This document shows positions 1 through 28,932 of a DNA stretch of 28,932 nucleotides, piece by piece. The notes beneath the pieces were generated by a model. That model saw nothing but the letters and a program-made list of their open reading frames with translations, was not told the DNA's origin and did not search any database. Each line of letters opens with the position of its first letter. Within the stretch, counting starts at the first letter, position 1. The position numbers and the translations under genes are program-made. The stretch comes from a virus (lineage: Duplodnaviria; Caudoviricetes), in the IMG/VR virus record IMGVR_UViG_3300021791_000007, positions 1 to 28,932 of that record; one strand, written 5' to 3'.

Positions 1-434
1 TCCGAAAACTTGCGCTTTTCCATAAGGAAGATGACGTCATTCACGCCATCATCCGCCCCGGTCACCAGTAAGACCGTGTTGGGGAAAGGTGGGCTCATGG
101 TCGTTTCATCACTCGTGTCGGCTGAGTCCCAATCTTGTTTGATGCCCAGTTCGAGTTTGAATTTGAACGAATTGCGAGCAGCCGCCGCCTTCGCCGCTTC
201 AGCCATGTAGTACGTCTGCATTGCCCCTCCGCCCCAATGATCCTTCGCGTCGACTTCGCCCGCCGCGTTTAACTGCCAATCCTCGCGGTACTTCAACCCG
301 CCCCGTTCGATCATCACGCTCGGGACGTTCTTGGGGTGCGGGTTGTTCATGTAGTCCTCGATGGACTCCAGGTTGCGGAGATAGCGGTCGAACGACAGCC
401 CGAACGACGTTGGCTTCTCTCGTTTCTTGCTCAT
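1..434 (-). CDS. hypothetical phage protein, partial (runs off left edge)
   Basis: ATG at 434 overlaps the TGA of the 431..751 gene (ATGA). Manual translation MSKKREKPTSFGLSFDRYLRNLESIEDY...SPPFPNTVLLVTG...MEKRKFS stays open to position 1. Not in the ORF track because it has no stop in the window. Confidence 0.8.
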   Translation of the reverse strand, partial: MSKKREKPTSFGLSFDRYLRNLESIEDYMNNPHPKNVPSVMIERGGLKYREDWQLNAAGEVDAKDHWGGGAMQTYYMAEAAKAAAARNSFKFKLELGIKQDWDSADTSDETTMSPPFPNTVLLVTGADDGVNDVIFLMEKRKFS

Positions 435-751
435 CGGTTTTTCACCGCGTAGTACCCACGGATGTAGCCAATCCGTTTCGGGTGCCCCTCGATGTAACCG
501 CGCTTGGCTAGCATCTTTTCAAGCTGCGCCGTGATCGGGTAGACGCGCCTGGTCGCTGGTTTGCTGACCTGGCGGGTGACGGTTTCCGGCTCAGGATTTT
601 TTTCGGCGGAAATAATCCCCTCCAAAAATCCCCCAACCATCTCGGTCAACTGCGCCCTGGTCACCATCGCCTTAGTGGGTTTCCCCCGTATGGCAATGGC
701 AACTTGATTACGCTCCTCGTCGGTGAGTTCAACTTTAATGTTTGCCCTCAT
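431..751 (-). CDS. hypothetical phage protein (106 aa)
   Basis: ORF with ATGA overlaps at both ends; purine-rich SD (AAGGGGG) upstream. Confidence 0.8.
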   Translation of the reverse strand: MRANIKVELTDEERNQVAIAIRGKPTKAMVTRAQLTEMVGGFLEGIISAEKNPEPETVTRQVSKPATRRVYPITAQLEKMLAKRGYIEGHPKRIGYIRGYYAVKNR

Positions 752-1047
752 ACCGTTCCCCCTTTGTTGAAGTGAATGTCATAGAGCTTATCGATCAAGC
801 GACCCGTTTCCGTCTGTCCCGTAGCCCCAGAGTAGTAATTAATGCTGAGTCGTTGGAGTCGAAAAATGGCTGACTCGATCTCATCGAAAAGCCACGTCTC
901 TAGCCCCAACACTCCGGCTTCTAATTCGTCCCTGATGATCGGGTGGACGGGATCTTCCCCCTCGTATGTTTTGTTTCGGTACTCATCCCACCCAGCATCG
1001 TTATCCTTGATCAACTGTTCGTGAAGTTTCTTATATTTTCCAGTCAT
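748..1047 (-). CDS. hypothetical phage protein (99 aa, MTGKYKKLHEQ...)
   Basis: Start re-assigned to the ATG at 1047, which overlaps the helicase stop (ATGA) and follows GGAG. The longer 1149 start lies inside the helicase. Confidence 0.75.
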   Translation of the reverse strand: MTGKYKKLHEQLIKDNDAGWDEYRNKTYEGEDPVHPIIRDELEAGVLGLETWLFDEIESAIFRLQRLSINYYSGATGQTETGRLIDKLYDIHFNKGGTV

Positions 1048-2852
1048 TCCATTTCTCCCATGTAAGCAGTGTTGTATACGGCATCGTCTATCTGACGCTT
1101 GTACTTCCGAAGCATCTTGAATGCCGCGCGTTGTTGTTTCGGAGACCAACTCGCAGACTCCGCGAGCGAGTGACCGAATTCGGAATCGGACCCATTGAAC
1201 CCGACACCATTCTCGAACCTTGCGTGATCCGAGTCCGCAGCGACGAGACCACTGATAGCCACTCGGAGTGCTTCTACTACTGGCTCCGGTAGCGGCTCAA
1301 CCTTCTCGACCGCTTCGACTCCGAGAGATGTCGCAATCTCTTCAATCGTGATCGCCTGACTGACGTCATCATCGAGAGCCGCATCCAGGACGCGCTGCTT
1401 TTCGACCAGGACTTCAGTCATTCGTGCATCGATTGATCCATCGATCACCAGGTGCTGAACCAGGACCGAATCGGTTTGCCCAATTCTGTGGCATCGATCT
1501 TCAGCCTGGGACACGTTGCCGGGAACCCAGTCGAGTTCTGCGAACAGGACGTGGCTTGCAGCCGTGAGGGTGATCCCCACGCCGGCAGCACCAATGGTCC
1601 CGATGAACACCTGGGCGTCACCGTTCTGGAACGCATCGACAGCCCCCTGGCGTTCCTCGGTCGAACTGTCACCCGTGAGGGTTACGACCCGTTGCTCGCA
1701 CCCCTCAGCAATACCGGCGACCACGTCTTTATGGTGTGCCATTACGACCACGGGATGGTCGATGGTGTTGAGGTGCTCGACGATCTCAGGAATCTTCGCA
1801 ACCGCCATGAGATGGCGAACCCGCGAGAGTTCCTGGAACAGCACCTGGGGTGACGTCACTCGTTCCGCCGCCTCTTCGAGTGCAGCGAACTCCGCATCTA
1901 GCTGCGCCTCGAATGAATCGCCAGGAAGCACGATCACTTGGCGTTGCTTTGGAGGCAGCTCTTTCAGCACGTCAGACTTGAGGCGCCGAACCATGATCGA
2001 TTCACGCAACCGCCGCTGTAGCTCTCCGAGATTCGAGGAGCCGGAAAAGTCCCAGCCCCAACGACCCTTGTGAGCGTCGGCATATCGTCGGGCGAACTTA
2101 AAGAAGTTCCCGAAGTTGGTCGGATCAAGGTAACCCGCTATGGGCTGCAACTCGATGGGACGGTTCGTGATCGGAGTCCCCGTCAGCATGAGCCGACGCA
2201 GTCCCTTGATCTTGGTCGCCACTTTGGTGCGTTGCGCCTTGGGATTCTTGGCGTAGTGAGCCTCATCCATGATGACCAGCCCCCAGGTGCGACCCAACAG
2301 CGCTTCCGAATGCTTCGTCAGCACGTCGTAATTGATAATCACAACGTCCGGGTCAGAAGGCATCGGTTCGCCGCCGCCGTTCACGATATCGATTCGACGG
2401 GGGACCACTAGCCATTTCTCAAGTTCACGTTTCCAGTTCAGCTTGAGAGATGCGGGACACACGATCAAAACAGTTTCGGGCGGAGAAACATTCATCACCC
2501 CAATTGCCTGGATCGTTTTACCCAAACCCATTTCGTCACCGAACAAGGTAGCTGGTCGACTCATGGCATAGGCAATACCGCCCCGCTGATACGGGAGGTA
2601 CGCCAACCCCTGGGGTACTGGAATGTCGATGTCAGAATCAACTGCCTTCGACTCTTCCATCGCCTTGACGCTGTCGATCCAGTGGCAAACTTCCCACACG
2701 TTGCCGGTCTTCCGAACCGAGTACCCAGCAGCTTTGACGGCTTCTTTGTCAGCCCTCCAGATCTGCCAGAACTCCTCGTTCGGTTCTGCGGTTGCGAGCT
2801 TCTTCCCGGATTGTGTCTCCGTTGGCTCGCTCCAGTTTAGTTTCAGTTCCAT
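1044..2852 (-). CDS. SNF2/SWI2-family (HepA/SMARCAL1-like) DNA helicase/translocase
   Basis: Motifs YQxxG, DEMGLGKT (Walker A), VCPASLKLNW, DEAH (Walker B), LTGTPITN, GVGITLTAAS, QAEDRCHRIGQ; SD AGAGG 6 nt before the ATG. Confidence 0.95.
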   Translation of the reverse strand: MELKLNWSEPTETQSGKKLATAEPNEEFWQIWRADKEAVKAAGYSVRKTGNVWEVCHWIDSVKAMEESKAVDSDIDIPVPQGLAYLPYQRGGIAYAMSRPATLFGDEMGLGKTIQAIGVMNVSPPETVLIVCPASLKLNWKRELEKWLVVPRRIDIVNGGGEPMPSDPDVVIINYDVLTKHSEALLGRTWGLVIMDEAHYAKNPKAQRTKVATKIKGLRRLMLTGTPITNRPIELQPIAGYLDPTNFGNFFKFARRYADAHKGRWGWDFSGSSNLGELQRRLRESIMVRRLKSDVLKELPPKQRQVIVLPGDSFEAQLDAEFAALEEAAERVTSPQVLFQELSRVRHLMAVAKIPEIVEHLNTIDHPVVVMAHHKDVVAGIAEGCEQRVVTLTGDSSTEERQGAVDAFQNGDAQVFIGTIGAAGVGITLTAASHVLFAELDWVPGNVSQAEDRCHRIGQTDSVLVQHLVIDGSIDARMTEVLVEKQRVLDAALDDDVSQAITIEEIATSLGVEAVEKVEPLPEPVVEALRVAISGLVAADSDHARFENGVGFNGSDSEFGHSLAESASWSPKQQRAAFKMLRKYKRQIDDAVYNTAYMGEME

Positions 2853-2869
2853 TTTTTTCCTCTTGGTTT

Positions 2870-2923
2870 TCCTAGACGCCTCTCGGCGTTTCGACTCGTG
2901 ACCATCGAGTCTCGTCAGTAGGA
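2870..2923 (-). ncRNA. type I hammerhead ribozyme (HH1)
   Basis: Minus strand reads UCCUA-CUGACGA-GACUCG[AUGGUCA]CGAGUC-GAAA-CGCC[GAGA]GGCG-UC^UAGGA. It has the full CUGANGA/GAAA/GUC core and three perfect stems. Predicted cut is between 2875 and 2874. Confidence 0.93.
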
Positions 2924-2924
2924 T

Positions 2925-3242
2925 CTAGACGTCCTTCGCAAAAGTGCCGTGTAGATACATGGGGCGTTCGTTGCCCTGGTCATCGAAACGGCGGTTCTTA
3001 ACAGTCGCGACCCAATCCGAATCGTTGCCAGGAAGCTCACCGAACCCGGAGACGATCATCCCTTGATACCACTCGGTGCAAAATCGAGCTGCCAATTTCT
3101 TGGCTTGGTCGTGGGTGTCTTGCGCGAAATCGACAGACTCCGTGATCGAACGTTTTTCACCGTACCAGACCTCACCAAACGCCTTAATCCTCGCGCCGTG
3201 ATGGTCCGTAGCCTTGAGGTATCTGATTTGAATTACTTGCAT
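2925..3242 (-). CDS. hypothetical phage early protein (105 aa), flanked by the two ribozymes
   Basis: ORF with AAGGA SD; the N-terminal I.xRYLxATxxxGARIKA motif resembles small phage early proteins. Confidence 0.85.
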   Translation of the reverse strand: MQVIQIRYLKATDHHGARIKAFGEVWYGEKRSITESVDFAQDTHDQAKKLAARFCTEWYQGMIVSGFGELPGNDSDWVATVKNRRFDDQGNERPMYLHGTFAKDV

Positions 3243-3259
3243 GAACTTTTCCTTTTTTC

Positions 3260-3294
3260 CATTTAGGTTTCCTAGACATTTAGGTTTCCTAGAC
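3260..3294. repeat. 17-bp perfect tandem duplication (CATTTAGGTTTCCTAGA x2) containing the HH2 cleavage site
   Basis: Copies at 3260-3276 and 3277-3293 are identical. Confidence 0.95.
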
Positions 3295-3338
3295 GCCTTG
3301 CGGCGTTTCGACCCGCACCAGGGGTCTCCTCAGTAGGA
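3287..3338 (-). ncRNA. type I hammerhead ribozyme (HH2)
   Basis: Minus strand reads UCCUA-CUGAGGA-GACCC[CUGGUGC]GGGUC-GAAA-CGCC[GCAA]GGCG-UC^UAGGA. Relative to HH1 there is a compensatory U-A to C-G change in stem II, the GNRA loop is kept, and the only core change is at N7. Predicted cut is between 3292 and 3291. Confidence 0.93.
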
Positions 3339-3446
3339 TTGCGTTTCCCGCTTCGACAAACGCCGTTGCTGCTTCTCTCGAACCCGCTTCAGTCGCTTCT
3401 CCCACTTGCGAGAGAGAGCCGCGACGTCTTTTCGTACTTCTTTCAT
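3330..3446 (-). CDS. small basic protein (38 aa, MKEVRKDVAALSRKWEKRLKRVREKQQRRLSKRETQSY)
   Basis: ATG at 3446 overlaps the upstream stop (ATGA) with a strong SD GGAGGTGA; its TGA lies within the HH2 core. Confidence 0.7.
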   Translation of the reverse strand: MKEVRKDVAALSRKWEKRLKRVREKQQRRLSKRETQSY

Positions 3447-4249
3447 GCTGTCACCTCCATTGAATCGATGTGTGTTTCCCACTCGGGGACCGATAGCCGC
3501 TTGCCATCTATGGTCGGCTGGAAAAGACGCTTGCCCTCCGCCCATGAATCCAAGCGCCAGTGACCAGCACCGCACTTCCCATCGGACCGCACCGGCTTAC
3601 CCGCGTCCAGCCATGCCTGGTGCTTCGCGGGTGACGTTTCCTGGAACCGCGCCTCGACCAGCTTGATCGTCTGCCATGCGGCTGGGTCTTGGCGCATCGC
3701 GATGATCTCGTGCTTTTTCATGTACGGGCAGAACACGCACGATGACTTGGGCACCTCGATACCAAACCCGTCGAGATAATCGAGACAGTCCTGGCGCGTC
3801 ATATCGAGATCTTGCAGCGGGTAGCGGTAGGCAGCTTCGTCACCTTTAGGTGCGCTGAACCGTTCGCTTCGCTTGCCTTCGTTGGCTTCAAGACCAATGA
3901 GGTAGCAAATTTTTTCGCCGGGGAAATTATTACCAACCCATTTTTGAATCACGTCCCTCTTAAACCTATTCGAGCAAGCGTGTGCTCCAGCCCCAGGCAT
4001 AAGAGGTAGAGTTCCGTTACGAGTAACCCACTCAGTGATGGTCTCTTTCTCATTCCATACGACCGTGAACGGCAGCCCAGCGTCTTCGCAAAGCTCCGCG
4101 AAGAACTCGACGTTGTCGTAGGTGCCACTGGACTCAGCCCCGGTGTCGGAGAACACGACGTGATCGATACCCTGGTCATCACCCATAAGGTGCATGAGAA
4201 GGATGGTCGAACTGTCGACGCCTCCGCCGAAAGATAGGATCGTTTTCAT
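3443..4249 (-). CDS. phosphoadenosine phosphosulfate (PAPS) reductase-family / PP-loop adenine nucleotide alpha-hydrolase protein
   Basis: N-terminal SFGGGVDS PP-loop, FSDTGAE, CSxRFK, IGxxxxExxR, YPL and C-terminal PKSSCVFCP motifs. Confidence 0.85.
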   Translation of the reverse strand: MKTILSFGGGVDSSTILLMHLMGDDQGIDHVVFSDTGAESSGTYDNVEFFAELCEDAGLPFTVVWNEKETITEWVTRNGTLPLMPGAGAHACSNRFKRDVIQKWVGNNFPGEKICYLIGLEANEGKRSERFSAPKGDEAAYRYPLQDLDMTRQDCLDYLDGFGIEVPKSSCVFCPYMKKHEIIAMRQDPAAWQTIKLVEARFQETSPAKHQAWLDAGKPVRSDGKCGAGHWRLDSWAEGKRLFQPTIDGKRLSVPEWETHIDSMEVTA

Positions 4250-4938
4250 CGTTCCGCTCCGAAGGTTTCGAGGGCTAGATCGACGGTGGTTCGATTCCTC
4301 CTACCACTAGCCGTTGCGATAATGAATGGGTACTTGCGGTACGACTTCTTGAAGCCGATCAGCCTATATCCCTTCAGCACCCCAGCTTTGGCGACCTTGC
4401 TGGTGTCGAGATTGTGGCGTTGCGCTACCAATTTCAGTTCGTTTGACGCCTTCTCGAACAGCTCGTCGACAGTGGGGCGACCGCTTACCGGACCCTCGCC
4501 AATCTCGACAGAGTTTCTGACCAGATAGACACGTCGCACGCCAGCCCGTCGACCCGCCGCGCTATGCATCGGGACGTCTTGGCACTGATCGATGTAGCGA
4601 CCCTTGTGCAGCGTGAGAAGGTGACTGGTCGTGCTGACTAGGTACACGGCGTTGTGCAATGCCCATGCCCTGGACCATTGCTCGACCGTGTATTCGCCAG
4701 CGTATGAACCCTCGTCATTCGTCGAGTAGCACTCACCGACATCGGCACCGAGCAGCGCCAGGTGGTCGATTAGCTGAGGGGTCGAAACCGACCCTTTCCA
4801 GTTGTGTGCCTTGCCATGCATTTTTCGATGCTGATCGAAGATGAATTGCAGCGACTTGCCGGTGACCAGGTGAGCTGCGAATAGACCGCAGCAACCCATG
4901 TCGTATACCGGAATGCCGTTGATTTCCTGGTGTTCCAT
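4246..4938 (-). CDS. hypothetical protein with putative papain-like (C39-type) Cys-His-Asp domain plus a basic C-terminal domain (230 aa)
   Basis: Start re-assigned to ATG 4938 (after GAGGAAAAAGGA and downstream of the promoter); motifs CCGLFA...HLLTLHKGRYID. Confidence 0.6.
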   Translation of the reverse strand: MEHQEINGIPVYDMGCCGLFAAHLVTGKSLQFIFDQHRKMHGKAHNWKGSVSTPQLIDHLALLGADVGECYSTNDEGSYAGEYTVEQWSRAWALHNAVYLVSTTSHLLTLHKGRYIDQCQDVPMHSAAGRRAGVRRVYLVRNSVEIGEGPVSGRPTVDELFEKASNELKLVAQRHNLDTSKVAKAGVLKGYRLIGFKKSYRKYPFIIATASGRRNRTTVDLALETFGAER

Positions 4939-4984
4939 GATTTCCTTTTTCCTCGTTCCTGTTTCCCGTTTGGCTCGGAGAGCC

Positions 4985-5013
4985 AAGATACAGATGGACT
5001 TCGAGAATGTCAA
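4985..5013 (-). promoter_or_regulatory. sigma70-type promoter for the leftward early operon
   Basis: Minus strand TTGACA (5013-5008), 17-nt spacer, TATCTT (4990-4985). The inverted repeat TTGGCTC/GAGCCAA (4970-4986) overlaps the -10/+1 region. Confidence 0.8.
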
Positions 5014-5037
5014 ACCCTTTCGGGTAGAATGTCGGTC

Positions 5038-5304
5038 ATGAGTGAAGAGCGGCTGCAACGAATCGAGGTCAAACTCGACAGGCTCAGTGAGTTGGTCGGT
5101 GACCTTGCGCGAGTCGATGAGAAGGCAAGCTCAATTGGTCGTCGCGTCGACCGTCACGAGTACCGTCTCGACATGCTCGAAGAAAACCAGCGAGAGGTAG
5201 CGGAGGTGGTCACGAAGAATAGCGGGACGGCTGCGATGCTCGAACGTGCCGCGTGGGTAATCTTCGCTGCACTCGTCGCGGGAGCCGCAACGTGGTTGAC
5301 CTGA
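5038..5304 (+). CDS. coiled-coil protein with one C-terminal TM helix (XhlA/holin-like), 88 aa
   Basis: MSEERLQRIEVKLDRL... heptad pattern followed by hydrophobic AAWVIFAALVAGAATWLT. Confidence 0.7.
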   Translation: MSEERLQRIEVKLDRLSELVGDLARVDEKASSIGRRVDRHEYRLDMLEENQREVAEVVTKNSGTAAMLERAAWVIFAALVAGAATWLT

Positions 5305-5516
5305 AGGGCTGGGAGAAAATTTTCGGGGCGGAAAAACCCCCCTCTCAAACTCCCCCATCTACTCATGAGCGTGTAAGGGACTTACATATAGCACTAGAGG
5401 GAGTGAAAGCACTCCATAAGGCAACTAGAGGCGTGAGCGCGATGGCTATGTACAGCGAGATGGCGGCGGAGATAGTGGAAGAGTTGCACGAGTTGGGAGA
5501 GACGCCAGGTGAGTGA
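5292..5516 (+). CDS. hypothetical protein (74 aa)
   Basis: GTG start 7 nt after GGAG; fills the gap between neighbours with short overlaps. Confidence 0.55.
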   Translation: MVDLKGWEKIFGAEKPPSQTPPSTHERVRDLHIALEGVKALHKATRGVSAMAMYSEMAAEIVEELHELGETPGE

Positions 5517-5955
5517 AGAGAAGGTGATAGACGCCAAGGCTCCGAACTATCGGCAGACACTCTTTGTTGCGGAGTATCTAGAGCATGGCAATGCGACTAG
5601 AGCCGCTGAGAAGGCTGGTTACGCGCATCCTGACGTGCAAGGTCCGAGGTTGTTGGGAAATGTTCGAGTAAAGACCGTTATCGACCGTGAACAGAGGGCA
5701 TTGATGGCTAAAACCGCTGATAAAGGTATTGTCGTGGTTGAGCGTTTGTGGGACGAAGCGCAGAACATTGAGTCGCCTCCCGCTGTTCGAGTGCGTGCCC
5801 TTGAGCTTCTCGGCAAGGTCTACGCCGTCTTTGCCCCAGAGAAGGTCGAAACGACCGTATATAGTGGGAGCTTTCTCGCTGACCTTGACCTTACCGAGCC
5901 TGAAAATTTGCCGGTTCTTTTGGGAGAGCAGGCAAAAGCCCTTGAGTTTCAATAA
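5509..5955 (+). CDS. terS: terminase small subunit
   Basis: RQxLFVxEYL...NATRAAxKAGY HTH motif and ...RALELLGK, typical of the Terminase_2-type family. Confidence 0.88.
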   Translation: MSEEKVIDAKAPNYRQTLFVAEYLEHGNATRAAEKAGYAHPDVQGPRLLGNVRVKTVIDREQRALMAKTADKGIVVVERLWDEAQNIESPPAVRVRALELLGKVYAVFAPEKVETTVYSGSFLADLDLTEPENLPVLLGEQAKALEFQ

Positions 5956-5959
5956 GTTA
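5947..5959 (+). promoter_or_regulatory. possible IHF-binding site
   Basis: TTTCAATAAGTTA versus consensus WATCAANNNNTTR (1 mismatch), at the start of the non-coding tract after terS. Confidence 0.35.
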
Positions 5960-6249
5960 CCTTTGGGTGACCGATACTTCCTTAGTTTTACGCACCAGGC
6001 GTCACGCGATCCCGCGTGTGCATGTAAAGGTCGGTTCTGGGGTGCCGGGGGTAGGGGGGGGATAGAGAGGAAAGGCTTCCCGTGCGTTCATATGTGTGGT
6101 TCCATGAGACCTATCTCTATCGATAAGAGTACCTTTCATAAAAACAGGGGGTACGGTCATTCTGAGAGTACCTTTTCCAAAAAAGTACGAGGCTGGTTTT
6201 TCAGACTCCTATTTTTACTACTCATCTTCTTACTGGAGGCAATTTCACG

Positions 6250-6357
6250 ATGGCGGGAAAGACGATCACCAAGGTAAAGGGCGGTTGGCGTTGTGGTGGC
6301 AAGGTTTACAAGACAAAAAAGGCGGCACTAGCGGCGAAGAAGCGTCTGGAGTACTAG
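6250..6357 (+). CDS. small basic phage protein (35 aa, MAGKTITKVKGGWRCGGKVYKTKKAALAAKKRLEY)
   Basis: SD GGAGG 9-10 nt before the ATG; its TAG overlaps the GTG of the next gene; below the ORF-track cutoff. Confidence 0.75.
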   Translation: MAGKTITKVKGGWRCGGKVYKTKKAALAAKKRLEY

Positions 6358-6773
6358 TGTTATCCCTGAATCGATTTGTTTATCACCCGTCAGGCACACT
6401 GGGGGTGATCGATATCTCGTTGGAGGGGGTCGAAGAAAGGTTCTGGACTATTGAGCGCCCCTGGCGTGACAATGAGCGCAATGTCAGTTGCATTCCAGAG
6501 GGAGAGTACCCGTTGGAATGGCGGGAAAGTCCGCGATTTGGGATGAGTTGGCACGTTGATGATGTACCCAGCCGTTCTCATATTCTTCTACATGTAGCGA
6601 ATTACCCAACGGACGTGCAGGGGTGCATCGGATTGGGCACGGATTTACTAGGGAATGGTATAGCGGTAGCGAAAAGCAGAGCAGCAATGGAGCGTTTCGA
6701 GGCAATAACGAGAGGCTACCATTGGAGTCTGAGAGTAAAGTTTGTGTCAGATGTGGCGCTGAGAAAAGTCTAG
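6357..6773 (+). CDS. DUF5675-family protein (putative cell-wall enzyme/endolysin candidate)
   Basis: LxR...TLG...TIERPWxDNxxNVSCIPxGxY...RSHILLHxANYxxDxxGCIxxG motif; GTG start after GGAG. Confidence 0.8.
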   Translation: MLSLNRFVYHPSGTLGVIDISLEGVEERFWTIERPWRDNERNVSCIPEGEYPLEWRESPRFGMSWHVDDVPSRSHILLHVANYPTDVQGCIGLGTDLLGNGIAVAKSRAAMERFEAITRGYHWSLRVKFVSDVALRKV

Positions 6774-7210
6774 AAGAATTTGTCATATCGAACGCCACCC
6801 CTGGTGGTAGGGCAAAGCATTGCAAGGTGTGCCACGCCAAGAGGGGGAGGGAGACGTGGAGGAAGAACGCGAGTTCGTCCTTAAAAAAATTTTTAACATA
6901 CAGGGTGACGAAAACCCGGAATTACACAGCGGTTAAAACCCGTGGTTTACCGCACACACTGGTGATGAAGGATGTGATGGAGATGTTTGAGGAGCAGAAT
7001 GGACTGTGTGCAATCTCTGGCATACCGATGACGCATGACTTAGATCACACAGACACAAACGTGAGCATTGATCGGATCGATCCTAATAAGGGGTACGTGA
7101 GGAGCAATGTTCGTTTAACAACGACCCGTGCAAATTTAATGCGGCACACAATGGATGACTCCATGCTGCGTTGGTGGGCAAGGGCAATTCTCTCTAAGGA
7201 GGATGAGTGA
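6722..7210 (+). CDS. HNH-type endonuclease with N-terminal Zn finger
   Basis: CxxC...CKxC finger followed by CAISG...SIDRIDPxKGYxxxNV...N; TTG start after GAGG (start uncertain). Confidence 0.8.
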   Translation: MESESKVCVRCGAEKSLEEFVISNATPGGRAKHCKVCHAKRGRETWRKNASSSLKKFLTYRVTKTRNYTAVKTRGLPHTLVMKDVMEMFEEQNGLCAISGIPMTHDLDHTDTNVSIDRIDPNKGYVRSNVRLTTTRANLMRHTMDDSMLRWWARAILSKEDE

Positions 7211-7401
7211 GTGATTTAGACACTGAAGAAAGGACGGTAGAGCAAAGGAAGTTGGCAATTAACGAATTTACACAATGGCTTGGCGGGGTTGACCTCGCAA
7301 CTGCAAAGGTAGCTGATTCACCTTCTACACCAAGAGTGATATTAGGTGATGACGGGGTTCAAGTACTAATAGATGCTTATAACGGCAGATTAGTTAGATA
7401 G
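7207..7401 (+). CDS. hypothetical protein (64 aa)
   Basis: GTGA overlap with the HNH stop; strong SD AAGGAGG. Confidence 0.75.
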   Translation: MSDLDTEERTVEQRKLAINEFTQWLGGVDLATAKVADSPSTPRVILGDDGVQVLIDAYNGRLVR

Positions 7402-7406
7402 GACGC

Positions 7407-8990
7407 ATGGCAGAGATAGAAGAAATCGCCAGAAAATTTAAGGGGAACTTCCCTCTTTACGCTCAGAACTGTTTGAACATTGTGACCAAGGAGGGGGAGG
7501 TAACTCCCTTCAGAATGAATCCTGGTCAATTGTTCATACATAAAAAGCTTGAGCAGCAAATAGAAGAGACGGGCAGGATTCGCGCCCTAATTTTGAAAGC
7601 ACGCCAGGTCGGGATCTCGACATACGTTGAGGGCAGATTTTTTTGGCGGATAACGCAGACTAGGAACGCGAACGCATTCGTACTGTCTCACCTTGCTGAG
7701 AGTACCAATTCAATTTTCAACATGGTGCGATTTTTCTATGATCAGCTACCTCATCCCGCATTCCGACCAAAACTTGCAAGTCAATCCGCCCAAACGTTGG
7801 TGTTTGACGAATTGAATTCTCGTTATCGAATCGGGACGGCGCGTTCAACCCAAACGGGTCGTGGGCAGACCAACAGGTTTGTTCACGGCTCTGAGGTTGC
7901 TTTCTACCCCCAAGGTGGAGATATCACTTCCGGGCTACTACAAACGGTAGGCGGACAAGGATCAGAAATTATTCTAGAGAGTACCGCCAACGGTGCGGGG
8001 GGTTGGTTTTACGACCAGACCATGAAGTCGTTGCGTGGGGAGACGGACTGGGTGACGTGTTTCGTACCTTGGTATTGGATGCCCGAGTACCGCGTAAAGC
8101 CAGATCCTTACTTTGAGAAAACACCAGAGGAAGAGGAACTCGCCCAGCGATATACGCTGACAGATGATCAGATCTGTTTCCGGCGGGCAAAATTAAACGA
8201 GCTGGGATCGACAGATCTATTTCGACAAGAGTACCCATCGACCCCCCTCGAAGCATTTTTAACTTCAGGAAGATGTTTTGTAGAGGATTCCGCACTAACG
8301 ATGGCGGAGCGGAATTGCTACACACCGGATTTCACGGGTGAGTTTAGGAACGGGGAGTTGCACAAACGCCAGAGCGGTCCTTACCAAGAATGGTACAAGC
8401 CTGACAAAAATGATACTTACACGATAGGTGTCGATGTGGCAGAGGGATTAGAGTACGGGGATTACTCGTGCGCCCAGGTTTTAGATTCACGGGGAAACCA
8501 GGTTGCATCCTGGCATGGGCATGTCGATCCGTTCGAGTGGGGCAACGTGATCAACTACCTTGGCAAACGGTTTAACAATGCGTATGTGATTGTCGAGAGA
8601 AACAACCACGGACTGACAACACTCCGCCGAATGCAGGAATTGCAGTACCCGTCGCTGTATGTGGAACAAACCGTCGATAATGCTTACGCGGATCGGATCA
8701 CCAGGCGTGGTGGTTTTCTCACAACGTCGAAAACAAAACCGCTGATTATTGACAATTTGGCGGCGCTTTTAAGACAAGGAAGTTCTGGGATCGCTGATAT
8801 AGAATTAGTTAACGAATTACGGACCTATGTGATTGATGAAAAGGGTTCGTTCAACGCTCAGTCTGGGTGCTATGATGACCGAGTGATTGCGTTCGCCGTT
8901 GCACTGCATGGACTCGCCTCGATGCCGAGAGTACGGCATCACAGAACAGAACGAAGATTTACTACCGTAGATGACGTGGTGGGCTATTAA
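7407..8990 (+). CDS. terL: terminase large subunit
   Basis: ILKARQxGxST (Walker A), HGSEVAF (Walker B), ESTANG coupling motif, IGVDVAEG and DDRVIA RNase H-like nuclease aspartates. Confidence 0.95.
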   Translation: MAEIEEIARKFKGNFPLYAQNCLNIVTKEGEVTPFRMNPGQLFIHKKLEQQIEETGRIRALILKARQVGISTYVEGRFFWRITQTRNANAFVLSHLAESTNSIFNMVRFFYDQLPHPAFRPKLASQSAQTLVFDELNSRYRIGTARSTQTGRGQTNRFVHGSEVAFYPQGGDITSGLLQTVGGQGSEIILESTANGAGGWFYDQTMKSLRGETDWVTCFVPWYWMPEYRVKPDPYFEKTPEEEELAQRYTLTDDQICFRRAKLNELGSTDLFRQEYPSTPLEAFLTSGRCFVEDSALTMAERNCYTPDFTGEFRNGELHKRQSGPYQEWYKPDKNDTYTIGVDVAEGLEYGDYSCAQVLDSRGNQVASWHGHVDPFEWGNVINYLGKRFNNAYVIVERNNHGLTTLRRMQELQYPSLYVEQTVDNAYADRITRRGGFLTTSKTKPLIIDNLAALLRQGSSGIADIELVNELRTYVIDEKGSFNAQSGCYDDRVIAFAVALHGLASMPRVRHHRTERRFTTVDDVVGY

Positions 8991-10966
8991 TGGCAGAGAC
9001 AGACTACGAGCAAGGTGAAGACCAGGCGCAAGAATTAAAAAGCCTGGGGGCTATGCTACAGGCTAGGTTCTTGACCTACAAAGATGCCCGTAAAGAAACC
9101 GAAAACGAGTGGATAAAAGATTTACGGCAATACTCTGGGCAGTACGAGCCAGAGGTTATTGCCAAGCTTAACGAGGCTGGTGCGCGGTCGAAGGTTTACG
9201 TTGGGCTAACACGCACAAAGGTTATGGCGGCGTACAGCCGTATTGTTGATTTACTATTTCAGACTGGGGATTCCTTCTATGGAATAGAGCCAACTCCTCG
9301 CCCCAGAATCGATCCCATGCAAGCCCTGGCATTAAGGCAGCAAGCGATTGCTGAAGTTGTTTCACTAGCCAACCCAGGACAAAGTGGTGCTGACCCAGAG
9401 ATGGTTAAGCAGATCGTGATGGAGCGCGAGGACGAGTTAAACGAGGCGGTGCAGGATGCGGAGAAAGAGATAGCGGAATCTGCTGCCGAGGAAATGAAGG
9501 TAGACATCGATGATTGGTTGGTCGAGGGCGGCGTCGATCAGAAGATGAAGCAGTCAATTCTGGAAAGCTGTATTTTTGGTTCCGGTGCTATTAAAGCCGG
9601 GACGGTAAAGATCGACCAAGTCCAGAGTTATGCCAAGGTTATGCAGGAAGATGGCACCGAAGGATTTGCCCTGGTGATTCAGGAAACGCCAGTTCCAGAA
9701 ATCGAGTCGGTTTCCATTTTTGATTTCTATCCCGACCCCTATTGCACGACGCTAGAAGATTGCGCTGGTGTATTCCGCCGCCACGTTTTAACGAAGCGTC
9801 AGTTCAAAGACTTGGGGAAACTACCTGGGTTTGATGACGAGACCATCAAGAATATTTGCAAAACGAATCACGATGGTAATCACACCGAAGAATCTCACGA
9901 GAGAACCCGACGAGAAATTGCTGGGTTAAAGCAGGGCGGTGAGTCCCACCGTTTCGAGGTACTGGAATTCTGGGGTTCGATTGATGGCTACGACTTAAAA
10001 GAGAACGGCGTAGAGATGCCAGAGGACGCAGACTTGGGTATGGACTTCGATGCCAACGTCTGGATTTGCGATAACAAGGTTGTTCGTTCAATGTTGAATC
10101 CGGTTAGGGGGTACAAAATTCCCTACCATGTCTTCCCCTATGAAAAGACCCCGCACCAATTTTGGGGTACTGGGGTGCCTCGTATGATGCGAGACAGTCA
10201 GCAGACCATGAATGCGGCGACCAGAATTTGGTTAGACAATCTGGCGTTAAGTTCTGGTCCCATGTGCGAGGTCAATACAGACCTATTGGCGGCGGGAGAA
10301 GATCCTACTGACATTCACCCCTGGCGCGTATTTTTGCGAGAGGGCGGTGACGGCGCAATGCAGGCTGTGCGTTTCTATCAACCTATTGCTAATGCCAATG
10401 GTCTAAATCAGATCGTAGAAATCTTCAGGCGTTTCGCGGATGAGACCACAAGTCTCCCGAGTTACACCCACGGTGAGCAAACCAGGAGCCTCAATAAGAC
10501 GGCAACGGGTATGTCAATGCTCATGGGCGCGGCAAATGTTGCGCTAAAGTCAACGATTAAGAACCTTGATGATTTCCTCATAAGACCTATGATAGAGGCT
10601 ATATTCCATTTCGCGATGGAGTTTGGTAGTAACCCAAAGGCGAAAGGTGATCTCAAGATCCACGCCAAAGGTAGTACTGCCTTGATTCAACGCGAGGTGC
10701 AGAGCCAGAGGTTGTTACAATTTCTGTCGCTGGTCTCTAATGAGATGGATGTTCAGACGGTGGATCGAACCGCACTCTTGCGTGAGATAGCGCAGAGTAT
10801 GGATATCGACCCGGAAAAATTTGTTTTTAGTGAGGAGCAGATAGCTGCCCAACAACAAGCGATATTACAACAACAGATGCTCGCCGGACCAGGCGAGGGC
10901 GCTGAACCGATTGGCTCAGGTGCCGGAATGGGCGCTCCTGATGGAGTTGTTGCATTCCCGTCTTGA
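8990..10966 (+). CDS. portal protein (P22/933W-like podoviral)
   Basis: 658 aa directly after terL; TRTKV, DFYPDP, FWGxG, TATGMSML motifs; Q-rich C-terminus. Confidence 0.88.
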   Translation: MAETDYEQGEDQAQELKSLGAMLQARFLTYKDARKETENEWIKDLRQYSGQYEPEVIAKLNEAGARSKVYVGLTRTKVMAAYSRIVDLLFQTGDSFYGIEPTPRPRIDPMQALALRQQAIAEVVSLANPGQSGADPEMVKQIVMEREDELNEAVQDAEKEIAESAAEEMKVDIDDWLVEGGVDQKMKQSILESCIFGSGAIKAGTVKIDQVQSYAKVMQEDGTEGFALVIQETPVPEIESVSIFDFYPDPYCTTLEDCAGVFRRHVLTKRQFKDLGKLPGFDDETIKNICKTNHDGNHTEESHERTRREIAGLKQGGESHRFEVLEFWGSIDGYDLKENGVEMPEDADLGMDFDANVWICDNKVVRSMLNPVRGYKIPYHVFPYEKTPHQFWGTGVPRMMRDSQQTMNAATRIWLDNLALSSGPMCEVNTDLLAAGEDPTDIHPWRVFLREGGDGAMQAVRFYQPIANANGLNQIVEIFRRFADETTSLPSYTHGEQTRSLNKTATGMSMLMGAANVALKSTIKNLDDFLIRPMIEAIFHFAMEFGSNPKAKGDLKIHAKGSTALIQREVQSQRLLQFLSLVSNEMDVQTVDRTALLREIAQSMDIDPEKFVFSEEQIAAQQQAILQQQMLAGPGEGAEPIGSGAGMGAPDGVVAFPS

Positions 10967-11126
10967 AAACGTTCACGAGAGGTTAGAGAACGTGGGCGAA
11001 AATAATTTTAGATTTGAGCAGGGTAGAGTAGCAGAGCTTCGCTTCCTGCTTGATTTAGAGGATACCGCCAAGGCGGTCCTCGACGGTGATCGGGTGGTTC
11101 ACAAGACCCACGTTCACGAATTGTAG
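10911..11126 (+). CDS. small head-associated hypothetical protein (between portal and scaffold); true start may be CTG 10845
   Basis: W...RL...L...FxxxQGRxxExxxLL helical pattern in the typical post-portal position. Confidence 0.7.
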   Translation: MAQVPEWALLMELLHSRLENVHERLENVGENNFRFEQGRVAELRFLLDLEDTAKAVLDGDRVVHKTHVHEL

Positions 11127-11166
11127 CGGACACCCCAAGTGGAACCGAATAGAAGGGAAGAATCAC

Positions 11167-12075
11167 ATGAGTAAAAATGACCCGGAACGTTTAGAAGCGG
11201 AAGCGCGGGAAATGCTTGAAAAGGTATTGGAGGCAGACCTAGCACCTACGACAGAGGAAAAGCTAGAAGAGCCTGAGATCCTTGAAAGCTCGGCACCCGA
11301 GGAGCCAGAGGAGACTGCCGAACCCGTAGTGGAGGCTACTGCCGAAGACACAGAACAACGCGGCGAAGTGTCGGAAGCAGAGTTAGTTGCAAAAGCTAAC
11401 CTCCGTTATAAGAACGCCCAGGCAAGAATGACGCGAGCAACGCAGGAAACGGCTGAACTTCGTAAGTCGAACGAAGATTTGGCACATCAGATTGCGGAGC
11501 TTCGCTCACAGCTTGTGGAGAGTCAGCGAGATCCAGCGAAGATCAAGCAAGCGCGGGAAGATTATCCTGAACTTGCGGGACCACTACTGGACGAGCTAGA
11601 CGCGACACGAGCAGAGGTGATCAATGCCCAACGTGACATTGAATCGTTGAGACAATCGCGCGTAGAGGAGTCGGAAAGAAAGTTGCAGGATGAGCATTAC
11701 GAGCGCATCAGTTCAGAACATCCAGACGTGCAAGAAATTATTGCAACGTCGGAATGGGATGAATGGTTAGAGGCTCAAGATGATCAGACCAGGGGCTGGA
11801 TAGCCGGTGGATCTTCTAACGACGTGAACACAGTCTTGTCTCGATTCAAGTCGGCACATAATTTGGACAAGAAGACACCTACGCCGCAAGAGTCGGCGCT
11901 GACGCGGGCAAAGAAGGTAGCTGAACCTGACTTGCCAAAAGCGCGAAAGTCGCCGGATGGGGCTGGAAAGAAAGTTTGGTCTGTCGAAGACATCAAGCGG
12001 ATGCCACTAGATCAGTTCGAGAAGCATCAGGCAGAGATCCTCGGCGCGTTAGACCAGGGTGAACTCCAGCGTTAA
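11167..12075 (+). CDS. capsid scaffolding protein (302 aa)
   Basis: Acidic, coiled-coil protein just before the capsid gene; HPD...W..W motif; ATG after GGGAAG. Confidence 0.8.
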   Translation: MSKNDPERLEAEAREMLEKVLEADLAPTTEEKLEEPEILESSAPEEPEETAEPVVEATAEDTEQRGEVSEAELVAKANLRYKNAQARMTRATQETAELRKSNEDLAHQIAELRSQLVESQRDPAKIKQAREDYPELAGPLLDELDATRAEVINAQRDIESLRQSRVEESERKLQDEHYERISSEHPDVQEIIATSEWDEWLEAQDDQTRGWIAGGSSNDVNTVLSRFKSAHNLDKKTPTPQESALTRAKKVAEPDLPKARKSPDGAGKKVWSVEDIKRMPLDQFEKHQAEILGALDQGELQR

Positions 12076-12106
12076 CTTTTAACTCATGCGATAGAGGTGA
12101 ATAGCG

Positions 12107-12964
12107 ATGGCTTTTTCATGGTTTAGCACCGGAGCCACGTCAGAAGACAACTTTATACCTGAGATTTTTAGCAAGCTTTTGCAGGCTAAATTCTACAAAG
12201 CTTCTGTTCTCCCCGCGATTTCCAATACGGATTACGAGGGTGAGATCAGTGGTCAAGGTGACAAAGTTGTCATTCGCACCGTTCCCGCAATTACGATCAA
12301 CGACTACGCTGGTTCTATTACTACTCAAGAACTGGCGACGGCGAAGGTCGAATTGCTAATCGACAAGGCTAAGTACTTTTCGTTCGAGGTTGATGACGTG
12401 TTGGCTGCACAAGCTGACATTAGTCTTCTGGAAGCGGCTAGTGCTGATGCTGCGGAGGGTATGCGAGTTGCTGTTGAGAGCGACGTTCTTACGAACGTTG
12501 TGACTGGCGCAACGACCACTGGTGCCCAAACGACGATTACGGCTGCGAACATTCTGACAACCATCCTTGCAATGTCCACTGATCTAGACGAGTTGAACAT
12601 TCCAGAAGAAGGACGATTCATCGTTCTCTCTCCTGAATTTGTCAGCCTGTTGAAGCAGTCGGAACTACGTCAGGCGTACCTGACGGGGGATGACACGTCT
12701 CCGCTGAGAAACGGACGAGTTGGTATTGTAGATAGGTTTACTGTTTATCAGTCGAACATGCTCTACACGGCTAGCTCTGGTGCGGACAGTGGGTACACCC
12801 ATGTTCTCGCCGGACACCCGAAAGGGATTTCGTTTGCTTCTCAATTTACCAAGACCGAGACAATACGGATGGACACCAAGTTTGGTGACGCCGTTCGTGG
12901 ACTCAAAGTCTATGGCAGCAAAGTAGTCACTCCTGACTGCCTAGTTGTCGGTAAGTGGACGTAA
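12107..12964 (+). CDS. major capsid protein (HK97 fold, P22-coat-like)
   Basis: FIPEIFS, NTDYEGEI..GDxVxI, IDKAKYF, LDELNIPxEGR, RGLxVYGxKV motifs; SD GAGGTGA; followed by a terminator. Confidence 0.92.
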   Translation: MAFSWFSTGATSEDNFIPEIFSKLLQAKFYKASVLPAISNTDYEGEISGQGDKVVIRTVPAITINDYAGSITTQELATAKVELLIDKAKYFSFEVDDVLAAQADISLLEAASADAAEGMRVAVESDVLTNVVTGATTTGAQTTITAANILTTILAMSTDLDELNIPEEGRFIVLSPEFVSLLKQSELRQAYLTGDDTSPLRNGRVGIVDRFTVYQSNMLYTASSGADSGYTHVLAGHPKGISFASQFTKTETIRMDTKFGDAVRGLKVYGSKVVTPDCLVVGKWT

Positions 12965-12981
12965 TAGGCGTTATTAGAATT

Positions 12982-13008
12982 GGGGGTGGGAAGCCACCCC
13001 CTCTTCTT
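12982..13008 (+). terminator. rho-independent terminator after capsid gene
   Basis: GGGGGTGG-gaag-CCACCCCC 8-bp stem followed by TCTTCTT. Confidence 0.75.
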
Positions 13009-13025
13009 ACACATAAGGGGATACA

Positions 13026-13184
13026 ATGAGCTTCATGGATTTTTTGAATGTAGTGACTTTTTTTATAGCGGCAGCATCTGTTGTTTGCGCCACTACTGAA
13101 AGACCGAGTGCCAATGGGTTCATAGGGAGGCGGATTTATCCAGCCCTACAAATCATTGCTCTCAATGTATGGAAGGCGAAGTAA
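13026..13184 (+). CDS. small membrane protein (52 aa, MSFMDFLNVVTFFIAAASVVCATT...IALNVWKAK)
   Basis: SD AAGGGG; hydrophobic N-terminal helix; its TAA overlaps the next ATG; below the ORF-track cutoff. Confidence 0.75.
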   Translation: MSFMDFLNVVTFFIAAASVVCATTERPSANGFIGRRIYPALQIIALNVWKAK

Positions 13185-13432
13185 TGACTACACCGAAGGA
13201 CGAGTTGTACCAAGAGGTGAAAGACGAGTTCGACGTACAGGTTGATCGCCGTCTTTCGTTAGATCAATTACAGGATCAGCAGAACAGAATGAGAGCTGAA
13301 AGAGCAAACCCAACGCCGGAGAAAAAAGTTCTCGTGCCCAAGAGGGTGCGAAATGTGATAACGGGTAACGAGTTTGACTATACGGAACTCTTCAAGGGTA
13401 ACCCTGATCTACAAGTTATCGAATGGGAGTGA
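13184..13432 (+). CDS. hypothetical virion-associated protein (82 aa)
   Basis: ATG in TAATG overlap, AAGG SD. Confidence 0.75.
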   Translation: MTTPKDELYQEVKDEFDVQVDRRLSLDQLQDQQNRMRAERANPTPEKKVLVPKRVRNVITGNEFDYTELFKGNPDLQVIEWE

Positions 13433-13437
13433 TCTGA

Positions 13438-14109
13438 ATGGCAACCACCAAAGTTGTCGATCTCATAGATCGAGCCTCAATCATATTGCAGGACAGCACG
13501 AATGTTCGCTTTCCCCAGGCGGAGTTATTGAAGTTCTTCAATGACGCTCAGAGGGAAGTGGTTCTACATCGTCCTGATGCAAAAATGGTTAATGCGAGCT
13601 TAACGCTGGTAGCGGGCAGTAAGCAGGCATTACCGGCAGCAGCATTACGCTTGATAGAGGTTGTTCGCAACGTTGGCGGACGTGCTGTCACACAGGTGGA
13701 TCGAAGAATTCTCGATGAGACTCTTCCGAACTGGCACGAGACTGCTGCCGGAACGAACAAGATTGAGCATTATGTCTACGAACCAGCCGACCCAAAGAAT
13801 TTCTATGTGTACCCCAAGGGGACCACGTCACTAGATCTGGAGATCGTTTATAGCGCCGCCCCGTCTGACATTGCGATCAGTAACTTCGCGTCGGATACGA
13901 CGGTTATTTCGGTGGACGATGTGTATGCGAATGCGATACTCGATTACATTCTATATCGCTCGTACCAGAAAGATTCTGAATTTGCCGGTAATTCTCAACG
14001 CGCACTAATGCACTACCAGAGCTTTGGTAATTCTCTGGGGGTGAAGACGCAAGCAGATATGGCGGTTACGCCATTACCGGAGACCGGACTTAACGTAGCC
14101 CGCGCATGA
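13438..14109 (+). CDS. head-tail adaptor (DUF6682-like)
   Basis: L.D...VRFxxxELxxxxNxAQ...RPDA, FYVYP, DYILYRxYxKDxE pattern and position after the capsid gene. Confidence 0.75.
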   Translation: MATTKVVDLIDRASIILQDSTNVRFPQAELLKFFNDAQREVVLHRPDAKMVNASLTLVAGSKQALPAAALRLIEVVRNVGGRAVTQVDRRILDETLPNWHETAAGTNKIEHYVYEPADPKNFYVYPKGTTSLDLEIVYSAAPSDIAISNFASDTTVISVDDVYANAILDYILYRSYQKDSEFAGNSQRALMHYQSFGNSLGVKTQADMAVTPLPETGLNVARA

Positions 14110-14726
14110 AGTACACGGACTTCTCTCTTTACATAAGACCTGAAGTCCAGGGCGCCCCGGATTTTCTCGTCGAACGGGCTGTCCGAGACTCGGCAATTGA
14201 TTTCTGTCAGCGAACTGACATCTACATTGCAGAGCCGGAGTACATAGCTATATCGGCTAATGTTAATGAGTACAGCGTATCGATCCCAACCGCCACGGAA
14301 CTGAATCACATTATCGATGTCTATAACGACAAGACACCCTTAAAGCCGGTTAGCTATACGGATTTACTTAGGCGCCTGGGCGATGAGGATGAGACAGGGA
14401 CACCGCGATATTATTCGCAACGAGATAACGATGTCTTTTTCGTTGCACCTGTACCTGATGCGGCTGAGAGTTTTCGCGTCATGTTTACACTAAAACCAAC
14501 CTCCACCAGTTCTAGCCTTACCGACGCCGTCGCGAAGGAGAACAGGGAGATCATTACACACGGCGCTTTATACAGATTGCAAATGATGAACGGTCAGGTC
14601 TGGACAAGCCTAGCGATGGCGGAAGCGAATCGTGGTTTATATGAGAAGGCTGTCGGAAGAATGGTCAGGCAAGCCAAATACGGATCTGGTGGATCACTAA
14701 CCGCCGTTAACCGGGAGTTCATCTAA
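14106..14726 (+). CDS. second adaptor / tail tube-like virion protein
   Basis: V.G.P......A...AIDFC..T, GxPxYY, PVPD, HGALxRL motifs; ATGA coupling. Confidence 0.7.
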   Translation: MKYTDFSLYIRPEVQGAPDFLVERAVRDSAIDFCQRTDIYIAEPEYIAISANVNEYSVSIPTATELNHIIDVYNDKTPLKPVSYTDLLRRLGDEDETGTPRYYSQRDNDVFFVAPVPDAAESFRVMFTLKPTSTSSSLTDAVAKENREIITHGALYRLQMMNGQVWTSLAMAEANRGLYEKAVGRMVRQAKYGSGGSLTAVNREFI

Positions 14727-15106
14727 TGGCATATTCCTCCACAATAGATGTTGTTCAGGGTGACAGGCTTCCAGAGCTAGAGGTCACCTTAAAGGATTCT
14801 AATAAAGCGGCTGCTGGTCTATCGCTCGACGAAGAAGATTCGGATACTTTTGCCCCCATAGATATTACGGGGCATACGGTTAGGTTGAGGGTTAGGAAGG
14901 TTGGTTCATCGACCGTCCTTAGCTCGATTACAGGGACCATTACCGGCGCAAGCACCGGCAAGGTAACCTTTATTTTCGACACGGATACTTTTGATACTCC
15001 GGGGGTTCTTGAGGGTGAGGTTGAACTAAGTGATACAAACTCTCCGGCTCGAACACAAACCGTGGTTGACCTTATTAAGTTCAAAGTTCGCTCTCAGTTC
15101 GGGTAA
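14726..15106 (+). CDS. BppU-like Ig-fold virion protein
   Basis: QGDxLP...L.D...PIDITG..VRL...GxVTF...GEVE pattern. Confidence 0.6.
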   Translation: MAYSSTIDVVQGDRLPELEVTLKDSNKAAAGLSLDEEDSDTFAPIDITGHTVRLRVRKVGSSTVLSSITGTITGASTGKVTFIFDTDTFDTPGVLEGEVELSDTNSPARTQTVVDLIKFKVRSQFG

Positions 15107-15109
15107 TCA

Positions 15110-16282
15110 ATGGCAATCCGCGCGGATTTTAAGTTCCGCAATCTCTACGCTTCTGTCTCGTACAGGAGTATTCACACTGCCACGAGTGTCCGAGACTCTG
15201 TCACAGTTGTTTCAGACCGCCGCTTACACGTTGTTTCGGATTTCCGTCAGTTAATTTCTGAACCTAGTTATCGTGCCCTGACGGGCGTTCTCAATTGGCG
15301 CCAGCTATTTATGGCTGACATTGAGGTACATGCGACCCCAGAGATTATTATTCGGACGGACTACTTTACGTTCGCTGATTCCATTGCGCTCAATCCGAAT
15401 TTAGGACCGTCAGATTCAGTAATACTCAGTGAGTCCCAGGCGTTCAGTGTTTTTCTGGTTACTGATGATGATGAGAGTAAGACACCGATACTTGATTCGC
15501 CGGTAGTAAGCTTTTCCAGAGCAGACACTGATAGCTTTATCGTTTCAGACTCTAGTTCATTCTTATCTTCATTAGGGAAAGCTGACTCCCTGACTTTTGG
15601 TGATGGCGTTATTGCCTTTCACCCAAGCTTGGGTAGGTCGGAGACGATAAGTCTGGGCGAGTCTAAAGCGATCAGTGCGTCGAAAGTATCTAGTGATTCT
15701 GTATCCATGTCTGAGTCAAGCGTTACTGCAGTCGCCCCGATCAAAACCGATTCCTTTGCGTTTACTGACTCTCAGGCTAGTAGCGTGGGTCAAGTCTCTT
15801 CAGATTCAACGGCAATGACCGAGTCTAGGGTTGCGGTTAGAAACCCCGGCGCCTGGACTTGGGCTTTTGACGATACGATCACTGGTATTGCAGATCCAGA
15901 TAGTTTCACTCTGGGGGATACCTTCTCCAGGGTGGTGCCTTATGTTCGTTCTTTTACGGACGCTTTCTCCCTGGATGACTTCGCCCAGGTAGATAAGGAT
16001 GTAAATGGAGTAAAAACGAACGTATACAGCCTTGCAGATGATCTGTTCTATGGATTGTCGAAGGTCGATTCTGACTCTATACTGCTAGTTGAGAGTGCTG
16101 CGATCTCTGTGTCGAGACCCGCATCGGATACGTTCTCATTTTCTGACACAACGAACCTGTCTCCAGGGATAGCGAAAACAGACAGTACGGCGCTGACCGA
16201 CGATATCAGTTTGGACCCGTTTTTAACGGGAGCCATGTTGAATCAGAGTAGCGTGGGAGCAATGTTTCTAAATGCTGACTGA
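15110..16282 (+). CDS. Ser/Asp-rich repetitive virion protein (18-19-aa repeats)
   Basis: Recurring xDSxxhxES/DS units; position in the tail module. Confidence 0.7.
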   Translation: MAIRADFKFRNLYASVSYRSIHTATSVRDSVTVVSDRRLHVVSDFRQLISEPSYRALTGVLNWRQLFMADIEVHATPEIIIRTDYFTFADSIALNPNLGPSDSVILSESQAFSVFLVTDDDESKTPILDSPVVSFSRADTDSFIVSDSSSFLSSLGKADSLTFGDGVIAFHPSLGRSETISLGESKAISASKVSSDSVSMSESSVTAVAPIKTDSFAFTDSQASSVGQVSSDSTAMTESRVAVRNPGAWTWAFDDTITGIADPDSFTLGDTFSRVVPYVRSFTDAFSLDDFAQVDKDVNGVKTNVYSLADDLFYGLSKVDSDSILLVESAAISVSRPASDTFSFSDTTNLSPGIAKTDSTALTDDISLDPFLTGAMLNQSSVGAMFLNAD

Positions 16283-16294
16283 ATTGGAGACTAC

Positions 16295-16735
16295 ATGATT
16301 CAGGACAATCTAAAACTCAAAGGTAGGTTATCGCTCGTTCTTACCGATGAGGGCGGCAACGTAAAGGACGAGAGGGATATTGACAACCTCGTCGTTACGG
16401 CTGGGAAAGGCTTTGTGGCAAGTCGGATGAAGGACGCCACAGCTACAGCGATGAGCCATATGGCGAGCGGAACATCGACAACGGCTGCTGCCGCTGGTGA
16501 TACGACCCTGGCTGCGGAAAACGCAAGGGTAGCCCTGACCTCCACCACCGTGTCTTCTAACGACGTTGTTTATGTCGGGACGTTTCCGGCGGCAACAGGA
16601 ACGGGTGCAATCACAGAGGCGGGCATTTTGAACGCCGCCAGTGCGGGGACGTTATTGTGTCGAACGGTGTTTTCAGTCATTAACAAAGGGTCCGCTGACT
16701 CGCTCACGATCACCTGGACCGTCACTGCGAGCTAG
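16295..16735 (+). CDS. virion structural protein (tail-associated)
   Basis: NLVVxxG, G.GAITEAGI.NA..GT.L.RT.F.VINK...D.LTITW conserved-type pattern; SD GGAG. Confidence 0.75.
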   Translation: MIQDNLKLKGRLSLVLTDEGGNVKDERDIDNLVVTAGKGFVASRMKDATATAMSHMASGTSTTAAAAGDTTLAAENARVALTSTTVSSNDVVYVGTFPAATGTGAITEAGILNAASAGTLLCRTVFSVINKGSADSLTITWTVTAS

Positions 16736-16744
16736 GAGCCTTAA

Positions 16745-19700
16745 ATGGCTGTAAAGTTTTCCAACCTTGCTAGCTCAACGCTATCAAGTGGAATCAATGA
16801 TTCCGTTACTACGGTTCCGGTAGCGAGCGCGAGTTCCTTCCCCAGCTTGTCTGGGAGCGATTATTTCTATCTATCCCTTGGCATAGGGGCTGGATCAGAG
16901 GTCGTTAAGGTTACTGGGGTTTCTGGAACTAACCTCACTGTTGTCCGTGGTCAGGACGGAACGACTGCTGCCGCCTGGACTTCAGGAACCACGATTGCGC
17001 TGCGCGTAGTCGCAGCAGCCCTGGACGATATTAGTTCTCTCGCATCCACCGCCGCTGATACCGAATCAGTCAGCATTAGCGGCGACACGATGACCGGCGC
17101 ATTAAAGCTGCCGAATGGATCAGAGGGCGCACCTTCTTATGCTTTTTCTGGGCAGGCATCTTCCGGTATGTATCTACTGGGAACCAGCCAGCTTGGGTTA
17201 TCTGTATCTAGCTCGCGAAAGTTCCGCCTTCTTACAACGAGGGCATATTTCGACAATCTTAGTTCTGGTGTGTATGTGGGTGGACCGCTTGAGGCATCTG
17301 GCACTCTAACGGTTCCCACTATGAAGACCACCGCATCGGGTCAACATTACCTGCTTAATACAACCGGAGCAGGACAGAACGCCTACATAACCTATCAAGA
17401 TAACAGCGCCAATAAATGGGAGCACGGGAAGAACACGCTAGATAAGTTCTTCGTTTATAGCTACGCACTCGGGGATACGGTTCTCACGCTACAAAATGAT
17501 GGCAAGGTCGGTATTCGTCAGACCACCCCGACTGAAGCACTCCATATTAAAACGAGGGGCGCACCCGCAAGTATTAGATTGGAACAGTTCGACACATCCG
17601 GTGCGCCGGGTAATAACGACGTCATCGGGAGCATCGACTGGTCTATTAATGATGACGGCACCTTCTCTGGAGCCGACACGGTACGCGCCAGAATTCAGGC
17701 TGTAGTAGAGAACACCAGTTCGGGTACGGGACTGCGATTTTTTTCTGGGAACACAAGTGTCGCTACTCCTGTAGAACGAATGAGAATTATACCGGATGGC
17801 AAAGTAGGCATAGGAACTGCGAGTCCCTCAGGATTACTACACCTAGTTGATGGAGCAGGAACAGTACCCACACTAGGTGGTGGCACTAATTTCATTATCC
17901 AAAATAATGACACTACTAGTGATGTAGCCCGCCTTAATGTGATTGGTGGTGCAGCGGGTTATTCAACTTTACATTTTGGAGATGCAGCCGCTTATAACGT
18001 TGGCGGTGTGATCTACAATCACAGCACAAACACGATGACGCTTGATGCTGGTGGTACTACTGGTATAGCGATTGATTCCAGCGGTAGAGTTGGTATAGGG
18101 ATCACGGCTCCAGATTCTCACGTTAATTTACATATACAAGATTCTGCCTATGCTTTCTTAGCTTTAGAGGCTACTGCTTCAGGTGGGCGACAGTATGAGT
18201 TGTTTAGTTATGCTGCTGACGAAAGTTTTCATATTTATGATCGTAATGCTGACGCCTATCGATTAAGCATAGATGAAACAGGCAAGGTTGGTATAGGAAC
18301 TACGAGTCCAGCAGATGAGCTGGAATTAAAGGGGGATGGATACAGATTCAGGGTTAGTTCAGCGGATCAAATGATAGCTTCGCTGGGTAACTGGGGAAAT
18401 AGTGGTGCGGATATAGACGAAGGCTACTTAAGTTTATATTCGAGTGGAACGGAAGCCATTCGTATAGCCTCAAATGCTGGCTCTTATTTTAATGGCGGCA
18501 TCGTTTCTATAGGGCATACCGCCAGCATTACACAAGAGGTAGTTCAAAGCGGATCTACTATTTCGTCTTGGACGCCCGACCTTCAAGTAAATAAATCAGC
18601 AAATGGCGGTGTGGCGATATCGCAATGGAATACAGGCAATACTGCTTCAGCGAATTTATGGCTAACAAAATCTAGTAATGCCACGGTAGGAACGCATGGA
18701 AGTTTAGACACAGATGAAGCAATAGGAAGAATAATATTTAGTGCTTCTGATGGTTCTACTTTTACAAATAGTGCTTCTATAGAAGCCTTTGCTGATGCTG
18801 GTCAAGGCTCAAATGATACGCCGGGGCGTCTTGAATTTAAGACAACGGCGGATGGTACTGCTGCTCCAACAACCCGAATGACCATCGATCACGCGGGCGA
18901 CGTTTCTATGACGGTGGGAACGGGGAATACGGGCTTGTCGATGATCCCGTCAGCCGCCGGTTCAACCAGTATCATTCTTAATACCTTTGCAGATAATGCA
19001 GCAGGACGGAACTGGGCATTTCGTAATAGATACAACGCGCATGGTCTATTGGAGGTAATGCGCTCAACCTCGAATTCAGCCGCGCCTTTAACGCCGGTTA
19101 TGACGTTCTCTGGTTCTGACGGGACGGTTTCGATTCCCGGAGCCACTAATCTCCAAGGTGCAACCGACCAAACTGGAGTACTCCGCACCAATAGTACCGT
19201 TTCAATCTCTGGTGGATCGGGTTGGTTCGCTCCTTCCGCATCACTCCATGTCAGACAATCCAGCGCCGACGATAACGACACGGGTCTAATTGTCGAAACT
19301 ACGGATGACGGTGAGCGCACTCGTATCGTCCTGAAGAGTGGCAGTTCAGTTGGTGACGGTCTAATCTCGCTGAATTATTACGGTTTTTCGATGGGCTATG
19401 TTGGTGATGAACAAATCATCAACATCGGTCGAGGTAGTAAGTACGTCGGTATTGGTATGGGTAATACCCAACCAGCACACTTGCTTGATATCAAAGGGGC
19501 TTCTGGTACATCTCCTCTTCTACAAATTACGAATTCTGATACAGAAGATAACGACACTGGTCGTGAATCAACGATAAGGTTTTCAGGTTATCGATCCGGT
19601 GGCGAGGCGGTAATTAACGGTCAGATTACCGGAACCCATGACGGTAGTGCTGATGATGATAAAGGGATGCTTACGTTTTTCACCAATGCCGGTTCAGGTA

Positions 19701-22700
19701 TTGCTGAGAAATTCCGCATAGGGGCTGCTGGTCAACTAGGGGTAGGTGGGGCTAATTACGGGACTGACGGTCAAGTGCTAACGTCAACGGGCGCAACAAC
19801 CGCCCCTGCTTGGGAAGATGCCGGTGCTGCCAGCAACTATTGGACTCTATCCAGCGGCAACGTTTATAGATCCAGTGGCTTGGTTGGCATAGGGCTTTCG
19901 TCAGCACCAAAGACATTGCTACAGATTTCTGGCACACCCGTTACCACGGGTGGTGGTGATGTAGCGTCTGTATTAACCCTAATGAACACAGCCTCGGCTG
20001 CTGACGGTAACAAGGTTGGGATTACCTTTTCTACGAATAGTGGCGGTACAGCCAATGCCTTTATAACCGCTGAACAGGATGGCTCAAATCACGGGACACT
20101 GCATTTTGGTGGTTACGACGGTAATGCTAATAGAGCCACCGTATTAAGCATTGATGCTGGTGCAAACGTGGCAACATTTGCTGGGCAAATAATAGCTGAT
20201 GATAGTACTGACGCTGGCGCACCTGTTTACAGCTTTACTGGTGATGCTGACACAGGCTTTTTCCGCGAGGGTGCTAACACGATAGGGATATCGACAGGCG
20301 GCACCAGGCGCTGGTCAATTAGTGGCAGTTCAATGACCTCGCAGATCACAGGCGGGGCTAGGATTACTCAAGCAAACGGCAGTCCCGGCGCACCAAATTT
20401 TACTTTTAACGACGATTCCAACACCGGTATGTATCGAGTTGCTGCCGATAAGCTGGGCTTTACAACTGGCGGGACGTTCCGGGCTGTTATTGATGGCGAT
20501 GGAGACTTTGGTATAGGTACCGCGAGTCCAACATCTAGATTACACATTTATGAAGATGATTCCAGTTTTGGTAATACCCAATTACACATTGAAAATGACA
20601 AAACAGATGATGCGGCAGTCCTTAGAATTGAAGGTAAAAGAACTTCGCTCAACGATACCGCGCAAATTTTGTTTGCTAATAACGGAAGTTTGGGATCGGC
20701 AATTAAAGCCTATTCGGCGGGGCAAGATGGGGATCTTCGGTTCTACACGAGCGGGGCGAGTAGTGGGGACACCTTAAATGAAATGCTGCGCCTCGATAAT
20801 AACGGGCTTTTGTCATTTAAGGCGTCCGGTAACGCTCAAGGAATCAATTTCGAGCAAGGAAACTCGCGGATATATTTCGGCGGTATTAGGGCAATCGAGG
20901 GCAGCACAGCATCGAGCGGGAATCTGGAGCTAGGCGAGGGCTATTCTGGCAAGGTCCAGACGCATTCCGATGCTGGGTTCAATGTTGCCGATGGCTCGCT
21001 CCAGGTGGGCGGGACCGAGGTCATCTCATCGAGTCGGGCGGCTACTTTCGTCGGCATTAATTCCACCTCGGGCACCGTCCAATTCACAGATGGTGGTTCA
21101 ACCTTTGACTCGTCAAATGCTAATGGCTATCCGGTTTTCTCACAAACTAATGGCTCCGCTCAAATAGGGTTTGCGCGCGCCGGGGGTAGCACAGGACTGG
21201 GATACATTGGGGCGGATGTAAACAATGTCTTTGCGGTTTTCGACAGCAGTTTCGTCAAGCACTTCATCGTGACGCAAGGCGGAACGGTCAATATCCCAAC
21301 CGGCGCGCTCCAGATGGGCGGCACCCAAATCATCGACGCAAGCCGCAACATGTCGAACATGGGCAACATCACCGGGGCTTGGCTTTATACGGGAGGTATT
21401 ACAGCAACAGCCGCATCCACTTTAAGCACTGTGCTTATTAGTGGAGTTTCTAACTATACCGGCTTGGAAGTAAAAGGCGCAGGAGGGTCGCGACCTCAAG
21501 TTAAATTTTCTAACGTAAATGACGGCGTTATAGGTCAAATTTATGGAACAGAAGCGAATGCCTTGGTTATTGCAACAGGCACTGGTGGTGCTGCTGCTTT
21601 AACCCTGGACTCATCTCAACAGGCGACTTTTGGTAATCACATCGTATTGCCGACCGTCAGTTCAACCGCTGGACAACTTAGAGGAAACATCGGCGGCTTA
21701 GAGCTGCAGTCGAACAGATCCGGGGATATGGGCATCCTTGGCACGTTTAATAATGGTACGTTCGGCTTCCAGCTTTATGCTCACAGTACTGGGTATGGAT
21801 TTCTGGATGGCGTGTGGAGTTCTTGGGATATAAAGAAGGTGCCAGATGGGAACCTCTACCTCAACGATGACAACACTCATTACCTAAACCCCCCTTCGAC
21901 ATCGATAATGAATCGCATCGATGCGAACATTTATTACGATAAGGGGAACACTGGCTACTACGTCGACCCAGCGTCTACCTCGACCCTGTATCGAGTTCTC
22001 TTCAATGAACACCTAGTCGGGCAAACGGCTGGGGGTTACGTTCAAACCCAAGGGTCGAGCGGCAATCTTTGGGCTATTGGTTCAGGGGGAGGCACGTCTG
22101 CACCGGGGACGGCTTCGACAACGTTTGGCATTCATAACTACAACGGCAGTGCGTGGAGTAATCCTGTTGTAATTCTCAACAATGGAAATTTTCTAATCGG
22201 CGACGATGTTGACTCCACTTTCAGGCTTCACGTTCGGAAGAATGATGCAACACGCGCCAATATAGCCCGTTTTGAAAACAATACGAACGGTGGCGATTCG
22301 AAGGTAGTAATTGCAGCGCAAGCCAATCAGTCCGGTGATCCGTATTTGTATTTTGATGCGGGTGGACAGGACTTCGCGATTGGTGAGCTATGGACTAGCG
22401 GTGCAAATAAGATGACGATTGGCAAAGCCATCCCGTCTGCTTTTGGAGCCGGAGACGGCATTGTGATCGATCAGTCTGGCAACGTCGGTATAGGAACTAC
22501 GAGTCCCGCTTATCCAATCCATGTTGAAAGCTCTGTGGCTGGAGATTGGATGGGCAAGATTAAAAATACCCACGCCACGAACGGGAATGGATTATTAATA
22601 CACGCGGGGGACGATGCTTCTGTAAAAGCTCTACACGTTGGAAGCTATAATGGAACTGGTCAATACCTTGTCGTTCGTGGAGACGGCAACGTTGGTATAG

Positions 22701-25700
22701 GAACTGATGGTCCAGCTCAAAAATTTCATGTTGCAGCAGGCTATATCCATGCAGATGCAGGCTATGGAATAACTTGGGATAATACACATGAAAGGATAGA
22801 ACAAAGTGACGGCAAGTTAGAGTTCTTCACGAATAATGGAGAGGCAATGACCCTTAGTGGTTCTAATTTAGGTATAGGAACTACGAGTCCCGGTTATCCA
22901 ATCCATGTTGAAAGCTCTGTGGCTGGAGACTGGATGGGCAAGATTAAAAATACCCACGCAACGAATGGGTATGGATTATTAATACACGCAGGGGATGATG
23001 CTTCTGTAAAAGCTCTGAGCGTTGGAAACTATGCTGGAACTGGTGATTACCTTGTCGTTCGTGGGGATGGCAACGTTGGTATAGGAGCTACGAGTCCGGG
23101 GTATAAACTTCATGTTACAGGCACTATTGGTGTATTCACTGGAGGCGATGCCCTTCTTTATTTAGGTGAGGGTGAGAGTGGTGGGTCATATTCAAAAATT
23201 TATTGGAAATCCTCTGACGATACATTAAGGCTCGGCACACAAGCGGGTGGTGATACTGTTGTAATAAATGAATCGGGCAACGTTGGTATAGGAGCTACGA
23301 ATCCCGGTACAAAGTTGGATGTATCTACAGTCGCAAATGTGGCTGGAATTAGAGTTGTAGCACCAAATACAACTGGTCAATCTTATGGGGTAACCATTGC
23401 GGCTGGAAGCAACGCATCAGATTATGCTTTTAATATCAATAATGCGGCTGGAACTGGACTCGTTAGAGTTCGTGGGGATGGCAACGTTGGTATAGGGGAA
23501 ACTGCGCCTTGGGCAAAACTTCATGTTAACAAAGGGGGCGGGAGTGGTGTTAATGATGCGGATGATACCCTTTTATTAAGTGATAGTGATTACGTCAGCT
23601 TTATGATGGAACACTATAACGCGGCTTCTGGTAGTAGAAATGTAAGATTTAGAAATAATGCTGGTGTAGTTACTGTTGAACGAATGAATGATGCAGCGAC
23701 TACTCTCACATCAACTACGATGACAATCGATACACCAAATGGAAGGGTGCATGTGATTGGATCTGGAACCACAATCAATAATGCCAATACTGGGGAGCTT
23801 CAAATAGGAGCTGGTCTAGCTTCTGCCGGTTCAGCCGGTTCAGTTCAACGTTTAGCAATGCAACCCTATGCACATACTGGTGGTCCGTGGACATTTACTG
23901 CAAGAGATACATCTAGTAAGGCATATTTAGATATTGGATATGGAGCTGGACCTGACGTTACTTTCACCAGCGATGGCTCCGTTGGTATAAATGACACCAC
24001 TCCTGAATTTCCCTTAACTATTGGTATTACCAGTTCAACTACTCAACAAGTTGGGCTTGAAGTTACTCAAGCTACTAGTGGTAACGACGGTCGTATTCGA
24101 TTTAAGAATACGGCTGATAGTAATTATGTACGCATGGGGATGGAGTCAAACGGTACATTTTTTGTAGAGCCATACACGGGTTCGCAATACCTGAAAGTCT
24201 TAAAAATTACGAAAGTAGGGGTTATGACCCTTACGGGTAATGAATCCCATTTTTATAGAGGTAGTAATGATGTAGGCACGGGTCATGAAATGTATTGGAC
24301 TGGCTCAAACTACGCCGGTTCAATGATTGATTACGCAATGATAAAAAATAGCATTGTGTCACGCACTAATGGGGCTGAGTCTGCAGATTTAATATTCAAA
24401 GTTAAAAATGCTGGGTCTTTCACCCAGCCCATGACCATTAAATACGATGGCAACGTGGAGATGAGCGAAGGGCTGACGGTGGGCGATGGCTTAACCGTTA
24501 ACGGTGCCGGTGGTGTTGTTTATTACGAACAGGGGCAAGGCGCACCCGCCATTAATTCTGATAACACGGTTGGTGCCCTCGTCCTGAAAGACAAAGACAA
24601 CAACTGGGAGGGCACTCTCTATGCTACCAGTACGGAGTTTGGGTTCCTTAATGGAGAATGGGCGAGTTGGGACCAGCGCAAGGTAAAAGCTGGAAATCTC
24701 TACCTAAACAACAACAACAGCTACTACATGAACCCCGGCGTTACGTCGATCTTCAATGATCTGCGTGCCAACATTGTGTACGACCAGAACAATACGGCGT
24801 ATCACTCAGACCCCTCTGCTACGACTACGTTAAGCACTCTGAATGTGAATGCTACTGCTACTTTCAATTCCACGTTTACAATTTCTAATAGTGCCTCCGA
24901 CGTAAAAATCAGCCTGCAAGGAACGAATGATCCACTTATTCATTGGAAGGAGGGGACAACAGATCGTTTCTATATTCAATGGCGAGCGGGTTACAACGCC
25001 CCAATCTATGTTAATCAAGAAAGTAATACTCATGAGTTCTATGGAACGGGAGGTAGCACTGCCCTTAGATTTAAGTCTGATAATGAAACGATACGTGGCT
25101 ACGTCTACACCGATACTAGCGGCATGGGGTTCTTGGACAAGGACGGTCAATGGGCGTTCTACCACGTTCACGATCAGTACACGCGGTTCAGTGTAAATAA
25201 CGGTGGGCATTGCTATGCCTACTCCAGCTCATTCAGAGCGCCAATTTTTTATGATTCAGATAACACCGCTTACTATATAGATGGAGCGGGAACATCGGTC
25301 TTCAATACCCTTAGAGCCAACACCACGTTTGGTGTTAACACCACGTCCAGTACCCATGTATCGACAACCAAAATACAAGCAATCGCTAGTTCTGGGGCAC
25401 CCGCCACCGGTAGTACTACACAAGGTAATAGTGCGCTATGCCTCGAAGGGCAACCGGGGATTAGGCTGGACATTGGCTCCAACTATTCTTGGGGCAGTAC
25501 GCATTGGTTTCAGACAGGTAATAAGACTGATCTAAGTGCAAGGTATGGCATTTCGCTTAACCCAATGGGTGGCTCTGTAACTGTTGGCTTGGCAGCAACA
25601 CCACCCAGCACAAGTTCTTATCGTTTTTATGTTCAGAATTCTTCACATAACCAACCCGGTGCTCTTGTTGAAAGCACCCATGCTGGTCAAAGTGCTAGCG

Positions 25701-26221
25701 AACTTCTAACGCTCCGCTACGCGCCGGGAAGTCCAAACAATACTGCTGCAAAATATCTTACATGCTATGACGATGACAGTGAGGGAACCTTACACATCTA
25801 TTCAAATGGCAATGTGGTCAACACCAACGATTCGTATGGCGGGTTATCTGACCTCAAGCTAAAGCAGGATGTTGCTGATGCCAGCAGCCAATGGGATGAC
25901 GTTAAAGCTTTGCGGCTCCGTAAGTTCCGGTTTAAGCACGCCGTCGCGGAAGATCCAGATGCACCTTATATGCTGGGTCTTATTGCACAAGAAACAGAAT
26001 TAATCTCCCCTAACCTTGTTGTTGATACTGAAGACTTAGAGGACGTGGAGGTTGAGCTTGAAGACGGCTCGACAGAGATGAGGAGATTACCAAACGGCGA
26101 AACAACTAAAGAGTTGAAGTACAGTATCCTGCACACAAAGGCATTTGGAGCCTTGCAGGAGGCTATGGCGCGAATCGAAGAATTAGAAGCAAAAGTTGCT
26201 TCTTTAGAAGAGGCTAGTTAG
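16745..26221 (+). CDS. giant modular tail fibre (3158 aa) with C-terminal peptidase S74 intramolecular chaperone
   Basis: N-terminal anchor (EVVKVT...LTVVRGQDGT), many GNVGIG repeats, SDLKLKQD...FRFK...GLIAQE autocleavage domain from ~25847, terminal coiled coil. Confidence 0.92.
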   Translation: MAVKFSNLASSTLSSGINDSVTTVPVASASSFPSLSGSDYFYLSLGIGAGSEVVKVTGVSGTNLTVVRGQDGTTAAAWTSGTTIALRVVAAALDDISSLASTAADTESVSISGDTMTGALKLPNGSEGAPSYAFSGQASSGMYLLGTSQLGLSVSSSRKFRLLTTRAYFDNLSSGVYVGGPLEASGTLTVPTMKTTASGQHYLLNTTGAGQNAYITYQDNSANKWEHGKNTLDKFFVYSYALGDTVLTLQNDGKVGIRQTTPTEALHIKTRGAPASIRLEQFDTSGAPGNNDVIGSIDWSINDDGTFSGADTVRARIQAVVENTSSGTGLRFFSGNTSVATPVERMRIIPDGKVGIGTASPSGLLHLVDGAGTVPTLGGGTNFIIQNNDTTSDVARLNVIGGAAGYSTLHFGDAAAYNVGGVIYNHSTNTMTLDAGGTTGIAIDSSGRVGIGITAPDSHVNLHIQDSAYAFLALEATASGGRQYELFSYAADESFHIYDRNADAYRLSIDETGKVGIGTTSPADELELKGDGYRFRVSSADQMIASLGNWGNSGADIDEGYLSLYSSGTEAIRIASNAGSYFNGGIVSIGHTASITQEVVQSGSTISSWTPDLQVNKSANGGVAISQWNTGNTASANLWLTKSSNATVGTHGSLDTDEAIGRIIFSASDGSTFTNSASIEAFADAGQGSNDTPGRLEFKTTADGTAAPTTRMTIDHAGDVSMTVGTGNTGLSMIPSAAGSTSIILNTFADNAAGRNWAFRNRYNAHGLLEVMRSTSNSAAPLTPVMTFSGSDGTVSIPGATNLQGATDQTGVLRTNSTVSISGGSGWFAPSASLHVRQSSADDNDTGLIVETTDDGERTRIVLKSGSSVGDGLISLNYYGFSMGYVGDEQIINIGRGSKYVGIGMGNTQPAHLLDIKGASGTSPLLQITNSDTEDNDTGRESTIRFSGYRSGGEAVINGQITGTHDGSADDDKGMLTFFTNAGSGIAEKFRIGAAGQLGVGGANYGTDGQVLTSTGATTAPAWEDAGAASNYWTLSSGNVYRSSGLVGIGLSSAPKTLLQISGTPVTTGGGDVASVLTLMNTASAADGNKVGITFSTNSGGTANAFITAEQDGSNHGTLHFGGYDGNANRATVLSIDAGANVATFAGQIIADDSTDAGAPVYSFTGDADTGFFREGANTIGISTGGTRRWSISGSSMTSQITGGARITQANGSPGAPNFTFNDDSNTGMYRVAADKLGFTTGGTFRAVIDGDGDFGIGTASPTSRLHIYEDDSSFGNTQLHIENDKTDDAAVLRIEGKRTSLNDTAQILFANNGSLGSAIKAYSAGQDGDLRFYTSGASSGDTLNEMLRLDNNGLLSFKASGNAQGINFEQGNSRIYFGGIRAIEGSTASSGNLELGEGYSGKVQTHSDAGFNVADGSLQVGGTEVISSSRAATFVGINSTSGTVQFTDGGSTFDSSNANGYPVFSQTNGSAQIGFARAGGSTGLGYIGADVNNVFAVFDSSFVKHFIVTQGGTVNIPTGALQMGGTQIIDASRNMSNMGNITGAWLYTGGITATAASTLSTVLISGVSNYTGLEVKGAGGSRPQVKFSNVNDGVIGQIYGTEANALVIATGTGGAAALTLDSSQQATFGNHIVLPTVSSTAGQLRGNIGGLELQSNRSGDMGILGTFNNGTFGFQLYAHSTGYGFLDGVWSSWDIKKVPDGNLYLNDDNTHYLNPPSTSIMNRIDANIYYDKGNTGYYVDPASTSTLYRVLFNEHLVGQTAGGYVQTQGSSGNLWAIGSGGGTSAPGTASTTFGIHNYNGSAWSNPVVILNNGNFLIGDDVDSTFRLHVRKNDATRANIARFENNTNGGDSKVVIAAQANQSGDPYLYFDAGGQDFAIGELWTSGANKMTIGKAIPSAFGAGDGIVIDQSGNVGIGTTSPAYPIHVESSVAGDWMGKIKNTHATNGNGLLIHAGDDASVKALHVGSYNGTGQYLVVRGDGNVGIGTDGPAQKFHVAAGYIHADAGYGITWDNTHERIEQSDGKLEFFTNNGEAMTLSGSNLGIGTTSPGYPIHVESSVAGDWMGKIKNTHATNGYGLLIHAGDDASVKALSVGNYAGTGDYLVVRGDGNVGIGATSPGYKLHVTGTIGVFTGGDALLYLGEGESGGSYSKIYWKSSDDTLRLGTQAGGDTVVINESGNVGIGATNPGTKLDVSTVANVAGIRVVAPNTTGQSYGVTIAAGSNASDYAFNINNAAGTGLVRVRGDGNVGIGETAPWAKLHVNKGGGSGVNDADDTLLLSDSDYVSFMMEHYNAASGSRNVRFRNNAGVVTVERMNDAATTLTSTTMTIDTPNGRVHVIGSGTTINNANTGELQIGAGLASAGSAGSVQRLAMQPYAHTGGPWTFTARDTSSKAYLDIGYGAGPDVTFTSDGSVGINDTTPEFPLTIGITSSTTQQVGLEVTQATSGNDGRIRFKNTADSNYVRMGMESNGTFFVEPYTGSQYLKVLKITKVGVMTLTGNESHFYRGSNDVGTGHEMYWTGSNYAGSMIDYAMIKNSIVSRTNGAESADLIFKVKNAGSFTQPMTIKYDGNVEMSEGLTVGDGLTVNGAGGVVYYEQGQGAPAINSDNTVGALVLKDKDNNWEGTLYATSTEFGFLNGEWASWDQRKVKAGNLYLNNNNSYYMNPGVTSIFNDLRANIVYDQNNTAYHSDPSATTTLSTLNVNATATFNSTFTISNSASDVKISLQGTNDPLIHWKEGTTDRFYIQWRAGYNAPIYVNQESNTHEFYGTGGSTALRFKSDNETIRGYVYTDTSGMGFLDKDGQWAFYHVHDQYTRFSVNNGGHCYAYSSSFRAPIFYDSDNTAYYIDGAGTSVFNTLRANTTFGVNTTSSTHVSTTKIQAIASSGAPATGSTTQGNSALCLEGQPGIRLDIGSNYSWGSTHWFQTGNKTDLSARYGISLNPMGGSVTVGLAATPPSTSSYRFYVQNSSHNQPGALVESTHAGQSASELLTLRYAPGSPNNTAAKYLTCYDDDSEGTLHIYSNGNVVNTNDSYGGLSDLKLKQDVADASSQWDDVKALRLRKFRFKHAVAEDPDAPYMLGLIAQETELISPNLVVDTEDLEDVEVELEDGSTEMRRLPNGETTKELKYSILHTKAFGALQEAMARIEELEAKVASLEEAS
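22487..23089 (+). repeat. ~219-bp imperfect direct repeat inside the tail fibre (22487-22705 and 22871-23089)
   Basis: Both copies encode GIGTTSPxYPIHVESSVAGDWMGKIKNTHATNGxGLLIHAGDDASVKAL...YLVVRGDGNVGIG; offset 384 bp. Confidence 0.95.
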
Positions 26222-26258
26222 TGATAATTAGCCAGCTATTAACTAACGGAGGTCTGAA

Positions 26259-26633
26259 ATGACAGACACTTGGCAACTCACCTCGTGGGATACGAGGACA
26301 GAGGGCGACCACGATGATGTTGTTGTACAGACTCGCTGGACTTTGACGGTAACGGATGAAGATGGTGATGAAGGCATCTTTAATGGCGCTACACCTTTCT
26401 CGGTAGATCCAGAGGGCGATTTCATTGCCTTCGATGAACTGGACGAAGAGACGGTTTTAGGTTGGATTACCGACTACGTTGATTCAATCCCAGGGTATCG
26501 AGCCCACATTGATGAGCAGATTGCAAAAGCCATCAATGAGAAAAAGAACCCTGTCACCACTGAGCGTCCTATACCCTGGAATCCTGAGCCTGAGCCTGAG
26601 CCAGAGCCGGTGGAACCAGAAGAAGACGATTGA
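26259..26633 (+). CDS. tail fibre assembly/accessory protein with (PE)n tail
   Basis: FIxFDELxEExVLGW...PW motif common in genes downstream of fibres; SD GGAGG. Confidence 0.7.
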   Translation: MTDTWQLTSWDTRTEGDHDDVVVQTRWTLTVTDEDGDEGIFNGATPFSVDPEGDFIAFDELDEETVLGWITDYVDSIPGYRAHIDEQIAKAINEKKNPVTTERPIPWNPEPEPEPEPVEPEEDD

Positions 26634-26660
26634 TTTCTAACACGCTTATAAGGAGCGAAA

Positions 26661-26936
26661 ATGGCTTTATTGAAAGATAAGGAAGAGCAGCAAGAAGACA
26701 ACGTCATCAACATTGATGGCACTGAATATGATGTGGATGATTTCGATGATCAACAGAAGTACATCATCCAGCATATTCGTAACCTACAGGCTGTTGTTGG
26801 TCAGATGCGTTTCGAGCTGGATCAGAAACAGGTATCGCTCGACGGTTTTACCAAGCTCCTGATGGAGTCCATCGAGGCGGCAAAAGCTTCGGGTAATGGT
26901 GAAGACGTCGAAGATGCGGAAGTTATCGAGAATTGA
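26661..26936 (+). CDS. small coiled-coil protein (possible fibre chaperone)
   Basis: IxIDGxEYxxDD...Q coiled coil; SD AAGGAG. Confidence 0.75.
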   Translation: MALLKDKEEQQEDNVINIDGTEYDVDDFDDQQKYIIQHIRNLQAVVGQMRFELDQKQVSLDGFTKLLMESIEAAKASGNGEDVEDAEVIEN

Positions 26937-27319
26937 TTGACCTGATCGGTAGGCTTATCGAACCCGTTTCGGGAATTCTCGACAAGGTCGTTACCGACAA
27001 GGATGAGCGCAATCGTTTAGCGCACGAGATTAGTACAATGGCAGAGCGACACGCCCAGGCGTTAGCTTTGGCTCAGATTGAACTTAATCGCGTGGAGGCA
27101 GAACACTCTAGTGTTTTCGTCTCTGGCTGGAGACCAGCCGCTGGATGGGTCGCGACGGCTGGGTTGTTGTACCAGACGATATTGGTCAACTTCCTTGGTA
27201 TCTGGTTTGAGATGCCAGAGATCGACTCGATGCTCCTAGTTGGAATACTTGGAGGCATGTTGGGTCTTGGTGGTCTTAGGAGTTTTGAAAAGAAAAGCGG
27301 AGTGAATCACTTACATTGA
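26933..27319 (+). CDS. holin of 3TMs (GTA_holin_3TM/DUF3154-like)
   Basis: ILDKxxxDKD...Q.E.N..EA...FVSGWRPAxGW...GMLGLGGLRSFEK signature. Confidence 0.88.
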   Translation: MIDLIGRLIEPVSGILDKVVTDKDERNRLAHEISTMAERHAQALALAQIELNRVEAEHSSVFVSGWRPAAGWVATAGLLYQTILVNFLGIWFEMPEIDSMLLVGILGGMLGLGGLRSFEKKSGVNHLH

Positions 27320-28932
27320 GCGGATTCAGACTACAAAATTTTAGCGGAAAAGCCCCTAAAATCTTCGCTCGCCTGCTCCCTGACGATATGGCACAGGTAG
27401 CAACGAACGTAAGGCTGGATAGTGGGCGCCTAGAACCCTGGAATGGGAATGCTTCTGCGTCCATTACTCCCGTAGCTTCGTACAGCATTTCCGCTGGAAC
27501 GAAAACTCTGTTCAGGTACTCCTCTTCTGTGTGGATCGGTAGCAATGAGGAGATCGACTTCGTTCGTTCCCCTATTGCAGAAGATCCACACGAGAGAATC
27601 TACGCCACCGGGATTGGGACAGAGGGTGCGTCCAGTGGCTTCCCCCGAATGACCACCGCCTCTATTGTTGGCAATGGAACGTATTACCGTCTGGGAATCC
27701 CAAAACCGGCGGTGCTAGATTCGATCACCCTGGACCCATCTACCTCAACAAAGGTTGATGAAGAGACGCCTCAGAGCCGAACCTACATCTTTACCTACGT
27801 GAGTTATTACGGTGAAGAGGGTCCGCCAATGACGGCGACTACCAGCACGATTGTTGACGTCTACTCGGATCAAACGGCAGAGGTCAATTTCCCCGCTAAT
27901 CCATCAGGTAGTTACTACCTCACCAAGAAGCGGCTCTATCGCACTGACTCGGATGGTAATTTTAGGCAAGTTGATGATGTCCCTATTGCCAACGATACCT
28001 ATGACGACTCGAAGCTGGAGGCGAATCTTGGCGAAATTATCCCATCCTCAACCTGGGTAGCACCCCCTGACGAAGTGTCGGCGGATCATAAAGACGGTCC
28101 AATGCTTGGTTTGGTCGCCCTACCGAACGGGATATTGGCTGGGTTTGCAGGACAAACGGTCATGTTCTCCGAGGCATTCATGCCCCACGCCTTTCCAGAC
28201 GCCTATAAGTTAACGGTGAAGTCAGACATTGTGGCTATCGCTCCATTGAACGTCGGGCTGCTCGTGCTGACGAAAGAGAAACCGGCGTTAATACAGGGGT
28301 CGGACCCGTCCTCGATGGCAATGACCGAGATTGATTCAACCCTGTCCTGTGTGGCGAAACGCTCCGTAGTGGATATGGGTGAATATGTCATCTATGCGTC
28401 TCCAGACGGACTCGTCATGGGAACTGATCGCGGCTTACGATTGGTCACTGAGGAACTCCTCACTCGGGATCAATGGCAAGCCCTGGTGCCTTCCACTATC
28501 GTAGGTTTTCAGTGGGAGGGGCATTACTTAGGCTTTTACAATGACGGTTCAGAATCCAAGGGGTTTATTTTCGACCCACGCGGCGGGAAAAACTCTTACG
28601 TCAAACTAGACTTCCACGCCACGGCTGGATTTAACGATCTAGAGAACGACGATCTGTATCTAGTTATCGGTGGATCGGTTGTTAAGTTTGCTAGTGGTTC
28701 ATCCTTGACGTACACCTGGCGGTCAAAAAAATTCTTCACCGCGAGACCTATTAACCCCGGTGTGGGGAAGGTCGATTGCGACTCCTACTCCCCTAACCCA
28801 ACACTCAAACTGTATGCAGATGGAACGCTGAAGCACAAGCATCGCTCCGATCTTCTGTGCCCCGCTGTGAACGCAGGGCAGGCGGTACGCGAGGTCGCGC
28901 TCCCTCTCAAGCTTCTTATCCCGGTCCACGGC
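27316..28932 (+). CDS. tail nozzle / DNA stabilization-type virion protein (933W-like), partial; last ~96 nt suspect
   Basis: TTG in TTGA overlap; MSGFRLQNFSGKAPKIFARLLPDDMAQVATN..., YIFTYVxxYGEEGPP, LPNGILAGF, FSExFxPHAFP, YASPDGLV; frame read as open to the window end. Confidence 0.8.
   Translation, partial: MSGFRLQNFSGKAPKIFARLLPDDMAQVATNVRLDSGRLEPWNGNASASITPVASYSISAGTKTLFRYSSSVWIGSNEEIDFVRSPIAEDPHERIYATGIGTEGASSGFPRMTTASIVGNGTYYRLGIPKPAVLDSITLDPSTSTKVDEETPQSRTYIFTYVSYYGEEGPPMTATTSTIVDVYSDQTAEVNFPANPSGSYYLTKKRLYRTDSDGNFRQVDDVPIANDTYDDSKLEANLGEIIPSSTWVAPPDEVSADHKDGPMLGLVALPNGILAGFAGQTVMFSEAFMPHAFPDAYKLTVKSDIVAIAPLNVGLLVLTKEKPALIQGSDPSSMAMTEIDSTLSCVAKRSVVDMGEYVIYASPDGLVMGTDRGLRLVTEELLTRDQWQALVPSTIVGFQWEGHYLGFYNDGSESKGFIFDPRGGKNSYVKLDFHATAGFNDLENDDLYLVIGGSVVKFASGSSLTYTWRSKKFFTARPINPGVGKVDCDSYSPNPTLKLYADGTLKHKHRSDLLCPAVNAGQAVREVALPLKLLIPVHG

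What the first reader, a model, noticed from the sequence alone, without database searches (positions are those of the whole stretch)
2870..3338. Twin co-oriented hammerhead ribozymes bracketing one gene: a self-excising, potentially circularising 417-nt phage mRNA cassette
Seen: two complete type I hammerheads on the coding (minus) strand. Both have the canonical CUGANGA/GAAA/GUC core, identical stem I (UCCUA/UAGGA) and stem III. They differ only in structure-neutral ways (N7 C/G, GNRA loop GAGA/GCAA, a compensatory U-A/C-G pair in stem II), which argues that both are under selection. They flank exactly one ORF (2925..3242). Established: hammerhead cleavage leaves 5'-OH and 2',3'-cyclic phosphate ends, which RtcB-type ligases or the reverse reaction can join. 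Tandem hammerheads are how viroid-like RNAs and retrozymes make unit-length circles. Inference: double cleavage (3292^3291 and 2875^2874) releases a 417-nt RNA carrying RBS + ORF + most of HH1. Because stem I is shared, end-joining rebuilds a full hammerhead at the junction (…GGCGUC|UAGGAAACC…). This would be a DNA-phage-encoded monocistronic, possibly circular, mRNA cut out of the early transcript. Single hammerheads in phage intergenic regions are known; the paired gene-cassette arrangement is the part that merits study.
Basis: partly seen in the sequence, partly recalled or inferred. Interest (0 to 1): 0.92.

Follow-up and report, generated by a model that had tools for sequence, protein, structure and literature searches.

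The report
Two hammerhead ribozymes flanking phage gene
Two well-formed self-cutting RNA motifs (hammerhead ribozymes) sit on either side of one small gene of a marine phage and likely cut a long transcript into a single-gene message; this layout has been known in phages since 2011, and the proposed circular message is possible but untested.

Summary
Observation confirmed. Two co-oriented type I hammerheads (3339-3286 and 2924-2869, minus strand; Rfam Hammerhead_1 E 0.0015 and 0.0098, both under the gathering score) bracket a 105-codon ORF, 417 nt cut to cut.

The layout is not new. Perreault et al. 2011 described hammerheads flanking single prophage genes with variable cargo, showed cleavage, proposed circles or splices, and did not detect them. 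It is common: 23 of 74 sampled hammerhead-bearing viral contigs have two or more co-oriented ribozymes. This scan has noted it on other phage DNA too.

The circle gets little specific support. 19 of 45 adjacent type I pairs cannot rebuild stem I at a circle junction. Compatibility shows no preference for direction or adjacency. The 417-nt circle folds like its shuffles (z +0.28). Cargo homologues have a hammerhead directly upstream in 11 of 60 loci and directly downstream in 0 of 60.

New details: a covarying loop II-tail pseudoknot, a stop codon inside the upstream core, and a 17-nt duplication at its cut site. Best reading: ribozyme punctuation of a likely early operon.

The parts
3286..3339 (-). 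Upstream type I hammerhead (HH-A). Predicted cut 3292^3291. N7=G; loop II can pair 3 bp with the tail behind stem I
   Evidence: Rfam Hammerhead_1 E 0.0015
2869..2924 (-). Downstream type I hammerhead (HH-B). Predicted cut 2875^2874. 6-bp stem II; 4-bp loop II-tail pseudoknot (UGGU/ACCA)
   Evidence: Rfam Hammerhead_1 E 0.0098
2925..3242 (-). Cargo ORF, 105 aa. Member of a family of about 78-aa phage proteins of unknown function (weak PHROG 3199 match), found in early regions of other phages
2875..3291 (-). Predicted 417-nt double-cleavage product: 49-nt leader, ORF, and the 5' part of HH-B
   Evidence: computed from the sequence; not observed as RNA
3260..3294 (-). 17-nt tandem duplication (period 17, run of 18) starting at the GUC of HH-A. 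It repeats the stem I 3' arm and the tail
   Evidence: the only such case among 238 type I motifs; no indel listed in contigs of runs from studies P2, P3 and P4
3330..3446 (-). 38-aa basic ORF, start overlapping the stop of the PAPS-reductase-like gene. Its stop codon is the UGA of the HH-A core
   Evidence: same layout in 37 of 168 type I motifs
1044..2852 (-). SNF2-type helicase gene. Its start codon lies 22 nt after the HH-B cut
3443..4249 (-). PAPS-reductase-like gene upstream in the same leftward gene block
   Evidence: phrog_424, E 3e-32

Best explanation
The two hammerheads are intergenic spacers in a leftward, likely early gene block of a marine tailed phage, and they likely cut the polycistronic transcript in cis, which would release a linear single-gene RNA for the small cargo gene and a short-leader RNA for the helicase. 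Shown: the sequence, the predicted structure, the pseudoknot covariation in relatives, and the layout stop codon - ribozyme - start codon. Inferred: transcription, cleavage, and the benefit. Each cut would leave the downstream message with a 5'-OH and a short, fixed leader, and the upstream message with two 3' hairpins and a cyclic phosphate. Each gene's RNA would then get its own stability and translation rate whatever gene lies next to it, like a natural insulator in a region where small genes are swapped often. The twins share stem I most likely by common descent of a spacer whose stem I changes slowly.
For: Family-wide layout: an ATG-ORF starts within 40 nt of the cut in 167 of 230 type I motifs (25% at random positions). 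An upstream ORF stops within 20 nt of the core, or inside it, in 135 of 168 (9% at random). The window fits: stop 6 nt before HH-B, stop inside the HH-A core, starts 22 and 49 nt after the cuts (32 without the duplication). Arrays are common: of 74 contigs in a stem-I-unbiased sample, 23 have two or more and 12 have three or more co-oriented hammerheads. 28 of 49 close pairs enclose one dominant ORF, and these fall into 27 unrelated clusters. Mixed-type pairs occur (L001, L032, L048). Cargo homologues: hammerhead directly upstream in 11 of 60 loci, directly downstream in 0 of 60, so the 5' cut is the recurring feature. Pseudoknot of 4 bp or more in 63 of 163 motifs against 25.0 +/- 4.4 in tail permutations, with compensatory variants. 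Perreault 2011 showed cleavage of three such clusters in vitro and one in E. coli. An engineered 5' ribozyme insulator (RiboJ) raises mRNA about twofold (PMC6206723 passages).
Against: No cleavage or expression data exist for this locus. ViennaRNA, which cannot model the pseudoknot, gives low stem I probabilities: 0.17 and 0.12, about the lowest quartile of 234 motifs. HH-A has competing hairpins. The ribozymes are not tied to these genes: 0 of 80 helicase-relative loci (60-68% identity) have one, 48 of 60 cargo-homologue loci have none in the DNA held, and two cultured phages with the cargo gene have none. Stem I is shared within contigs more than stems II and III (0.71 vs 0.55 and 0.49; between contigs 0.35, 0.43, 0.55), which this model explains only through slow change of stem I, and that control rests on 14 non-independent pairs.
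Confidence: 0.68

Rival explanations
1. Selected circularisation: both ribozymes cut, the shared stem I brings the 5'-OH and cyclic-phosphate ends together, and the ribozyme or a host RtcB-type ligase joins them into a stable 417-nt circular mRNA.
For: The junction has full 5-bp stem I compatibility. 26 of 45 adjacent type I pairs are compatible at 4 bp or more, against 5.6% of pairs from different loci. Stem I is shared within contigs more than the other stems. Among non-identical adjacent pairs the circle junction pairs better in 14 and the splice junction in 7 (p 0.19). Hammerheads with tertiary contacts ligate far faster than minimal ones (PMC6155905 passage).
Against: 19 of 45 pairs, in 10 of 23 contigs, are incompatible through compensated changes. 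There is no adjacency or direction signal. Orthologous ribozymes in different contigs show the same stem I excess (0.84 vs 0.63 and 0.75, n=14). The circle has no special structure (-117.7 kcal/mol against shuffles -119.5 +/- 6.6). A rebuilt ribozyme would reopen the circle (established chemistry). 0 of 60 cargo-homologue loci are flanked on both sides. Perreault 2011 looked for circles and splices and found none (data not shown there).
Confidence: 0.1
2. Only HH-B is fully active. HH-A is an attenuated, translation-coupled or decaying copy, so the main cut frees the helicase message and the cargo stays attached to the upstream genes part of the time.
For: HH-A has the rare N7=G (5 of 238) with a competing hairpin, a 3-bp pseudoknot, and a tail that pairs with itself through the duplication. 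Its stem I probability falls to 0.004 with 40 nt of tail, against 0.055 for HH-B. A ribosome stopping on the core UGA would cover it (inference).
Against: All conserved core positions and all three stems of HH-A are intact, including a compensated stem II pair, and it has the better Rfam score. A stop codon in the core is common in the family (37 of 168). HH-B also scores low in the same folding model.
Confidence: 0.15
3. The repeats matter mainly at the DNA level: near-identical spacers act as crossover points through which small genes are gained and lost, and cleavage is tolerated rather than selected.
For: Cargo between paired ribozymes is almost always different (27 clusters among 28 units). 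Helicase relatives lack the unit. The two copies share 36 nt at 86% identity.
Against: Compensatory changes and the pseudoknot keep RNA structure rather than DNA identity. No joint, and so no cassette-less allele, was listed in four runs laid (contigs show presence, not absence).
Confidence: 0.07

Closest known systems
Clustered hammerhead ribozymes flanking single genes or short gene blocks in prophages (Perreault et al. 2011, PMC3088659; section 6 and passages read)
   Same: Several co-oriented hammerheads around one gene in phage DNA, variable cargo, pseudoknot as tertiary contact, proposed processing into single-gene mRNAs, circles and splices proposed as an alternative. The paper also notes a halovirus hammerhead 13 nt before an early helicase gene.
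   Different: Here a marine virus contig rather than a prophage of a cultured host. Both ribozymes are type I with identical stem I. The cargo family and the 17-nt duplication are particular to this locus. Nothing has been tested here.
Type I hammerhead ribozyme (Rfam RF00163 Hammerhead_1, clan CL00010)
   Same: Core, three stems, open stem I, GUC cut site.
   Different: Scores are below the family's gathering cut-off (29.5 and 27.1 vs 34). Stem III is longer than in the model consensus, and the tertiary contact is a loop II-tail pseudoknot.
Retrozymes and viroid-like circular RNAs (PMC4918200 and PMC7229834: search listing and start of abstract only; PMC6765202 passages; details otherwise recalled)
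   Same: Two same-sense hammerheads delimit a unit-length RNA with ligatable ends.
   Different: Here only the ~56-nt ribozyme is repeated, not the unit. The unit is an ordinary coding gene, its predicted circle is no more structured than shuffles, and no copies of the unit were seen elsewhere in the window.
RiboJ-type ribozyme insulators (engineered; PMC6206723 passages) and RNase III processing of T7-like early transcripts (recalled)
   Same: Cut a transcript to give a gene a fixed 5' leader independent of upstream context.
   Different: RiboJ is synthetic and is not this ribozyme. RNase III processing uses a host protein. These are analogies of function, not membership.

Membership tests
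Type I hammerhead ribozyme class | Conserved core CUGANGA, GAAA and UH cut triplet | tested here: met
   Both copies
Type I hammerhead ribozyme class | Stems II and III closed, stem I open, all pairable | tested here: met
   5/5/5 bp (HH-A) and 5/6/5 bp (HH-B); Rfam alignment
Type I hammerhead ribozyme class | Tertiary contact between loop II and the stem I side | tested here: met
   4-bp pseudoknot in HH-B, 3 bp in HH-A; family enrichment 63 of 163 vs 25.0 +/- 4.4; compensatory variants
Type I hammerhead ribozyme class | Self-cleavage at the triplet | not testable with these tools
   No assay; no RNA run listed
Rfam RF00163 as a curated family | Bit score at or above gathering score 34 | tested here: not met
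   29.5 and 27.1 bits. Filed under the ribozyme class, not as a curated RF00163 member
Clustered phage hammerheads (Perreault 2011) | Two or more co-oriented hammerheads flank one gene or a short gene block in phage DNA | tested here: met
   phage context from terminase, portal-like and major head genes
Clustered phage hammerheads (Perreault 2011) | Flanked gene varies between cases | tested here: met
   28 single-ORF units fall into 27 clusters; the window's cargo has no match among them
Clustered phage hammerheads (Perreault 2011) | All ribozymes of the cluster cleave the polycistronic RNA | not testable with these tools
   Shown for three other clusters in the paper, not here
Retrozymes / viroid-like circular RNAs | Unit repeated in tandem or bounded by long terminal repeats (recalled) | tested here: not met
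   Only a 36-nt stretch of the ribozyme is repeated
Retrozymes / viroid-like circular RNAs | Highly base-paired circular RNA (recalled) | tested here: not met
   Circular fold z +0.28 against 60 shuffles, 57% paired
Retrozymes / viroid-like circular RNAs | Circular RNA accumulates in cells | not testable with these tools
   No RNA holder listed

The most novel reading that the evidence does not exclude
Phage type I hammerhead arrays keep a genome-wide shared stem I so that cut ends are interchangeable, and this cassette is ligated (by the ribozyme or host RtcB) into a translatable circular mRNA: the first DNA-phage circular message made by design. The within-genome excess of stem I sharing (0.71 vs 0.35 between contigs) and the weak 14:7 lean towards the circle junction leave this open.
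Probability: 0.08. Interest if true: 0.8.

Novelty: new member of a known kind. Interest (0 to 1): 0.27.

Why it matters
What bacterial and phage self-cleaving ribozymes are for is still open (PMC6765202 section 13). This locus is a compact 600-nt test piece: two same-type ribozymes with compatible ends, so one construct can test cleavage, stabilisation or insulation, and circle formation. It is one of many such loci and its host is unknown, so it adds an example rather than a new system. The comparative results (fixed stop - ribozyme - start layout, pseudoknot covariation, about four in ten neighbouring pairs incompatible) lean towards linear processing.

Tried and rejected
RNA evidence: no RNA holder listed among 24 runs; this says nothing about expression. 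Four DNA runs laid on 2200-4300 listed no joints or indels; X2 and X3 are near-identical over the whole stretch and may be this DNA's source. A second laying, on runs with partial share, gave no result, so cassette-less strain variants are only partly checked.

Close relatives: none for the cargo by the word-index search, the viral scan or blastn against cultured phages; none for the PAPS-reductase-like gene. The metagenome pattern scan gave 2 short contigs, each with one ribozyme found.

One ribozyme with many target tags (lead from e1-6356029): rejected here. GTCTAG occurs 10 times against 9.95 expected, and the 10-mer occurs only at the two ribozymes and the duplication.

Cargo function: no Pfam family. 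The AlphaFold model is good (pLDDT 84.6), but Foldseek gave no match at E<=0.001 and the best VIA-align Z was 5.2, within background; inconclusive.

RtcB: none in this contig, which is estimated 55% complete; uninformative, and the host could supply it.

Folding z-scores of the motifs alone are weak (-0.6 to -2.1). Masking of the junction ribozyme in the circle could not be judged, because stem I is also improbable in the linear precursor in a model without pseudoknots. Promoter scan: 3 hits against 2.6 expected, so the -35/-10-like site at 5013-4985 is only a candidate.

Alignment A2 had one row (L342) with wrong coordinates and was not used for counts. The ORF count was confused by an out-of-frame ATG and was replaced.

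Literature: searches listed no paper showing a ribozyme-made circular mRNA of a DNA phage. Only listings and the papers named were seen, the library lacks most subscription papers, and Perreault's supplements and Figure 3 were not viewed.

Full report
Context. The window is a 28,932-base virus record, linear and estimated 55% complete. It has terminase, portal-like, major head and virion genes on the plus strand. A leftward block holds small unknown genes, a PAPS-reductase-like gene and an SNF2 helicase. The stretch is held by marine and seawater metagenome runs of 11 studies; none is on record as RNA.

Observation. Rfam gives two matches in the whole window at E up to 1, both Hammerhead_1: 3339-3286 (E 0.0015) and 2924-2869 (E 0.0098). 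Both are under the gathering score of 34. A structure-based finder I wrote recovers both and found none in 929,310 shuffled bases. The enclosed ORF is a real gene: 22 hits at E up to 0.001 including itself, of which about 16 are short full-domain relatives. It has look-alike clusters that are almost wholly viral and homologues upstream of the RNA polymerase gene in cultured Autographiviridae (two of three hits viewed). Its function is unknown.

First, loop II pairs with the tail behind stem I: 4 bp in HH-B, 3 bp in HH-A. Across 163 type I motifs with loops of 5 nt or more, 63 have a pairing of 4 bp or more, against 25.0 +/- 4.4 (maximum 38 of 300) when tails are permuted. Variants such as UGAU/AUCA and UGCU/AGCA occur. 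Relatedness among the motifs was not corrected for. Second, a 38-codon ORF ends on the UGA of the HH-A core, as in 37 of 168 motifs. Third, a 17-nt tandem duplication begins at the GUC of HH-A. It is the only one among 238 motifs, and no indel is listed in contigs of runs from three studies that cover it. With the rare N7=G (5 of 238) it gives HH-A competing hairpins, so the two copies may not be equally active.

Is the arrangement special? No. A pattern with this stem I matched 108 viral stretches. A pattern that leaves stem I free matched 131 in 6 of 64 parts of the collection, about 1,300 estimated in all. The first 80 loci of the latter collapse to 74 contigs: 68 have a hammerhead by my finder, 23 have two or more co-oriented and 12 have three or more (near-identical phages not merged). 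Of 49 adjacent pairs within 700 nt, 28 enclose one dominant ORF (window included), and these form 27 unrelated clusters. The ribozymes sit at gene borders: an ATG-ORF starts within 40 nt of the cut in 167 of 230 (control 25%), and a stop lies within 20 nt of the core or inside it in 135 of 168 (control 9%). Both search patterns required GTC, and the second also fixed part of stem III, so stem III figures are biased. Perreault et al. 2011 (section 6 read) report the same layout in prophages, with variable genes, cleavage of three clusters in vitro and one in E. coli, and circles or splices proposed but not detected. Two reviews (passages and one section read) treat processing of polycistronic phage RNA as the standing, unproven hypothesis.

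Testing the circle. For it: the window's junction is fully compatible; 26 of 45 adjacent type I pairs in the unbiased set are compatible at 4 bp or more, against 5.6% between loci; and stem I is shared within contigs more than stems II and III (0.71, 0.55, 0.49, against 0.35, 0.43, 0.55 between contigs). Against it: 19 of 45 pairs, in 10 of 23 contigs, are incompatible through compensated changes, and mixed-type pairs exist. The splice junction is as compatible (25 of 45), and so are non-adjacent pairs (24 of 48; p 0.53). The 14:7 lean to the circle junction among non-identical pairs is not significant (p 0.19). Ribozymes in front of homologous genes in different contigs also keep stem I best (0.84, 0.63, 0.75; 14 non-independent pairs), so slow change of stem I can account for the sharing. 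The predicted circle folds no better than shuffles (z +0.28). Of 60 loci with a cargo homologue, 11 have a hammerhead directly upstream (types I and II, several near-identical) and none directly downstream. None of 80 helicase-relative loci has one in the DNA held, and many show a promoter-like sequence in front of the helicase instead (by eye). A protein ligase would not need stem I pairing, so these tests lower the case for a selected circle without excluding circles.

Mechanism. The most likely reading (0.68) is cis-cleavage that punctuates a polycistronic, likely early transcript. It would give the cargo and the helicase short fixed 5'-OH leaders and give upstream messages hairpin-capped 3' ends, uncoupling genes in a region of frequent gene turnover. 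The chemistry of the ends is established knowledge. Expression, cleavage and benefit at this locus are inferred. Rivals: attenuated HH-A (0.15), selected circle (0.10), repeats that matter mainly for DNA recombination (0.07).

Verdict. A real, clean example of a known kind of system; interest 0.27. Earlier notes of this scan report the same layout and reading in other phage genomes. They are not independent evidence, and I had read the 2011 paper before opening them.

Noticed in passing
window 3279-3184 and 3262-3233, minus strand: The duplication leaves two extra AUGs in the cargo leader, each 7 nt after an AGGA like the cargo's own start. They open out-of-frame ORFs of 31 and 9 codons that overlap the cargo start and could compete for ribosomes.
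   Followed up: partly
L001 3052-3001 and 3360-3300; L032: A phage with a different gene context has a ribozyme nearly identical to HH-B paired with an upstream type III hammerhead around a different 78-80-aa gene.
   Followed up: yes
L129, L145-L147, L180-L181: Arrays of six or more type I hammerheads in one gene block. In L129 stem I is nearly uniform; in L145 and L180 neighbours mostly have incompatible stems I. A natural contrast for testing ligation.
   Followed up: partly
L333, L342-L346, L361, L364-L367: The cargo gene family has different hammerhead types (I and II) directly upstream in different phages, suggesting repeated recruitment of a 5' cut for this gene. L360 and L378 show hammerhead-like sequence by eye that my finder missed.
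   Followed up: partly
window 16745-26221, plus strand: A 3,158-aa ORF with many internal repeats, several about 207 nt apart, probably a long fibre protein.
   Followed up: no
L241-L320, just upstream of the helicase: Many helicase relatives share a promoter-like motif with a conserved ACACG element before the start codon (by eye); possibly an operator.
   Followed up: no
window 6623-7210, plus strand: Endonuclease VII/HNH-like gene between the small and large terminase genes.
   Followed up: no

Follow-up and report, generated by a model that had tools for sequence, protein, structure and literature searches.

A short gene of a tailed phage ends inside a predicted self-cleaving RNA, which raises the question of whether the overlap regulates anything or only saves space. 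The stretch of DNA analysed here (the window) is the whole 28,932-base contig of this phage. On the minus strand, the last codons and stop of a basic 38-aa ORF coincide with the catalytic core of a hammerhead ribozyme, HH2 (Table 1). The initial annotation saw in this a device by which translation of the peptide controls self-cleavage.

Rightward genes of the phage encode terminase, an SU10-type portal, capsid and tail proteins. An endonuclease VII/HNH-like gene (6623-7210) lies shortly upstream of the terminase large subunit gene, and a 3158-aa tail fibre-like protein (16745-26221) has a C-terminal Peptidase_S74 chaperone domain. The leftward operon begins near position 5000, where there is a candidate promoter (TTGACA-17-TATCTT, 5013-4985; three sites with this pattern were found in the window versus 2.6 expected by chance). 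Its order is a 230-aa gene, a PAPS-reductase-like gene, the 38-aa ORF, HH2, a 105-aa orphan gene, a second hammerhead (HH1), a gene for an SNF2 helicase and three further ORFs. All five ribozyme-free junctions of this operon are -4 overlaps, and the two ribozyme-bearing junctions are gaps of 87 and 72 nt. The 268-aa product of the gene upstream of the ORF matches PHROG 424 (PAPS reductase; E 3e-32), in line with the initial annotation, and has no Pfam match. A homolog search with the 105-aa orphan protein found only itself.

The runs containing this stretch come from seawater or marine metagenomes wherever a label is given, and none of those listed is an RNA run. We rejected an assembly artefact, as other runs carry the identical sequence. 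The ORF end and HH2 are the same, with zero differing letters, in the contigs of runs X5, X7 and X10 (the study that produced X7 also includes a possible source run), which are near-identical strains and have little power on selection.

Table 1. Features of the leftward operon around HH2 (window coordinates).
Feature	Position	Strand	Remarks
SNF2-type helicase gene	1044..2852	-	Start 22 nt past HH1 cut site
HH1, second type I hammerhead	2864..2923	-	Core C3 at 2918; predicted cut 2875/2874
105-aa orphan gene, between HH2 and HH1	2925..3242	-	TAG ends 7 nt before HH1 core
17-nt tandem duplication of cleavage-site/leader sequence	3261..3294	-	Absent from one X10 contig; present in X5, X7, X12
HH2 stem I 3' strand UAGGA (3291-3287) and pseudoknot tail	3283..3291	-	Descriptor
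HH2 G12-A13-A14-A15.1, stem III with GCAA loop, U16.1-C17	3292..3309	-	Descriptor and Rfam match
HH2 stem II, 5 bp, loop CUGGUGC	3310..3326	-	Descriptor
HH2 core C3-U4-G5-A6-G7-G8-A9	3327..3333	-	U4-G5-A6 (3332-3330) is the stop codon; C3 is 3333
HH2 stem I 5' strand UCCUA, codons Ser-Tyr	3334..3338	-	Descriptor and Rfam match
38-aa basic ORF	3330..3446	-	Last three codons and stop in or against HH2
PAPS-reductase-like gene, 268 aa	3443..4249	-	phrog_424; last codons hold the Shine-Dalgarno sequence of the 38-aa ORF
Shine-Dalgarno sequence GGAGGUGA of the 38-aa ORF	3451..3458	-	Anti-SD pairing -15.0 kcal/mol

The ORF ends with CAA (3341-3339), UCC UAC (3338-3333) and UGA (3332-3330). Thus two observations of the initial annotation hold to the letter: the stop is U4-G5-A6 of HH2, and the preceding codons supply the 5' strand of stem I (UCCUA, 3338-3334) and C3. 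HH2 has the elements of a type I hammerhead core (CUGAGGA, GAAA, a GUC site and an A15.1-U16.1 pair), with stems of 5, 5 and 4 bp in addition to that pair and with stem I open-ended. Cleavage is predicted after GUC, between 3292 and 3291. A 3-bp pseudoknot is predicted between GGU of loop II (3319-3317) and ACC of the tail (3285-3283). HH1, 415 nt downstream of HH2, likewise has a loop UGGU complementary to a tail ACCA.

A descriptor scan of the window found exactly two type I hammerheads, with cores at 3333 and 2918, and none of 30 dinucleotide shuffles yielded one. Full-length matches to the Rfam model RF00163 score 29.5 bits (E 3.9e-4) for HH2 and 27.1 bits (E 2.5e-3) for the other. Both are below the gathering score of 34, which is a curation threshold and not a structural feature; at the gathering level Rfam has zero matches in the window. 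The ribozyme exceeds chance. The stop overlap exceeds it only weakly, because every hammerhead has UGA in one frame.

The 38-aa ORF is probably a real gene, because its strong Shine-Dalgarno (SD) sequence, its start and its 39-aa homologs outweigh its poor codon usage. The SD sequence (GGAGGTGA, 3458-3451, minus strand) is as strong as first described: it has the strongest anti-SD pairing of the five operon genes compared (-15.0 kcal/mol). The start codon (ATG, 3446-3444) overlaps the stop of the PAPS-reductase-like gene (TGA, 3445-3443) as ATGA. The 38 codons encode MKEVRKDVAALSRKWEKRLKRVREKQQRRLSKRETQSY, with a net charge of +10. A search of 1.84 billion proteins found one homolog, P0001 (39 aa, 67% identity over residues 1-33, E 1.6e-4, colinear from Met1), in a cluster of four sequences (P0001-P0004). 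The codon-usage score is -0.075. Only 1.5% of 203 in-frame windows fall to this value or lower, and 27% of 406 off-frame windows reach or exceed it; the K/R-rich composition may account for the poor score. We infer that the ORF is translated and is translationally coupled to the PAPS-reductase-like gene.

Other searches with the peptide returned little. There was no tblastn match among cultured phages, the back-translated pattern matched 0 viral contigs, and ESM Atlas matches at 0.91 are 46-aa proteins without names and are uninformative. Two alternative frames were rejected, namely an 81-codon extension from GTG 3575, which lies inside the PAPS-reductase-like gene and lacks a good SD, and a 31-codon ORF beginning in the 17-nt duplication, which lacks a clear SD.

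The original proposal likened the arrangement to a leader-peptide attenuator with self-cleavage as its output. In the full form of this model the device is dedicated to the peptide, and the Arg/Lys-rich product would either sense stalling or bind HH1 and HH2. The SD strength, ATGA overlap, basic charge and position of the stop exactly in the core would suit such a device. So would the X10 contig, in which the ORF and HH2 are unchanged and the sequence nearby differs. The homologous phages argue against it. Homologs of the PAPS-reductase-like gene with 61-68% identity are present among hammerhead loci on three contigs of two lineages (L040; L198 and L237). In all three the stop of this gene lies at -6 or -7 (positions here are those of the last stop base relative to C3) and the peptide between gene and hammerhead is absent, contrary to the expectation that homologous phages would keep a stop in the core. 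In L198 and L237, the hammerhead behind this gene has an extra or mismatched stem II base right after G10.1 and was missed by the descriptor scan.

The peptide homologs terminate in SKTLESKDL or SKTLTSKDL, versus QSY in the window, and their last codons fit the stem I of the hammerhead family poorly (Asp would place A at -4, seen in 1% of members). Conservation of the peptide or of control codons together with the RNA structure was not found, and the ORF is an internal coupled cistron, the third of the operon, and not a 5' leader. The idea of an RNA-binding peptide fails on conservation as well. The 14 other proteins that end on a core UGA are unrelated to the peptide (49-379 aa, net charge -14 to +3), and only that of the window is strongly basic. 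We consider a dedicated attenuator very improbable. Beyond the hammerhead loci, no confirmed relative was found in the viral contigs searched with the PAPS-reductase-like protein. Cultured phages gave no blastn match to HH1 or HH2 and no match at least 60% identical to this protein (the best 15 are 26-31% identical).

How phage genes generally end at such ribozymes was surveyed with five pattern scans, which returned 6, 125, 126, 17 and 47 loci and at least 185 hammerhead calls in at least 111 clusters, the two of the window included. The two viral scans covered 34 of 64 parts, with complete flanks for 80 loci each. The patterns demand CUGANGAG and CGAAACG, and the survey samples one family and not all hammerheads. 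Upstream genes were defined as SD-led ORFs of at least 35 aa or open frames of at least 75 codons and were called for 101 of 111 clusters (the other 10 had too short a context or gave no call). Two calls that ran past the cut (L260 and L201) were apparent shadow frames; for these, the genes with stops at -9 and -28 were chosen by hand instead.

The survey gives a clear family layout of stop, ribozyme, A/C-rich leader, SD and ATG, with the stop within about 10 nt of the core and the SD-led start about 25 nt past the cut. Of 111 members among the matches listed, 81 have an SD-led start beyond the cut site, in most cases 21-35 nt away. Stops of the upstream gene are at -9 to -5 in 51 of the 101 members with a call among the matches listed (36 of these at -7 or -6), at -10 in one and at -1 in ten. 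They use the core UGA (+3) in 15, lie at +13 to +22 in eight and are further upstream than -10 in 16; these clusters are not phylogenetically independent. In total, 77 of 101 stops are at -10 to +3, within reach of a ribosome, including that of HH1 (-7). Members with stops at -9 to -5 mostly have U, A and A at positions -8 to -6 (0.54, 0.84, 0.58), where the window has CAA.

Genes that read into the ribozyme use the core frame in 15 of 33 cases among the matches listed (p=0.14 versus 1/3). The remainder stop at a UAA, UGA or UAG inside stem I, or continue through the core into stem II. For example, genes of L190, L247 and L268, whose products end in ...LTDEA or ...LTDEG, cross the entire core and have their stops in stem II or in the loop of that stem. 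The 15 core-stop members include that of the window and three homologous pairs. Most +3 calls should be real, because of the 37 members with their gene ending in a different frame, only 1 has a chance SD-led ORF that stops at +3. The homologous gene pairs (L005/L265, L256/L264 and L046/L266) retain their core stops, so the overlap appears stable once made. After the two hand corrections, no called gene among the 101 members listed runs past the cut site, though about 55% of members have no stop before the cut in each off-core frame. As far as sequence comparison goes, this shows that stop position is under selection, at least for staying upstream of the cut.

Loop-tail complementarity in the family is 3.15, versus 2.76 +/- 0.06 when tails are swapped (0 of 1000 swaps reach it), in a comparison where the search patterns favoured such motifs and relatedness is uncontrolled. 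Matched loop/tail variants include CGGU/ACCG, UAGU/ACUA, GGG/CCC and UGGAU/AUCCA. Some loci (L134, L179, L187 and L312/L313) have three or four hammerheads in series between consecutive small genes. One subfamily of these series has a 4-bp stem II, short loops and a stem I GGUUAA that contains the stop, and another has the loop UGAGA; no clear Watson-Crick pseudoknot was identified in either.

Because many unrelated phage genes end in or beside such ribozymes, a stop in the core is most likely a matter of packing. We conclude that HH2 is probably an mRNA-processing hammerhead, and that the 38-aa gene ends on its core UGA most likely through tight gene packing against a ribozyme cassette. Ribozyme-free junctions of the same loci provide a control. 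The upstream stop overlaps the next element at 39 of 101 hammerhead junctions (stop versus stem I) and at 64 of 136 control junctions (stop versus SD; p=0.23). It lies within 5 nt of that element at 86 of 101 versus 71 of 136 junctions (p=8.5e-8), in a control that understates tightness because genes shorter than 50 aa are missed and long gaps are included. Exactly flush stops are found in 25 of 101 members among the matches listed. This peak seems only partly explained by the flaws of the control and speaks more strongly than any other evidence against packing alone. It would equally suit a cassette that brings a stop of its own, by analogy with the PeSL cassettes discussed below.

The flush peak and the many stops at -10 to +3 are also what would be expected if hammerheads across the family were selected to sit where a terminating ribosome covers them. 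The cut would then be held back during translation of the upstream gene, and the timing of cleavage would report that translation. There is precedent at terminators. The ribosome protects about 10 nt beyond the A site, hairpins 5 nt after a stop are repressed by ribosomes (Li et al., 2016, PMC4824070), and with the stop 5 nt upstream, terminator efficiency falls from about 90% to less than 10% (PMC4824070). By analogy, a terminating ribosome would unfold stem I or the core for stops at about -10 to +22 (85 of 101 members). Thus the proposal that a ribosome at this stop unfolds HH2 is sterically sound, as a UGA in the A site leaves stem I and the core unpaired; the part that fails is its uniqueness to HH2, given the 77 of 101 stops within reach.

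In a toy model of three states run with assumed rates, the delay stays within 3-fold for 43 of 54 parameter sets; it rises to as much as 24-fold only where refolding is slow and translation heavy. Unlike terminators, ribozymes are free to act at any later time. Modulation of cleavage by ribosomes is likely and a switch is not, because cleavage is irreversible and can wait. An overlap frequency no higher than at ordinary junctions, and 16 of 101 stops more than 10 nt upstream, also count against selection for ribosome gating, which we consider unlikely. It is correspondingly doubtful that the operon is cut into single-gene mRNAs only once upstream translation slows. Under gating, HH2 would represent the far end of the range, with a 38-codon ORF that has strong initiation signals and ends in the core, and with a predicted inhibitory hairpin, meltable by a ribosome, that depends on its unique G7.

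This G at hammerhead position 7 (window position 3329) is present in only 1 of 111 family members among the matches listed. It permits the predicted hairpin UCCU/AGGA over the core, and the HH2 tail ACCU permits UAGG/CCUA pairing. In the predicted minimum-energy folds, the 5' strand of stem I pairs with the core and the 3' strand with the tail. HH2 could instead be a weakened or decaying copy that cuts slowly or never, with the overlap and peptide incidental. The rare G7, the predicted sequestration of the stem I strands, the pseudoknot of merely 3 bp and the polymorphic 17-nt duplication at the cut site are consistent with this. The duplication copies the GUC cut site, the stem I 3' strand and the pseudoknot tail, and would offer a second stem I partner without stem III.

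Yet the conserved core positions of HH2 are all intact and its three stems are perfect. The active secondary structure is 3.8 kcal/mol less stable than the minimum-energy fold. Of 108 members listed, 27% have a gap at least as large, in a calculation whose energies omit tertiary contacts; hairpins that may compete with the active fold are predicted, with an energy gap ordinary for the family. HH2 is also unchanged in the contigs covering it, near-identical strains though they are. We therefore regard decay as improbable. The median gap is 3.6 in core-stop members (n=15) versus 1.9 in members with stops at -10 to -5 (n=51; significance not assessed). This leaves some room for a variant of gating in which a passing ribosome resets misfolds instead of holding back the cut.

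Neighbouring genes give some indication of how the packed arrangement may have arisen. A 105-109-aa gene ends at -6 in L254, L259 and L261, and in L005 a small coupled ORF intervenes and ends on the core UGA. On the minus strand of L256, two different genes have the same DNA over their last codons, one with its stop at -5 and the other at +3 (their hammerheads are at 1542 and 2208 of the reversed locus). This suggests recombination reaching into coding sequence. In run X14, HH1 and the helicase start sit behind a different gene that ends in TAA at -7; the break is at the stem I edge (window position 2923) and has the appearance of cassette-like gene swapping.

Under the packing explanation, HH2, as a member of a widespread phage type I family, would cut early polycistronic mRNA between genes. 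The cassette may travel or recombine as a unit, as the swapped upstream genes suggest, and genes packed against it would read on until the first in-frame stop. The peptide gene would have come to lie between the PAPS-reductase-like gene and the ribozyme, and its QSY tail may be ribozyme-derived, with CAA at the usual UAA site of the family. Hammerhead products have 2',3'-cyclic phosphate and 5'-OH ends (PMC8782182), and RNases E, J and Y favour 5'-monophosphate ends (PMC10939160). After the cut, the upstream mRNA would keep its stop and end in hairpins, and the downstream mRNA would have a short 5'-OH leader before its SD. The operon would thereby be split into short mRNAs. Ribosomes terminating at the stop would briefly unfold the core and modestly delay the cut, as at most family members, and would not act as a switch.

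If upstream translation alters cleavage, HH2 would be a natural ribosome-gated ribozyme. If cleavage is unaltered, the overlap reflects economy of the genome, and HH2 adds one to the phage hammerheads that process mRNA. In the trp, his and erm leader-peptide attenuators, the 5' arm of an RNA structure further downstream is covered by a ribosome that stands at the stop. Unlike in those systems, neither a conserved leader peptide nor linkage of ORF and structure was found at HH2. RiboJ-type synthetic insulators also place a self-cleaving RNA just before the SD and give a fixed short 5'-OH leader; they are engineered and placed after promoters, whereas the window hammerheads are natural and their cleavage is predicted.

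Masking of the 5' arm of a downstream structure by a ribosome at the stop is shared with terminators near stops (PMC4824070), but termination is decided in one short co-transcriptional moment and ribozyme cleavage is possible at any time. In the T4-type phages RB49 and phi1, PeSL cassettes start at the stop codon of the gene before them (Arbiol et al., 2010, PMC2839356). They are promoter and terminator elements with demonstrated mini-circles, whereas the window cassette is a ribozyme whose recombination is suggested by swapped neighbours. In the open-licence literature, covered mostly as titles and abstracts, we found no report of stop codons within the hammerhead cores of phages. Phage hammerheads that flank single genes are already known, with their role in phages described as open (PMC6765202, PMC6155905).

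The closest likeness is to the clustered prophage hammerheads flanking single genes that Perreault et al. (2011, PMC3088659) described. These cleave in vitro and in E. coli, and tandem copies cleaved 2-kb transcripts in both settings. The main text of that paper does not contain "stop codon", "translation" or "ribosom", and its supplementary alignments or figures may show core stops. Those hammerheads are members of RF00163 (Hammerhead_1, clan CL00010), whereas the window's score below gathering. The two share type I topology and a canonical core, and a loop II-tail pseudoknot like that of the prophage hammerheads is predicted in the window. In both, several copies flank small non-conserved genes, for which processing of polycistronic mRNA has been proposed (PMC3088659). 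On the best reading of the sequence, HH2 joins this known kind, a phage mRNA-processing hammerhead cassette.
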